Of a DNA stretch of 64,000 nucleotides, positions 1 to 64,000 are shown piece by piece (position 1 is the stretch's first letter; each line of letters starts with the position of its first letter). Position numbers and translations under genes: made by a program. Under the pieces are notes generated by a model. That model saw nothing but the letters and a program-made list of their open reading frames with translations. It was not told the DNA's origin and searched no databases. Origin of the DNA: Candidatus Latescibacterota bacterium (lineage in GTDB: Bacteria > Latescibacterota > UBA2968); the NCBI GenBank assembly GCA_965198115.1, contig OZ240241.1:6272001-6336000 (forward strand). Reading direction: 5' to 3'.

Positions 1-1450
1 AACCGATGGGGGCCGTCGCTCATGGAGGGTTCGAACGGAGTCATCGCGACGTCTGGTGGGATGGGCTGTGGTCGGTTTAGTTATCGGGACGAGGTTTCGT
101 TCGAAAACTTCATCCAGACCCAGTGCTTTATCGCTGTCGACGCGATCGGACCGCCGGGGGCGGATCCATTGGAAATGGACCTCGAAAGTCTGTTGACGGG
201 TGGTTCTGGTGGAGACGCGAACTACCTCGCCCAGGGGGAGAATTCGTTTTACGGGATCAGTCAGTCGGATGGCCGCGTCGTGCTGTGGCCGACGCGTCAA
301 CGCCTCCCTCGGCCGATGCTTCGAGTCGTCGATGCCTTCGCAGAGGATGCGTTTTCCGCGATGGGGACGGACGAAATCGCGTGGCTCCGTCGTATACGTC
401 TGACGACTTATACGGGACGATTGCTCGCCCCGTCCTGGCTCGTCCTCGTAGGTGGGCCCCTACGGGATTTCTCGATTCTCGACGATGGTTCGGTGGGCGC
501 CACGCTCCCCGAATGCGGATCTCCGACGATCGAGGGAATCGAGTGCACGGATGCGGCCGACGTCATCCGGACAGGCGATGTGCTGGTTCTATCTCCAGAG
601 GGACCATCGAATGAGGTCTTGCGAAATTTGGTGACGTCAGAGAGAGATGTCGTCGATCTCTTCGTCGCCTCGCACCAGATTGTTCAATGGTCCTCGATCG
701 ACAGCCTTTCGACGCCGTCGGAAATCCAGGAGATTGTGCTTCAACGCCTGTCGACGATGCAGCTGATTGATCGTTACCTTCGTTTCTTCGACGATCTCTA
801 TGGCATTCGGGCGAAGGACGTGCGAGTAGCGATCCGGCCGGGGTTTATGGCACAGATCGGCGGTCTGTTCTGTTTGCCTGAGGATCGCCCCGTGTGTCAG
901 GAGATCGAGGCTGAGGTTCGCTCCGCCGAGCTGAGGATCGTGGAGGGTTGGCGTGAGGATGGGTTCGATCCGTGGGTTTCCTACTTTCTTCGATACGATG
1001 AATCTGGAAACTCGCTCCCGTTCTCCGATCAGGCCCCCGCCATCGATCTCTTCGACGGTATCGTGCTCGATGTAAACACGAATGCGAGTCCTCCCGGCAC
1101 ACCAGAGTTCATCACTGATGCGCTCCCGAACGCCATCGCGGGCATCGCGGAAGAGGTTGGGTCGATGCGGATCATCGTCAGTCCGTGGGCGGGACCGATG
1201 GATTTCTACACGGAGGGTGGGTTCTGTGAAGGAGAGATCTGTCGATCCGCTTTTGAAGACTACTACAGGATGAACGAAGCGCTCTTTCATCAGGCATTGG
1301 CGTCCTTTCCGCTCGAGCAGATCGACAGCTTCGTCATCCCCCTCGTCGACGGTGGTCACTTCGACATCCGAAACCCACGAGGGCGGTGTGAACCGCGTTG
1401 GGGAAACAGGATTCAACAATCCGCTTCTGAACATCTATCTCACCCAATGA
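1..1450 (+). CDS. hypothetical acidic protein, probably 5'-truncated by the window edge; probable frameshift near 1375
   Basis: Long ORF 22..1491 with no recognisable motif. A shifted frame from ~1376 reads HEGGVNRVGETGFNNPLLNIYLTQ* (TGA 1448-1450) and ends just before the RBS of the next gene. Confidence 0.55.
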
Positions 1451-1471
1451 CCTCGACGTCAGGAGTCTGGC

Positions 1472-2566
1472 ATGAAATCTGTTGTCATTGAAGGCACGAA
1501 CAATCAGGTCCGTATCGATGAAGTCGAACTCGATGATCTACGGGAGGATGAAGTCCGTGTGAAGATGGGAGCCAGTGGCGTGTGTCACAGCGACTATTCC
1601 ATCATCGACGGAACGATCCCTGTAACGTATCCGATTGTGCTTGGACACGAGGGTGCTGGCGTCGTGGAAGAGGTGGGGCAACACGTGACAACTCTGAAAC
1701 CGGGCGATCACGTAGTCCTCACTTACATTCCGCAGTGCGGGAAGTGCTTCTACTGCACGACGGGGAAACCCAATCTGTGTGAAACGACGAGCTACACGCG
1801 AACGGGTGCGCTGCCAAACGGGCACGTGCCGATGAAACGGGGTGGTGAGCCGATCATCCAGATGGCGGGCATTGGGACGATGAGCGAATACACGATCGTG
1901 CACGAAACGAGTGCCATCGCGATCGATCCGGAGATTCCACTCGACAAAGTCGCATTGGTCGGATGCGGTGTGATGACCGGTGTCGGCGCAGCCATCAATA
2001 CCGCGCAGGTCGAGCCGGGCTCGTCGGTTGCCGTCTTCGGCTCTGGAGGGATCGGGTTGAACGTGATTCAAGGATCGGCTATGAGTGCCGCCAACACGAT
2101 AATCGCGGTCGATACGAATCCACTGAAACTGGATTTCGCGCTCCGATTCGGCGCGACACACACGGTCGACGCGAGCGAAGAGGATCCGGTGGAACGGATT
2201 CGTGAGATTACGGGAGGACGTGGGGCGGATTACACGTTCGAGGCGATCGGGAACGCAAGGGTCATGCAGCAGGCCTTCGAGAGCGCCCGACGCGCGGGGA
2301 CCGTGACCGTCATCGGCCTGGCGAAGGCGGACGATGAGCTGGCCATTTCAGCCTCGATGCTCGTTCGCGACGAAAAGCGCGTCCTCGGTTCGTTCTACGG
2401 CTCCACACGGCAGAGGGTGGACCTGCCCCGACTCTTGGATCTTTACCAGTCGGGCAACCTCAACCTGGATGGGCTGATTACACAGCGGTATTCGATCGAT
2501 GATGCTCAACAAGCGTTCGATGATCTTGTTGCGGGGAAAAATGCGCGAGGCGTGTTGGTTTTCTAG
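1472..2566 (+). CDS. Zn-dependent alcohol dehydrogenase (MDR, class III-like)
   Basis: GVCHSD, GHEGAG, CGKCFYC..C structural Zn cluster, GxGGIG NAD motif; AGGAG RBS. Confidence 0.93.
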   Translation: MKSVVIEGTNNQVRIDEVELDDLREDEVRVKMGASGVCHSDYSIIDGTIPVTYPIVLGHEGAGVVEEVGQHVTTLKPGDHVVLTYIPQCGKCFYCTTGKPNLCETTSYTRTGALPNGHVPMKRGGEPIIQMAGIGTMSEYTIVHETSAIAIDPEIPLDKVALVGCGVMTGVGAAINTAQVEPGSSVAVFGSGGIGLNVIQGSAMSAANTIIAVDTNPLKLDFALRFGATHTVDASEEDPVERIREITGGRGADYTFEAIGNARVMQQAFESARRAGTVTVIGLAKADDELAISASMLVRDEKRVLGSFYGSTRQRVDLPRLLDLYQSGNLNLDGLITQRYSIDDAQQAFDDLVAGKNARGVLVF

Positions 2567-2676
2567 TCTCGGGCAGGAAGAGTTCTGTTCCTTAAGAATG
2601 TTGCGGGAGAGCAGGGGGGCAGGGAGATCCGTTCAGCGGGGCCAACGGTCCGCGATAGAGTGACGGAGCACGAGCG

Positions 2677-3234
2677 ATGTCCACCGATATCATCCTGATC
2701 GGACCCATCGGTGCGGGCAAGAGCACCCAGGGCAAACTTCTGTCCGAGAAACTCGGATTGCCGCGTCAGCCTCTGGATGATCATCGATGGGATTACTACA
2801 AGGAAATTGGTTACGACAACGACTTCGCAGATAAGCTGCAGAAGGTAGGCGGTTTCTGGGCGAAATATATGTATTGGAAAACGTTCGAGATTCATGCGGT
2901 TGAGAGGATTCTATCGGAACACTGCGACTGCGTGATCGATTTCGGAGCAGGCCATTCGGTCTACGAGATCGACACGCACTTTGCTCGTGTGGAAAGAGCA
3001 CTGTCACCGTATGAGAACGTCGTGCTGCTTCTGCCGTCGCCAGATCTGGACGAGTCGATCCTGATCCTGAACGGAGAGCCTCAGAACGAGGAGGACAAAG
3101 AGGAGTGTGACGTCAACTCACACTTCGTGAGGCACCACTCGAACTACGATCTGGCGAAGCACACGGTTTACACGAAGGGACGGACGCCGGAAGAGACGCG
3201 GCATGAGATCATCGAGAGGACTGGGGTAGGATAG
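2677..3234 (+). CDS. shikimate kinase-like P-loop kinase
   Basis: N-terminal Walker A GPIGAGKST, VIDFGAG motif, 185 aa. Confidence 0.8.
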   Translation: MSTDIILIGPIGAGKSTQGKLLSEKLGLPRQPLDDHRWDYYKEIGYDNDFADKLQKVGGFWAKYMYWKTFEIHAVERILSEHCDCVIDFGAGHSVYEIDTHFARVERALSPYENVVLLLPSPDLDESILILNGEPQNEEDKEECDVNSHFVRHHSNYDLAKHTVYTKGRTPEETRHEIIERTGVG

Positions 3235-3262
3235 GATAGCAGGGGCAGGGAGCAGAGGAAAT

Positions 3263-4297
3263 TCAGCTTGATAACACGTCCTGATCCAGCGTGATGGCAT
3301 AGATGGAGCAGGCGCCCTTTCGTCGTCCGTGGTAGAAGGTGCACCACAAGCGATCGTTCTCTAGCGGGATCATCCAGGGGTAGCCGAAGTCGTCGTTCTC
3401 GGCGTCATCGGGGAACTCGATGATCGTTTGTCCCTGCTTCCAGGACGAACTGTCGAGGTCGGCGGACCAGGCGATGATGCGACCGGGCGCGTTGCCAGGT
3501 TCCGTCCGTTCGGTGACGAGCGAGACCAGACGGTCTCCGACTTTGAAAAGCGTAGGGCAGGGGAGTCGCGAATCTGGAGCCGATGCGGTGATGGGCGACT
3601 CTTTGACCTGCCAATCCATTCGACGTCGGTTTGCCGTGATCTGTTCGTAGCGATCGGTGTTCGGTCGTGCGAGGCCGATGATGTCTTCATCGACGGCGAC
3701 GAAGGCAGGTTCGACCAGGCGACGGTCGGTGACCTTCTCCGGCGCCTTCCAATGCAACCCATCCTCGCTGAACGACATCCACACACCTTGCGTATCCGGG
3801 TACGAACCCTCGCGATAGTGTCCGGCTACTGCGTAGCCCCGTCCTTCAACACGAAAGATGTGTCCGTAGACGGAGCCGGTACGTCCGGCGGCCAGTACGG
3901 ATACGTTGACCTCTTGCCACGATGCGGCCTGGTCGATCGAGACCCAGCCGAAAATGCTGTTGGCGTCATCACCCCGATAGGCCATCGCCACCAGGATGAT
4001 GGCATCGTCTGTCGTAACGCCGATGGCCAGGTTGCCACAGTGGGTGTAGTCGTCGCCGGCCGAGAACTCCTCGACGATCCGTGGATCGGAGAATGTCTGT
4101 CCTTCGTCGGACGATACGGCGACGGCCGGGCATCCCTCACCGTGGGCGCCGTGGAAGCGACCTGCGCTGAAGGTGAGGACGATCGTCCCCTGTTTGGTGC
4201 GTGCGACCTTTGGCCACGCGAGATGGGCGTGCCGGTCATCGTCGATGGGCGATAGGACGACCTGGGGATCGCCGAAACGACTCGTAGGTGTCGCCAT
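3263..4297 (-). CDS. sialidase/BNR (Asp-box) beta-propeller protein
   Basis: Asp-boxes SSDEGQTF, SIDQAASW, SEDGLHW; C-terminal DFGYP; ATG at 4297. Confidence 0.8.
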   Translation of the reverse strand: MATPTSRFGDPQVVLSPIDDDRHAHLAWPKVARTKQGTIVLTFSAGRFHGAHGEGCPAVAVSSDEGQTFSDPRIVEEFSAGDDYTHCGNLAIGVTTDDAIILVAMAYRGDDANSIFGWVSIDQAASWQEVNVSVLAAGRTGSVYGHIFRVEGRGYAVAGHYREGSYPDTQGVWMSFSEDGLHWKAPEKVTDRRLVEPAFVAVDEDIIGLARPNTDRYEQITANRRRMDWQVKESPITASAPDSRLPCPTLFKVGDRLVSLVTERTEPGNAPGRIIAWSADLDSSSWKQGQTIIEFPDDAENDDFGYPWMIPLENDRLWCTFYHGRRKGACSIYAITLDQDVLSS

Positions 4298-4299
4298 AG

Positions 4300-4626
4300 C
4301 TACTGTGGAGGTGACGCGATGTGGAGTCCAACGACGCCGATGATGATGAGCGCGATGGACGCGAGCTTCAGGGCGGAGACGGATTCGTGGAAGTAGAAGA
4401 TGCCGACGCCCGCTATGAGGGCTGTTCCGAGACCTGACCAGACAGTGTAGACGAGCGAGACTTCGAGAGTCTTGACGGCCAGGACCATGAATCCGAGTGA
4501 AATCAGATAGAAAACGCCGACGAGCACGGTTGGAACGGGACGCATGAAACCGTGGGACAGCTTCATACATACGGTCCCCACGACCTCGAGCACGATCGCG
4601 AGCGACAGGTAGACCCAGGCTCTCAC
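4300..4626 (-). CDS. SMR/DMT family small multidrug efflux transporter
   Basis: AWVYLSLAIVLEVVGT (membrane Glu), YTVWSGLG, four TM helices, 108 aa; GTG start inferred. Confidence 0.9.
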   Translation of the reverse strand: MRAWVYLSLAIVLEVVGTVCMKLSHGFMRPVPTVLVGVFYLISLGFMVLAVKTLEVSLVYTVWSGLGTALIAGVGIFYFHESVSALKLASIALIIIGVVGLHIASPPQ

Positions 4627-4782
4627 GACATCGAATATAGAACATCGATCATTGTGAATGTGGTTATATCGTCCGCGAACTCCCTGATGCGGGGGAGTTG
4701 CGTGGATTGCTGAGAACGACAGCGGAATATATACTGACACTCTGAATCGCAAGTCCGCAGAAGGCATCGATGGAGACGCAAG

Positions 4783-6870
4783 ATGAGCGGCAAAACATTC
4801 TTCCTGGTTGTGCTGGTTACTGTGATCGGAGGACGAATCGTGCAAGCGACTGAAGACGATCCCTTTCTCTGGCTGGAAGAGGTCGAGGATGAGAAGGCGT
4901 TGTCGTGGGCTCGGGATCAAAACGCGAAATCCACCGAAGCTCTCGAGAGTCACAACCAGTTCGAATCGATCCATGATCGGTTGCTGGAGATTTACAACTC
5001 GGATGACCGGATCCCGGGTGCCTCCTTCCGTGGACCGTTTGTTTACAACTTCTGGCAGGACGAAGAGAATGAGCGAGGCCTTTGGCGACGGACCACGCTC
5101 GACGACTACAAGAAAGACGATCCCTCCTGGGAGACGATGGTCGATGTCGACTCTCTGTCGAAAGCGGAAGATGAGGACTGGGTGTTCAAGGGTACGACTT
5201 ACCTGGAGCCCGATTTCGAACGAGTTATTCTGAGACTTTCTCGGGGTGGGGCTGACGCCGTGGTGATGCGTGAGTTCGATACGGTCAAAAAGGGCTTTGT
5301 CGAGGATGGTTTCCAACTGGAGGAAGCGAAAGGGAGTGTCTCCTGGAAGGACGAGCATACGCTCTACGTGGGCACGGATTTCGGAGAAGAGTCAATGACG
5401 GAATCCGGATATCCCCGGATCACGAAGGTCTGGAAACGGGGTCAATCGCTTGAAGAGGCAAAGATCCTGTTCGATGGAGAGAAAACGGATGTGGGGGTCT
5501 GGCCGAGCGTGTTGGTCACTCCCGACCGTCGATACGAGTTCGTAAGTCGTTCGATCGAGTTCTACAAGACGGAGGAATATGCGATCGTCGACGGGCAAAC
5601 GATCCGGATCGACATTCCGCTCGACGCTAATCTGGTCACCATTTTCAAGAACCAGATGATTGTCCGACTGAAGTCGGACTGGAAAGTGGACGGAGCAACC
5701 CTTCCGCAAGGCTCGTTGATCGCAATGGACTATGATCGATTCCTTAAAGGAGATCGGGATTTCACGGTCCTCGTCGAGCCTGATGAACGGAGTTCGATCG
5801 AAGATATCGGCCGCACTCGCGACCTGTTGCTCGTCAATATGCTGGCGAACGTGAGGGGGGAGCTCTTCGAGTACGTGTTCGAGGATGGAACCTGGTCGCA
5901 ACACCGCGTCAATGCACCGCAGAATGGGACGATCCGACTAGGAGGACAGGATGAGTTTACCAACAGGTACCTGTTCTACTTCGAGGGCTTCGTGCAGCCC
6001 CAAAGTCTCTATTTCGTGGAAGAGGGTAAGACCGATCCCATTCTTCTGAAGAGCCTCCCTGCGTTTTTCGACGCGACAGGACAGAAGGTGGAGCAATTGG
6101 AGGTCGCTTCGAAGGACGGAACGATGATTTCCTATTTCGTCGTTCGAAGTGAAGATGCGGAAGGCCCGGCTCCTGCCCTGCTCTACGGGTATGGAGGATT
6201 TGAAATCTCCATCAAGCCGTCTTATCTGTCTGCCTCCGGGAGCGCCTGGCTGGAGAAGGGCGGTGTCTTTGTGACAGCGAACATCCGTGGGGGTGGAGAG
6301 TTCGGCCCCAGGTGGCACGTGTCCGCGTTGAAAGAAAACCGACAACTCTGTTACGATGATTTTCACGCCGTGGCCGAGGATCTCGCTAACCGGGGCATCA
6401 CGACTCCACGACAGCTGGGCATCAAGGGAGGCAGCAACGGCGGATTGCTCGTGGGGGTGGCGTTTACACAGCGGCCGGACCTTTACGGCGCTGTCGTGTG
6501 TGCAGTTCCTTTGCTGGATATGAAGCGATATAACCAACTTCTGGCCGGCGCGAGCTGGATGGCGGAGTATGGGAATCCGGACATCCCTGAGGAGTGGGAG
6601 TACATCAAGGAATACTCACCGTATCACAATCTGGATGCGGATGCGAACTATCCCCGTGTGTTCTTCTATACGTCGACGAGGGATGACCGGGTGCACCCGG
6701 GCCACGCCAGGAAGATGGTCGCCCGGATGCAGGAGATGGGTCACGAGGTACTCTATTACGAGAACATCGAGGGTGGGCACGCCGCGGCAACGACGAACGA
6801 CCAAAGGGCGTACATCGATGCGCTGCAGTTTGCGTATTTGTGGGGAGAGTTGGGTGGGGCGGGTGATTGA
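4783..6870 (+). CDS. prolyl oligopeptidase (S9A), probably exported
   Basis: DPFLWLEE, LYGYGGF, GGSNGG nucleophile, DDRVHP, GGH; hydrophobic N-terminus. Confidence 0.95.
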   Translation: MSGKTFFLVVLVTVIGGRIVQATEDDPFLWLEEVEDEKALSWARDQNAKSTEALESHNQFESIHDRLLEIYNSDDRIPGASFRGPFVYNFWQDEENERGLWRRTTLDDYKKDDPSWETMVDVDSLSKAEDEDWVFKGTTYLEPDFERVILRLSRGGADAVVMREFDTVKKGFVEDGFQLEEAKGSVSWKDEHTLYVGTDFGEESMTESGYPRITKVWKRGQSLEEAKILFDGEKTDVGVWPSVLVTPDRRYEFVSRSIEFYKTEEYAIVDGQTIRIDIPLDANLVTIFKNQMIVRLKSDWKVDGATLPQGSLIAMDYDRFLKGDRDFTVLVEPDERSSIEDIGRTRDLLLVNMLANVRGELFEYVFEDGTWSQHRVNAPQNGTIRLGGQDEFTNRYLFYFEGFVQPQSLYFVEEGKTDPILLKSLPAFFDATGQKVEQLEVASKDGTMISYFVVRSEDAEGPAPALLYGYGGFEISIKPSYLSASGSAWLEKGGVFVTANIRGGGEFGPRWHVSALKENRQLCYDDFHAVAEDLANRGITTPRQLGIKGGSNGGLLVGVAFTQRPDLYGAVVCAVPLLDMKRYNQLLAGASWMAEYGNPDIPEEWEYIKEYSPYHNLDADANYPRVFFYTSTRDDRVHPGHARKMVARMQEMGHEVLYYENIEGGHAAATTNDQRAYIDALQFAYLWGELGGAGD

Positions 6871-6892
6871 GTCGAGGCAACGACACCCCGGG

Positions 6893-6943
6893 GCGTGGGG
6901 CTGAAGCCCCACGCTAAGGCAGCAAAGCCCGCTAAAGCGGGCT
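6893..6943. repeat. tandem pair of perfect short palindromes (REP-like)
   Basis: GCGTGGGGCT-GA-AGCCCCACGC (6893-6914) and AGCCCGCT-AA-AGCGGGCT (6926-6943) between convergent genes. Confidence 0.7.
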
Positions 6944-6987
6944 GAAGATAAACAGACCTAGCCGGATGACAAGACCTCCGTAGGACT

Positions 6988-7856
6988 TCAGTCGTTCAGT
7001 TTCGCGATGGCTGCCAGGTCGGCTTTCGATAACAGCGGTCGCTTGCACGCGTTGATGTTCTTCGCCACCTCTGAGGGCCGCATAATGCCGACGATCACAG
7101 AAGAAACTTCGTCGTGGGCGAGGGAGAACTTGATGGCGGCGTCGGTCAAGGGACGACCTTTGCGAGCGAGGAATCGATACGGATGGATGGCTGCGCTTTT
7201 ACCCTTCTGGAACAACCTTCCGCTGGCGAACGGTGATCGTGCGAGGATGCCGACCTTGTTTTGCGGGCCAGAGGGAAGAGCTCTTGCAAGGGCTGTTGAG
7301 TCAGGAGATTGAACGGTGTCTCGATGACTTCGGCGCCTTGCCTGATGCATTCGACCGCACCGGCTGCGCCCACCGAGGCACCAAATCGTCGGATCTTGCC
7401 CTGTTCCTTGAGTTTCCTGAGCGCATTCCACGTCGAATCCCTGCGAATGACATCGATCGGCGGATCGTGCAGCAGGTAGACGTCGATGTAATCCGTTTCG
7501 AGTCGCCAGAGACTCATTTCACACGCTTCACGTAAATAGCGCGGTGTGTGTCGCTGGGCCTGCCGGTCGTAGAGCCGTTGTGCGCCGTCGGCTCCAGGGA
7601 GGTATCCGGCTTTTGAGATGATGGTAACCTTCTTGCGTCGGTCGTTGAATGCACGACCGATGATAGCCTCACTTCGACCGTTCCCGTAGACATCGGCGGT
7701 GTCGAAGGTCGTGAACCCTGCGTCGAACGCTCGGTTGAGGAGTTTTCGCGCTGCAAACTGATCGATCGGTCCCCAGAACAGGCCGCCGATTTCCCAACAG
7801 CCCATCGTCAGTTCTGTGACGGTAATCCGTGTCTTTCCAAGTCTTCGCGTTTTCAC
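6988..7856 (-). CDS. aldo/keto reductase (frameshift in A-run ~7260)
   Basis: FDTADVYGNGRSE, SLWRLETDYIDVYLLH; C-terminus (VGILARSPFASG...) continues in ORF 6988..7431. Confidence 0.88.
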
Positions 7857-7871
7857 GGTCGAAACTCCTTC

Positions 7872-8999
7872 CTACGTCAGTGCTTTCCTCACTCGGTCGA
7901 TGACGAAGTCCACTTCATCCTCAATTAGATGGGCGACGGCGATGCGTAATCGATTCCCGGTCGCCCGTGCCCAGATCGATGGATCACCAGCCTTGAGTTC
8001 TTCGACGACCTGAGCCGCTGTTTTTCCGAGTCCCTCTTCGTCGATCGTGAGCATCGCGCCGTTGCTCAAGCTGTTGTCTTCGACGTGGCGTGTAATGCTG
8101 AGATGGGGCACGTTTTCGAGTGAGGTTGCGATGTGGTCGGCCTTGCGCCAATGATCGGCGATGCGTGCGTCGTGGTCCATCGACAGCCATTCCTTGAGGG
8201 CGACGACGACGGCGACGACTTCCTGACGGTCGAGCTTGAGCGGTCGGCCAACGGTTTCGAGATCGCCGGTTTCGAAACCGATGAAGCTGTGGGCGTAAGC
8301 TGCTTCGACAAGCTCTTTGCTGCCGCACAGGATGCCGGTCGAGTTGCAGGCACCGATGTACTTTGCGCCGAAGCCGATGAGGGCGTTCGGGGTCTGCGCG
8401 TAGTCCTTCATCAGGTCGAGCGGGTAGACTTGGTAGGCGGCGTCGATCGTGACGGGCAGGTTGTGACGTCCGGCGATGGTGAGCAGGCTGTCGAGGCCCT
8501 GAATGTCGTCTTCCGGGTCGCCCCAGGCATAGTAGTGGATACCCGCCGTCTGTTCGGTAATCGAATCTTCGAGCTGCTCTACGGTCGTACCGTTCTGATT
8601 CCCGACCATTATGACGTGGCCGCCGAAAATGGTCAGACAGCGCTGGTAGTGATACTTCTGACGCGCCTGGAACAAAAACTGGTTGGGAATCCCATTTGTG
8701 TGCGGAAGCTGCTCCATTCGCTCTGCGCTGCCGACGGACATACAGGCTGCAGCGGAGAGGGCAATGGCGGCGCCGCACCCAGGGGTGACGAAGGCGGCTT
8801 CCGTTTCGAGGAGGTCGGCGATGATCTCTCCCGTACTGTGAAAGAGCTCGTCCATCGAGACGTAATACCGGCTGGCGTCAGCCATCGCTTCCTGCACGAC
8901 GGGAGATGGACGTGAGCCACCGATGACGGTCTGGTTGCCCGCGGCGTTGATGACGGGGGTTGCGCCGAGGTCGCGGTAGAGCTGTGCGTGATCTTTCAT
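7872..8999 (-). CDS. SelA-like PLP enzyme (DgaE / D-glucosaminate-6-P ammonia-lyase-like)
   Basis: PVINAAGNQTVIGGS, IDAA, GAKYIG PLP lysine, GRPLKLDRQE; 375 aa, shorter than true SelA. Confidence 0.85.
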   Translation of the reverse strand: MKDHAQLYRDLGATPVINAAGNQTVIGGSRPSPVVQEAMADASRYYVSMDELFHSTGEIIADLLETEAAFVTPGCGAAIALSAAACMSVGSAERMEQLPHTNGIPNQFLFQARQKYHYQRCLTIFGGHVIMVGNQNGTTVEQLEDSITEQTAGIHYYAWGDPEDDIQGLDSLLTIAGRHNLPVTIDAAYQVYPLDLMKDYAQTPNALIGFGAKYIGACNSTGILCGSKELVEAAYAHSFIGFETGDLETVGRPLKLDRQEVVAVVVALKEWLSMDHDARIADHWRKADHIATSLENVPHLSITRHVEDNSLSNGAMLTIDEEGLGKTAAQVVEELKAGDPSIWARATGNRLRIAVAHLIEDEVDFVIDRVRKALT

Positions 9000-9017
9000 T
9001 CATTCGCTCCGAGAGTG

Positions 9018-9085
9018 GGAACCACAGAACACACAGAGCACACGGAGGGGGCGGACAAGCCCTGGCACCGAGGCCCTATCGGGAA
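9018..9085. repeat. intergenic ~65-bp element, copy 1 (9-bp periodic head + CCCTATCGGGA tail)
   Basis: First 34 bp identical to 10061-10094. Confidence 0.85.
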
Positions 9086-9124
9086 TGAGATCGGGGTGGA
9101 TCTGTACTTTCTGATGGCTGGACA

Positions 9125-10057
9125 TCATAGGACCAGGAAGGCTGCGCCGATGGAGCCGGCGTTGTTGCCGAGTCTGGCGAGGCCGATGGTGGTGGATTCG
9201 AATAGACCTTCGAGTGTGTTGATCTTCGTTGAAGCGATGATCGGTTCGAGCAACAGGTCGCCGGCTGCGCTGATGCCGCCGCCGATGGCGACGACGTCGG
9301 GGCTGAGGACGTGGAGCAGGTTGGCGACGGCGATGCCGATGTAAGCGGCGACGTGGTTGACCGTTGCGAGCGCGAGTGCGTCGCCCTTCGCGGCTGCGTC
9401 GCAGATGGCTTTGGGAGTGAGCGTCTCGACACGGGCGAGTGCGCTTTCCTCACCGGCATCCAGACGACGTTGGGCTTCGCTGATCATCCCCTTGGCCGCG
9501 CTAAGAGCCTCGAGACAGCCTTGCTTGCCACAGCCGCACAGGGGGCCGTCGGGAACGATGGTCATATGACCGACCTCACCGGCCGAGTGAGAGGCGCCGT
9601 GATGAATGGCACCGTCGATGACGACACCGCCGCCGATTCCCGTTCCGAGCGTCATGAGTACAAGGGATTGACGGCCGGCGCCGATGCCGGCCTTCGCTTC
9701 TGCGAGGGCGGCAACGTTGGCGTCGTTGTCGACCTCCACTGAGAGATCGGGGAAACGTTCGCTCAGTTCCTGTTTGATGGGAACGTAATTCCAATCGAGG
9801 TTGGGTGCGATGACGACAGTGCCATCGGCACGAGTGACGCCGGGCACACCGACACCAATGCCGACCGCTTCGCGGAGTGTGGCGCTATGGTCCGTACACA
9901 GTTGATCTGCGAGAGCGACGATCCGATCAGCGACGGCCGATGGGCCCTCCGAGGCCTGGGTAGGGATACTCCTCTGGCGGAGGACCTCGCCTTCCGGGGA
10001 GACGATGGCCCCTTTGGTATCGGTACCGCCGAGGTCGATGCCTATCGCGAAAGACAT
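9125..10057 (-). CDS. ROK family sugar kinase (glucokinase-like)
   Basis: IGIDLGGT, DNDANVAALAE, TLGTGIGGG, GEVGH, CGCGKQGCLE. Confidence 0.93.
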   Translation of the reverse strand: MSFAIGIDLGGTDTKGAIVSPEGEVLRQRSIPTQASEGPSAVADRIVALADQLCTDHSATLREAVGIGVGVPGVTRADGTVVIAPNLDWNYVPIKQELSERFPDLSVEVDNDANVAALAEAKAGIGAGRQSLVLMTLGTGIGGGVVIDGAIHHGASHSAGEVGHMTIVPDGPLCGCGKQGCLEALSAAKGMISEAQRRLDAGEESALARVETLTPKAICDAAAKGDALALATVNHVAAYIGIAVANLLHVLSPDVVAIGGGISAAGDLLLEPIIASTKINTLEGLFESTTIGLARLGNNAGSIGAAFLVL

Positions 10058-10060
10058 TTT

Positions 10061-10128
10061 GGAACCACAGAACACACAGAGCACACGGAGGGGGTGGTGG
10101 TCCGGAGCATCCAGGCCCTATTCGGGAA
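10061..10128. repeat. intergenic ~65-bp element, copy 2
   Basis: GGAACCACAGAACACACAGAGCACACGGAGGGGG...GCATCCAGGCCCTATTCGGGAA. Confidence 0.85.
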
Positions 10129-10171
10129 GGATCTCCGAGGTAGGTCCGAAGTGCGTACGGGCAGAGTGAGA

Positions 10172-11266
10172 TCAGGAGCCAAAAGCAACGGGTGCGCCAT
10201 CGATGTAGGCCTGAGTGATGTTGATGACGAGTTGGATGTCGTCGCGGGCGTCGGCCATTGGCGTACGACAAGTGGCGTCGTTGGTGATGCAGTCGTGGAA
10301 GTGTTCGAGTTCGCGCACGAAGGGGCTGGCCCAATCGATCGCGGGTTGTTCGCTGACGTGTCGGCCATTCGAGTCGATGTGTTGGAGTGTGACCGTCGAC
10401 AGTTGTCCACGAGAGAATCCGGTCGGGTAGGTCAGGATGACGCGGCGATCGTCGCCGTAGATCTCGAGTGTCTCCTTGAAATCCCAGAGATCTGGCAAGT
10501 CGACCCAAGAGGCGATGCAACGGGCACCGGAAGGGTATTCCATATTCGTGGAGACCGCTCGACCATCTTGCCAAGCATCGGTGCTGACAATACGCGATGG
10601 ATTACCGAAGAGAAGACGAAGACCGTAGAGGTCGTGAATCATGCTTCCGGAAAGCGTGAAGAAGATCCGTTGTGCTTCTGGCGGCACGTCATCGCCCATT
10701 GCCTGCTTGAAGGCGGCATCACGTGCATTCGAAGACGCCTCTCCCGCTTCGGGCGGCAAATCGCCGAACCGCTCGATGTGGAATTGAGCCAGGTGCAGGT
10801 TGTTGTTCGGATGGAGATGATTGACCTGTACGAAGGCCGGGTCCCAGCCTTGGGTTGCTTCGGCGGTCACCTCGAATGCGGGGTCGTAAACTTTCATATA
10901 GCCGGTTTGGGCGACGACGTTGGCGGCTTCTGCCGCATCGGTGATCGATTGGGCTTCCTCTTTCGAGAAGCAGACCGGTTTCTCGATGAACATATGCTTT
11001 CCGGCGCCGAGAGACGCGAGTGCGATTTCCGTTTTGGGGTCGCGATGGCAGAGGAGGACGGCGTCGACGTCCCCATCGAGGAGTTCCCGATAGTCGGTCG
11101 TGTGATGGGGGACGTTGTATTTGTTCGCGACGTACTGCGCGGCGCCGGTGCTGACGTCGCACGTCCACGTGACTTCGAACCGATGCTGCAGGTCGTGCAG
11201 ATTGGGCATATGCTGGACCTGTGCGATGGCCCCGCAACCGACGATACCGATTTTAATTCGCTTCAT
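10172..11266 (-). CDS. Gfo/Idh/MocA family oxidoreductase
   Basis: IGIVGCGAIA, GKHMFIEKP, GYMKVYDP, MIHDL. Confidence 0.92.
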   Translation of the reverse strand: MKRIKIGIVGCGAIAQVQHMPNLHDLQHRFEVTWTCDVSTGAAQYVANKYNVPHHTTDYRELLDGDVDAVLLCHRDPKTEIALASLGAGKHMFIEKPVCFSKEEAQSITDAAEAANVVAQTGYMKVYDPAFEVTAEATQGWDPAFVQVNHLHPNNNLHLAQFHIERFGDLPPEAGEASSNARDAAFKQAMGDDVPPEAQRIFFTLSGSMIHDLYGLRLLFGNPSRIVSTDAWQDGRAVSTNMEYPSGARCIASWVDLPDLWDFKETLEIYGDDRRVILTYPTGFSRGQLSTVTLQHIDSNGRHVSEQPAIDWASPFVRELEHFHDCITNDATCRTPMADARDDIQLVINITQAYIDGAPVAFGS

Positions 11267-11285
11267 GATGCCCTTTCGGGAAAGC

Positions 11286-11403
11286 AACCACAGAGCACAC
11301 TGAGCACACGGAGGGTTTGGGGACACCTAGCATCCAGGACCTATCGGGGAAACATTCCCGGTGAACCTGGACGTTGGAGAAGGCGCCACTGAGAACACTG
11401 AGG
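11286..11403. repeat. intergenic ~65-bp element, copy 3, plus an extra GCGCCACTGAGAACACTGAGG unit
   Basis: AACCACAGAGCACACTGAGCACACGGAGGG...GCATCCAGGACCTATCGGGGA. Confidence 0.8.
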
Positions 11404-11504
11404 TCTATTGTTTGTGCAAACCGGTAACCACCGTCACACGGAGCGGAAGCCTGCCCCGAACGAACGTGAGGGGAAGTGTCGGTCATAGAAACAGGAAATG
11501 GCAC

Positions 11505-12134
11505 CTATTCTGACTGTAGCGTAGGTGCCAGATCGTTCCAGCTGTCGCTGAGTTCGGACAGGTTACGTTGGACCTGGTAGAGCTGATGCCACATCTCGTT
11601 GCGGGTCGCTTCGTCGTGGTCCTCGGACGAGCCCAGGGCATCGAGTGCGTCACGATGGGTTGCCACGAGGGCCTCGGCGGCTTGCGCGAAGGCGTCGACG
11701 TTGACACGATGTCTCTCGATTCGATCGACGCGAGAGACTGAGGGATCGAGTTCGACATCGTAGCTGCCGTGGGGTGAGAATCGAATCGGCTTCGCTTCAC
11801 CATCCTGCGTTCGACCCGTGTGTGTCGGCATGACGTGGGGTGTGACCGAAAGGTAGAGAATGACGGGATCGTCTCCGATGACACGGACGGCGTGAGGCTG
11901 GTCCCTCAATGCGAAGCAGAGCTGCCCCGGTTCCAGGATCTGCGTCTCCCCATCGATCTCGAACTCCATCTTTCCCTGAAAGATGAGAAACACCTCGTGA
12001 CCGAGGTCGTGGCTGTGCCTGCTGTTGAACTCGCTCCCTGGCTCCATTCGCATAATGCGCGCGCGAATCTCGGGGGTGACGAGGAGGTTCTTAACGTGTT
12101 CAGGATTGCGGAAATCGTATACAGGGAATGCCAT
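11505..12134 (-). CDS. cupin domain protein with helical C-terminal extension
   Basis: HSHDLGHEVF and QPHAV cupin motifs; GGAGG RBS before ATG 12134. Confidence 0.88.
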   Translation of the reverse strand: MAFPVYDFRNPEHVKNLLVTPEIRARIMRMEPGSEFNSRHSHDLGHEVFLIFQGKMEFEIDGETQILEPGQLCFALRDQPHAVRVIGDDPVILYLSVTPHVMPTHTGRTQDGEAKPIRFSPHGSYDVELDPSVSRVDRIERHRVNVDAFAQAAEALVATHRDALDALGSSEDHDEATRNEMWHQLYQVQRNLSELSDSWNDLAPTLQSE

Positions 12135-12157
12135 CGGAAATCCTCCGAAAACAATAA

Positions 12158-12338
12158 ACACGAAGACGCGAAGTCGCGAAGACACCTATGAGGCAAGTGA
12201 AAGACGTTCCCTAGCTTGTTTGCCCAGGTCACAAGGAAGTCCGGCCTGTTCAGTTATCCTTCTCATTCACTCGTGAAGGAGAAGTGCCGGGTCTTCTCGA
12301 TTTACCCCGTCTTCCTTCGTGTCTTCGTGCCTTCGTGT
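12158..12338. repeat. inverted pair of 8-bp periodic (C)ACGAAG tracts
   Basis: ACACGAAGACGCGAAGTCGCGAAG (12158-12181) faces CTTCGTGTCTTCGTGCCTTCGTGT (12315-12338). Confidence 0.75.
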
Positions 12339-12344
12339 TGCTTT

Positions 12345-12659
12345 TCAGGTGTTTGCGCGGATCCAATCGAGATACGGTGGGTAGCCGCGATCGATTGGGA
12401 AGGCGACGATGTCGGGTACGTCGTAACTGTGTAAAGTCTTGATGCGCTGGATCAAAGCGTCGACGCGGCCAGCGTGCGTCTTGAGGACGACTGCAGCCTC
12501 GGATTCGTCTTCCACGACACCTTGCCAACGATAGATCGAACGAATGTGGGGAATGATGTTTCCACACGCCGCGAGGTGTTCATCGACGACAGCGCTCGTG
12601 ATGGTGACCGCTTCCTCTTCGTTAGACGCCGTCGTATAAACGATGTAAACCTCCGACAT
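12345..12659 (-). CDS. cutA: divalent-cation tolerance protein CutA
   Basis: LAACGNII, SIYRWQG, HSYDVP, YLDWI. Confidence 0.95.
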   Translation of the reverse strand: MSEVYIVYTTASNEEEAVTITSAVVDEHLAACGNIIPHIRSIYRWQGVVEDESEAAVVLKTHAGRVDALIQRIKTLHSYDVPDIVAFPIDRGYPPYLDWIRANT

Positions 12660-13141
12660 CAGTCCACGGCCTCGAGTTCCTCGCGCAAGGCGCGCAGTCG
12701 ATCCGTCATTCTAGCGTGATGTGATCCTGACCAGTAGACGCGATTGCAATCGGGACAGCGATGAAATTTGTCGTGGGTCTTGAGCACGTGCGGCGGTACG
12801 ACCGCTGCGACATTTTTGGGCAACACTTCCTCGATAGGCGCGTTACAGAGCAGACATCGCGTGAAGGTTTCTCGTTCGAGGTCAAGACCGATCGTTTTAA
12901 CGAGTTGCCCGATCTGTCGTTCGAGTTGCTTTTCTCCGAGATAGACGCAGTGGACCCGTGCCGTGCGTTCCGAAAGAGGACGGTCGGCCGTGAGCAGGAT
13001 GCGACGCTCCCTGCGACAAAGATCGAGCAGGTGGTCATCGGCGATGTAGGAGAAGTAGGTGGTGTCGTATCCGAGAATGCGAAGCCAGCGGGCAAGCATC
13101 CCGAGCATACAGTCAGCCGCGAATCTTGGCTCTTCGGTCAC
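12659..13141 (-). CDS. Mut7-C RNase (PIN-like) domain protein
   Basis: ADCMLGMLARWLRILGYDT, RCLLCN...CPDCNRVYWSGSH; GTG start at 13141 inferred. Confidence 0.88.
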   Translation of the reverse strand: MTEEPRFAADCMLGMLARWLRILGYDTTYFSYIADDHLLDLCRRERRILLTADRPLSERTARVHCVYLGEKQLERQIGQLVKTIGLDLERETFTRCLLCNAPIEEVLPKNVAAVVPPHVLKTHDKFHRCPDCNRVYWSGSHHARMTDRLRALREELEAVD

Positions 13142-13270
13142 TATAAACCTGTCATCCCGTGAAGATGAATTCGAAGAAAGGCCTGGGAAAACCGACGGGA
13201 TCAAACTAAGGTTGAGTGTAATCGCCGCAATATATCCCGCGCTGGACGGACGAGAAAGCGCAATCCCACA

Positions 13271-14332
13271 GTGAACGAGATGTCACGATTCGAAACAGCC
13301 GAAGCCGTCCTGAAACGACACGTCGAGGCGCGATCAACGCCTGCTGCCGCTGCTGCCGTCGTTTCGAAAGGCGAAGTCGTGTGGACGACCGCAGTCGGTC
13401 GCCATACCTATGACGAGGATGCTAGGTTTACGCAGGTCGACGATTTGTTCGATCTGGCGTCGTTGACGAAGGTGGTGGCGACGGCCACGATCTGCGCAAT
13501 GCTGGTGGATGATGGGGGGCTCGACCTCGACCAACCCGTCGATAGGACGATCCCCGAATTCGCTGGCGAGGGAAAGGATGCCGTCACGCCTCGCCATTTG
13601 CTGTCGCATAGCAGTGGGATGCCCGCGCACGTTCATCTCTACGACGCGCTGCGAAACAGGGGGGAGATCGTGGATGCTGCGATCGCCCTGGAACTCGAGT
13701 ATGGGCCCGGATCAGCGTCGATCTACAGCGATATGGGCTATCTGGTTTTGGGTGAGATGATCGAGCGACTCTGTGGGGCGACGTTGGACGTGCCCTGCCG
13801 AGCGCGTGTGACGGAAACGATGGCGCTGGCCGACACGACGTATAATCCAGAGGTCGGCCAGGATCGAATCGTGCCAACAGAAGTCGATGGCGCAATTCGG
13901 TATTGTTTAGTGCACGGAGAGGTGCACGACGAGAATGCGTGGGCGATGGGGGGTGTCGCGCCGCACGCGGGGTTGTTTTCGAACGTGGCTGATCTGGGAC
14001 GATTCGTTCGGATGTGGTTGGGGAAGGGCGAGATCGACGGACAGCGGATTCTGTCGGAGACGGTCGTCGATCTGTTCACAACGAAAGACGGGACGGTGGA
14101 TACGTGGGCGTTGGGGTGGGATACGATTTCGCCAGACGGGAGTACGTCCGGGCGTCACTTCACGCCCACCTCTTTTGGCATCCTTGGGTTTACAGGGACG
14201 TCGCTCTGGGTGGATCCCGTACGAGATGTGGGAGTGGTGCTATTGACGAATCGCGTGCATCCCACACGAGACAGCGAGGGGATCAAGCGGCTGCGGCCGG
14301 AGTTTCACGATGCAGTGAGCGAAGGGCTATAG
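13271..14332 (+). CDS. serine hydrolase (beta-lactamase/AmpC family)
   Basis: FDLASLTK (SxxK), YSDMG, VHDENA, HAGLFS, LLTNRVHP. Confidence 0.92.
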   Translation: MNEMSRFETAEAVLKRHVEARSTPAAAAAVVSKGEVVWTTAVGRHTYDEDARFTQVDDLFDLASLTKVVATATICAMLVDDGGLDLDQPVDRTIPEFAGEGKDAVTPRHLLSHSSGMPAHVHLYDALRNRGEIVDAAIALELEYGPGSASIYSDMGYLVLGEMIERLCGATLDVPCRARVTETMALADTTYNPEVGQDRIVPTEVDGAIRYCLVHGEVHDENAWAMGGVAPHAGLFSNVADLGRFVRMWLGKGEIDGQRILSETVVDLFTTKDGTVDTWALGWDTISPDGSTSGRHFTPTSFGILGFTGTSLWVDPVRDVGVVLLTNRVHPTRDSEGIKRLRPEFHDAVSEGL

Positions 14333-14744
14333 GAACCTTGCGTGGCGGCTTGCGGTCTGACTGCAGTACAGCCACAGAACACCTTGTTTATCCCCATTTG
14401 ACAGTTGAGTTTTCGTGCTCGTAGCAGCACACAAACACGGGTGAGGATTCGATGCGGACCGACCGCACAACAGCGCTGCCGCCGTTCTTCACTCAGGTCA
14501 TCGGCTCGCTGCCGCGGCCACGGGTGGTGCGCGACCTGATCGATCGGCGTGAGGCCATTCCGGCGACAGAGTATCGGCGGCTGATGGACGAGATGGTGAT
14601 TTTTGCCATTCGGTTGCAGGAACAGGCTGGCCTCGATGTCATCAGCGACGGGGAATGGCGGCGGGTGCACTACCTCGATGAATTCCTGCTGCGGGTAGGT
14701 GGCCACGAGAAGGTTCGATCGTTCGAGCACCAGGGTGAAAAAAG

Positions 14745-16164
14745 GGCTATATCCGGATCTCTCAACGAGATGAAGTGGGTGAAGGTGCCGTGGTTCCTGG
14801 CATGGGGGCGCGGTTAGAGTGTGCGGAACCTCTTCGGAATCTGCTCAGGGATGTTTATGTCTCCGACGGTAAGGAAGATCATATCGTTGAATGCGTCGAG
14901 TGTGCGGAATCCGCTGGCTCGGTTCTTGACGATTTGGACGATTCGGTTGAGGCCTTCGGCGATGGCGTTGGTAAGACGCGTGTTCACGAATGCGAGGACG
15001 CCGAAGAAGTGCTGTCGCAGGGTCCTGACGAACTTTCGCAGGGGTTCAAGTCGACTTCTGAGTGCGGACGTCGTCCAGCATTTCAGGAAGCGTTCGGCAG
15101 CCCAGGGCGCTTTGTATTCCCAGAACTGCTCGAACTCGTCCTTGAGTCTCCAGGCTCTATAGATTCGGTAGTTCGCCTTCTCCAGTGCTTTGAGTGTCCG
15201 AGTATCCCCTCTGGAGCGTGTCGCTGAGTGCCGGTAGAGGAGCCATCGGAGGCCCTTCATGGCTTTGCGCTCATCCGGGGCAGCTTTACGCCACTGGTCC
15301 TTACGGACCTCGTCAACGGCGGCATTGAGAGCCTTGACGATGTGAAAGCGATCGAGGACCAGCTTGGCATTCGGACAGTGTTCCTGGATGGCTCCGATGT
15401 AAGCTTCGCTCATGTCGCAGCAGGCCCACTCGATCTTGGATCTCCGGTAGGGACTGAGAGCCTCTGTGAAGAACCGATCGATCGTTTTACGCGCCCTGCC
15501 GCGGCCAACCCACACCACGCAGGAGCGGTCCAGATCGTAAACGAGCGTGGCGTACCTGTGACGCTTGGCGTAGGAGATCTCGTCGATCCCGATGGTTTTG
15601 AGCCCTCGGATACGATGACCTTCACGAAGCCGCGTGATGGATCGGTGAAGGAGATCCGACAGCGTCGAGGCAGAGATGCGCAGTAACTCGGACGCCGCCT
15701 TCTGCGTCATGGTCTGGCAGTAGCGCAGCATGGCATACTCGAAGCGATACGTCACCCGAGAGAACCGCTCCGCCCACGGAATCTCCTCGACCACACGACC
15801 GTGGGTAGGACACCGAATCTCCCGAGGATGGTAGAGAAGCCAGACCCTCCACCCGCACACCGGAATGTCACGCCACCGACGCGGATGGGGCATTGTGCGG
15901 ACGATTTTACCTCGACGGCCGCACTCCGGACAACAACAACCATTCTTATGTGGCTTTACGGCGATGACGAAACAGCTTCTCCCCTCAAACCACCAGCTGA
16001 CAACACGGAACCCCTTGAATCTCAGCAGTTTCGATAGTAATCTGCTCCCGGTCATAGGTCGCACCCCCTTCGCTTTGATTGTCCTACACACACAACCAAG
16101 CGTAGGGAACGATCTATGACCTTGTCATTCTATAGTTTCACCGTTGAGAAACCCGGATAGAGCC
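14745..16164 (-). mobile_element. ISL3 family insertion sequence (1420 bp)
   Basis: Imperfect terminal IRs GGCTATATCCGGATCTCTCAACG / CGTTGAGAAACCCGGATAGAGCC; 8-bp A-rich target duplication GAAAAAAG / AAAAAAAG. Confidence 0.95.
14814..16055 (-). CDS. ISL3 family transposase
   Basis: CPECG zinc finger, IGIDE, CCDMSEAY, LDRFHIVK, TNAIAEGLN. Confidence 0.96.
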   Translation of the reverse strand: MTGSRLLSKLLRFKGFRVVSWWFEGRSCFVIAVKPHKNGCCCPECGRRGKIVRTMPHPRRWRDIPVCGWRVWLLYHPREIRCPTHGRVVEEIPWAERFSRVTYRFEYAMLRYCQTMTQKAASELLRISASTLSDLLHRSITRLREGHRIRGLKTIGIDEISYAKRHRYATLVYDLDRSCVVWVGRGRARKTIDRFFTEALSPYRRSKIEWACCDMSEAYIGAIQEHCPNAKLVLDRFHIVKALNAAVDEVRKDQWRKAAPDERKAMKGLRWLLYRHSATRSRGDTRTLKALEKANYRIYRAWRLKDEFEQFWEYKAPWAAERFLKCWTTSALRSRLEPLRKFVRTLRQHFFGVLAFVNTRLTNAIAEGLNRIVQIVKNRASGFRTLDAFNDMIFLTVGDINIPEQIPKRFRTL

Positions 16165-17131
16165 AAAAAAAGGTTACGACGGTTGTCACCGGCCGTATGC
16201 AGGGTGGGGCTCCGCTCTTCGTCGAGGAGGGGAATTCCTCGTCGAGCACACGAAGCGCTGCACCAAATACGCTTTGCCGGCCCCGTTTCTGCTTGCGATC
16301 CGTAAATGGGACGAGGAATACAGCAGCGACGCCTACCCGACGATGGAACACTACATCGAGCACGTCACGGAGCTGCTGGCAGCGGAGGCGACGGCGCTGG
16401 CTCAGACCGGCGTCGACATCATTCAACTCGACGATCCGGCGCTGACCTATCTATGCGATCGTCGATTGATGGGTGGGGAGGAAACTCACGACGATCGTCC
16501 TCGGCGCGAATGGGACATCGAGCGTCAGGTGCCGATGGCCCTTGACGCGGTCAATCAGATCGCTGCTGAGCTGCGGGTCGAGGTGCACCTGCATTGCTGT
16601 CACAGTGTTTACAAGAGGCAGAGCGACGTGACCGGCGATTACAAACCGATCATGCCCTTCCTGAAGGATGCACGGATCGACCGTGTCAACCTGGAGTTCG
16701 CGTATCACGGCACCGGCGAGGCCAGTGACCTGGCGTTGCTCCCGGATGGGATCGACGTCGGTATGGGTGTTGTGGATGTGCGTACGGAACAGATTCAGGC
16801 GGTCGAGGATATTGAGGAAATCGGCGCGGCCGGTGCTGCGATTGTCGAGCCAGCCCGGATCGCATTGAACCCCGACTGTGGGTTTGCGCCGGATTACGGT
16901 GAACCGCCGAGTATCGACGAGGCATACGAAAAGCTTTGTCGCCTAACGGAGGCGGCCGGGCGTCTTCGGCAACGTTTTGCCTGACAGCGCCTTCGGGGTG
17001 AGCACGAGGGCGAGCGCGTAATTCTCAATTTTTTAGAGACAATGCGTTGCCCTCGTCGCTGTGCTGTGCGCAGGGATGCTGTGAAGTAACACCAAAAGTG
17101 TCGACGTCGATAGTTTTGTGGAAACGTAGAT

Positions 17132-17166
17132 AAAAAGGGCAATCCCACGTGAGGATTGCCCTTTTT
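17132..17166. terminator. bidirectional intrinsic terminator between the metE-like gene and glcB
   Basis: AAAAAGGGCAATCC-CACGTGA-GGATTGCCCTTTTT. Confidence 0.85.
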
Positions 17167-17185
17167 GATGGTTTCTATAGCTGTC

Positions 17186-19351
17186 TTATGATGAAGCTTT
17201 GATCTCGCGCCGGCGGCGGTGGAGAACGGGCTCGGTGTAGCCGTTGGCGACGGATCGACCTTCGAAGACGAGGTCGAGTGCGGCCTGAAAGGCGATGCCG
17301 TCGAAACCGGGCGCCATCTTCGTGTAGACGGGATCGCCGGCGTTCTGGTCGTCGACGACGGCGGCCATCTTTTTGAAGGTTTCGATGATCTGATCGCGGT
17401 TGGTGAGGCCGTGGTGAAGCCAGTTGGCGATGTGCTGGCTGGAGATGCGAAGCGTGGCGCGGTCTTCCATCAGGCCGACGTCGTTGATGTCGGGAACCTT
17501 GGAACAGCCGACGCCCTGGTCGACCCAGCGAACGACGTAGCCGAGGATGCCCTGGGCATTGTTGTCGAGCTCGCGCTGAATGTCATCGGCGCTGAGGTCG
17601 CGGTCGAGCAACGGGGGCGTGAGGATATCATCCAGGCTGGCGCGACCGCGTGAGGCGAGGGCCTGCTGGCGTTCGCTGACGTTGATCTGGTGATAGTGCA
17701 TCGCGTGGAGTGTCGCGGCAGTTGGCGAAGGGACCCACGCGCAGGCCGCGCCCGAGGTGGGATGGCCTCCCTTGGTGTCGACCATATCCTTCATCAGGTC
17801 GGGCATCGCCCACATTCCCTTGCCGATTTGGCCGTGGCCGGGGAGGGCGACTTCGAGACCGACATCGACGTTCCAGTCTTCGTAGGCGGTCATGAACTTC
17901 TGACCTTTGATTTCCGGCTTGGGCAACATTGGACCGGCCTCGACGCTGGTATGGATCTCGTCGCCCGTGCGATCGAGGAAGCCGGTGTTGATGAAGATGA
18001 TCCGATCGCGTGCTTCGTGAATGGCGGGTTTGAGGTTGATGGTGGTGCGTCGCTCTTCGTCCATAATGCCGATCTTGATGGTGTTTGGCTCGAGACCGAG
18101 GACCTGTTCGACGCGTCCGAAGAGTTCAACAGTGGCGGCGACTTCCTCTGGGCCGTGCATTTTCGGTTTGACGATGTAGACGCTGCCGGATCGGCTGTTG
18201 GTGACAGAGCCGGTTTGCTTCAGGTCGTGGATGGCGCCGAGGACGGTGATCATCGCGTCGAGGAAGCCTTCGGGGATCTCTTCGCCGTCGGTGGTGGTCA
18301 CCGCATCGGTGTACATATGAATGCCGACGTTGCGAACGAGCAAAGTACTCCGGCCGGGCAAAACGAGGTCGGATCCGTCGGGCGCAGTGAACACTTTATC
18401 GGGGTTGAGCCGGCGGGTGATGGTCTGCCCACCCTTTTCCAGCGTGGTCTCGAGACTTCCCTTCATAATACCAGTCCAGTTGCTATAGACGAGCGCCTTG
18501 TCTTCGGCGTCGACGGCTGAAACGGAGTCTTCGCAGTCCTGGATGGTGGTGACGGCCGCCTCGAGGATGACGTCCTTGACGCCGGCTGGATGGACCTTGC
18601 CGACGGGATGATCTGCGTCGATCTGGATCTCGACGTGGAGTCCGTTGTTGACGAATAGGATACTCGAAGGACTGTCGGGTGGTCCTGTGTGTCCGGCAAA
18701 TTGAGCCGGGTCTTTCAGCCCGTTGTTCGATCCGTCCGAGAGAGTGATCTTGAGTGCGCCCGAGGCGACGGCGTAGCCTGTGGCGTCACCGTGAGAGCCG
18801 GAGGCAAGCGGTGCGGTCGCGTCGAGGAAATCGGAAGACGTGTCGACGACTTTCTGACCTCGTAGCGGGTTGTAGCTCGTTCCTTTCTCTGCACCGTCGT
18901 CCTCAGGGATGACGTCGGTCCCGTAGAGGGCGTCGTAGAGGCTGCCCCATCGGGCGTTGGCGGCGTTCAGGGCGTATCGGGCGTTGTCGACCGGGACGAC
19001 GAGCTGGGGTCCGGCGATCTCACCGATTTCGGGGTCGACGTTGGCAGTCGTGACCTCGAAGTGATCGCCTTCGGACACGAGGTAGCCGACATCGTAGAGG
19101 AAGCTCTTGTAGTCTTCGGGATCGATGTCGCCGTCTTTGTTTTCGAGATACCAGGCGTCGAGCTGTGCCTGGAGGTCGTCGCGTTTTTTGAGCAGCGCTC
19201 GGTTCTTCGGAGCCAGGTCTTGCACGATCCCGTCCAGCCCTTGCCAGACTGAATCGGGGTTGACACCCGTGCCGGGTGCGATTTCATCTTTGACCACGTC
19301 GTGGAGGAGTTTGTGGACTTTGAGTCCACCGATTTCGATGTAGTCGGACAC
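17186..19351 (-). CDS. glcB: malate synthase G
   Basis: [71 protein letters not shown]. Confidence 0.97.
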
Positions 19352-19539
19352 TTTGGTTCCTTTCGCGGCTCGATGGCGCGGCGAGGGTGCCGCGAGTGTT
19401 CAGTGTTCGGGAAGGCTAGGACAGCGTAAGATGCGGATGGCGGGCGTGCCTTTCAAGCGTAATTGCGCTGTACGTGGATCGAGGTGACAACTGAGTGGGT
19501 CGTCACCTCGTGGAAATGAAGCTGTAAGCGCCTTGATAC

Positions 19540-21045
19540 CTAGGAAGCGAAGGACTTTTGTAGAAGATCGAGGTCGAGCTCGGGGTAGAGGGGATAGTTG
19601 TCGAGGAGGTCCTTCACTTTCTGACGTGCGCCGTCTAACGCTGACTTTTCAGTCTTGTAGCGTGCTTGACTCGGTTTCCCGGTTCGTTTGACGATCATGG
19701 GTTCCGTGGCGTCGAGAACGGTTTTGAAAATGCCGGCGATTTCTTTCATTTCGTCGACGCCCATCCCGAGCGTCGTGAGTGCAGGTGTGCCGACGCGGAG
19801 TCCGCTGGTGTACCAGGCGCCGTTCGGGTCGAAGGGGATGGTGTTGCGGTTGAGTGTGACGCGGGCTTCCCGCATTGCGCCTTCGGCCTGGCGTCCGGTG
19901 ATGCCGAAGGGGCGAACGTCGACCTGGAGCAGGTGGTTGTCCGTACCGCCGGTGAGGACAACGATATCCTGATCGACCATCCCCTGGGCGAGCGCTTGCG
20001 CGTTGTCGACGATCTTTGCAGCGTAGGCGCAAAATTCGGGTGTGCTGGCTTCCTGGAAAGCGACGGCCTTGGCGGCCATCGAATGAGCGAGCGGGCCGCC
20101 GAGAACCATCGGACAGCCTTTGTCGATGTGTTCGGCGAATTCCTCGTTGCAGAGGATCATTCCGCCTCGAGGGCCCCGCAACGTTTTGTGGGTGGTGGTG
20201 GAGACGATGTGGGCGTGCGCGACGGGGTCGAAATCGTCGGTGAAGACTTTGCCCGCGACGAGGCCCGCGAAGTGGGCCATATCGACCATAAACACGGCGC
20301 CGACTTCATCGGCGATCTCTCGGAAGATGCGGAAGTTCACCTTTCGTGGGTAGGCGCTGTAGCCGGCAAGGAGGATGAGAGGGTTGACCGCTTTCGCCTG
20401 CTGGCGTATCTGGTCGTAGTCGAGGAGTCCGCTCTCTTTATTGACGGTGTAGGCGTGAGACTCGAACATCCTTCCGGACACGTTGACGCGATAGCCGTGA
20501 GTCAGGTGGCCGCCCGATGCGAGGTCGAGGCCCAGGAGGCGCTGGTTGCCGAGTTCTGCTCGCACGTCGGCCCATTTTGCGTCGTCGAGGTCGAAGGGGG
20601 ATTTGGCACCGAGTTTTTCGAGAGCGGGGTTCTCGATACGTGCGGAGAGGATCGCCCAGAAGGCGACCATATTCGCGTCGGCGCCCGAATGGGGTTGTAC
20701 GTAGGCGTGGTCGGCGCCGAATAGTTCGCACGCGAGCGAAGCGGCACGGGACTCGACGGCGTCGACGTTGTCGCAGCCGGCGTAGAAGCGATGGTCGGGA
20801 ATGCCTTCGGCGTATTTATCGGTGAGGAGGTTGCCGAGCGCGAGCTGCGTGGGCAGGGAACAGTAGTTTTCACTGGCGATCATCTTGAGGTTCGCGCGCT
20901 GGTCGGCGAGTTCCTGGATGATGGATCCGGCCACGTCGGGGATGACGCCGGCGATGGATTCGAGCGATGCGAGATAGGCGACGAACCCGGGATCGGGGGA
21001 AGGATTCGAGGCGAGATAAGCGGAAAGAGGTGACGTGTCAGCCAT
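19540..21045 (-). CDS. glyA: serine hydroxymethyltransferase
   Basis: MIASENY, DKYAEG, QPHSGADAN, GGHLTHG, TTTHKTLRGPRGG. Confidence 0.97.
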   Translation of the reverse strand: MADTSPLSAYLASNPSPDPGFVAYLASLESIAGVIPDVAGSIIQELADQRANLKMIASENYCSLPTQLALGNLLTDKYAEGIPDHRFYAGCDNVDAVESRAASLACELFGADHAYVQPHSGADANMVAFWAILSARIENPALEKLGAKSPFDLDDAKWADVRAELGNQRLLGLDLASGGHLTHGYRVNVSGRMFESHAYTVNKESGLLDYDQIRQQAKAVNPLILLAGYSAYPRKVNFRIFREIADEVGAVFMVDMAHFAGLVAGKVFTDDFDPVAHAHIVSTTTHKTLRGPRGGMILCNEEFAEHIDKGCPMVLGGPLAHSMAAKAVAFQEASTPEFCAYAAKIVDNAQALAQGMVDQDIVVLTGGTDNHLLQVDVRPFGITGRQAEGAMREARVTLNRNTIPFDPNGAWYTSGLRVGTPALTTLGMGVDEMKEIAGIFKTVLDATEPMIVKRTGKPSQARYKTEKSALDGARQKVKDLLDNYPLYPELDLDLLQKSFAS

Positions 21046-21117
21046 TGAGTCCTCCCAACGGGTCGGAATCGAAGGGGGAGCATACAGAAAGATCGCCCGG
21101 GCATACGAGATTTCGGT

Positions 21118-21209
21118 CGCCCAGGCGTTCGGCGGGGATTGGGACGGCAGTTTCCACGTGGCTCGATGTTACGCTGCCACGCTGAGGTGTGCGCCCGTTA
21201 CCATCGTCC
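21118..21209 (-). ncRNA. ZMP/ZTP (pfl) riboswitch upstream of glyA
   Basis: Minus strand: P1 GGACGATGGT/ACTGCCGTCC, J1/2 AACGGGCG, P2 GTGG..CCAC-GTGGAA, 3' hairpin GCCGAACGCCTGGGC with GGCG/CGCC pseudoknot. A downstream GCCCGGGCG can pair with CGCCTGGGC (expression platform). glyA is a canonical ZTP target. Confidence 0.85.
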
Positions 21210-21356
21210 ATTCTGCGATGCGGCCTGAAAGATATCTCAATCGAAGACGATGTCAACGAGCGCGGTGTTGTGGAATCGAGCGCCTGTTGGAGATTGTCGG
21301 ATCCCAGCCGACATCGGATTCGTAGGAAGGAGACAGCACTGTTCGCGATCAAACTG

Positions 21357-22085
21357 ATGGTGGCGACGCTGATTCTGCAGGCGCCGGTGGATGCGCAAAG
21401 GACGATGGTGTTCGCCGCCTCGAGTCTGGCGTCAGTGGTCGAGGCATTGGCTCGAGACGCCGATCGAGAAGGTCTCAGCTGGAATGCGGTCTTTGCCAGT
21501 TCGTCGACGCTGGCCAGACAGATCGAGCACGGTGCGCCGGCGGATCTGTATGTCTCCGCACATCCGAGATGGATGGATTACCTGGAGGAACGCGACCATC
21601 TGGAACCTGCCACGCGTCAAGATCTGGTGGCGAACACGCTTGTCGTGATTGCTCACGCGGAAGATTCGCCGGCGGTCCAGATGGAAAGAGATTTCGACTT
21701 CGCCTCGACTTTCGAGGGGCGACTGGCGATGGGAGATCCCAGTCACGTGCCGGCGGGAATGTATGCGAAGCAGGCGCTGACCTCGCTGGGATGGTGGACG
21801 GCGCTCGCTCACAGACTGGCGCCCACGAAGGATGTGAGAGCCGCGCTGAGCTATGTCGATCTGGGTGAGTGTTCGGTGGGCATCGTGTATGCCACGGACG
21901 TTTCGATCGCGTCCAATGTGAGAATCGTCGCGGCCTTTCCTGCCGATGCGCACGATCCGATCGTCTATCCCGTGGCCGTCGTGAAGGGACGTTATTCGGA
22001 TCAGGTTCGCAGGATCCTCGCTTTTCTAAACTCTGAAAGAGCGGGGGATGTCTTCAGGAGCCACGGATTTCGTGTGCTTGATTGA
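21357..22085 (+). CDS. modA: molybdate ABC transporter substrate-binding protein
   Basis: VFAASSL, FASSSTLARQIEHGAPADLYVSA, HVPAGMYAKQAL, GIVYATD, PIVYP; true start may lie slightly upstream. Confidence 0.92.
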   Translation: MVATLILQAPVDAQRTMVFAASSLASVVEALARDADREGLSWNAVFASSSTLARQIEHGAPADLYVSAHPRWMDYLEERDHLEPATRQDLVANTLVVIAHAEDSPAVQMERDFDFASTFEGRLAMGDPSHVPAGMYAKQALTSLGWWTALAHRLAPTKDVRAALSYVDLGECSVGIVYATDVSIASNVRIVAAFPADAHDPIVYPVAVVKGRYSDQVRRILAFLNSERAGDVFRSHGFRVLD

Positions 22086-22100
22086 ACATTTGGCGTGACA

Positions 22101-22172
22101 GCCTGCCCGCCGTAGCCTTCGGCGGAAGCTGCTGGACGGAAACTTGTCGGCTGTCGGCAGTGAGCTGTGGGC
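22101..22172. repeat. REP-like palindrome CCGCCGTAGCCTTCGGCGG followed by a 7-bp periodic tract (TGTCGGC)n
   Basis: Read directly in the modA-pyrB spacer. Confidence 0.55.
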
Positions 22173-22289
22173 GGAAACGACGGTTTCGCCACTGTGCGAG
22201 GCGGAATGGGCGTTTCGGCTTGCCGCTGTCGGGACACTCGGCGTATATTCTTGAGAGTCGATACAATCACCATTCATCGAGGATCACCG

Positions 22290-22346
22290 ATGACGGGTCA
22301 GACGCATTCGCGACGCGCTTTTCTTTGAGAGGAGCGCGCTTTTTTT
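22290..22346 (+). promoter_or_regulatory. putative pyrB leader: 12-aa uORF whose stop lies in a terminator hairpin
   Basis: GAGGA RBS, ATG 22290..TGA 22328 (MTGQTHSRRAFL); hairpin CGCGCTTTTCT/AGAGGAGCGCG followed by T7. Confidence 0.5.
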
Positions 22347-22397
22347 ATGTCTATGATGGAATGTCGATTTCCAACAGAATCCTGACCGAGGGCCGAC

Positions 22398-23324
22398 ATG
22401 GATAAACTGTTTCACGTGATCGAAGCGCAGCAGTTCGACCGACCGCTCCTGACGGAACTGTTCGCTGTGACGAAAGAGATGGAGGAGGTGGTCAGTCGAT
22501 ACGGATCGAACATCCTGAGCCGGCGGTTGATGGCGTCGCTTTTCTACGAGCCGAGCACACGTACACGTCTGTCGTTCGAATCGGCGATGTTCCGGCTCGG
22601 GGGGCAGGTGATCACGACAGAGAGCGCGCGTGAGTTTTCGTCGGCGGCGAAAGGAGAGACGCTTGAGGATACGATTCGTATCGTCGAGGGTTACAGCGAT
22701 GTCATCGTGATCCGTCACTTCGAGAGCGGCTCTGCGCGACGCGCGGCAGAGGTTGCCTCGGTGCCCATCATCAACGCGGGTGACGGTCCCGGTCAACACC
22801 CGACGCAAGCGCTGCTGGACGTTTACACGATCCGGAAAGAGATCGGCAGACTGGACGATTTCAAGATCGCGATGGTCGGCGACCTTGCGAATGGGCGTAC
22901 GGTCCGTTCTCTGACGTATCTTCTGTCGAAGTATGAGGGTGTCAAGATTTTCTTCGTGGCCCCACGCGTGGTGCGGATGAAGGATGATATCAAGGCACAC
23001 CTGGACGAGCACGGGATCGCGTGGGAGGAGGCCGATGATCTGATCGCTGTCGCGAGGGACGCGGATGTGATTTACCAGACCCGAATCCAGCGGGAGCGTT
23101 TCGGCGACAGGATCGAGGATTACGAGAAGGCCCGGGGCAAGTATGTGATCGACGGAACGGTGATGGAAGCGCTACAGGACTCTTCCGTGGTTCTTCATCC
23201 GCTGCCGAGGGTCGATGAGATCGCCCCAGAGATGGACGGCGATCCACGCTCGGCCTACTTCAGGCAGGCGCACAATGGTCTATACATTCGGATGGCGTTG
23301 TTGCGGATGGTTCTGGAAAACTGA
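22398..23324 (+). CDS. pyrB: aspartate carbamoyltransferase catalytic subunit (plant-type sequence)
   Basis: FYEPSTRTRLSF, KGETLEDT, HPTQALLD, HPLPR. Confidence 0.97.
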   Translation: MDKLFHVIEAQQFDRPLLTELFAVTKEMEEVVSRYGSNILSRRLMASLFYEPSTRTRLSFESAMFRLGGQVITTESAREFSSAAKGETLEDTIRIVEGYSDVIVIRHFESGSARRAAEVASVPIINAGDGPGQHPTQALLDVYTIRKEIGRLDDFKIAMVGDLANGRTVRSLTYLLSKYEGVKIFFVAPRVVRMKDDIKAHLDEHGIAWEEADDLIAVARDADVIYQTRIQRERFGDRIEDYEKARGKYVIDGTVMEALQDSSVVLHPLPRVDEIAPEMDGDPRSAYFRQAHNGLYIRMALLRMVLEN

Positions 23325-23379
23325 GTGAGGCGATATCCAAAATCCGATTGAAGATTTCCGATCTCCGAGAGAGGTCATC

Positions 23380-23793
23380 TTGTTCCGGTTGCGACTCCTG
23401 TTCGTCCTGGCGATCACAGCGTGCGCTGCACGTGTCGATGATGCTGTCCGACTGGTCTACACGCCTGAAGTGGGTCGCTCCTATCGCTACGAAGTCGAGA
23501 TCGAGAAAGGTCTGGAAGCGACGGTTGTTCGCCACGTCGAAGCACGAACGAGCGACGGATTCAAGGAACGACATCATCTGATCAAATCGGGTGAGGAAGA
23601 AGATGTGACGTTCCAGGTGTCTACCCGTTATACGTCGGACGACCACCGCTTCGTGGACCTGGATTTCCCGACAGAAGCGGTGCGGGCAGGGGATGCCTGG
23701 CCGGGTCGGCTGGCAGAGAGGAAGACCTACTCTCAGCATATTGACTTCAGCTGGGAACTGCGATTGGTCGATGATCAGACCGCCGCGCTCTGA
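23380..23793 (+). CDS. hypothetical lipoprotein
   Basis: Signal peptide with lipobox-like LAITAC; GAGG RBS; terminator downstream. Confidence 0.6.
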   Translation: MFRLRLLFVLAITACAARVDDAVRLVYTPEVGRSYRYEVEIEKGLEATVVRHVEARTSDGFKERHHLIKSGEEEDVTFQVSTRYTSDDHRFVDLDFPTEAVRAGDAWPGRLAERKTYSQHIDFSWELRLVDDQTAAL

Positions 23794-23849
23794 TCGATGG
23801 CGGATTCGCCGATCAAGTGCAGAGTGTGTGGAAAGAAGATGGGTGTCGT

Positions 23850-23875
23850 ACGCGGCTTTGAGGGCCGCGTTTTTT
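23850..23875 (+). terminator. intrinsic terminator
   Basis: ACGCGGCTTT-GA-GGGCCGCGT-TTTTT. Confidence 0.7.
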
Positions 23876-23930
23876 CGTTGTGTATTCCGTGTGAGGAGAA
23901 GCGGAAGCGCGCCAAAAAGCGGGGAGCGAC

Positions 23931-25092
23931 TTGAAGATCGAGAAGATTCGGGCAGTGCACGTGGACGTGCCATCCGGGAGAGTGACGGAGGGACGCCGCG
24001 ATCCTTGGACGGTTGATGCGGAAGTCGCGAATCCGATGTCTCGGTTCTCGGACTACAAGCCACACCGTTCGCTCTGGGGACCGAAGAAGTGGGGCACCGT
24101 GTGGGTTCAGGCGATCGCGGAAGACGGGACCTACGGTCTGGGACAGACATCGTTCGGCCGACCGGTTGCGTCTGTCGTTGACGATCACTTCGGGCCCGTA
24201 CTCGAAGGTGAGAGCGTTTTTGCGATCGAGAAGTGCTCGGATATGATGTTCCGGATGTCGAAGCCGTATGGCAGTTCGGGTCTGGCATCGTGCGCGATGA
24301 GTGCGGTCGATCTGGCGCTGTGGGATCTGGCGGGGAAGCTGAAGGAGCAACCCGTGTATGAGTTGCTCGGGGGGCCTACGAAGGACCGTGTGTTCTGTTA
24401 TGCGACGGGTAACGATACGGACTGGCAGTTGGAGCTCGGGTTCAAGGCGGTGAAGCTGGCGTGTCCTTACGGACCCGTGGATGGGCTCAAGGGGTTGCAA
24501 GAGAACGAGGCGCTGGTCGAAAAGACGCGCAAACTCGTGGGCGACGACGTGGAGGTGATGCTCGACTGCTATATGGCGTTCGACGTGGACTACACGATTC
24601 GATTGGCTCAGCGGCTCAGGCCCTTACGGGCTGAAATGGATCGAGGAGTTCCTGATTCCGGAGGACATCTACGGGCATAAAGCGGTGCGCGAAGCCATCG
24701 ACTGGGTCTCTCTCGCGTCGGGCGAGCACCTATACAGCCACTATCCCTATCTCCGGATCATCAAAGACGGCTCGCTCGACATCCTGCAGCCCGACATCAA
24801 CTGGGTTGGGGGGCTGACGGTCGCCCGCAAGATCGCCCACGCCGCAGAGGCAGCCGGACTCGATGTGATCCTGCACGGGGGCGCCGGGAACGCCTACGGC
24901 CAACACTTCACCTACGCGACGTCGAATTCGCCCTGGCTCGAATGCTTTGTGGGATCGCCACCGGGTGTGCCTCTCAAGGAGGCGTTTCCGCCCTGGCAGG
25001 CGGTTCCGGATGATGGATGGTTGACGCCACGGGAAGCGCCGGGATTCGGGATCGAGGTCGAAGAGACCTGGATTCGACCGTTCGAGTATTGA
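23931..25092 (+). CDS. mandelate racemase/enolase superfamily dehydratase, L-rhamnonate dehydratase-like (extra T at ~24624)
   Basis: VANPMSR, SAVDLALWDL, YATG, MLDCYMA, corrected KWIEE, ASGEH, ILQPDINWVGG. Confidence 0.85.
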
Positions 25093-25112
25093 ACCACCAA
25101 GAAGCTAGAACA

Positions 25113-25130
25113 CACTTCGACTCCGCTCAG
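25113..25130. repeat. REP-like unit CACTTCGACTCCGCTCAG (exact inverted copy at 26669-26686)
   Basis: 18/18 reverse-complement match; nested between ACCACCAAGAAG and GGCACGAAGACGCGAAG units. Confidence 0.8.
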
Positions 25131-26216
25131 TGCAGGCTCCGGCACGAAGACGCGAAGGCTGTGACGGTGGACCGTAGACTGTGACGCCTTGCGATAATTC
25201 TCCGCCCGGCTTAAGCTATTCGCAGAATAGGCAGAATCGTTTCAATACGGTTAACAGTGGAGACCGTTCCCTAATGAGTTGAGGGTCACCTAAGATCTGG
25301 CGGCCATGCGACATAGTGCCATAGGAGTACTTACAAGGCGCAACTGCCAAAAGCGGTTGTCGGACCTACGCCTGATGTCCCTTTCTTTACGCGAACGCGT
25401 TTGGCACATTCCGGGGGATCGGGACGCGAAACGCTCTCGACCTCCGACGGGTCCGCCATCGGCAGCACCGCCAGGGAGACGGCCGATTTTCTACCCCGCT
25501 TCGCCATTTTCGGGAAGCACCTTCAAAGCCGCCTTGTCGACAGACGCAAGCTCTTGTTTTTGCACTGGTTTAAGTGTTTCCGACACCTGAAAAACCCCCC
25601 TTTCGTCGACAACGGCCGCGATGCGCCCTCCGGAACTAAAATTAGGACGTTTTAGTAGAAGAAACGGTCCACTACCGGTGTCCAAAAAAGAGAGCTGACC
25701 GTTTCCACCCCCCCTACCCCCCTGGTGCGGGCCTCGGGCCAGCGACGCGCCCAGGGCCAACACCGCGCACCCCCTATGCCCGCTGGGACCTGGCCCTAGC
25801 CACGTCTTGAGCCTAATCGGTCGAAACGCGCTATTTTCGCGGTTCGAGAGCCTATTTCTCGCGCGTGTGGGAAAATGAAAAGGGCGCGGTCTACATCGGG
25901 ACGCCCAGAGAGTTCATCCTCCCTTATCTCCGGTCGTCAGTTCTTGGTGCGTGAGAATGCGAATAGCGTAATCTGGGCGGGAATCTATCGTAAGCCGTAA
26001 CACGTAGACAGACGATAACACGCACAGTATCGAACAGGGTATAACAGCGGCCCGATGCTGAAGCGACGGTCTTGCCCCACATATTTTCACAATTCCTTAA
26101 TTTTTTAATACGGCAATGAATAGTGGCCCCGAGGCCACTATTAAGAGAAGAATATTACTTGATAAGATACGATACTGCTAAGTTGTGTATAACTCGTTGA
26201 TTATCAAAGATTTCCG

Positions 26217-26244
26217 CTTCAGCAAAGTGGTGTTTTGCCGATCC
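26217..26244 (+). promoter_or_regulatory. putative sigma28 (FliA) promoter
   Basis: TTCAG-N14-GCCGATCC resembles TAAA/TCAAG-N14/15-GCCGATAA, directly upstream of a FlgM-like gene. Confidence 0.55.
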
Positions 26245-26273
26245 ATAGAACGTGCAGAGGAGGTACCCTGCAT

Positions 26274-26558
26274 ATGCCATTGGCCGGCATTTTGGATGGA
26301 CAACCGATCTTGAATCGGGGCGCGCAGGATGCGCGTCGACTGGCGCTGGACGGACATATGAACTCGAGCGTGAGGGGGCAGCCACTTCCACCGAGGGTGG
26401 ACGAGCCTACCGAGACACGAGCAGAGAAACTGAAGCGGGTGCGGGAGCAAGTCAGAGAGGGCTATTACGCCAACCGGGATGTTCTGAGAGATGTCGCTGA
26501 CGCGCTGATTATGAATCCCGCCCCTTTCGAAGCCCTGAACGAAAAAGAGGAAGAATAG
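26274..26558 (+). CDS. FlgM-like anti-sigma28 factor
   Basis: 94 aa; C-terminal RAEKLKRVREQVREGYY...DVADALI matches the FlgM signature; GAGGAGG RBS. Confidence 0.7.
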   Translation: MPLAGILDGQPILNRGAQDARRLALDGHMNSSVRGQPLPPRVDEPTETRAEKLKRVREQVREGYYANRDVLRDVADALIMNPAPFEALNEKEEE

Positions 26559-26590
26559 AAAAACAAAACCCAATGTGTTTTACGAAGAGC

Positions 26591-26618
26591 CGACGCACGA
26601 TGTTGCGTCGACTTTTTT
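26591..26618 (+). terminator. intrinsic terminator after the FlgM-like gene
   Basis: CGACGCA-CGATGT-TGCGTCG-AC-TTTTTT. Confidence 0.7.
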
Positions 26619-26668
26619 CGTTTGACCGATGAGGTCGGAGGTCCGCGGTGGTAGGGTAGGAGCGGCCG

Positions 26669-26818
26669 CTGAGCGGAGTCGAAGTGCCGCGACAAGGCCG
26701 AGATGACAGAGGAAAGCAAAGACGACAGAAGACAGTAAAAAACGGCTTCGTACCATTGCCAGTGGGGGCAACCCATCGACGGAGTTCATCCCGAGCGAAG
26801 TCGAGGGCCTCAGGATGT
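26669..26818. repeat. cluster of CTGAGCGGAGTCGAAG / CCCGAGCGAAGTCGAGGG REP-like units
   Basis: 26669-26686 and a nested form at 26772-26818; related inverted variant at 57571-57590. Confidence 0.7.
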
Positions 26819-27018
26819 ACTTCCGGACTGCGAACAGGACTGGCAGCTCCGGATGGCGCGAGTTGACACACATTGGTGTGCCGTGCATCTTTATTGGCCT
26901 GCCACGTAAACTCTTTACAATCAGGTTGATCGGCTTGTCTTCTGGTCCTTTGTCGAGCGGCCGACGTGTTCGAAAAGGACGATTCAGAATCCAGGAGTCC
27001 TACTGCCGTCGAGGTTGA

Positions 27019-27993
27019 ATGATGGGTGACCTTTTAGAGGTCGAACACCTCCAGGCTGAGCCCGGACAGACCACGCGGGGTTATCTCGACATCGCGGAGC
27101 TTCGTGACGGCACACCGGCTCGTCTGCCCGTGGCGTTGATCAACGGCGCCAAGGACGGTCCGACATTCTACCTGCAATCGATCAGCGATGGGGACGAGCT
27201 GAACGGTCTGGCGGTCGTTCGTCGGATTCTGAGCCGGGTCGACGCGGCCGCGCTTGCGGGACAGATCATTGCCGTCCCGATTCTGAACATCCACGCGTTC
27301 CAGGCACATCAGGCTTACAGTCCGGTCGATGGAAAGAAGATGAATCGCTGCTTTCCGGGGCGAAAGGACGGGACGTCGAGCGAGCGAATCGCCCACCGCC
27401 TCTTCCAGAATGCGATCCTCCAGTCCGACTACTGCGTGGATCTTCACCAGGGTGGGATTCGGCCGATGGTCGACGAGGTGCGGGTCCGCGTTGATAAGAG
27501 AAAGCGCATCCACCGGGCGTGTCTGGATATGGCACGCATCTTCGGGATCGGATACATCCTGGATTCGCGCGGTCCAGATGGCCAACTGGCTCGGTGCGCC
27601 CCGGATGAAGGTATCCCCACGATCGATCCCGAGCTTGGGGGATGCCCGGGGTGGGATGCATCGAGCATCAAGAAGGGCGTGACCGGGGTCGAGAACCTTC
27701 TGAAACATCACGGTCTGATCAAGGGCAAACCGGTCGTGCCCGACAAGCAGACCGTGGTCGATGGCTTTTTGAGTCTTCTGGCGAACCGCGGCGGATTCGT
27801 GGAATACCGGGCCCAGCTTTACGACCACCTGCAGAAGGGAGATCCCGTGGCGGACATCACGGATCCCTTCGGTGAGGAGCTGGAGACGCTCCTCGCGCCC
27901 GAAGAAGCGATCTTGTGGTCCCACGCATTGAGACCGACTGTTGCGACGGGTGAGTGCGTGGCTACGTTGGGCAAGAACGTACGGTCGATCTGA
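27019..27993 (+). CDS. succinylglutamate desuccinylase/aspartoacylase (M14-like) family protein
   Basis: DGDELNG, MNRCFPG, VDLHQG, PELGG, C-terminal biotinyl-like hairpin. Confidence 0.88.
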   Translation: MMGDLLEVEHLQAEPGQTTRGYLDIAELRDGTPARLPVALINGAKDGPTFYLQSISDGDELNGLAVVRRILSRVDAAALAGQIIAVPILNIHAFQAHQAYSPVDGKKMNRCFPGRKDGTSSERIAHRLFQNAILQSDYCVDLHQGGIRPMVDEVRVRVDKRKRIHRACLDMARIFGIGYILDSRGPDGQLARCAPDEGIPTIDPELGGCPGWDASSIKKGVTGVENLLKHHGLIKGKPVVPDKQTVVDGFLSLLANRGGFVEYRAQLYDHLQKGDPVADITDPFGEELETLLAPEEAILWSHALRPTVATGECVATLGKNVRSI

Positions 27994-27997
27994 AGCG

Positions 27998-29429
27998 ATG
28001 AAACGCTTTCTCGGGTTGGATGTGGGAACGACCACGATTACAGCCCTTGTGCTGGACCTCGATACGGGCCGAATCGTCGCCCGATCGACGCCGAACGACA
28101 CGGAGATCACGTCATCCGAGGGTCGGCGTCAGGGTCGGAGCGAGTGGGACCCGACGCGGATCCTCGTTCGTGTTAAAGAGGCCATCAAGGAAACGATTTC
28201 GGGGTGCGAATCGGAGGTGGAGGCGGTCGGTGTGACGGGCCAGATGCACGGAATGCTGGTGGTTGGCGAAGATGGCAACCCCTGGGTCCTTTCATCGGGT
28301 GGCAAGACCAGCGGGGAACCGAATTGCTACTGGGAGGGCCATCCGCCGTCGATCGTTTGGCGATGGCGTCGGGCCCGGATGTGTGTGTGGCCAAGACGGG
28401 ATATCTCGGTTCGACGCTGACGTGGCTCGCCGTGAGCGAAGCGCTACCCCGGTTTCTTTTCTGCCCGATTATGTCGTGGCGGCGATGACGGACACCGCCG
28501 TCGTAACGGATCGCACGAATGCGGCCGGTTCCGGTCTTTACGATGTCGTGTGCGACACGTGGGATGAAGCACTGATTGGGGCAGGATTTTTTCCACCGAC
28601 GGCCCTGCCCGAACTCAGACCATCGGGCACCGTGGCGGGACCTTTGAGTGCGAACTGGGCCCAGATAATCGGCCTCCAAGCCGGGATTCCGGTGATGGTC
28701 TCGTGTGGCGACAATCAGGCGAGTTTTGCGGGGAGCGTTGCCGACTACGACGAGATCGCGCTCATCAATATCGGGACGGGCGGTCAGGTTTCCGTTCACG
28801 CGAAGGAAGCGGTAGGGGCGCCGGGGCTGGAGGCTCGACCGTTTATGGACGGTCGGTATCTGCTGGTCGGTGCCGGATTGGTCGGAGGTCGTACGTTCGC
28901 GTGGCTCCGTGATTTCGTGGCGGCGGTCGGGCGAGATGTGTTTGACGTCGCGATCGAATCGGATGCGATTTACGACACTCTGACACGTTTAGCGGGCGAG
29001 GTCGATCCCGGCGCTGACGATCTGGCTTTTGAGCCGCTGCTGACTGGCACGCGTGAGGCTCCGGATCGCCGGGGGGTGATGGCGGGAATCGGGACGAGCA
29101 ATTTCACCCCAGGGCATCTGTGTCGGGCCCTGTTCGAGGGCGTTGCGGAGCAGTTTCGCCTGCTGTATGAGGCGGCGATCGCTACAGGTACAAAGCGAAG
29201 GACGAGGCTGGTCGGAGCAGGGAATGGGATTCGGCGGAATCCGGTGCTGAGGGAGATTTTGGAGGCGTCGTTCGAGTTGTCGATGCAGCTGCCCGAACAC
29301 ACGGAAGAAGCGGCTTACGGTGCCGCCCTGCTGGCCAGCGTGGGGACGGGAGACCGTGACAGTCTGGCGGAAGCGTCCTCGGTGATTTGTTACGCCGGAG
29401 CGTCAGGCCTAGGTCGTGCTGGCGTCTGA
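27998..29429 (+). CDS. FGGY carbohydrate kinase, sedoheptulokinase-like (frameshifts ~28280 and ~28445)
   Basis: LGLDVGTT, GVTGQMHG, GWQDQR, TNAAGSG, GDNQAS, NIGTGGQ, GNGIRRN, EEAAYGAA spread over three frames. Confidence 0.82.
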
Positions 29430-29666
29430 GATGATGGCGCGTATGGCGGGCTTGAGGAAGAAGTCGTCGAGCGGAAGCTTTCCGAATTCACGTGCGAAAA
29501 TCTGGACCTGGCTTCGGACGTCGAGTTCGCGATCGAGGATGAATCGCCGTTCGCCCTTGATGACGCAGAAGCCACCCGGGCGGCCCTCGAGATCGGTTCG
29601 GGCGACGTCGATGTCGAGCCGCTCGGCGAGGGCTTCGAATTCCTGGAGAAGTTGCTCGTTGGTCAT
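29409..29666 (-). CDS. small hypothetical protein
   Basis: 85 aa with a coherent composition (LAERLDIDV...GGFCVIKGE...LKPAIR). Confidence 0.7.
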   Translation of the reverse strand: MTNEQLLQEFEALAERLDIDVARTDLEGRPGGFCVIKGERRFILDRELDVRSQVQIFAREFGKLPLDDFFLKPAIRAIISDASTT

Positions 29667-29773
29667 TTGCAGAAACCAGTGTTCAGCGTTCGGTGTTCAG
29701 GAAAAACCACGTCGCGATTGTTATGGCTCTGAAGTGACAGTACGCAAACAGGGAGTTCGATTCAACCGATTGG

Positions 29774-30412
29774 ATGATCGAAGCCATTCTGTTCGACAAT
29801 GACGGGGTGCTCGTCGATACAGAGCCCGTCTACATCCGGGCGTGTATCGAAGCGGCGAGAGAGGCTGGACATACGGTCACGGCCGATGATTACGTCCGGC
29901 TGACGATGACGCAGGGTCTGAGCATCTACGGTGAGCTTGGATTGAAGGAAGCGGACATCAATTCGCTGCGGAAGAAGCGAGATACGCGCTACGGGGAGTT
30001 GCTCGCCGGTCAGGATCTCGTGTTTCCTGGTGTGCGTGAGACGATCGCCGCCCTCGGAGCACGGTTGCGACTCGCCGTGGTGACGAGTTCTTACAAACCC
30101 TACTTCGACCAGATTCATTGCGATTCGGGACTCCTCGAGCACTTCGAGTTCGTTCTGACCCGCGAGGATTTCGTGAATTCGAAGCCGAATCCGGAGCCGT
30201 ATCGGCGAGGGCTGGAACGATTGGGAATGGATGGGACGAGGTGTCTGGCGGTCGAGGACTCGACACGCGGTGTGGCATCGGCTGTCGAAGCCGGGATACC
30301 TTGTGTGGCCGTTCCGACCGACTTGACGAAGGACGGCGATTTTAGTCGAGCCTTACGGATCGTGGAGAAGATCGAGGATGTCGTTGACGTTGTGGATGAG
30401 ATGACGGGATGA
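29774..30412 (+). CDS. HAD family phosphatase (beta-PGM/CbbY-like)
   Basis: FDNDGVLVDT, VVTSS, KPNPEPY, VEDS. Confidence 0.92.
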   Translation: MIEAILFDNDGVLVDTEPVYIRACIEAAREAGHTVTADDYVRLTMTQGLSIYGELGLKEADINSLRKKRDTRYGELLAGQDLVFPGVRETIAALGARLRLAVVTSSYKPYFDQIHCDSGLLEHFEFVLTREDFVNSKPNPEPYRRGLERLGMDGTRCLAVEDSTRGVASAVEAGIPCVAVPTDLTKDGDFSRALRIVEKIEDVVDVVDEMTG

Positions 30413-30442
30413 AGCGATAGCACGCTCGAAAGTGAGGAGAAT

Positions 30443-30916
30443 GTGAACGGGACGGTTGAAGCGATCTTCGTGGCTGGCAAGGGCGGCGACCCGATGCAGC
30501 GCGTGGACAAAGTGGCGGCGGTGAAGGACGGTGGTCTGCGTGGCGATCGGTATATGGAACGAACGGGCTACTGGACGGATGTGGATGAATGTCAGGTGAC
30601 GTTGATCGAGGGAGAAGCGCTCGATTGGATTGCGTCTGAAACAGACGTGAAGGTTCAGAGCGGTGAGCACCGACGCAACATCGTGACGCGTGGCGTCGAT
30701 CTGATGAAGCTGGCGGGGAAGCGGTTCCGCGTGGGCGAGGCGGAGTTGGTGTTCGATCGTCCCCGTCCGCCCTGCTGCTACATTCAGACGATCACGCAGA
30801 GGGGAATGATGAAGGTTCTGGGAGGGCTCAACGGCGGGATTTGCGCACGTGTTCTGTCAGATGGAATAATTCGATCAGGCGACACGATCGCTCTGACGGA
30901 CGGAACGGGAGGCTGA
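30443..30916 (+). CDS. MOSC domain protein
   Basis: GLRGDRY, QVTLI, RRNIVTRG, PPC, GGICARV...G.IRSGD. Confidence 0.9.
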   Translation: MNGTVEAIFVAGKGGDPMQRVDKVAAVKDGGLRGDRYMERTGYWTDVDECQVTLIEGEALDWIASETDVKVQSGEHRRNIVTRGVDLMKLAGKRFRVGEAELVFDRPRPPCCYIQTITQRGMMKVLGGLNGGICARVLSDGIIRSGDTIALTDGTGG

Positions 30917-31755
30917 TGGTGAAGCCCGGTGTTTTCTGTACGGTGTTCCAGCGCGATTCGGTCGAAGCCGTCGTGGACGCGATCGTGGATGCCGGTTTCG
31001 TTGCGACGCAGTTTCACGCATCGTCGGCCGGGGAGCAGCTGATCGCCGGTGTGCTCGAGGACGAGCTTTGCGCTCGGATCCGGTCCGCGTTCGAGCGTCG
31101 AAAGCTCGAGATGGCGGCGCTGTCGGGCACGTTCAATATCATTCACCCGGACTCCGCTGTTCGTGATGGCGATTTCCGTCGGTTCGATGGGCTGGCTTCG
31201 TGCTGCCACGAGCTGGGCACGGGGACGATGACGCTCTGTACAGGCACGATGGACCCGGACTATATGTGGCGCCGTCACGCCGAGAACGGGTCGAAAACAG
31301 CGTGGGATGCGATGATCGAGTCGCTCGGACGACTGGCCGAAATCGCGGAGGCGCGAAACGTGACGCTGGCGTTCGAGCCCGAAGTGTCGAACGTGATCGA
31401 TACGGCAAAGAAGGCGCGCGAGGCGATCGACACCGTAGGGTCCGATCGGATCAAGGTCTGCATCGATGGGGCCAATCTGTTTCACGCTGGAGAGTTGCCG
31501 CGAATGAAGGAGATTCTGGACGAGGCGTTCGACCTGCTGGGTGCCGACATCGTGATGGCCCACGCCAAGGATTTGTCCCAAGACGGCGAAGCGGGGTACG
31601 ATGCCGCAGGCACTGGCCAACTGGATTACGATCGCTACGTTCACAATCTGCGTGAGATCGGCTACGACGGCACGATCGCGCTCCACAGCTTGAGTGAGGA
31701 TCAACTCCCGTTCAGTCGCGATTTTCTGTTTGAAAAACTGGGAATGTCCCTCTGA
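30916..31755 (+). CDS. sugar phosphate isomerase/epimerase (xylose isomerase-like TIM barrel)
   Basis: SGTFNIIHPD, LAFEPE, IDGANL, AHAKD, AAGTG. Confidence 0.88.
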   Translation: MVKPGVFCTVFQRDSVEAVVDAIVDAGFVATQFHASSAGEQLIAGVLEDELCARIRSAFERRKLEMAALSGTFNIIHPDSAVRDGDFRRFDGLASCCHELGTGTMTLCTGTMDPDYMWRRHAENGSKTAWDAMIESLGRLAEIAEARNVTLAFEPEVSNVIDTAKKAREAIDTVGSDRIKVCIDGANLFHAGELPRMKEILDEAFDLLGADIVMAHAKDLSQDGEAGYDAAGTGQLDYDRYVHNLREIGYDGTIALHSLSEDQLPFSRDFLFEKLGMSL

Positions 31756-31823
31756 ACGTTTCCACGCCAGGTCAGCTCTCCACCGAACGCACGATAGAGG
31801 ATTCTGGCGACACGATCTTTCAC

Positions 31824-34028
31824 GTGTCGTGCCCCCCCGGTCTGGCCCGTTTGCTGAAAATCGAGCTCGATTCCCTCGGATTCGAATCCACCGGATCCCC
31901 TTCGGCCGGTGCCAACCTGAAGGGTTCGATCGAAGATGCCTACCGAGCTTGTCTATGGTCCCGCGTGGCCACGCGCTTGCTCTGGCCGATCGCGCGGTTC
32001 CCCGCACCGAACGAAGATGCCCTGTACGACGGTGTTCGCAAGATTCCGTGGGAGGATCATCTCGACGTCGACGCCACACTGGTCGTCGATGCGCATACGG
32101 TTCGATCGACCATCACACACTCCCATTTCGCGGCGTTGAAAGTGAAGGATGCTGTCGTCGATCGCCTACGCGATCGTTTCGGCCACCGGCCCTCCGTCGA
32201 TCTGCAGGATCCCGATCTTCGAATCAATCTCTACCTCTATCAAAACGAAGCCACTGTCGCCATCGACCTGAGTGGCCACGGTCTCCACCGTCGCGGGTAT
32301 CGTCAGGCGGGCCACGAGGCTCCGATTCGGGAGAATCTGGCGGCCGCGATCCTGATGCAGGCGGGATGGCCGGATATCGAGGGGCCGCTGCTCGACCCGA
32401 TGTGCGGATCGGGGACCTTTCTGGTCGAGGGTGGGCTGATGGCGGCTGATGTGGCTCCGGGACTTTTGAGACAGCGATTCGGGTTCGAAGGATGGCTGAA
32501 GCACGATGTTGGAGCTTGGAAACGTCTTCGAATCGAAGCGGAAGGGAAACGACGAACGATCGGACGTCCCATTGTCGGGTATGACGTGGATCCCGAGGCG
32601 GTGGCTCTGGCGAAACGACACGCGTCCCGGGCCGGGTTGGGCGAGTTCATTCTAGTGGAGCAGCACGATTTGTCCTCGATGACCGATCTGGATTCGCAAG
32701 TTCCCGGATTACTCGCGACGAATCCACCCTACGGAAAGCGGATGGGCGAGTTGGACGAGGTTCGTGGATTGTATGCCACGCTGGGGGAAAAGCTGAAGGA
32801 GGGTTTTGCCGGATGGATGGTCGCGCTCTTTACGGGGAACTCGGAGCTCGGTTCGGCCGTGCGTTTGCGTCCGAGAAGATCTTACGTGTTCGACAATGGG
32901 GGGATCGAGAGTAAGCTTCTGTTGTACAAGATGGATGCGAGACGCGGCCGAAGCTCTGCGGACAATTCTGGTGATGGTTTGGAATCCAAGCAGAGCGGAG
33001 CAGGCGAGAAGGCGAGCCCTTCGATACGCGACCTGCGGTCGCCACTCAGGACAGGCAGGCGTGGTGAGGTGGACTTCATCGCGAGGTCTTCTGCAGATGG
33101 TGTTGAGATGTTTGCGAATCGGTTGAGGAAGAACCTGCGGCATTTTGGGAAATGGGCTCGGCGACAGGGGATCGACTGTTTTCGGGTGTATGATGCGGAC
33201 CTTCCTGATTTTCCGTTCGCCGTCGATATCTACTCGGGATCCGACTGCCGTTGTGCACTCGTACAGGTTTACGAGGGGGAGCGGCTGGATGAGGGAAAGC
33301 TCGGCGCAGGGATCGAAGCGGTCGGAACCGAATTGGAGATTCCAGCGAACGACGTGATCATGAAGAGGCGGCGGAGACAACGGGGGGATGCCCAGTACGA
33401 TCGCGTGGCGAATGAGGTCCGCGAAGTGGTCGTGGAGGAAGGACCGGCTCGTTTCTGCGTGAACCTGACGGATTACGTCGATACAGGTCTGTTCCTGGAC
33501 AACCGGATGGTGCGGGATCTCATCAGGAACAGGGCAGACGGTGTTCGATTCCTGAATCTGTTCGGCTACACGGGGACCGCGTCGGTTCACGCGGCTCTGG
33601 GTGGCGCCGTTTCGACGACGACGGTCGATCTGTCGAACACCTATCTGGATTGGGCGCGACGAAACCTGTCGCTGAACGGGTTCGACGATGACGCGCACGG
33701 ATTCGTCCGCGCAGACTGTCTCACGTGGCCACAATCGGCGATGGAACGATACGATCTGATCTATCTGGATCCGCCGACATTCTCGAACTCGAAGGCGATG
33801 GATGTGTCGTTCGACGTTCAGCGTGACCACGTGGATCTGATCGAACAAAGCCTGCGACTGTTGTCCGATCGCGGAACGCTTCTCTTTTCCTGCAATCGGA
33901 ACCGTTTCGAGTTGAAGATGGAGGCACGAGAAGGGCTACGGATACAGAATCTGTCGGGGGCGACGCTACCGAAGGATTTCGAACGGCGGCGGGCGTATCA
34001 TCACTGTTATGTGCTCAAGAAGGCGTAG
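31824..34028 (+). CDS. rlmL: bifunctional 23S rRNA m2G2445/m7G2069 methyltransferase RlmKL
   Basis: THUMP domain, GLHRRGYR, DPMCGSGT, NPPYG, NRLRKN, DTGLFLD, LNLFGYTG, DPPTFSNSK; start may be slightly upstream. Confidence 0.95.
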   Translation: MSCPPGLARLLKIELDSLGFESTGSPSAGANLKGSIEDAYRACLWSRVATRLLWPIARFPAPNEDALYDGVRKIPWEDHLDVDATLVVDAHTVRSTITHSHFAALKVKDAVVDRLRDRFGHRPSVDLQDPDLRINLYLYQNEATVAIDLSGHGLHRRGYRQAGHEAPIRENLAAAILMQAGWPDIEGPLLDPMCGSGTFLVEGGLMAADVAPGLLRQRFGFEGWLKHDVGAWKRLRIEAEGKRRTIGRPIVGYDVDPEAVALAKRHASRAGLGEFILVEQHDLSSMTDLDSQVPGLLATNPPYGKRMGELDEVRGLYATLGEKLKEGFAGWMVALFTGNSELGSAVRLRPRRSYVFDNGGIESKLLLYKMDARRGRSSADNSGDGLESKQSGAGEKASPSIRDLRSPLRTGRRGEVDFIARSSADGVEMFANRLRKNLRHFGKWARRQGIDCFRVYDADLPDFPFAVDIYSGSDCRCALVQVYEGERLDEGKLGAGIEAVGTELEIPANDVIMKRRRRQRGDAQYDRVANEVREVVVEEGPARFCVNLTDYVDTGLFLDNRMVRDLIRNRADGVRFLNLFGYTGTASVHAALGGAVSTTTVDLSNTYLDWARRNLSLNGFDDDAHGFVRADCLTWPQSAMERYDLIYLDPPTFSNSKAMDVSFDVQRDHVDLIEQSLRLLSDRGTLLFSCNRNRFELKMEAREGLRIQNLSGATLPKDFERRRAYHHCYVLKKA

Positions 34029-34077
34029 GGGTAATACATCCCTACGACCCAATACCTCCGTGTGATGCGATAACCAA

Positions 34078-35538
34078 ATGAATAAACCGAATATTCTGAT
34101 TATCCAGGCCGATCAACACAGGTGGGATTGTCTGGGGGCGACAGGCAATCCCGACGTGCGTACACCCAACATCGATGCAATCGCGAATGATGGGGCAACG
34201 TTCGATCAGTCGTTTTGCCCGTATCCGGTTTGCACGCCTTCGCGGTATTCCTTTCTGACGGGTCTCTGGGTCCATCAGCACCTGGGATGGACGAACCACT
34301 GCACGATTCCGAACGGGATGGTGACCTTCCCGCGTATTCTGCGAGATCACGGTTACCGGACGAAGGCGGTCGGGAAAATGCATCTCACGCCCACGTATCT
34401 GGATGTGGGATTCGAGGAAATGCAGCTGGCGGAACAGAATGGTCCCGGCCGGTACGAAGACGACTACCATCGGTACCTGCGCGACGAAGGGTTGTGCGAT
34501 GCGGTCGATCTGGTCGATCAGGAGCGAGAGTATCGCCCCAGAGCGACCCCGGCGATACTGGGACACATTCGGGGCGCTCGTGTCGGATCTGGATGAGGCC
34601 CACCACTCGACGACGTGGATCGGGCTATCGAAACACTGGATTCGTGGGAAGGCGAAGGCAACCTGCTGATGGCGAGCTTTATCAAGCCGCACCATCCGTT
34701 CGATCCGCCCGCGCCGTGGCACGAGATGTACGATCCGTCGTCCCTGACGCTTTTACCCGGCTGGACGGATCCCGAGGACATTCTGTTCAGCAAAGGATAT
34801 TTTCCGCACGCGGATCTGAATGAACGGAAGCTGCGACGGGTGATGGCTTACTACTATGGATCGATTTCTCACATCGACCATCACCTGGGCCGGATGATCG
34901 ATTCGTTGCGTGCGAGCGGGCTATACGACGATACGTTGATCGTCTACAACAGCGATCACGGTGAGTATCTGGGGTTCCACCATATGAAAGGGAAAGGGAA
35001 CCGGATGTACGATCCGCTCGTCCGCGTTTCCGCTGATCGTCAAGTGGCCGGATCAGACGCGCGAAGCTCTACGACGGGACGATCTGGTCAACACGATCGA
35101 TCTGGCGCCTACTTTTTTGAACGCTGCAGGATGTGAGGTTCCCGATACGATGGGCGGGTTCGATCTGCGTGAGGAGACGTCGCGAGAGACGATGTTCGTG
35201 GAGTCGGGACGCGGGTCCGAATATATGGCTCGGTCCAGGACCCATAAGCTGCTCTTGTGTGAGGAGTCCGCATTCGATCGGCTTTACGACCTGGAGAACG
35301 ACCCACTGGAGATGACGAACGTGCTTCGCCGGAGCGAGCACGCGGAGGCACGGGATGGTTGCGTGATGAGCTGATGCGGTGGGCGTTGTTCGATGCACGG
35401 ACCGTGGTCCATTTGGATGAGCACGCGCAGGTGGTGGCTGGACGGCCCGAACCGGATCCAAAGGGAAAGGAATGGCAGTCGATGTATGGTTACTTCGCGG
35501 GGATGATGGAACGCGTTTTCGAGGCCGGACGTGTTTGA
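34078..35538 (+). CDS. sulfatase (several frameshifts)
   Basis: PNILIIQADQHR, CTPSR formylglycine motif, GKMH, PHHPF, SDHGE, LYDLENDPLE spread over successive frames; stop 35536-35538. Confidence 0.85.
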
Positions 35539-36543
35539 CATCGTCTGGTGCGACGCGCAGGAGTTGACGGTGGCGGGTCAGGGTTTCGTGGACACGGCAT
35601 TGCCCTACGATCGGCTTCCGGCTCGGGCGGAGGGTGTGGTTCGACCGGAGGTCTGGAATCTCAGTCGGCATTCGGCAGGTATCCGCATCGGGTTCCGGAC
35701 GGATGCGACGTCGATTCATGCGCGCTGGACACTGACGGAGGCACAACTCGCCAAACACCATATGGCGGCCACGGCGGTGAGTGGACTCGACCTTTACGTC
35801 GACCTCGGCGATGGATACAGGTGGGCGGGGATCGGTCGGCCGGAAAATTTCCCCGACAACGAAGCGGTCCTGCTGGATGGTGCGGTAGAGGGGAAAAAGC
35901 GCTGTTTGATTTATCTACCGCTCTACAATGGTGTCTCGTCCGTGTCGGTGGGGGTGCCCAAAGGGTGTGCGCTCGAGTCTATTCCGGATCTGGCGGAGTC
36001 ACTGCCCATTCTGTTCTATGGCACGTCGATTACGCACGGCGCGAGCGCTACGAGACCAGGCAGTGCGCACGTGCAGAAGATCGGTCGGGGCCTGGGGCTT
36101 CCGACGATCAACCTGGGCTTTTGGGGTAATGGAAAGATGGAGCCAGAGGTCGCCGAGCTCGTGGCCGAGGTCGACGCACGTCTCTATCTGATCGATTGCC
36201 TGCCGAATATGGATGCCGATCTGGTCACGGAGTGTGGCGAAGCGTTCGTCCAGATTGTGCGAAAAACGCGACCGACCGCCCCGGTCCTGATGGTCGAGGA
36301 TCGCACGTATGGGGACGCCTTCGTCAATCCAGGTCGGGCGCATCGAAATGAGACATCCCGCGCAGCCTACAAACCTATCTATGAAAACTGAGTTCGTCGG
36401 ATCCGAACCTCTACTATCTGGAGGGGGCGGGACAGCTGGACACGGATGATACGGTCGACGGGTCCCATCCAACGGATCTGGGATTCGCCCGGATGGCGAA
36501 CGTTTTTTCGACGAAAATCCGTGAGATACTCGACGCACGGTAA
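35531..36543 (+). CDS. SGNH/GDSL hydrolase (GxDLY-type; frameshift ~36388)
   Basis: SGLDLY, LPLYNG, FYGTSITHG, NLGF.GNG, DCLPN; DGSHPTDLG lies in the shifted frame. Confidence 0.85.
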
Positions 36544-36556
36544 GTGAGGGAGATCT

Positions 36557-37660
36557 ATGGCTTTTGAGATACACGAAATCGATGGTGAGATCAAAGGCGC
36601 CTACGGTTTGACGGTTGCCGATATGAACGGGAATGGGCGTCCCGATGTCGTCGCAGGCTCGTTGGGTGACAAGATGATCGCGTGGTACGAAGGCCCCAAT
36701 TACAAGAAGCACGTAGTGTCGACGGATCACGTTGGGACGATCTGTGTCGCGACGCACGACGTGACGGGTTCGGGCAGACGGGACATCATTGCGGGCAGCG
36801 GGTTCAGCCGGCGGGATCGCTCGATCACCGAATACGTTCATTGGCTCGAAGCGCCGGAAGGTGATGGGGAATGGAAGAGTCATTTGATCGATGAGCTCCC
36901 CTATGCCCATCGGCTCGGGATGGTGGACGTGAACCAGAATGGCGAGCCGGTTCTGATCGTGGCGGCGATCAGAGGCGTGGACGGCAATATAGAGGACTGG
37001 CGCGATCCGGGCCCGATCTGGCTGTTCGAGATTCCGGAAGATCCTTACGGGAAATGGACACGTCACCGAATCGGCGAAGCGTGCCTGAGCCACGGCTTCT
37101 CGGTGGGTGACGTCGACGATGACGGTCGAATGGATGTGTTGATCGGTTCGCGAGATGGCCTGCTGTGGTATGAGCCACCGGCAGAGGATCTGGGCGATCC
37201 CTGGACCCGCCACGTCATCAGCGAACTGGAAGCCAGCGAAACGTGGACGGCGGACCTGGATGGGGATGGGTTGAACGAGATCTTTTCGATCGAGCCGTGG
37301 CACGGGAACGAGCTGGCGTGGTATAAATGTGTGGGCGGGGATTTACGGACCGGCCCGTGGGAACGGCATCTGATCGACGATTCGTTGAATCGGGGTCACT
37401 CGGTACAGTGTATCGACATCGACGGCGATGGCAGAATGGAGATTGTTTCCGGCTACAATGGCGAAGGACACACGCTCAGTCTCTATCGAGCCAAGGACGA
37501 TACGTTCGAGACGTGGGATCGGGAAGCGATCGACCCGGGCGGCCTCGGGATCGGGCAGATGGTGATCCTGGATATGAATGGGAGCGGTGCGCTGGACATC
37601 GTGGCGACGGGGATGTCGACGAGTAATGTGAGGTGGTACGAGGGGGGTGGTGCTCGTTAG
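36557..37660 (+). CDS. FG-GAP/VCBS repeat beta-propeller protein (aldos-2-ulose dehydratase propeller-like)
   Basis: Repeated DxxGxGxxD motifs (DMNGNGRPD, DVDDDGRMD, DLDGDGLNE, DIDGDGRME); EPWHGNE; no signal peptide. Confidence 0.8.
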   Translation: MAFEIHEIDGEIKGAYGLTVADMNGNGRPDVVAGSLGDKMIAWYEGPNYKKHVVSTDHVGTICVATHDVTGSGRRDIIAGSGFSRRDRSITEYVHWLEAPEGDGEWKSHLIDELPYAHRLGMVDVNQNGEPVLIVAAIRGVDGNIEDWRDPGPIWLFEIPEDPYGKWTRHRIGEACLSHGFSVGDVDDDGRMDVLIGSRDGLLWYEPPAEDLGDPWTRHVISELEASETWTADLDGDGLNEIFSIEPWHGNELAWYKCVGGDLRTGPWERHLIDDSLNRGHSVQCIDIDGDGRMEIVSGYNGEGHTLSLYRAKDDTFETWDREAIDPGGLGIGQMVILDMNGSGALDIVATGMSTSNVRWYEGGGAR

Positions 37661-37811
37661 GTGGCGGGGTGCTAGGGAGGAAGAGCGGGGTTCTCAGGAA
37701 CTGAGAACTGTTGGCCGTGGACCGTTTGCCGGGGAAACCCTGGTCCGTTGCTGCTGATCAGGGAGGAGATCGATGAAGGTCTTGACATCGGCGGAGGCGG
37801 TCAACGGCCCT

Positions 37812-38714
37812 CTAGTTATAAACCACGTTGTTTCGGCCGGCGCGCTTGGCTTCGTAGAGACGGTCGTCGGCCCGCTTGATCATTCGTTCGGGGTCGGCGG
37901 CGTCGACGTCTTCGGGATGGGAAGAGATTCCGGCGCTGATCGTGATCTTGACCGAGCCTCCATCGACACGGAATTCGTGGCTTTCCACGTTTTCGCGCAG
38001 ACGCTCGCCGAAGATGGCGGCGCCCTCGCGTGACGTGTGGAGGAGCATAATGAGGAATTCTTCGCCGCCGTAGCGAATGACAGCATCTTCCTGGCGACAG
38101 AGCACCCTTACGAGATGGGTAACCTCTTTGAGGACGAGGTCGCCGGCGTCGTGGCCGTCGTTGACGTCCTTGAAGTGGTCGATGTCAAACATCAGGCAAG
38201 ATACAGGAATATCGTGGCGGGAGGATTCGGCCAGCCGAGCCTTGAGGAAGGGATCGAGGGCCCGCCGATTGTAGGCGCCTGTCAACGGATCAGTCAGCGA
38301 CAGTTCCGACAGGCGCTTGTATTCTTCGAAGATCTGATCGAGTTTCAGTTTCTGTCGGACAAGGGCCCTGACGCGGGCGGCCAGTTCCTTGGGGTGGAAT
38401 GGCTTGACCAGGAATTCGACGGCGCCGAGGTCGAGACCCCTGACCCGGGTGTCGACTTCGTCGGTGGCTGAGATAAAAACGACGGGGACCGCATCGTAAC
38501 GGGGTTCGACCCGGATCGATCGAAGGACGTCGAAGCCGTGTTCGTCGGGGAGCGCGATGTCGAGAAGGATCAGATCGGGAATACGGCGAGACAGGAGCTC
38601 GAAGGCGTCCTGGCCGTTCGTCGCCGTTTCGATATCGAGGTTTTCCCCCCGAAGGGCGGTCTTGAGCAGGGTTAGCTGAGCGGTGTCGTCGTCGACGATG
38701 AGCAGGCTAGGCAT
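37812..38714 (-). CDS. response regulator diguanylate cyclase (REC-GGDEF, PleD/WspR-like)
   Basis: LIVDDD, LILLDI, KPF; TDPLTGAYNRR, DIDHFK, RQED I-site, RYGGEEF, AKRAGRN. Confidence 0.93.
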   Translation of the reverse strand: MPSLLIVDDDTAQLTLLKTALRGENLDIETATNGQDAFELLSRRIPDLILLDIALPDEHGFDVLRSIRVEPRYDAVPVVFISATDEVDTRVRGLDLGAVEFLVKPFHPKELAARVRALVRQKLKLDQIFEEYKRLSELSLTDPLTGAYNRRALDPFLKARLAESSRHDIPVSCLMFDIDHFKDVNDGHDAGDLVLKEVTHLVRVLCRQEDAVIRYGGEEFLIMLLHTSREGAAIFGERLRENVESHEFRVDGGSVKITISAGISSHPEDVDAADPERMIKRADDRLYEAKRAGRNNVVYN

Positions 38715-38838
38715 TCGGGTCCCAGTCCGATGGCAGTCAGTTGGAACGTGAAAGCCGAAAGGTACTCGAATGGACGGTCGCAGGAAAGCGAATAATGAGA
38801 GGAACGGCCTGTGAAATCTGATACTTAGAGCGGTCCTG

Positions 38839-39420
38839 CTACTCACCCTCGCGACGCGGCGTGACTAGCGCTTCGCCATCTTCTTCGATCAGCGGGCGGT
38901 TATAAACATAGGGGGGCTCCAGGACAGCCTTCTGGGCCTCCGTCAGTTCGGACACCCATCCGGACAAGCTTGTTTCGTAGACCCTCCGATGTAGTGCAGA
39001 TATTTGGGTGTGTAGCGATAGAAAAGCGAGCGTCGCTCGTGGTTCGCAGTCCACGGGAGCGTGCCGTGCGTGGTGGCTTCGTTGAAAATGACGAGGTCGC
39101 CAGCCTTCATCGGGACGTGATACACGATTTGACGATCCGCTGTCCACTCGGCGATGTCGCGCGGGATGGGATAGTTCGTCTTATGGCTGCCGGGGATGAC
39201 GCAGAGTCCGCCGTCGCCCGGGTTGACGTCGGCGAGCTGATACTGGCAGTTGATCAGGCCACACCGCATACGGCCATTCTGATACGCGTAGAAGCGGGAG
39301 CCGTTGAAGTTGACGGCGCCGTGACCGTGCAGGGAGAGGCCTTCCGTCCCCTTCTTCGAGGTATAGATGAAGAGGTCGTGATCGAGCTTCCAGCCACGGC
39401 CGAGGAGGGTGTTGAGATAA
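38839..39420 (-). pseudogene. phytanoyl-CoA dioxygenase (PhyH) family, 5' half missing at the ISAzo13 junction
   Basis: GGLCVIPGSHK, KAGDLVIF, THGTLPW..ERRSLFYRY; the frame begins abruptly at the IS end; extra frameshift ~38985. Confidence 0.85.
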
Positions 39421-40712
39421 GGGTTCGGAATAAATAAACGGTCGATCTCAATGTTGAGCCATTGGCCGGATCGTGTAGTTCCAGTCGCCGTGGAAATCGT
39501 GCGGAGTGAGATCGATTTGGGTCATCTGTTCATCGGTCACCTTGACCCCGTTAGGGTAGGGTCGCTTGTCGATCTCGGAGCGTACTCGGAGACCGGCTTG
39601 AGTGGTCGTTCCGGCAATGAGATTCACGGTTGCAGCCAGGCTGACCAGGGGCTTGCCTTGCCAGTTCATAGCGATGAAGGAGAACAGGCGATGTTCGATC
39701 TTGTTCCACTTACTAGTGCCAGGAGGGTAGTGGCATACGGTGATCGTCAGGCCAGTGCGATTCGCAAAGCGCTGCAGCTCCCACTTCCACAGCCGCGTCT
39801 TGGCGCCGTTGCTGCCGCTGCGTCCGCCGTGATTAGCAGACGCGTCGAAGTGCCGTAGGCGGGCCGTCCCATGTTCTTCCACCAACTTCGGATCGCATTC
39901 ACGGCGAAGCTGGCCGTGTCGTGATCGATACCGACACTTACCCAGCCTTCATCACGGCTCAGATCATACACTCCATAAGGGATCGCCTTGCCCTGAGCAG
40001 GCACTATGAAATCGTGTACCTTCACACGCTCCGGGTCTCCCTTGGGTCGCCATTCTCGGCCAGGATTCTTGAAGTCGCCGATCAACTCTTTCTTCTTGGT
40101 GTCCACCGAGATAACGGGAAGGCCCTGCTGCTGCTGCTGGCTAATCCGATCATCGAGGTAAACGAACTGAGCGTCCCGATCCGGGTGTGCAGATCCCTCC
40201 CTTGTCTTCCGATTCGCCTGCAGCGTGTAATCGTGTTCGTGCAGGAGATTGGCAACGATCCTGGGGCTCACCGAATGCCCCATCGCTTGCAACTCGGCGG
40301 CCAGTTTGCGAGTGCTCTTCGATGTCCATCTCAGAGGATTGTCGTCAGGCGACCCCGCAGTCGTTGGCTCGACCAGATCATTCAGGTCCTGCCACAGCGT
40401 CGGGTCCGTGTCGGCCTTCCGCTTACGACCGCCGCCTGGACGCCGGATGCGAGCCGGGTCCAAAGGTTCGTCCGACCTCAACTCCTGAATGCCACGAAAG
40501 ATCCGCTCTCTGGACATTCCTGTCGCCAGAGCCACAATCGCGATCCCACCGTGACCCAACGCTTCGGCTTCCGTGGCGGCCCACAGACGACGCGTGCGTT
40601 CCGTCAGCACCGGAGCCAAGGCTTCATACTTCGTTCGGAGAGTTTCGACGTCCACACTCCGAGCGTAAGATCATTACCTTGAAAAGTGCAGCACTTATTT
40701 CGTGGCAAACCC
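39421..40712 (-). mobile_element. ISAzo13 family insertion sequence (~1292 bp)
   Basis: Ends GGGTTCGGAATAAATAA / TTATTTCGTGGCAAACCC, each flanked by TAA. Confidence 0.9.
39448..40655 (-). CDS. ISAzo13 family transposase (1-bp deletion ~39820)
   Basis: RRPGGGRK, LRWTSKS, HPDRDAQF, ISVDTKKKELIG, DHDTASFA, corrected DAGGSNG, PPGTSKWNKIEHRLF, HGDWNY. Confidence 0.93.
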
Positions 40713-40825
40713 TAAACATCCCTGAGCAGATTCCGAAGAGGTTCCGCACACTCTAACCGCGCCCCCATGCCAGGAACCACGGCACCTTCACCCACTTCAT
40801 CTCGTTGAGAGATCCGGATATAGCC
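40713..40825 (+). mobile_element. 113-bp terminal remnant of the same ISL3
   Basis: Reverse complement of 14745-14857 (encodes NIPEQIPKRFRTL* plus the terminal IR), followed by T-rich target CTTTTTCT. Confidence 0.92.
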
Positions 40826-40846
40826 CTTTTTCTTTGAGGTGGATTC

Positions 40847-41881
40847 TTGCCTGGTCGATTTCTTGCAGGCGTCGGCGCGGTTATTCAGCGGGAGGATGGT
40901 CGGTTCCTGCTTCTCCAGAGGTCGACGGAGAAGGATTTTGCCGCCGGTGTTTGGGAATGCGTGACAGGCCGGCTCGAGCAGGGCGAGGGATATGAAGATG
41001 CGCTCGTGCGAGAAGTGTTCGAGGAAACGGGTCTGACCGTCCGAATCGATCGAATCCTGGACACGACGCACTTCTACCGGGGAGAACCGACTCGAGAGAA
41101 CGAACTGGTCGGGGTACTCTTTTTGTGCACGACACGTAATCCGAAGGCATTCGGACCGTCCGAGGAACACGTCGAGCATCGCTGGGTCACGACGGACGAG
41201 GCGATGGCCCTTTTGGGTGGAGAAGATCCGAGCACGCGATGGATGCGCGGTGTCGTCGGGCAGTTGCAGAAACTCAACCCCCCCAAGACGAAGGAACCCG
41301 TTGGAAAGCACTCTGAGCTTCCGACGCTGAAGACGGAGCGATTGATTCTACGCCCGTTTGTGGTCGACGATGCGGATCGTGTCGAGGAATTGGTGAGTGA
41401 CAAGGAGATCGCTGCCACAACGCTGAATATTCCGCACCCTTACCCCAAGGGCGGGGGTGAGAAATGGATCGCCACGCACCCCCGTGCATTCGCGAAGGAT
41501 AGGGGTGTGACGTTCGCTGTGACGTGCGAAGGCGAGCTGGTTGGCGCGATTTCGCTCCAGGGGATGAGCCGCAACCATCGCCACGCCGAGCTCGGATACT
41601 GGATCGGAAAGCCATACTGGGGAAAGGGATACGCGACAGAAGCTGCGAGAGCAGTCATCTCATTCGCGTTCGACGAACTGAACCTCATACGCGTTCATGC
41701 TCACCACATGGCCCACAACGCAGCGTCCGGCAGGGTGATGGAAAAGTGTGGGATGCTGCGTGAGGGGATGATGCGTCAGCATGTTCGAAAATGGGACGAG
41801 ATGCACGATGTCGTGTTGTATGGGATCGTGAGGAACAGCGCCACTGAGAGTGCTGAGGACACAGAGGGGAACCACAAATGA
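40847..41881 (+). CDS. NUDIX hydrolase - RimJ/RimL GNAT fusion
   Basis: Nudix box GRLEQGEGYEDALVREVFEETGL; LKTERLILRPF, ELGYWIG..YWGKGYATEAA, N.ASGRVMEKCG. Confidence 0.85.
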   Translation: MPGRFLAGVGAVIQREDGRFLLLQRSTEKDFAAGVWECVTGRLEQGEGYEDALVREVFEETGLTVRIDRILDTTHFYRGEPTRENELVGVLFLCTTRNPKAFGPSEEHVEHRWVTTDEAMALLGGEDPSTRWMRGVVGQLQKLNPPKTKEPVGKHSELPTLKTERLILRPFVVDDADRVEELVSDKEIAATTLNIPHPYPKGGGEKWIATHPRAFAKDRGVTFAVTCEGELVGAISLQGMSRNHRHAELGYWIGKPYWGKGYATEAARAVISFAFDELNLIRVHAHHMAHNAASGRVMEKCGMLREGMMRQHVRKWDEMHDVVLYGIVRNSATESAEDTEGNHK

Positions 41882-41900
41882 ACACGAAATGGACACAAAT
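41838..41900. repeat. 9-bp periodic GCGCCACTGAGAG.../ACACAAAT tract overlapping the CDS 3' end
   Basis: Same family as 11383-11403 and 43305-43356. Confidence 0.7.
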
Positions 41901-41950
41901 GCGAGATGGTCTAAACGTATTCCCTGTTCTGGCTAAAATTGAGGTCTGAC

Positions 41951-42373
41951 GTGGCGGTTCGGAAAGCCTTGCCGTCGGATGCGGCGAGATTGGCAGAGTC
42001 GAATCTTGCGTTCAATGAGGTCGATACTGCCGAGGTGTCCATCGAACGAAAACTGAAAGACGGATCATCTCCAGAGATCGTCTTGGTCGCGGAGTCCGCA
42101 GGAGAAGTCGTGGGTTTCGCGACGGCCCAAACGCAATCGTCGATCTGCTACGATGAGACGTGGGCGGAACTGGTCGAGCTTTTTGTTGACGAAGGATCCC
42201 GCAGAAAGGGCTGCGGACGCGCGCTGGTAGAAGGTATTGAACGAGCCATCCGCGATCAGGGCGGGTCATCCCTTTTTCTACGTACGAACCGAACGAACAA
42301 TGACGCACAAGCACTCTACCATTCTATGGGTTTCGAAAAGCAGACCAACGTGGTGTTTGAAAAGCGACTTTGA
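41951..42373 (+). CDS. GNAT N-acetyltransferase
   Basis: ELFVDEGSRRKGCG, N.DAQALYHSMGF; start uncertain (41939 or 41951). Confidence 0.88.
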   Translation: MAVRKALPSDAARLAESNLAFNEVDTAEVSIERKLKDGSSPEIVLVAESAGEVVGFATAQTQSSICYDETWAELVELFVDEGSRRKGCGRALVEGIERAIRDQGGSSLFLRTNRTNNDAQALYHSMGFEKQTNVVFEKRL

Positions 42374-42395
42374 TCGTAGGCCAGGAGGGTAGATC

Positions 42396-43304
42396 GTGAG
42401 TGACGCCAGCCCACGGATCGTAGAATTCGATAGCAAACACGCCGAAGCACTCCGCCAGGTCTTCGAGACGACGACGGCAGATTGCGCCCATTGTCATTCG
42501 GTAGATTCAGCCATCTTCGTAGAGACGCTGAGCGGCAAGACGGAGTCCGCTGTCAATGAGTGCGTTCTCGTTTCAATCGGACCGGAGGGTCCATCGGGAT
42601 TCTGTCACGCCTTGATTCAGAATCCGGAGGATCAGGAGGGGACGCTTGGGGCCATTCGGTTTCTGGGCTACGCACCGGGTGATCGCGGTTCGGGGCTGGC
42701 CCTACTCAGGGCGGCGGTTGACTACTGCCAGTCGTCGGGGGTGGCGCGAATACGCGCCTTCCATCAGAGGGAGCGGTACCCGTTTTACCATCGAAACCAC
42801 GCGTATCTATCCGACCGTATCGGCCATATTCAAGCACTTCTGTCGTGCGAAGGATTCAGGAAGCAGGGTGGTGAGGTCCACCTCGACTGGGAGAACTGCG
42901 AACCCGGCGAGCCGTTTGAAATCGAGCAACCCGTCGATCTGACGTGGGTGTCGGAGGAAAGCGCGGGATCGATACCCGCTTTCAAGGGTAAGGCGATGAT
43001 GGACGAGACGCTTGTCGGCGAGTGTCACGTGGCGTCGTGCGCCGACTGCCACGCGAGTCAGGGCGAGCGCCTTTTCGTCAACTGGCTGGGCGTCGAGGAA
43101 GATTTCCAGGGAAAAGGCTACGGCCGATACATTCTGCAGGAAGCGCTCAGGGAAGGAAGACGGTTGGGCTACCAACACGCGGCGATCAGTACGGCGTTCA
43201 ACAACCACCGGGCCTATGCCTTCTACACCAACTATGGATTTCGGGTGACGGATTGGACGTATGGCTGGGAGCTGAGCGACGATGGTAAAGGCGCCCAAGG
43301 TTGA
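42396..43304 (+). CDS. tandem-domain GNAT N-acetyltransferase
   Basis: LGVEEDFQGKGYG, NHRAYAFYTNYGF. Confidence 0.85.
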   Translation: MSDASPRIVEFDSKHAEALRQVFETTTADCAHCHSVDSAIFVETLSGKTESAVNECVLVSIGPEGPSGFCHALIQNPEDQEGTLGAIRFLGYAPGDRGSGLALLRAAVDYCQSSGVARIRAFHQRERYPFYHRNHAYLSDRIGHIQALLSCEGFRKQGGEVHLDWENCEPGEPFEIEQPVDLTWVSEESAGSIPAFKGKAMMDETLVGECHVASCADCHASQGERLFVNWLGVEEDFQGKGYGRYILQEALREGRRLGYQHAAISTAFNNHRAYAFYTNYGFRVTDWTYGWELSDDGKGAQG

Positions 43305-43356
43305 AACCACTGAGCACACAGAGTACACCGAAGAAGCGCCACTGAGAGCACCGAGG
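43305..43356. repeat. 9-bp periodic ACCACTGAGCACACAGAG tract
   Basis: AACCACTGAGCACACAGAGTACACCGAAG...GCGCCACTGAGAGCACCGAGG. Confidence 0.75.
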
Positions 43357-43408
43357 ATTTCAGGAAGCCGATGCGGATGAAGATGTCGCCTCGGTCTACC
43401 GTCCAGCC

Positions 43409-44965
43409 TCAAGTCGTGTGGCGTTGTTCTAGCGCTTCGTAGGCTTGGGTGAGGTCGGCGTAGACTTCTGCTGTGGCGGGGTCGGGGCGAACGGTCGAGC
43501 CGGCGATGGGCTGCGTGTAGGGATCGACGATTTCCTGCCAGGGAACGTCCGGACGGTGGCCTTGGGAAGCGCGAAAGGCGGCGCCGAGGGCTGCTCCGTT
43601 AGTCGTTTCGAATCGGTGCACGGGGCAGCCGTGCACGTTCGCGAAGATCTGAAGGATTTCCTCGTTGGCAGAGGCGCCACCCGTGACGTTGATGGATGTA
43701 ATGGCTACTTCCATCCACCGTGCGTGAATCTTGGATGACAAGGCTTGTGCTTCGACGACGGCTCTTACGTTGGCGGATGCATCGTCGTCGGCCAGGTTCT
43801 CGCGGACGACACCCGCGTTGGGGACGTGTGGCACGATTTCGGGATCGAAGTAGGGGAGCATCACTCCACCTTTGTTCCCGGGTGGCGTTGACCTGAGACT
43901 TTGCGTGAAGCCGTCCCAATCGAGGACGTAGCGATCGCGGATGGCCTCGCGGGCGAGACTGCCGTTGAGAAAACAGATCAGGGCCATGTAATGAACGTCG
44001 TCGGGGGATGCGAACAGACACCCCTCGCCTTCTTCGGAGACGACCGGTTCCGGGATGCAGGCGAACAAGGTGTCGCCCGTGCCGAGGCTGACGGCGACCT
44101 GTCCGGGTTCGACGAGCCCGAGCCCGATGAGGCTGCACGGGTTGTCACCCGAGAAGGGCAAGATGCGGCAGATGTCGTTCAATCCGAATCGTTCGACAAA
44201 ATAGGGGCTGATAGTGCCAACTGCCCGTGTCGATGGTGTGACAGGGAGTAGGCGGGCTGCAAGGTCAGGGGCCGTAGCGTCGAGGGCGGTCGGCGCCCAT
44301 TGTCGGGTACGGATATCCATCATGTTCGTACCGCTGCCGTCGCCTGCGTCGACGGGGACCAATTGTCCGACCAACAGGCTGGCGATGAACGAGCTGACGA
44401 GGCAGACGCAATCGGTCTGTTCGTATCCTTCCGGATCCTCTTGCCAGTATTTGCGAATCTGAGGACCACTGAACCGCTCGAAGGCGGTATTCCCGGTGAG
44501 TGCCAGCAGCTGAGCCGTGCCACCTACGTTGGATTCGATTTCGCGACACTGAGAGCCTGTCGACGTGTCCCTCCATATGGGCGCGGTCGCGCGGGAGAAA
44601 ATCCCGGTCACCTGGTCCCTCAATGGCCGATCGTGCGACAGCGACCCGAGGGTTTCTTCAGCAGTGTCGTTCAGGTAAACGGTTCCGTGTTGCTGACCGC
44701 TTCCAGCGATGGCTTCGATCCGGCCTACATCCACCGCCTCACGAAGACGATCGAAGAGCGCATCGAGTGCCTCGACCCACACGAGGGGATCACTGTGAAC
44801 CACGCCATCGCCCAGGTCGAGCGCGCCGCTTTCAAGACCATAGGCTTCCCCGAAATGTTCGTCGAAGTTGACGGAGATTTCAGCTACGATCGCCGCATCG
44901 TCGGTGCTGATGACGAGACCGGTCATCGATTGGGTGCTGGAATCGATTCCGAGGTAGAGAGACAT
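43409..44965 (-). CDS. xylulokinase (FGGY, eukaryote-type clade)
   Basis: LYLGIDSSTQS, GSGQQHGTVY, ERFSGPQIRK, GDNPCS, SLGTGDT, CFLNGSLARE, TGGASAN. Confidence 0.88.
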   Translation of the reverse strand: MSLYLGIDSSTQSMTGLVISTDDAAIVAEISVNFDEHFGEAYGLESGALDLGDGVVHSDPLVWVEALDALFDRLREAVDVGRIEAIAGSGQQHGTVYLNDTAEETLGSLSHDRPLRDQVTGIFSRATAPIWRDTSTGSQCREIESNVGGTAQLLALTGNTAFERFSGPQIRKYWQEDPEGYEQTDCVCLVSSFIASLLVGQLVPVDAGDGSGTNMMDIRTRQWAPTALDATAPDLAARLLPVTPSTRAVGTISPYFVERFGLNDICRILPFSGDNPCSLIGLGLVEPGQVAVSLGTGDTLFACIPEPVVSEEGEGCLFASPDDVHYMALICFLNGSLAREAIRDRYVLDWDGFTQSLRSTPPGNKGGVMLPYFDPEIVPHVPNAGVVRENLADDDASANVRAVVEAQALSSKIHARWMEVAITSINVTGGASANEEILQIFANVHGCPVHRFETTNGAALGAAFRASQGHRPDVPWQEIVDPYTQPIAGSTVRPDPATAEVYADLTQAYEALEQRHTT

Positions 44966-45094
44966 CTGGTTAGCCAGAATGCGACGTTGAAGGACTGAAC
45001 GATTGTTGAAGAAACAAAGGGATAGACTGGAGGGCAACTCGTGGGGACACAGTCCTTGAAGAACGGTCTGAAACGTGGTGTGGAGGGGTGTTGA

Positions 45095-46843
45095 GTGAAA
45101 GTCGGGGAGCGTGTTTCCCGTTTGCTTCGGTCGCCGCGCGTGGTCGTCTATGCGGTCGGTGTCGCGGTTCTGCTGAATTTGCCGTCGCTCGGCAACGGGT
45201 GGCAGATGGACGACCTGACCCATCGGGCTCAGTTTTTGGAAGTCGGTCCGATGACCGATTCGACCGACATGACGAATCGGATGTTCGATTTTCTGCGGGG
45301 AGACCCGGAGAAAATCAAGGCGTGGAAGGACATCGGTGTGTTGCCGTGGTGGGGCAACGACCGGTTGAAGTTCGCTTTTTGGCGACCGGTTTCGGCTCTG
45401 ACGCACGTAATCGACTATGCGCTCTGGCCTGATTCAGGTCCTTTGATGCACGCGCAGAATCTGGTCTGGATGGGGGCGCTGGTTGCCCTTGTCGGTCTCC
45501 TTTACCGTCGCTTGCTGTCTGTTTCCATCGCCGGTCTCGCTGTTCTGCTCTATGCACTGGACGATGCCCACGGTATTCCGGCGGGATGGCTCGCGAATCG
45601 GAACGCCGTGGTTGCCGCCGTGTTCGGATTCCTGAGTCTGATTGCACACCATCGCTGGCGGCAAGATGGGTGGCGTCCCGGTGGCCTGTTGGGTCCGCTG
45701 GCTTTCCTTGTTGCTCTGTTGGGTGGGGAGAGCGGTACCGGCATCGCAGCTTACCTTTTCGCCCACACCGTGTTTCTGGATGGGGAACGTGCGGCGTCTC
45801 GATTCAAAGTGCTGCTGCCTTACGTAGGTGTCGGTGGCGCGTGGTTGCTCTACTATAAAGCGGCCGGCTATGGAACATCCGGGTCCGGTTTCTATCTGGA
45901 TCCTCTCTCGGAGTCATCGGCGTTTCTCTCCGCGATGGTCGTTCGTGCACCCGTCCTTCTGCTGGGTCAGTGGTTTCTCCCGCCGTCTTCCTTCGCATTC
46001 ATGTGGACACCGGACCAGATGGTCATCGTCGCCTGTGTCGGTGTGGGTGTACTTACTCTGATCGGGTGGCTTCTATGGCCTATCCTGAAAAGCCGCGTGG
46101 AAGCCCGATTCTTCGCGATCGGTATGCTGATCGCGGTCGTCCCGACCTGTGCGACCATACCGCACGACCGCCTGCTGTTGTATGTCGGTTTCGGGGCGAT
46201 GGGTCTGTTGTCGCTGCTGATACACGCTTTAGCCGATGACATCGTGCGTTGGCGTCGTGTGCTGGGCTGGGTTTTCGTGGTCGTGCACGTCGTCATCGCG
46301 GCTCCCTTTCAAACGATTTTCGCGATGTCTCCAAAGACAATCGAGCCGGCGATTATAGGTCCTGGGCTCAGTCTGCCGGACGATCCAGCCCTGATCGACC
46401 AGCGCCTTGTGATCGTCAATGCGCCCTCGTTTTTCTACGCGCAGCCGACCATGCTCGTGCGTCGATTCGCCGATCGGCTATCGCCGAGGAGCTTGTTGAT
46501 GCTGGCTCCGGGAGTTACGGAGGTCACAGTCCATCGGCTTTCCGAGAACGAGATGACGGTCGATGTCGAAGATGGCTATCTGCTTTCGCCCCTGGACATT
46601 CTCTTTAGATGTTTGGACGATCCGATCGAAGACGACTATCGGATCGCATTAACCGGTGTGGAAGTTGCGCTGATGGAGAAGACCTCGGACGGTCGCCCGC
46701 AGTCGGCTGCGTTCACGTTCGATGTGAACGTCGAGGACGAGTCCCTCCGGTGGGTCAGATATGAAGAGGAGGTGTTCATTCCATTCGAGCTGCCCGCTGT
46801 TGGAGAGACCGTGACGCTCGAGGCGGTGGCGATTCCGTTCTGA
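45095..46843 (+). CDS. multi-pass membrane protein (GT-C/PMT-like)
   Basis: About 10 TM segments; DD in the first loop (QMDD), FWRPVS, WLANRN, DRLL. Confidence 0.75.
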   Translation: MKVGERVSRLLRSPRVVVYAVGVAVLLNLPSLGNGWQMDDLTHRAQFLEVGPMTDSTDMTNRMFDFLRGDPEKIKAWKDIGVLPWWGNDRLKFAFWRPVSALTHVIDYALWPDSGPLMHAQNLVWMGALVALVGLLYRRLLSVSIAGLAVLLYALDDAHGIPAGWLANRNAVVAAVFGFLSLIAHHRWRQDGWRPGGLLGPLAFLVALLGGESGTGIAAYLFAHTVFLDGERAASRFKVLLPYVGVGGAWLLYYKAAGYGTSGSGFYLDPLSESSAFLSAMVVRAPVLLLGQWFLPPSSFAFMWTPDQMVIVACVGVGVLTLIGWLLWPILKSRVEARFFAIGMLIAVVPTCATIPHDRLLLYVGFGAMGLLSLLIHALADDIVRWRRVLGWVFVVVHVVIAAPFQTIFAMSPKTIEPAIIGPGLSLPDDPALIDQRLVIVNAPSFFYAQPTMLVRRFADRLSPRSLLMLAPGVTEVTVHRLSENEMTVDVEDGYLLSPLDILFRCLDDPIEDDYRIALTGVEVALMEKTSDGRPQSAAFTFDVNVEDESLRWVRYEEEVFIPFELPAVGETVTLEAVAIPF

Positions 46844-46910
46844 TGGAGCCATTCAGTGATCGGTGACCATTGACAAGTGACCAAAGTAGTCGTTAAGACC
46901 AAGACGATAG

Positions 46911-46934
46911 AACGCCCCCTTTGTGGGGCGTTTT
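46911..46934 (+). terminator. intrinsic terminator
   Basis: AACGCCCC-CTTTGT-GGGGCGTT-TT. Confidence 0.7.
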
Positions 46935-47004
46935 CGCGTGAGTCCGGCGCGCAACCTATCTTAGACGCCCTTTCATACAGGATGGCAGCCATAGGAGATC
47001 GAGT

Positions 47005-47792
47005 ATGGGAAGATTCGACGGTAAATCGGTGATCGTGACCGGGGGGCGAAAGGAATCGGCCGGGGGATTTGTCTGGCTTTTGCGGAAGCCGGGGCCGGAG
47101 TGGTTTGCGCGGATGTGGATGAAGAAGCGGGAGCTGTGATCGTTGCGGACGCGGAGAAGCTCGCCGACACGCTCAGGTTCGAGGCGGCGGATGTTGCCAC
47201 TGCCGGACCGTGTGAGAAGCTCGTGGCGACCGCACAGGAGGCGTTCGGTGGACTGGACGTGATCTGCAATAACGTTGGAATCCAACCTACGAACAGTTAC
47301 ATGCGCGCCCACGAGCTCCCAGAGGAGATGTGGAATCGAATTCTGGACGTCAACCTGAAGAGCGCGTTTCTGATGATGAAGTACGGTTTTCCAGCGATGA
47401 AAGCTCGAGGCGGTGGCGTCGTGATCAATACCGCGAGCGTGCAGGGACTGCAGTCTGCACCGCAGGTATCGGCTTACGCGGCGACCAAGGGCGGGATCCT
47501 GTCTTTGACACGGCAGCTGGCGCTCGACTATGCGGTGGACAATATCCGAGTGGTCGCCGTGAATCCAGGCGCGATCGACACACCGCTGCTCGTGGGAGCT
47601 TTGGAGGCAACCGGGGGTGACACGCCGGAGGTGAGGAAGCAAATGGCCGAGGCGCATCCGATCGGTCGTACGGGGAAGCCCGAAGACATCGCGCGAGCGG
47701 TACTCTTTCTCGCAAGCGACGAGGCGTCGTTCATGACAGGATCCTACGTGAACGTGGATGGTGGGTTGATGGCCAAGGGTGCCTGGGCTTGA
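47005..47792 (+). CDS. SDR family oxidoreductase (frameshift in G-run 47041-47047)
   Basis: Corrected VTGGAKGIG, NNVG, YAATK, NPGAIDT, VDGG; AGGAG RBS. Confidence 0.9.
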
Positions 47793-47808
47793 GCTGCGCG
47801 CTATAGCT

Positions 47809-47843
47809 GTGGACGGTGGACGGTGGACGGTGCACGGTGGACG
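47809..47843. repeat. 7-bp tandem repeat (GTGGACG)x5
   Basis: Five units, one mismatch, just after the SDR stop. Confidence 0.9.
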
Positions 47844-47998
47844 GAAACTACGGGCTTCGCCCTCTCTGTAGAGATGGAAGACAGAGACGACGGCTTCGTA
47901 CGATCGCCGGTGGGAGCGGTCGCCCGACTGCGAACGGTTGGCGATTGGTCGTGGGCGGCAAAAACGGGCTCCGCCACTATGATGACGTGTGAGTGATA

Positions 47999-49101
47999 AT
48001 GTCTTCGATTCCATTCATATCTGAACCCGGCGAGATTACGACGGAGTGGTTGACGGGGGCCCTTCGGGAGTACAGGCACCTGACACGTGGTGCCGTGTCG
48101 GATGTGGTGTTCGACGAGCGGATGAAAGCCGATCGCCAGATCAATCGGGTGTCCGTGAAGTATTCTGCCGATGCAGCCGGGACGTTGCCTTCGACGATCG
48201 TGTTCAAGCAGAGCTCGAACGGGTCACGGAACGTTTCTGATGTTCGAACGTGCGCGGCTGTTCGAGAGGTGCTGTTCTACGATCACTTCGCTTCGATGAC
48301 GCCCGGATTAAACGTCGCGCGGTGCTATGCGACGGGCGTGGAGGAGACGGTCGGGCATTCGTTCCTGTTGTTGGAGGATCTGAGCGAGTCGCACGAGCTG
48401 GTTCCCGACAGTGGCACGCCTTCCCCGTTCGGCGGATGGAAGTGTTTCGATAATGTGACATCGTCCGAGTTCTGCGAGCTCGTCGAGACGGTGGCGGAAT
48501 TACACGCCGCGTGGTGGGGGAAACCCGAGATTCGGGAAGGCGTCTTCGCTTCGTCGACGGGCGATCTACCCAGCGTGGTCGATTCGGTGACAGACGCTTA
48601 CATCGATAGGGGAGTGGCGAAGTTCGAAGAGAAGGACGTGGATGATGAAACGCGGAGCATCTGTGTACGATGCCTTCAGACGTGGCCCACGCTTTACGCG
48701 AATGGGTGGACTCGGGCGGTGTCGAAACGTTGATCCACAATGACTATCACCTTAGAAATGTGTTGATGCCAATCGCGGACGATGGTCAGGTGATCATATT
48801 CGATTGGGAGAATCTCTGTCGAGGCATGGGTGTTTACGATGTCGCGCACATGCTCATTTGCTCCATGCTGGCGCCGACACATCGCAAGGTCTGTGAGAAG
48901 GCAGTGCTCGAGACATATGTGCAAACGCTCGAGGCGAACGGCGTCGAGGGGTATGACCGTGCTGCGTGCGAGCACGACTACCGGCTTGCGGTGATAGGAG
49001 CGATCGTTCACGTCTACGGGCCCTCGTCCATGCGGAACTCGGCGGTCGATGCCTTTCGCGCGTGGGACTGTGACGCTTTGCTTCGTGAGGTCGGAGCGTG
49101 A
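47999..49101 (+). CDS. aminoglycoside/ecdysteroid-kinase-like phosphotransferase (frameshift ~48700)
   Basis: REVLFY, LLLEDL, LHAAWW; TLIHNDYHLRN and FDWE in the second frame. Confidence 0.82.
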
Positions 49102-49475
49102 AGAAACTCCTGCTCGTCGGCCTCGGAGGCTTCGTTGGATCCATCTTGCGCTATTCGGTGAGCGGAACGGCTCATAGGATGACGGCGATGGTCACTTTTC
49201 CGATCGGTACCTTCACGGTCAACGCGCTGGGCTGTCTGGCAATCGGATTTCTGAGCGGCCTGGCCGAAGCGCGGGAGGTCATCAGCCCGCAGACAAGACT
49301 GTTTCTGATGATCGGTCTGCTCGGTGGATTCACGACGTTTTCCGCATTCGGTTACGAGACGTTTGCACTCGCGCGGGATGCGGAGCGCCTTCCCGCGCTG
49401 GTGAACGTGCTGGCGAGCGTCATCCTGGGCCTCGGCGCAGTATGGCTCGGACAGATTCTGGCGAGGTTGATGTGA
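49098..49475 (+). CDS. crcB: fluoride efflux channel CrcB/FluC
   Basis: GGFVGSILRY, FPIGTFTVNALG, GLLGGFTTFSAF. Confidence 0.95.
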   Translation: MKKLLLVGLGGFVGSILRYSVSGTAHRMTAMVTFPIGTFTVNALGCLAIGFLSGLAEAREVISPQTRLFLMIGLLGGFTTFSAFGYETFALARDAERLPALVNVLASVILGLGAVWLGQILARLM

Positions 49476-49490
49476 TACATACGTGGAAGG

Positions 49491-51605
49491 ATGGCTATGG
49501 CTGAGAAGAACAATCCGTTTCTGGTCCGCGAAGGACTGCCGCCTTTCGACAGGATGAAGGCCGAACACGTCGTTCCAGCGATGGAGCAGATTCTGACAGA
49601 GGTCGCAGAGCAGCTCGAGAAGATCGAGTCCGACGTGCAGCCGACGTGGGACGGATTGATGGCACCCCTAGAGGCTCTGGACATCCCGTTTGAATACGGC
49701 TGGAGTCCTGTGAATCACCTGTTGAGCGTGAAGAATGCGGATGACCTGCGGAAGGCGCACGAGGAGATTCAGCCGAAGGTCGTCGAGCTGAGTCTGTGCA
49801 TCAACCAGAGCCGAACGATCTACGAAGGAGCGAAGGCACTTCGAGATGGCGATGCGTGGGGGTCACTGGATGAGGCCCAGCAGCGCGCGGTCGAACTCAA
49901 ACTGCGCCACGCCGAACACGCGGGTGTGGGTCTCGAAGGAGCGGAAAAGGAGCGTTTTCAGGAAATCTCGCGCGAGCTGGCCAAGCTGAGTACGGATTTT
50001 TCGAACCACGTTCTGGATTCGAGGAAGCAGTTCGAGCTGATTATCGAGGATCCCACTCGTGTAGAGGGATGGCCACAAACGTTAAAACGGATTGCCGCGC
50101 AGTCCTACACGATGGCGCGAGAAGAGGACGCCTCGGCGATTCCCGAGGACGTAGCAGAAGCGGATCCGGAGACGGGGCCCTGGCGTATCACGCTCGATTA
50201 CCCGTCCTTCGGCCCCTTCATGCAGCATCACCGCGACCGGGACGATCGAGAGCATCTCTACCGTGCTTTTGTGACGGTCGCGTCGTCGGGTGAGTTCAAC
50301 AACACGGATCTGATCACGCAGACGCTCGCGCTTCGAATCGAGAAGGCGAACCTGCTGGGCTACGACACGTATGCGGATTTCAGTCTGGCCTCGAAGATGG
50401 CCCCGGGTGTCGATGCGGTCGGTGAGATGTTCGACGCGCTGAGTGCCCCGTCACGCCCGCACGCCGAGTTGGACCTGGAGGAGATGCGCGCCCTTGCCGC
50501 CGAATCTGGTGAGACAGAACCCCTCGCGCGGTGGGATCTGGCGTTCTGGGGCGAGCGGTTGCGTGAAAAGCGGTTCGATTACACGGACGACCAGCTGCGG
50601 CCTTTCTTCCCGCTGCCGAAGGTCCTGGACGGTCTGTTCGGGTTGACGGAACGGTTGTTCGACGTGACGATCGAGGTCGCGGACGGCGAAGTACCCGTTT
50701 GGCACGAGGATGTTCGCTACTTCTGCGTGCGTTCGTCCAACGGCGATCCCGTAGCGACGTTCTACCTCGATCCGTATAGCCATCCGAGCGAAAAGCGGGG
50801 AGGGGCGTGGTACAATGATTGCCTCTCTCGGCGGGTGTTAGATGGGGAGGTTCGGCTGCCCGTGGTGTATCTGTGCTGCAACGGAACGCCACCGGTTGGC
50901 GACACGCCCTCGTTGATGAGCTTTTCAGAAGTCCTCACGCTGTTCCACGAGTTCGGTCACGGCACACAGGGAATGTTCACGACGGTGAACTACGCAGACG
51001 TGTCGGGCGTGAGTGGCGTCGAGTGGGATGCGGTCGAACTGGCATCGCAGTTTCTCGAAAATTTCTGTTACCATCGCAAGACACTTCTCGGTTTGACTGA
51101 GCACGTGGAGACCGGGGAGCGTCTTCCGGACGATCTGTTCGAGAAGATCGTGGCGTCCCGGAACTTCCAGGCGGGGACGCAGATGTTGCGTCAGCTGGAG
51201 TTCGGGAAGGCGGACGTGCGTCTGCACGATGGATTCGACCCGGATGGGGCAGAGACGCCGTTCGATGTGTATCGTGAGGTATCGGAGGAGATGTCCGTGA
51301 TGGCTCCGGTCGAGGGAGATCGATTCCTCTGTAGCTTCGGGCATATCTTCGCCGGAGGATACGCGGCCGGCTACTACAGCTACAAGTGGAGTGAGGTTCT
51401 GAGCGCGGATGCCTTCGGTGCTTTCGAGGAGGCGGGACTGGACGACTCGGAGGCCGTGAAGAGGCTCGGGCGAAAGTATCGGGATACGATTCTGGCGTTG
51501 GGCGGTGGACGCCATCCGATGGATGTGTTCAGAGACTTCAGAGGGCGGGACCCGGATACGGGGGCGCTGTTGCGACAGCAGGAGCTGGCGAAGAACAGCG
51601 ATTAG
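49491..51605 (+). CDS. prlC: oligopeptidase A (M3A metallopeptidase)
   Basis: NNPFL, KRGGAW, LFHEFGH, EWDAVELASQFLE, HIFAGGYAAGYYSYKWSE. Confidence 0.93.
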   Translation: MAMAEKNNPFLVREGLPPFDRMKAEHVVPAMEQILTEVAEQLEKIESDVQPTWDGLMAPLEALDIPFEYGWSPVNHLLSVKNADDLRKAHEEIQPKVVELSLCINQSRTIYEGAKALRDGDAWGSLDEAQQRAVELKLRHAEHAGVGLEGAEKERFQEISRELAKLSTDFSNHVLDSRKQFELIIEDPTRVEGWPQTLKRIAAQSYTMAREEDASAIPEDVAEADPETGPWRITLDYPSFGPFMQHHRDRDDREHLYRAFVTVASSGEFNNTDLITQTLALRIEKANLLGYDTYADFSLASKMAPGVDAVGEMFDALSAPSRPHAELDLEEMRALAAESGETEPLARWDLAFWGERLREKRFDYTDDQLRPFFPLPKVLDGLFGLTERLFDVTIEVADGEVPVWHEDVRYFCVRSSNGDPVATFYLDPYSHPSEKRGGAWYNDCLSRRVLDGEVRLPVVYLCCNGTPPVGDTPSLMSFSEVLTLFHEFGHGTQGMFTTVNYADVSGVSGVEWDAVELASQFLENFCYHRKTLLGLTEHVETGERLPDDLFEKIVASRNFQAGTQMLRQLEFGKADVRLHDGFDPDGAETPFDVYREVSEEMSVMAPVEGDRFLCSFGHIFAGGYAAGYYSYKWSEVLSADAFGAFEEAGLDDSEAVKRLGRKYRDTILALGGGRHPMDVFRDFRGRDPDTGALLRQQELAKNSD

Positions 51606-51617
51606 GGAATCAGGAAA

Positions 51618-52184
51618 TTAGGGAATCGTGGTGAGGGGTTGGGAGTCGGCCTTCCGGTAGACGTAGACGTTTGTTTGGTAGACGTCGGGAACGGTTTCGG
51701 TGCGAATGGGGTGCCATCCAGGTACGGCGAATGTATTGCTGACGACGTGGGCGGTGTCTTTGAGTTCCGAGTCGAATTTCGTTCTTAATTTGCTCATCGT
51801 GGCAGGCGATTGATAACAGACGATGAGATCCGCATCGCTGAGGTCCACGTCCAGGAAGTTGGCCCGATCGACAAGGACTCCCTTCCCCTGGAAGGATGCG
51901 CGTAACCGGGCGACCCAGAACGGCACCGGCGAGTTTTCGTAGCCGAAGACCTGGATCTGGGGATGGTTCGCGGCAATCGGAAGGGCGAGGGTTCCCCATC
52001 CTATGCCCAGCTCGAAGACCTTTCCCCTGGGCTGTATCTGCGCGATGACTACGAGAATGACGCGTTTAACTCTGCGACCGGTTGGAGAGGGCGGAATGCC
52101 GTTCTCCATGGTGTAGATGACGATGGATGCGCCCGACAGAGCCACGGCGACGAGGAGCGAGAGAGACAGCACGGTCCAGAACAT
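51618..52184 (-). CDS. class I SAM-dependent methyltransferase with N-terminal TM anchor
   Basis: NGIPPSPT, FELGIGWG, GYENSP, VVSNTFAVPGW. Confidence 0.85.
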   Translation of the reverse strand: MFWTVLSLSLLVAVALSGASIVIYTMENGIPPSPTGRRVKRVILVVIAQIQPRGKVFELGIGWGTLALPIAANHPQIQVFGYENSPVPFWVARLRASFQGKGVLVDRANFLDVDLSDADLIVCYQSPATMSKLRTKFDSELKDTAHVVSNTFAVPGWHPIRTETVPDVYQTNVYVYRKADSQPLTTIP

Positions 52185-52231
52185 GGGGGGACGATAGGTC
52201 GTCGTGGCCACAATGACAAGGAGGCTGGCCG

Positions 52232-52968
52232 TTGGGCGTTTACACTGCACGTTTGGTGGATGAAGTTCGACTCGAACGGATGCGACCATCGCAGATCGAA
52301 GCGGCGATGGCCCGTTGCCCCGCCATTTATGTGCCTTGCGGTGCGGTGGAGTGGCACGGGTATCACAACCTGGTGGGACTCGATTGTCTGAAAGCTCACG
52401 AGCAACTCGTGGGTCTCGCCTTGCGCGTCGGAGGTGTCGTGTATCCCCCCGTCTATTTCGGCTCGGGGGGCGGTCACACCGACTGGCCGCACTCCTACAT
52501 GGTGGATGCAGAAGCGATGGCTTCGATTCTAACATCGCTGCTGCACGGGTTCGAGCGGGATGGCTATGGATCTGTCATTCTGCTTTCCGGCCACTATCCG
52601 AATCGAAGGCAGTATCTCGATTCCGCAACGGCGAGATATGCGGCGGAGGGGGGCGGGATGCGGGTACTCGCCGTCGTGGAAAACGAATTCGATGGGGTCG
52701 GGGGAGACCACGCGGCAAAGTTCGAGACATTATCGATGATGTTCCTCGACCCCGATGCACAGGATTTGTCGACCCTGGAGGGTGCACCTGTTGATGATAT
52801 GGGTGAAGCCGATGAGCGAAAAATTGGATGGATCGAGCCCTCGAGGGGCACCCGTGCTATGGGCTCGTGGGCATCGATCCACGTAAGCACGCCAGTGTCG
52901 CGGTTGGACGGGAATCTTCTGAGCGTCTGATCGATGCCCTCTCGGTGTGGCTACAGGGAGATTCGTAG
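52232..52968 (+). CDS. creatininase/MftE family amidohydrolase (frameshift in A-run ~52820)
   Basis: GAVEWHG.H..VGLD, LSGHY, GDHAAKFET; corrected C-terminus ends at TAG 52966-52968. Confidence 0.85.
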
Positions 52969-53025
52969 CTCGGATTTCAGTTTGCGGTTGTTCCTGTTCG
53001 TGTATCTTAAAAGCCATTACGAAAA

Positions 53026-53409
53026 ATGGAACAGACGGAGGATTTGGTGGCCAAGGTTCTGGATCACTTTCCAGATGTTTCGGACAGGGAGTTCGTCTAC
53101 CTGAGGAACTTGATCGAAGATCTGGATGAAAATATAGCGAGGGCGTTCGCTGCGGAATACTACCGACGACGACGCAGTCCGGGGTTGATCATGGTGTTGA
53201 CTTTGATCGGGTTCCTGGGACTCGCCGGTCTTCAGCGCTTCGCCCTGGGTAAGGTTGGAACAGGGTTTCTGTATCTCGTGACACTGGGTCTCGTGGGAGT
53301 GGGTACGATCTTCGATCTCATTCGGTACGAGCAGATGGCCTACGACCACAATCGTTTCGCCGCGCAACGTGTGGATATCATCGTTCGAGGAGATGCGGTC
53401 GAACTATAA
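53026..53409 (+). CDS. TM2 domain membrane protein
   Basis: GLAGLQRFALGKVGTGFLYLVTLGLVGVGTIFDL. Confidence 0.88.
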   Translation: MEQTEDLVAKVLDHFPDVSDREFVYLRNLIEDLDENIARAFAAEYYRRRRSPGLIMVLTLIGFLGLAGLQRFALGKVGTGFLYLVTLGLVGVGTIFDLIRYEQMAYDHNRFAAQRVDIIVRGDAVEL

Positions 53410-53482
53410 CGACCGTGAGCTGCGTCCTGTCACGCGCCGGCGACAGACGTGGATTCGAAAGCCGGCGAGGAAAGAGGATCGT

Positions 53483-53764
53483 TTGGCTCGCGCGAGTGCA
53501 CGTCACATTCTGGTCGAGTCCGAGGAGGACTGTCAGAACCTGAAGCAAGCCATCGAAGAGGGTGGCAATTTCGCCGAACTGGCCAAGGAACATTCCACGT
53601 GTCCTTCGGGGAAGTCGGGCGGCGATCTGGGTGAATTCGGACCTGGAGATATGGTGCCTGAATTCGACGCCGTGGTGTTCAGCGCCGACGTTGGCGTCGT
53701 CCAGGGTCCGGTGAAGACGCAGTTTGGCTACCATCTGTTGGAGGTAACGGATCGGACGGAGTAG
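53483..53764 (+). CDS. ppiC: parvulin-type peptidyl-prolyl isomerase
   Basis: ASARHILV, HSTCPSGKSGGDLG, MVPEFD, KTQFGYHL; TTG start. Confidence 0.93.
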   Translation: MARASARHILVESEEDCQNLKQAIEEGGNFAELAKEHSTCPSGKSGGDLGEFGPGDMVPEFDAVVFSADVGVVQGPVKTQFGYHLLEVTDRTE

Positions 53765-53796
53765 ATCGAGAATCGAATATCGAGAATCGAGTATTG

Positions 53797-53827
53797 GCGC
53801 CGCGACAGAGGTTGTTGCGGCGCTTTT
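53797..53827 (+). terminator. intrinsic terminator after ppiC
   Basis: GCGCCGCGACA...TGTTGCGGCGC-TTTT. Confidence 0.7.
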
Positions 53828-53892
53828 GTATCTGATGTGATGGGGGTACGTTAAGTACACCGGTTGAAATCCCAACTATCGAGAGCAGGGCT

Positions 53893-55575
53893 ATGAGCGT
53901 TCGAGCAATCATTCTTCTGATCGCTGTTATGTCAGGCAGTGTGCGGGCTGAACCTTTTCCTTCGGACGACGCCATTCGAGAGATTCTGCGTGCACGCGTG
54001 GACACGTTCAAGCAGAGCGTGGGCATGGTGGTCGGGTTGATCGATGAGACGGGGACCCGGACGATCGGCTACGGTCGGAGCCACGTGGAGGACGGACATG
54101 CCGTTCACGGCAGCACTATTTACGAGATCGGATCGATTTCGAAAGTGTTTACCACCGTTGTGCTTGCCGATATGGTACGGCGGGGTGAGGTGAGACTGAC
54201 GGATCCCGTCTCGCGCTACGTGAATGACGTTCGATTGCCGACACAAAGAGGGCGGGAAATCGCCCTCGTCGATCTTGCGACCCATCGATCGGGTCTTCCG
54301 AGAATGCCAGACGACGTGACGGTCGACATGGAAGCGGAGTCGGATGTCTATTCGGTCGAACAGATGCACGACTTCCTATCGCGCTGCTCGTTGATCGACG
54401 ATATCGGGGCTCGCTATTACTACTCCAACCTGGGTTTTGGTCTTCTTGCGGAGGCGCTTTCGCGTCGTGCTGGAAAGAGGTTCGAACAATTGCTGGTCGA
54501 GCGGATCTGCGACCCACTAGATTTAGCGGATACGAGATTCCATCTAACAGCTGAACAGCGTGAACGTAAAGCGGGTACTCACGATTGGCGCCACGGAGAG
54601 ACACCCGAACTGGTTTTTGAAGGGATGGAAGGTGCAGGCGCTCTGCGGTCGACCGCTCGCGACCTCCTTCGTTTCCTCGCAGCGAACGCAGGGCTAGACG
54701 ACAGCGTTCTGTGGGAGTCCTCCCAAGTCTCTCACCTGGATCGAAAGTCAGCGGGAGAAAACGTGGAGATCGGCCTGGGCTGGCACACCATCGTACGTGG
54801 TGGGCGAAGGCTGGTTGTACACGGTGGCGCGACGTATGGGAACCTTTCATTCGCAGGGTTCGACCGGGAAGGACGACGAGGCGTGGTGGTGTTGTCCAAT
54901 GCACGAGGCATCATTGGCGATATCGGATTCCACCTCCTGGATCCAACGGTCCGGCTTGCGCGATTGAACGAGGAAGAGGAACGTCCACCTACCGTGGATA
55001 TGCCCTTCGAAAAGCTAGCACGTTTGGCGGGCGAATACGAGCTTGGACCCAATTCGGTCTTTGTGGTGACCGCGAAGGATGAGACGATCTACGGATCCTT
55101 CAACGACGGGTTGCAGTTTCCGCTACGGGCCACGTCAGATCACGAGCTCTTTACCGATTTGGCTCCGTCTGTGATGGATTTCTCGGAGTTCGAGGAGAAT
55201 CGACCCCAGAAGGTCACTTTTAGATATCGCGGGCACGAAACGACGGGCAATCGGATTGAAGACTACCATCGTGCACCCAGTAGAGTGGTGACAGATGAGT
55301 CGAATTTGGGACGATATGCCGGTACCTACGAGGTGGAAGACGGTCTTACGCTGACTGTACGAGATCGCGACGGAGTTTTGACGATTCAGGGAGAGGGACA
55401 GGGAGAGTTGCAAACGGTAGCCACACGGGCTGGATTCTACTCTGCGCCCGCGCAAGCCGAGATCGTTTTCGAACAGAATGAATCTGGCGTCGTCACGGGG
55501 CTTATCCTGAGACAGGATGGCGAATTTCGGGCGGAGAGAATCGGGGACATCAAGGCGGGACAGAACGATGATTGA
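53893..55575 (+). CDS. exported serine hydrolase (AmpC-like) with C-terminal DUF3471-like domains
   Basis: Signal peptide, EIGSISK, LATHRSGL, YYSNLG, HGG. Confidence 0.9.
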   Translation: MSVRAIILLIAVMSGSVRAEPFPSDDAIREILRARVDTFKQSVGMVVGLIDETGTRTIGYGRSHVEDGHAVHGSTIYEIGSISKVFTTVVLADMVRRGEVRLTDPVSRYVNDVRLPTQRGREIALVDLATHRSGLPRMPDDVTVDMEAESDVYSVEQMHDFLSRCSLIDDIGARYYYSNLGFGLLAEALSRRAGKRFEQLLVERICDPLDLADTRFHLTAEQRERKAGTHDWRHGETPELVFEGMEGAGALRSTARDLLRFLAANAGLDDSVLWESSQVSHLDRKSAGENVEIGLGWHTIVRGGRRLVVHGGATYGNLSFAGFDREGRRGVVVLSNARGIIGDIGFHLLDPTVRLARLNEEEERPPTVDMPFEKLARLAGEYELGPNSVFVVTAKDETIYGSFNDGLQFPLRATSDHELFTDLAPSVMDFSEFEENRPQKVTFRYRGHETTGNRIEDYHRAPSRVVTDESNLGRYAGTYEVEDGLTLTVRDRDGVLTIQGEGQGELQTVATRAGFYSAPAQAEIVFEQNESGVVTGLILRQDGEFRAERIGDIKAGQNDD

Positions 55576-56341
55576 AATCGAGCATCTCTGGAAGACTTTT
55601 AGACTCTCGAAAAAACAGCAGGCCGAGTCGGATGCTCCCGCCCCTGGAGGTGTCGCCCACGCCGTGGCCGGAATCAGTCTCACGTGTCAACCAGGTCGCA
55701 TCTTCACGCTGCTCGGACCGAACGGGGCGGGCAAGACAACGACGCTGAGGATGATCGCGACGCTCATGAAACCGACTTCCGGGTCGATTCGAGTTGCGGG
55801 CATCGACGCCGTCGAGAATTCTGGAGGGGTTCGGAGGAAGATTGGGTTTCTGACGGGATCGACGAAGCTCTACGATCGCCTAACCCCTCTCGAGGTCGTT
55901 CGCTTCTATGCCGACGTCCACGGGATCGACAGGGCCACATTCGATCGTCGATCGGATGAACTGTTCACGCTGCTGGACATGCACGACTTCGTGAACAAGC
56001 GGATCGGAAAGCTCTCAACCGGTATGACGCAGAAGGTGTCGATCGCCAGGACCATGATCCACGATCCGGAAGTCGTCGTGTTCGACGAGCCGACTGTGGG
56101 GCTCGATGTCATCACCTCACGGACGATCGTCGACATGATCCGCCGATGCAGGGAGGCCGGGAAGACCGTGATCTTCTCGACCCACATCATGGGCGAAGTC
56201 GGTCTGTTGAGCGATGACCTTGCGATTATCCACAACGGTGCGCTCTGTTACAATGGATCTTACGACGACTTCCGATCCGTGGCGCAGAGCGATTCGATGG
56301 AGGAGGAATTCATCCGCTATCTGGAAGGGGCACCCGGATGA
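55568..56341 (+). CDS. ABC transporter ATP-binding protein (NatA-like)
   Basis: GPNGAGKTT, LSTGM, FDEPTVGLD, STH. Confidence 0.92.
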   Translation: MIEIEHLWKTFRLSKKQQAESDAPAPGGVAHAVAGISLTCQPGRIFTLLGPNGAGKTTTLRMIATLMKPTSGSIRVAGIDAVENSGGVRRKIGFLTGSTKLYDRLTPLEVVRFYADVHGIDRATFDRRSDELFTLLDMHDFVNKRIGKLSTGMTQKVSIARTMIHDPEVVVFDEPTVGLDVITSRTIVDMIRRCREAGKTVIFSTHIMGEVGLLSDDLAIIHNGALCYNGSYDDFRSVAQSDSMEEEFIRYLEGAPG

Positions 56342-57549
56342 TCTACACGATCTTTCGGAAGGAACTCCTCGATACGATTCGCGATCGGCGGACGATCATC
56401 ACCGCGATCCTAGTCCCACTGCTGCTTTTTCCGGTTCTTGGAGGTGTCATCATCAAGGTGGTCGAGTCGCAGCAGGAGCAGGCGCGAGAACGGACGCTGG
56501 ACGTATTGTTGATCGACCACGGACAGGCCTCACGGTTCAGAGATCTGCTCTACCGCGAGGGGGATCTCCTCCTGAAAAAGGGGGATATCCGGATTCGTGA
56601 GGATCTCTCTCTCGATGAAGGTCGAGATCTGGTCGTGTCGGATAGCCTGACTGCCGTCTTGTACTTCGATCCTGAGTTCGAACGTCAGCGGAGTGAGGGC
56701 CTGCCAGGCGTTCTGTCCGTCTACTACAAGCGGACGGACAGCGGCCGGATCGAGCGAGATCGAATTTTGGACCTTGTAGAGCGGTATGAGACGCTGCTGT
56801 ATGAGGAGCGTCTCGAATCGATGCGCCTCGACCGGGAGACTTCGCTGAATCCCCTCGTGGTGAACGAATTCAACGTCGCCTCCGAAAAGGAGCGATTTGC
56901 GAGTGTCATTGGGGGTTTTCTCCCGTATTTGTTCGTCGTATTCGCGATGATGGGCTGCTTTCATCCGGCGACCGATCTTGCCGCCGGAGAAAAGGAGCGC
57001 GGCACGTTCGAGACACTGCTGACGATCCCAGCGTCGCGCCTACAGATTTTGACGGGTAAGTTTCTCGTCGTGCTTCTGAACGGGCTTTTGTCGGCCGGTT
57101 TGGGACTCGCGAGTCTATATTTCACGTTCCATATTGCGATCGATGTACCCGATCGTATTCAATCCGCGATTGTGAGCATCCTGGAGATCGAATCGATTCT
57201 GACGATTCTATCGTTGTTGATTCCGATTACGATCTTTTTTGCGGCGGTGATGCTGATGTTGTCGGTTCACGCTCGCTCTTACAAAGAAGCACAGTCGACC
57301 ATCAACCCTCTTATGATCGTCGTGTTCGTTCCGATTTACGCCGCGGCTATTCCCGGTGTCCGACTAACCGTGAAGACTGCATTCGTCCCCATCCTGAACA
57401 TGGCCCTCGCCATCAAAGCGGTCGCAACTGGGACGGCGACTTTCGTGCCGATGGCGATCGTCTATGGATCCTTGATCCTGCTTGCTGCGCTGAGTCTGTA
57501 TTTCTGTGCGAAAATGTTCGAGCGGGAAAGCGCGGTTTTCAGGAGCTAG
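56338..57549 (+). CDS. ABC transporter permease (NatB-like)
   Basis: IFRKELLDTIRDRRT, AGEKERGTFETLL, ARSYKEAQ. Confidence 0.92.
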   Translation: MIYTIFRKELLDTIRDRRTIITAILVPLLLFPVLGGVIIKVVESQQEQARERTLDVLLIDHGQASRFRDLLYREGDLLLKKGDIRIREDLSLDEGRDLVVSDSLTAVLYFDPEFERQRSEGLPGVLSVYYKRTDSGRIERDRILDLVERYETLLYEERLESMRLDRETSLNPLVVNEFNVASEKERFASVIGGFLPYLFVVFAMMGCFHPATDLAAGEKERGTFETLLTIPASRLQILTGKFLVVLLNGLLSAGLGLASLYFTFHIAIDVPDRIQSAIVSILEIESILTILSLLIPITIFFAAVMLMLSVHARSYKEAQSTINPLMIVVFVPIYAAAIPGVRLTVKTAFVPILNMALAIKAVATGTATFVPMAIVYGSLILLAALSLYFCAKMFERESAVFRS

Positions 57550-57645
57550 GAATTCTTAACGCAGAGAACGTCCTCAACTACGCTCGGGATAGACTCCAGG
57601 CGTGGGGTCGGACCGCGGATGATCGTTAGACATATAGAAAAGCAG

Positions 57646-57676
57646 AAAGCCCCTGGCACGAGATGCCGGGGGCTTC
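57646..57676 (-). terminator. intrinsic terminator for the small minus-strand ORF
   Basis: AAAGCCCCTGGCA-CGAGA-TGCCGGGGGCTT with a preceding A-rich tract (T-rich on the minus strand). Confidence 0.7.
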
Positions 57677-57714
57677 ATTGGTTTCTGGACCTGGTCGAAT
57701 ATGAACTCGGCGAA

Positions 57715-57882
57715 TCAGGATTCGGTTACTCTGATGCATTTGTACCAGACACCGTCGCGGCAAGTGTAGCCCTCCTCGACGACCTCGACTGACTTCTCGC
57801 CAGAGACGCCGATTCGGTGATACCAGGTGTCGTCTTTTCTAACGAATCCGCCATCTTTGAGGGCTTTTTTGCGGTCTGCCAT
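57715..57882 (-). CDS. 55-aa small protein with an internal repeat
   Basis: GGAG RBS, own terminator; GFVRKDDTWYHRI / GYTCRDGVWYKCI. Confidence 0.65.
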   Translation of the reverse strand: MADRKKALKDGGFVRKDDTWYHRIGVSGEKSVEVVEEGYTCRDGVWYKCIRVTES

Positions 57883-58046
57883 GGCTCGTCTCCGGTGTGT
57901 GGGGTGTAGGGCATCCCTTAATCTTATTTTCGGCATATTTTGGCGTGGAGATGAGTCTTTTTTCGCCACTTTCGGCAAGTTCCGGAGGATGGGGGTCGTA
58001 GTCTTCCGAGGCATATATTATGAACGGGTGGAGGGAGACTAAGACG

Positions 58047-58433
58047 ATGTCGCAACCATTCGGATTGTCCCAGATTGGCCAAATCGCCATACCGGTGACT
58101 GACCTGGATCGCTCGACCGAGTTCTACGAGAAGCGTCTCGGGATGAAGCTGCTGTTTCAGATTCCCGGTAAATTCTCTTTTTTCGACAACGGTGGCGTTC
58201 GGCTGATGATCACTTTGCCAGAGGGAGAGCCTTCGGAGCATCGTGCGTCAATCATCTACTACAAGGTCGAAGGGCTCGAGGAAGCGACCGGCACCCTGAA
58301 GTCACGTGGTGTCGACTTCGTGGACGAACCTCATCTGATCGCCAAGATGCCAGATCACGAACTTTGGATGGCTTTCTTTGAGGATCCTGACGGGAATACG
58401 CTGGCGATGATGGAGGAAAAGCGAGGGGAATGA
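58047..58433 (+). CDS. VOC/glyoxalase family protein
   Basis: IGQIAIPV.DL..STEFY...LG, MAFFEDPDGNTLAM. Confidence 0.92.
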   Translation: MSQPFGLSQIGQIAIPVTDLDRSTEFYEKRLGMKLLFQIPGKFSFFDNGGVRLMITLPEGEPSEHRASIIYYKVEGLEEATGTLKSRGVDFVDEPHLIAKMPDHELWMAFFEDPDGNTLAMMEEKRGE

Positions 58434-58475
58434 CCATGACGGTACAAATGACCGATGGTTCCTGAGGTTGGTGAA

Positions 58476-59282
58476 ATGGCCGACGAACTGAAGGACAAAG
58501 TCGCTGTGGTAACGGGCGCAGCACAAGGCCTGGGTCTGGGAATGGTCGAACGGCTGGCCGAGGATGGTGCCGAGGTCATCATCGCCGATGTTCAGCTGGA
58601 GAAGGCGGAATCTGAAGCCGAGGGCCTGAAGAGGAAGGGCCTGAACGTGGAAGCTTCCCACCTGGACGTGGGTGATAGCAACGCGGTGAATCGCTTCTTC
58701 GACACCGTGATCGATCAGCGTGGGCGGCTCGATATTCTCGTCAACAGCGCTGGGGTGGGTCAGATGGTGACGCACACGGTTGACTTGAGCGACGACGAGT
58801 GGGAGCGAGTCATTCACATTACTTTGACGGGGACCTTTTACTGCTGCCGAGCTGCGGGTCGAATCATGGAAAAGCAAGAGGGCGGATGCGTGGTGAACGT
58901 TGCATCGATCAACGGTCAAAGCCCTGCTGCTCTTGTGGCTGCCTACAACGTTGCGAAGGCCGGCGTGATTAGCCTGACGAAGACTCTGGCGTTGGAACTC
59001 GCAGCATACGGGGTCCGCGTGAATGCAGTGAGTCCCGGTCCGGTCTACACCGAGTTTAATCGAAGGAACATGGCACAACGGTGTGAGACGCTGAATATCG
59101 GGGAACAGGAGATGATCGAACGTGTGAGGGCCTCGATTCCGTTGGGTCGCTGGGGCGAGCCCACCGACATCGCAGACGGTGTTGCTTTTCTGTGTAGTTC
59201 GGCATCATCCTGGATGACCGGGGAGGTTCTACGCGTCAGCGGGGGGCTCGCTGGTGTTTCGGCAACTCCACCCAAGCGGTGA
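58476..59282 (+). CDS. SDR family oxidoreductase
   Basis: VTGAAQGLG, NSAG, YNVAK, VNAVSPG, VSGG. Confidence 0.93.
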   Translation: MADELKDKVAVVTGAAQGLGLGMVERLAEDGAEVIIADVQLEKAESEAEGLKRKGLNVEASHLDVGDSNAVNRFFDTVIDQRGRLDILVNSAGVGQMVTHTVDLSDDEWERVIHITLTGTFYCCRAAGRIMEKQEGGCVVNVASINGQSPAALVAAYNVAKAGVISLTKTLALELAAYGVRVNAVSPGPVYTEFNRRNMAQRCETLNIGEQEMIERVRASIPLGRWGEPTDIADGVAFLCSSASSWMTGEVLRVSGGLAGVSATPPKR

Positions 59283-59320
59283 AATAACCAGGATGAGATT
59301 GCCGATACCAGCGAGAATCG

Positions 59321-59896
59321 ATGATTGAGATTCGGCAGACGATTGGCGAATTGCCCGCAGGTTACGCAGGAATACCGATTTCTTTCGAGGTGAGGTCGGT
59401 GCTCGAGCCTGAGTCGATTGCGCGGGGTCTGGAGGGCATTGTTCTTCGAGAACGCGTTGTGGAGAAAGTCTGGGTCAAGGATTACGATGGCACTACCGAT
59501 GGGGGCCCGGAACGATGGTCGGAACGATTCGACACGACGAAGTGGTGCTTCCTGACGGCAGAAGAAGATGGTCGCCTGGTCGGAGGGAGTGTGGTCGACG
59601 TTGGGAATCCGGCAACCGGAGCGCCTGCGGGTCGATCCGACGTGGCCGTGCTATGGGACATCCGGGTTCGTCCCGCTTGCCGGGGGGCGGGTGTTGGGAC
59701 CCGCACTTTCGAGGCAGCAGCGGATTGGGCCCGGCGTTGTGATTGCGTACAACTGCAGGCAGAAACACAGAATGTCAATGTCGTGGCGTGTAAATTCTAC
59801 GCGAATCTGGGATGCGAGCTGGCGACGATCGATCGATACGCCTATTGGGCAGACTGGGCGGCTCCCGAGACGCGCGATGAAATCATGCTGAAGTGA
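59321..59896 (+). CDS. GNAT acetyltransferase (streptothricin acetyltransferase-like)
   Basis: LWDIRVRP.CRGAGVG, ETQNVNVVACKFY. Confidence 0.88.
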   Translation: MIEIRQTIGELPAGYAGIPISFEVRSVLEPESIARGLEGIVLRERVVEKVWVKDYDGTTDGGPERWSERFDTTKWCFLTAEEDGRLVGGSVVDVGNPATGAPAGRSDVAVLWDIRVRPACRGAGVGTRTFEAAADWARRCDCVQLQAETQNVNVVACKFYANLGCELATIDRYAYWADWAAPETRDEIMLK

Positions 59897-59924
59897 GTGC
59901 TTGCACTCTGAACGGCTGTGTCAG

Positions 59925-60800
59925 ATGACCGTGACGGAAACGCTGGTGAAAGGTATCCTCACCCGGACGACGGGTTTTTTGAAGACCGTGACCTCACACT
60001 CCGTTCAGCCGTATCGGGGGTGTGCGTATGGGAATTCGCTCTGCGGAGTGGGTTGCTACGTTCAGCACAATTTCTGGATTACGAAAGGTCGACGGTGGGG
60101 CAGTTTCCTCGAGGTTCGGACGAACGCGGCTGCCGTCTACCGTGCCTCGGTGGATCGCGAGCGGCGGTGGGCACGACAGCGAGAAGACGGTGTGTTCGGT
60201 ATCTACATGTCGAGTTCGACGGATCCGTTCGTGCCCCAGGAAGCCCGGTATGGGGTCACGCGATCACTTCTGGATGAGATGGTGGTGTCGCCTCCGGACT
60301 TGCTGATTGTTCAAACGCACGCTCACCGCATTTCGGATGAGGTCGATCGGCTCGTGGCTCTGTCGAGTGTGTGTGATGTTCGCTCGCACATTTCGATCGA
60401 GACCGATCGAGAAACATTCCCAAGATTACCCCCCCACGCGAGTTCGATCGACGATCGATTCAAAGCGGCGAAATATTTGAAGTCGAAGGGTCTACGAGTC
60501 GTCATCACCGTGTCACCTCTGTTGCCGATTGAGGCTCCCGAGCAGTTCTTCGACAGGGTGGCGGAAAGCGCGGATGCGGTCGTGATCGACCATTATGTCA
60601 AAGGGGATGGGTCGCAGGACGGGCGCCGCACCTTGCAGACGCCTTTGCCCGGGGCCGTGCAAAACGTCGACGAGGAGGCTGTCTCGCTGGACTACCGGGA
60701 CCGGATGGTTGAGGTCGCGGAAAGGGCGATGCCTGGTCGGGTCGGTGTGCATATCGACGGATTTGCGGGACGGATGCTGGGAGGGGGCAATGACCAGTGA
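59925..60800 (+). CDS. SPL-like (SplB-related) radical SAM protein
   Basis: QPYRGC...C...CY, MSSSTDPF..QEARY, SIETD, VSPLLP. Confidence 0.85.
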   Translation: MTVTETLVKGILTRTTGFLKTVTSHSVQPYRGCAYGNSLCGVGCYVQHNFWITKGRRWGSFLEVRTNAAAVYRASVDRERRWARQREDGVFGIYMSSSTDPFVPQEARYGVTRSLLDEMVVSPPDLLIVQTHAHRISDEVDRLVALSSVCDVRSHISIETDRETFPRLPPHASSIDDRFKAAKYLKSKGLRVVITVSPLLPIEAPEQFFDRVAESADAVVIDHYVKGDGSQDGRRTLQTPLPGAVQNVDEEAVSLDYRDRMVEVAERAMPGRVGVHIDGFAGRMLGGGNDQ

Positions 60801-60850
60801 CAGGTGACCATCGACCAGTGACCAGAGTTGGACTCTTGCGTGCTGGTTGT

Positions 60851-61849
60851 CTAAACGAATGTGGTCTCCGAAAACCGTTCACGGATCTGTTCGGGTGTAG
60901 CGACTCCTGTGGTGCCGATTTGCTGGATTGTGATGGAAGATGAGAGGACCCCGAGATGGACAGCGTCTTCGAGGGAAGCGCCCGCCGCGAGCGCGCTGAC
61001 GACGCTGGCGGACACACTGTCGCCCGCGCCGACCGTGTCGATGGGGGTCGGTACTTCGATGCCCGGGATGGTGAACATGGCATCGCCATCGGCTGCGATG
61101 AGACCTTCGGAGCCGCGTGTGATGATGACCGGTTTCCCATTTCGGTTCGATAGAGCTGTGGCCGCAGTTTTCAGGCCGCCATCCTCGGCCGTCTGCCGGC
61201 TTTCTGTTTCGTTCGGTTTAACGATGACGTTACGGAAGTCATCGATTCGCTCGCGCGAGTCAGCCAGTACGGGTATGTCGGGATACGCCCTGGCAAAGTC
61301 GATCACTGCCTGCCGCACTTTTGTCGTGACCACACCGCATTCCGCCTCCTGAACCTGATCCAGCACGATGATTCCGTTCACTTTCGTAGTGAGGGATTCT
61401 AAACGCTGCAATAGCTCCGTTTCGATCGACTCGGGTGTGTGCGTTCGATTCTTGACGTCGAACCGCTCCTGTTCTTCCCCGGACGATGTAAGCATTGGTT
61501 TGGTATAGGTCGGGGTGACTCGATCAGAAGTCTGCAGGAGATGCGTGCAGTCGACACCCGATTTCTCCAGCCCGCGCATAAGGTCGAAACCGTGACCATC
61601 CTCTCCGATGCAGCCGAGAGCCAATACGTTTCCGACCCCGAGGACGCACAGATTGTTCGTGACGGTTCCAGCGGCACCAGGGCTGTTGCGGATGTCGACG
61701 ATCTGGTGGGCCGTGAGTCCCGTTTCGAGTGAGGTCTCTGCGAGATTCGGGTCGATGTCGAGGTAACGATCGAGGAAGAAGTCGCCGATTACGAGGAGGG
61801 TTAGAGAGGGAAATCGGGTGAGGATGCTGTCGAGGGATTCTGAGGTCAT
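60851..61849 (-). CDS. PfkB family kinase, RfaE/HldE domain I-like
   Basis: VIGDFFLDRY, PGAAGTV, KPNETE, DTVGAGDS. Confidence 0.88.
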   Translation of the reverse strand: MTSESLDSILTRFPSLTLLVIGDFFLDRYLDIDPNLAETSLETGLTAHQIVDIRNSPGAAGTVTNNLCVLGVGNVLALGCIGEDGHGFDLMRGLEKSGVDCTHLLQTSDRVTPTYTKPMLTSSGEEQERFDVKNRTHTPESIETELLQRLESLTTKVNGIIVLDQVQEAECGVVTTKVRQAVIDFARAYPDIPVLADSRERIDDFRNVIVKPNETESRQTAEDGGLKTAATALSNRNGKPVIITRGSEGLIAADGDAMFTIPGIEVPTPIDTVGAGDSVSASVVSALAAGASLEDAVHLGVLSSSITIQQIGTTGVATPEQIRERFSETTFV

Positions 61850-61901
61850 TTAGGCAGCAGGGGGGCAGGGGAGCAGGGAGCGGGGGAGAACGGCGCAAGA
61901 G

Positions 61902-62897
61902 CTATCCATTCCCCGCTGCCCCCTGCCCCCTGCCCCTCTTCGGTATTAGCTGCCGGTGGAGGTTGGGGAGCGTAGTCGTGTGGTCTCCGCGGATGTAGAA
62001 GCTTTCTCCTCCGTCGCGCACGGTACGGACGAGAATTGTCTTGAACGGGCGGTAGTAGTAACGCGGATCGTCTTTGGGCGCTTCGGTGTTGAGATCTTCA
62101 CCCAGGGGAATGAGGTCGAAGACGGCTGTGGTGAAGTGGGCGATCCGTTCCCCTTTTGGGTGAGCAACGTTGCGAACCATGGCCAGTGCCTTTAGGTAGA
62201 CTTCGGGCCCCATAATGGCCGAACCGTAGTTGAGCAAGACGCCGCCTTCGAGTTGTGTGACGGAATGTGTGAAGACGAGGAAGTCCGTGTAGGAGGCGGC
62301 TCCGATGGCCGCGCCATCGCAGTTGGGATGCTGGTGAACGATGTCGTAGCCGAGGCTGACGTGAATCGTGACGGGGATTCCTAGACGCACGCCGGCGGCG
62401 TGGATGCTGATGTCCTTGTGGGGGAAATCGCCATCAAGAATCGTTCTGCCGACGGCTTCACCGAACCCGACGTCCCGTTCGGCTGCGGCGACCGCGATGT
62501 CGTTGAGCGCCCCAGTGTCGGTCCACAGACCGAACTGGCCGGAGCGAATGTAGTGAGCCACACTTTCCGTCGTGGCGCCGACCAGGGCGAGTTCGTAGTC
62601 GTGGATGGCGCACGCGCCGTTGCCCGCCACGTGGGTGATGAAACCACGTTCCATGAGGTCGATCACGAAGCGTGATAGACCGACTTTGATGACGTGAGCG
62701 CCAGCCATCAGGATGACGGGTCGATCGTTTTCGCGTGCTGTGGCGATCCGGGCGACGACCGTTTCGAGTCCATCGTGTTCGAATGGCGGGATAGCTGCGT
62801 CGAGGGCGATGACGTCGTCGACCGAAAAATCGTGTGTGCGGTCCGAAAGAGGCCGAAGGTTCAGTTCGCTACGATCGAATCGCGGAAACATGGCCAT
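61902..62897 (-). CDS. uncharacterised protein with a deoxyhypusine-synthase-like signature
   Basis: LMAGAHVIKVG, NGACAIHDYE, PVTIHVSLGYDIVH, GSAIMGPEVYLKAL, YYRP. Confidence 0.75.
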   Translation of the reverse strand: MAMFPRFDRSELNLRPLSDRTHDFSVDDVIALDAAIPPFEHDGLETVVARIATARENDRPVILMAGAHVIKVGLSRFVIDLMERGFITHVAGNGACAIHDYELALVGATTESVAHYIRSGQFGLWTDTGALNDIAVAAAERDVGFGEAVGRTILDGDFPHKDISIHAAGVRLGIPVTIHVSLGYDIVHQHPNCDGAAIGAASYTDFLVFTHSVTQLEGGVLLNYGSAIMGPEVYLKALAMVRNVAHPKGERIAHFTTAVFDLIPLGEDLNTEAPKDDPRYYYRPFKTILVRTVRDGGESFYIRGDHTTTLPNLHRQLIPKRGRGQGAAGNG

Positions 62898-62906
62898 TGG
62901 CGTTTC

Positions 62907-63756
62907 TTAGTTGTCGCAAAAGAGGTGGGCAAGGAGGATGTCCTGCTCTCGGTATTCGGGAATGATGTAGTCAGCGCCCGCGTCGACGAGTCGGTTGCGC
63001 TTCCATTCATCGATTCCCTTTCGGGTCACCTCGTTCGAGGCGACGCCAACCGCCGTTCCTCCGACCTGTGAGACATTTTCGATTTCGACATATCCGTCGC
63101 CGAACCCGATCAGATGGGCGCCCGCGAGATCCGGTGCGAGCATCTCCTGGATGAGTTTTGCTTTTGAGAATTTTTTGTAGTCGTCGAGTGCCCCGAAGAT
63201 CCGGTTGCCGAAGAAAGGGGCGATCCCGAGGAGATGGGCTTCCTCGACGACGTATGCGTGATCCGTACCGCTCGCTAGGTAGAGATTCAGACCGCGTTCG
63301 GTCAGCGCCTTCAGGAGACGGCGGCTCTCCGGTACGAGCATGTCATCCGGATCGATCGCGCCGCTTTTCAGCCCCTCGATTCGACGTTCGATGTGGGTGA
63401 GGAGGCGGTCGTGGTATTTTTCCTTATAAGTCGCGGGGTCTTGAGGACGACCCCCACGAGAAGCGATTTCTTCGGTCAGGCGGATCATCTGGTAGATGGT
63501 CTGCTGCCCGGTGAGCGCATCGACGAAGTCGGCTACGACTTCCTCTAAGTGGGACTGGGATTCGTCGGTCCCCAGTTCGGAGAGAATGTCGACCATCATG
63601 GGCACCATGATGCTGCGCCCAACCTTCTCGGATGAGCGAAATCGTTCCGTCGAAATCGAAGATCGCGTATCGGTAGTCGCCGGTTGGAAGGTGATCGGAT
63701 ATCGCTTCAATCTGCCGGCTACCAGCCAGCCGTTTGGGCACGAGTGCACACTCCAT
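62907..63756 (-). CDS. HAD family hydrolase (frameshift ~63618)
   Basis: FDFDGTISLIREGW in ORF 63424..63756; LASGTD, K and FGDG.VE in ORF 62907..63941. Confidence 0.85.
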
Positions 63757-64000
63757 TTTTTCGCAGAATTAGAGAGGAATAGAGGGATGAGGGTGGTGAA
63801 AGTCAAGGTCTTCCTCCGTGTTTCAGGCGTGCTCTGGAAGGCCGAATGCGCCGATATGGCTTGAAAAACGTGCCCCGAAGCGTATATTGAGCAGTCCCGC
63901 GGACGAGCTCTTTCACATCCGAGACCATTCATGTCGAACACGTCGCGAATCCTGATCGATCAGGATTCGTCACGGAAAAAAGAGCTCTGTCTTTACGAGG

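What the first reader, a model, noticed from the sequence alone, without database searches (positions are those of the whole stretch)
22398..23324. Bacterial pyrB that looks like a green-plant, UMP-inhibited ATCase
Seen: the protein reads ITTESAREFSSAAKGETLEDTIRIVEGYSD...RHFESG...GDLANGRTVRSL...MKDDIK...YQTRIQRERFG...ARGKY, and no pyrI or pyrC lies next to it. From memory of Arabidopsis ATC these stretches are nearly the same, including the AREFSS CP-loop described as mediating direct UMP feedback in plant homotrimeric ATCases, which E. coli- and Bacillus-type enzymes lack. Inference: this lineage has a regulatory-subunit-free, UMP-regulated ATCase, and may be close to the donor of (or a recipient from) the plant gene.
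Basis: partly seen in the sequence, partly recalled or inferred. Interest (0 to 1): 0.7.

Follow-up and report, generated by a model that had tools for sequence, protein, structure and literature searches.

The report
Plant-type pyrimidine enzyme in uncultured bacteria
This bacterial gene encodes aspartate transcarbamoylase with the feedback loop published as exclusive to plants, so it is likely inhibited by UMP as the plant enzyme is, and green plants likely acquired their gene from bacteria of this kind.

Summary
Confirmed. Window 22398-23324 is the only pyrB in a single-contig 8.4 Mb genome, probably Latescibacterota. It is 67-74% identical to land-plant and streptophyte ATCases, against 44% to E. 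coli and 46-53% to CAD. It keeps 13 of 14 residues of the Arabidopsis CP-loop, including the F161 equivalent (F80), and every UMP-contact residue. No PyrI was found in the genome or in 150 relatives. The gene is native and class-wide (107 of 114 genomes). In trees, green plants and algae form one clade nested among prokaryote-type enzymes with this loop (AU p=0.014), apart from CAD (p=0.0008). Transfer therefore likely ran from bacteria to the green ancestor. The window's class is the nearest sampled relative, but sister support is weak (84/81 and 45/86). UMP inhibition and oligomeric state are untested, and a type-I dihydroorotase could still be a partner. New here: a pyrL-like leader peptide and terminator precede pyrB. 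No cyanobacterial PyrB was in my trees.

The parts
22398..23324 (+). pyrB, aspartate transcarbamoylase catalytic chain of the plant type, 308 aa, no transit peptide
   Evidence: TIGR00670 334 bits over cut-off 237; Arabidopsis ATC is the best PDB match by sequence and by fold
22620..22661 (+). CP-loop, residues 75-88 (Arabidopsis 156-169); F80 codon at 22635-22637 corresponds to F161
   Evidence: 13 of 14 identical to Arabidopsis (alignment; numbering from PMC7878868; positions)
23076..23099 (+). Aspartate-loop motif RxQxER, residues 227-234, with R229 and Q231 (Arabidopsis R310, Q312)
   Evidence: motif described as ATCase-defining in PMC4581275 passages
22220..22249 (+). Promoter-like -35/-10 pair upstream of the leader (predicted)
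   Evidence: 9 of 12 consensus match; the same -10 hexamer is seen upstream in many relatives
22290..22328 (+). Putative 12-residue leader peptide ORF that stops inside the terminator hairpin
   Evidence: an equivalent 13-codon ORF at the same distance in the same-genus genome (L017)
22314..22348 (+). Intrinsic-terminator-like hairpin (11 pairs) with U-tract, about 50 nt before the pyrB start; putative attenuator
   Evidence: found in 47 of 100 distinct upstream regions against 0.1% of shuffles

Best explanation
This is the organism's sole aspartate transcarbamoylase, a plant-type catalytic chain with no PyrI, which likely works as a simple trimer that UMP inhibits directly at the active site. 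By analogy with Arabidopsis, UMP would fill the carbamoyl-phosphate and aspartate sites while the neighbouring subunit's CP-loop (F80, S81, A83, A84) folds over it; F80 and E79 would also let only one subunit close at a time. A leader-peptide/terminator attenuator likely adds control at the level of transcription. The gene is native to this bacterial class, and the common ancestor of green algae and land plants likely acquired its ATCase from this prokaryotic radiation, loop included. Shown: identity, residues, no PyrI found, distribution, tree topology. Inferred: UMP inhibition (about 0.75), stand-alone trimer (about 0.7), attenuation (about 0.65), bacteria-to-green direction (about 0.85), this class as the closest sampled sister (about 0.5).
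For: All UMP contacts named in PMC7878868 are kept at a constant offset of 81: R55, T56, R106, H134, R167, V169, R229, PLP 268-270, S81, A83, A84, plus E75, E79, F80, K85. The AF2 model (pLDDT 95) matches Arabidopsis structures in ranks 1-13, best TM 0.97. One pyrB in the genome; the second hit is an OTC-like 33% match. PyrI 0 of 151 genomes of the phylum and 0 of 10 other carriers, with the control ringing in 7 of 14. Other pathway genes are present: pyrC, carA, DHO dehydrogenase, OMP decarboxylase. GC3 0.73 and codon use at the 66th percentile are typical of the genome. Plant-type match (E at most 2e-100) in 107 of 114 same-class genomes. Greens monophyletic 100/99 in both careful trees; plant-type clade 100/99 with the loop columns removed. 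AU tests reject greens+CAD (p=0.0008), greens outside the 40 prokaryote-type rows (p=0.014, 68-row tree) and this class inside the greens (p=0.027). Terminator in 47 of 100 upstream regions, 42 of 47 with an ATG-led ORF reaching it; no PyrR over cut-off.
Against: No biochemical test. F161A shows the residue is needed, not that it suffices. An aromatic residue at this position occurs in 87 of 145 distant representatives and 12 of 12 viral-contig copies at about 45% identity, so it is not diagnostic alone. The genome encodes a bacterial type-I dihydroorotase like those of B. anthracis and Aquifex, and pyrC directly follows pyrB in at least 5 of 36 related loci examined. On the 43-row tree, greens outside all prokaryote-type rows was not rejected (p=0.062). 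The sister relation is weak: 84/81, 45/86 with a long-branch row inside and an unsettled bootstrap; FastTree instead grouped this class with WOR-3, and that grouping is not rejected (p=0.22). No cyanobacterial or ATC-I sequence was in the trees. The leader ORF test has a 55% chance background and the genomes are kin.
Confidence: 0.68

Rival explanations
1. The enzyme is plant-type in sequence but forms a class A complex with the type-I dihydroorotase, as in Aquifex; it may or may not also bind UMP.
For: Type-I PyrC present in the genome and over cut-off in 35 of 41 class genomes; pyrB-pyrC adjacency in L049, L066, L067, L069, L085 and probably the truncated L063; PMC9771888 passages relay the suggestion that all type-I DHOases may bind ATCase.
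Against: pyrC lies 870 kb away, beside carA, in this genome, and none of the 21 loci examined from this class has it adjacent. The known class A partner is of another ATCase family (Aquifex 97 bits). In WOR-3 only 7 of 61 genomes carry the plant type and most carry 30-39% ATC-I-like genes, so the adjacency may be a replaced gene in an old operon (inference).
Confidence: 0.15
2. The enzyme is an unregulated class C trimer. The loop is an ancestral catalytic feature, true UMP sensitivity arose later in plants through other changes, and the bacterium controls the pathway by attenuation only.
For: The aromatic-Ser-Ser loop is widespread in distant enzymes; an attenuator-like leader exists; prokaryotic ATCases without regulatory chains are described as nucleotide-insensitive (PMC7878868 introduction).
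Against: The only element the structure paper proposes as the UMP determinant is this loop, and it is 13 of 14 identical here within a protein about 65-70% identical overall.
Confidence: 0.14
3. The gene came from a green alga or plant into these bacteria, or is contamination in the assembly.
For: Very high identity to plants; the prasinodermophyte query ranks these bacterial proteins level with land plants.
Against: No intron or transit peptide, native codon use, class-wide vertical pattern, greens monophyletic without bacteria, and nesting of this class inside greens rejected. A transfer from an extinct stem-green lineage is not excluded.
Confidence: 0.03

Closest known systems
Arabidopsis ATC (PDB 6YPO, 6YS6, 6YW9; Bellin et al. 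2021, PMC7878868)
   Same: Fold (TM up to 0.97), 63-65% identity in the structural alignment, CP-loop 13 of 14, all UMP contacts, no PyrI
   Different: Bacterial, no plastid transit peptide, N157 replaced by Ser, preceded by an attenuator-like leader, coexists with a type-I dihydroorotase; UMP inhibition not measured
Chlorophyte and prasinodermophyte ATCases (Botryococcus, Picochlorum, Prasinoderma)
   Same: 66-70% identity; chlorophytes share the Ser at the N157 position
   Different: Chlorophytes have Tyr at the F161 position and Gly at 159, so the bacterial loop is closer to Arabidopsis than theirs
E. coli and archaeal class B ATCase (PyrB + PyrI)
   Same: Same ATC II-like catalytic chain and active-site residues
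   Different: 43-48% identity, different CP-loop, PyrI not found here
Class A ATCase-dihydroorotase (Aquifex) and class C (B. subtilis)
   Same: No PyrI; type-I dihydroorotase in the genome
   Different: Distant catalytic chains (97 and 136 bits against 451); no plant-type loop
E. coli pyrL/pyrBI attenuator
   Same: Short leader ORF overlapping an intrinsic terminator just before pyrB (PMC5021804 passages)
   Different: Leader is 12 codons and stops in the hairpin loop; leader peptide sequence and frame are not conserved; UTP sensing untested

Membership tests
ATCase catalytic chain (PyrB) | STRT, RxQxER and HPLP motifs; family score over cut-off | tested here: met
Plant-type UMP-inhibited ATCase | CP-loop 156-169 with E160, F161, S162, A164, A165 | tested here: met
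   13 of 14 identical
Plant-type UMP-inhibited ATCase | UMP-contact residues R136, T137, R187, H215, R248, V250, R310, PLP | tested here: met
   the paper notes these are common to other ATCases
Plant-type UMP-inhibited ATCase | One clade with Viridiplantae ATCases, apart from CAD and class B | tested here: met
   100/99 without the loop columns; AU tests
Plant-type UMP-inhibited ATCase | Homotrimer with no associated subunit | tested here: inconclusive
   No PyrI, but a type-I PyrC is present and binding is untested
Plant-type UMP-inhibited ATCase | Competitive inhibition by UMP, not UTP or CTP; one PALA per trimer | not testable with these tools
   needs an enzyme assay and calorimetry
Class B ATCase (E. 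coli, archaea) | PyrI regulatory chain, separate or fused | tested here: not met
   PF01948 0 of 151 genomes; PF02748 0 of 1; no C-terminal extension
Class A ATCase-DHOase complex | Type-I dihydroorotase in the genome | tested here: met
   TIGR00857 406 bits over cut-off 279; best PDB matches are type-I enzymes
Class A ATCase-DHOase complex | Aquifex-like catalytic chain with pyrC adjacent | tested here: not met
   97 bits to Aquifex PyrB; pyrC distant; adjacent only in other lineages
Class A ATCase-DHOase complex | Stable PyrB-PyrC binding | not tested
pyrBI-type coupled attenuator | Leader ORF running into an intrinsic terminator before pyrB | tested here: met
pyrBI-type coupled attenuator | UTP-dependent pausing and read-through | not testable with these tools
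   needs a reporter or transcript-end data
PyrR-dependent attenuator | PyrR protein and PyrR-binding RNA | tested here: not met
   no match over cut-off; no credible Rfam match

The most novel reading that the evidence does not exclude
Direct active-site feedback by UMP, published as a plant invention, is an old prokaryotic mechanism used by a large uncultured radiation, and the green-plant ancestor took its ATCase, ready-regulated, from the stem of this Latescibacterota class, not from the host CAD or the cyanobacterial endosymbiont.
Probability: 0.4. Interest if true: 0.75.

Novelty: new member of a known kind. Interest (0 to 1): 0.58.

Why it matters
The structure paper calls the UMP-recognition loop 'exclusively conserved in plants', from an alignment of angiosperms, human and E. 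coli, and a July 2026 preprint still says it is thought unique to plants. Finding it across a bacterial class overturns that at the sequence level. It adds a likely fourth way bacteria regulate ATCase and points to a non-cyanobacterial source for a growth-limiting plastid enzyme. One 308-aa gene and one mutant would test the mechanism. Natural loop variants (Tyr, Gln, Val) offer a series for mapping what confers UMP sensitivity.

Tried and rejected
A fold without an alignment failed (pLDDT 35) and was repeated with one. No RNA holder was listed for the locus. Rfam gave only two chance snoRNA matches for the leader, and its folding z-score was -1.1. No match at 60% identity or more in plasmids (229 records with a match) or phages (39). 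Viral contigs gave 11 distant copies at 42-45% and 3 motif matches, not pursued. Loop counts were faulty (pattern error) and were replaced. Fused forms above 55% identity were green-plant or algal gene models plus one unnamed N-terminally extended ORF. I fetched no cyanobacterial PyrB, so that comparison is untested; that it belongs to the distant ATC I family is recalled. The supplement of PMC7542463, which holds an OTC/ATC tree, could not be read. Rejected: contamination or recent transfer from plants; class B with PyrI; PyrR control.

Full report
Observation. It is flanked by modA and glyA upstream, and by an unknown ORF and a rhamnonate-dehydratase-like gene downstream. Against solved structures, Arabidopsis ATC scores 451 bits, M. 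jannaschii 290, P. abyssi 281, human CAD 276, E. coli 254, B. subtilis 136 and Aquifex 97. Identity is 66.8-73.5% to 15 streptophyte proteins, 65.9-70.2% to 7 chlorophyte-like proteins, 46-53% to 8 CAD-type domains and 44% to E. coli. The top hit among 1.84 billion representatives is Nicotiana ATC. An AF2 model built on 123 sequences (pLDDT 95) retrieves Arabidopsis structures in ranks 1-13.

Residues. I read the abstract, introduction, results, discussion, the first methods sections and part 1 of 2 of supplement 1 of Bellin et al. 2021 (PMC7878868). UMP binds in the active site through R136, T137, R187, H215, R248, V250, R310 and PLP 349-351, and the neighbouring CP-loop (156-169) adds S162, A164 and A165. 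F161A abolishes inhibition. At an offset of 81, all of these are present here, with E156, E160, F161 and K166; the loop differs only at N157 (Ser). The paper calls the loop exclusive to plants, but the legend of its alignment lists angiosperms, human and E. coli only.

Genome context. The genome is one contig of 8.43 Mb, rated 100% complete and 5.1% contaminated. It has one pyrB; the only other hit is an OTC-like 33% match. Neither PyrI domain was found. PF01948 was found in 0 of 151 genomes of the phylum and 0 of 10 other carriers, several of them incomplete; the control rang in 7 of 14. A type-I dihydroorotase lies 870 kb away beside carA, no type-II enzyme was found, and DHO dehydrogenase and OMP decarboxylase families are present. 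GC3 and codon use are ordinary for the genome.

Distribution. A plant-type match (68-100% identity, E at most 2e-100) was found in 107 of 114 same-class genomes; the other 7 are fragmented drafts, one with a 78% fragment. Among 36 genomes of other classes, 11 have the plant type, 19 an ATC-I-like gene of 33-40%, and 6 only weak hits. The 80 are labelled Latescibacterota 43, Gemmatimonadota 17, WOR-3 or Stahlbacteria 7, Acidobacteriota 5, unnamed 5, and one each Myxococcales, Chloroflexota and Gammaproteobacteria. The Gemmatimonadota-labelled rows intermix with Latescibacterota. Loci L047 and L053 share their upstream DNA with same-family genomes, so I infer the window is Latescibacterota. In WOR-3 the type is patchy, 7 of 61 including the centre genome. 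All 80 loci have Phe at the 161 position, 59 have E-F-S-S-A-A-K and 10 the exact Arabidopsis loop; among 145 distant representatives covering the loop, 87 have Phe or Tyr and 13 the full core. One such representative is named Nanoarchaeota; most are unnamed and I treat them as prokaryotic by inference. Chlorophytes carry Tyr in this place.

Phylogeny. A 251-row FastTree, a 68-row careful tree and a 43-row careful tree without the loop columns all recover greens (Prasinoderma, chlorophytes, streptophytes) as one group (98; 100/99; 100/99), inside a plant-type clade separate from CAD and E. coli. In the 68-row tree one unnamed long-branch row fell inside the greens, and the bootstrap had not settled. 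The smaller sets were my selection; the 43-row set left out ten long-branch rows and thinned near-copies. AU tests: greens with CAD rejected (p=0.0008); greens outside all prokaryote-type rows rejected on 68 rows (p=0.014) but not on 43 rows (p=0.062); this class with streptophytes or with chlorophytes rejected (both p=0.027 with the same likelihood, probably one collapsed tree); this class with WOR-3 not rejected (p=0.22). The window's class is sister to greens at 84/81 and 45/86, and the highest identities to greens all belong to it. The direction is therefore likely bacteria to the green ancestor, and the donor is unresolved. Roots rest on class B outgroups. No cyanobacterial, ATC-I, red-algal or named glaucophyte row was included. 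Passages of PMC7542463 say red algae and glaucophytes keep only the eukaryotic pyrimidine CPS while greens use a cyanobacterial one, which fits replacement of CAD at the base of greens (inference).

Leader. A promoter-like site (22220-22249), a 12-codon ORF (22290-22328) and a terminator hairpin with U-tract (22314-22348) precede pyrB. Of 110 loci, 100 distinct upstream regions of sufficient length were scored: 47 have such a terminator within 90 nt (0.1% in shuffles), and 42 of these have an ATG-led ORF reaching it (55% in shuffles), often starting 7-10 nt after a conserved -10 box. These genomes are kin. No PyrR passed cut-off. This resembles E. coli pyrL attenuation, where coupling across the leader prevents termination (PMC5021804 passages). 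Function is inferred.

Mechanism and rivals. Most likely a PyrI-free trimer competitively blocked by UMP through the CP-loop, with attenuation as a second layer (0.68). A class A complex with the type-I dihydroorotase remains possible (0.15): pyrC follows pyrB in at least 5 of 36 loci examined (70 of 133 neighbour ORFs scanned), all outside the window's class, and passages of PMC9771888 suggest type-I enzymes may bind ATCase generally. An unregulated trimer is possible (0.14), since an aromatic residue alone is common. Plant-to-bacterium transfer or contamination is unlikely (0.03).

Prior knowledge. Ten full-text searches returned no paper, by title or abstract start, describing a bacterial plant-type ATCase. 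Passages of reviews (PMC6022934, PMC4581275, PMC8442968) treat effector-sensitive lone trimers as a plant trait, and passages of a 2026 preprint (10.64898/2026.07.01.735797) repeat that the loop is thought unique to plants and call plant PyrB similar to the cyanobacterial enzyme, which I could not test. Passages of PMC3602175, PMC4016543 and PMC6524683 added only background. Subscription papers (the Labedan ATCase phylogenies, recalled) and supplements of large gene-transfer surveys were not seen and could already list this relation. The scan's index had no earlier finding on it.

Verdict. Real, and a new bacterial member of the plant ATCase kind. It is surprising to specialists, cheap to test, and bears on where the plant enzyme and its regulation came from. 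Interest 0.58.

Noticed in passing
window 14452-16984: A cobalamin-independent methionine-synthase-like gene is split by an ISL3 transposase on the opposite strand (14814-16091); both halves hit PF01717.
   Followed up: partly
window 23931-25092: The rhamnonate-dehydratase-like gene is in two ORFs (249 and 135 aa), while relatives L046 and L051 have one ORF of about 390 aa just after pyrB; a frameshift or an assembly error.
   Followed up: partly
window 21189-22085: modA sits between glyA and pyrB, whereas glyA is the nearest large gene upstream of pyrB in L046, L051 and L054, suggesting an insertion in this lineage.
   Followed up: no
G000:C1:2870558-2872531: An array of 20 tRNA genes in about 2 kb on the minus strand.
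   Followed up: no
P0344, P0346, P0398 and other chlorophyte proteins: Chlorophyte ATCases have Tyr at the F161 position and Gly at 159, so the loop is not invariant across green plants.
   Followed up: partly
L003-L013, L014: Viral contigs carry pyrB genes at 42-45% identity with Tyr in the loop; L014 has an N-terminal ATCase piece running into 339 unrelated residues.
   Followed up: no
P0464: A Myxococcota protein fuses dihydroorotase to a CAD-like ATCase (687 aa), a different clade from the plant type.
   Followed up: no
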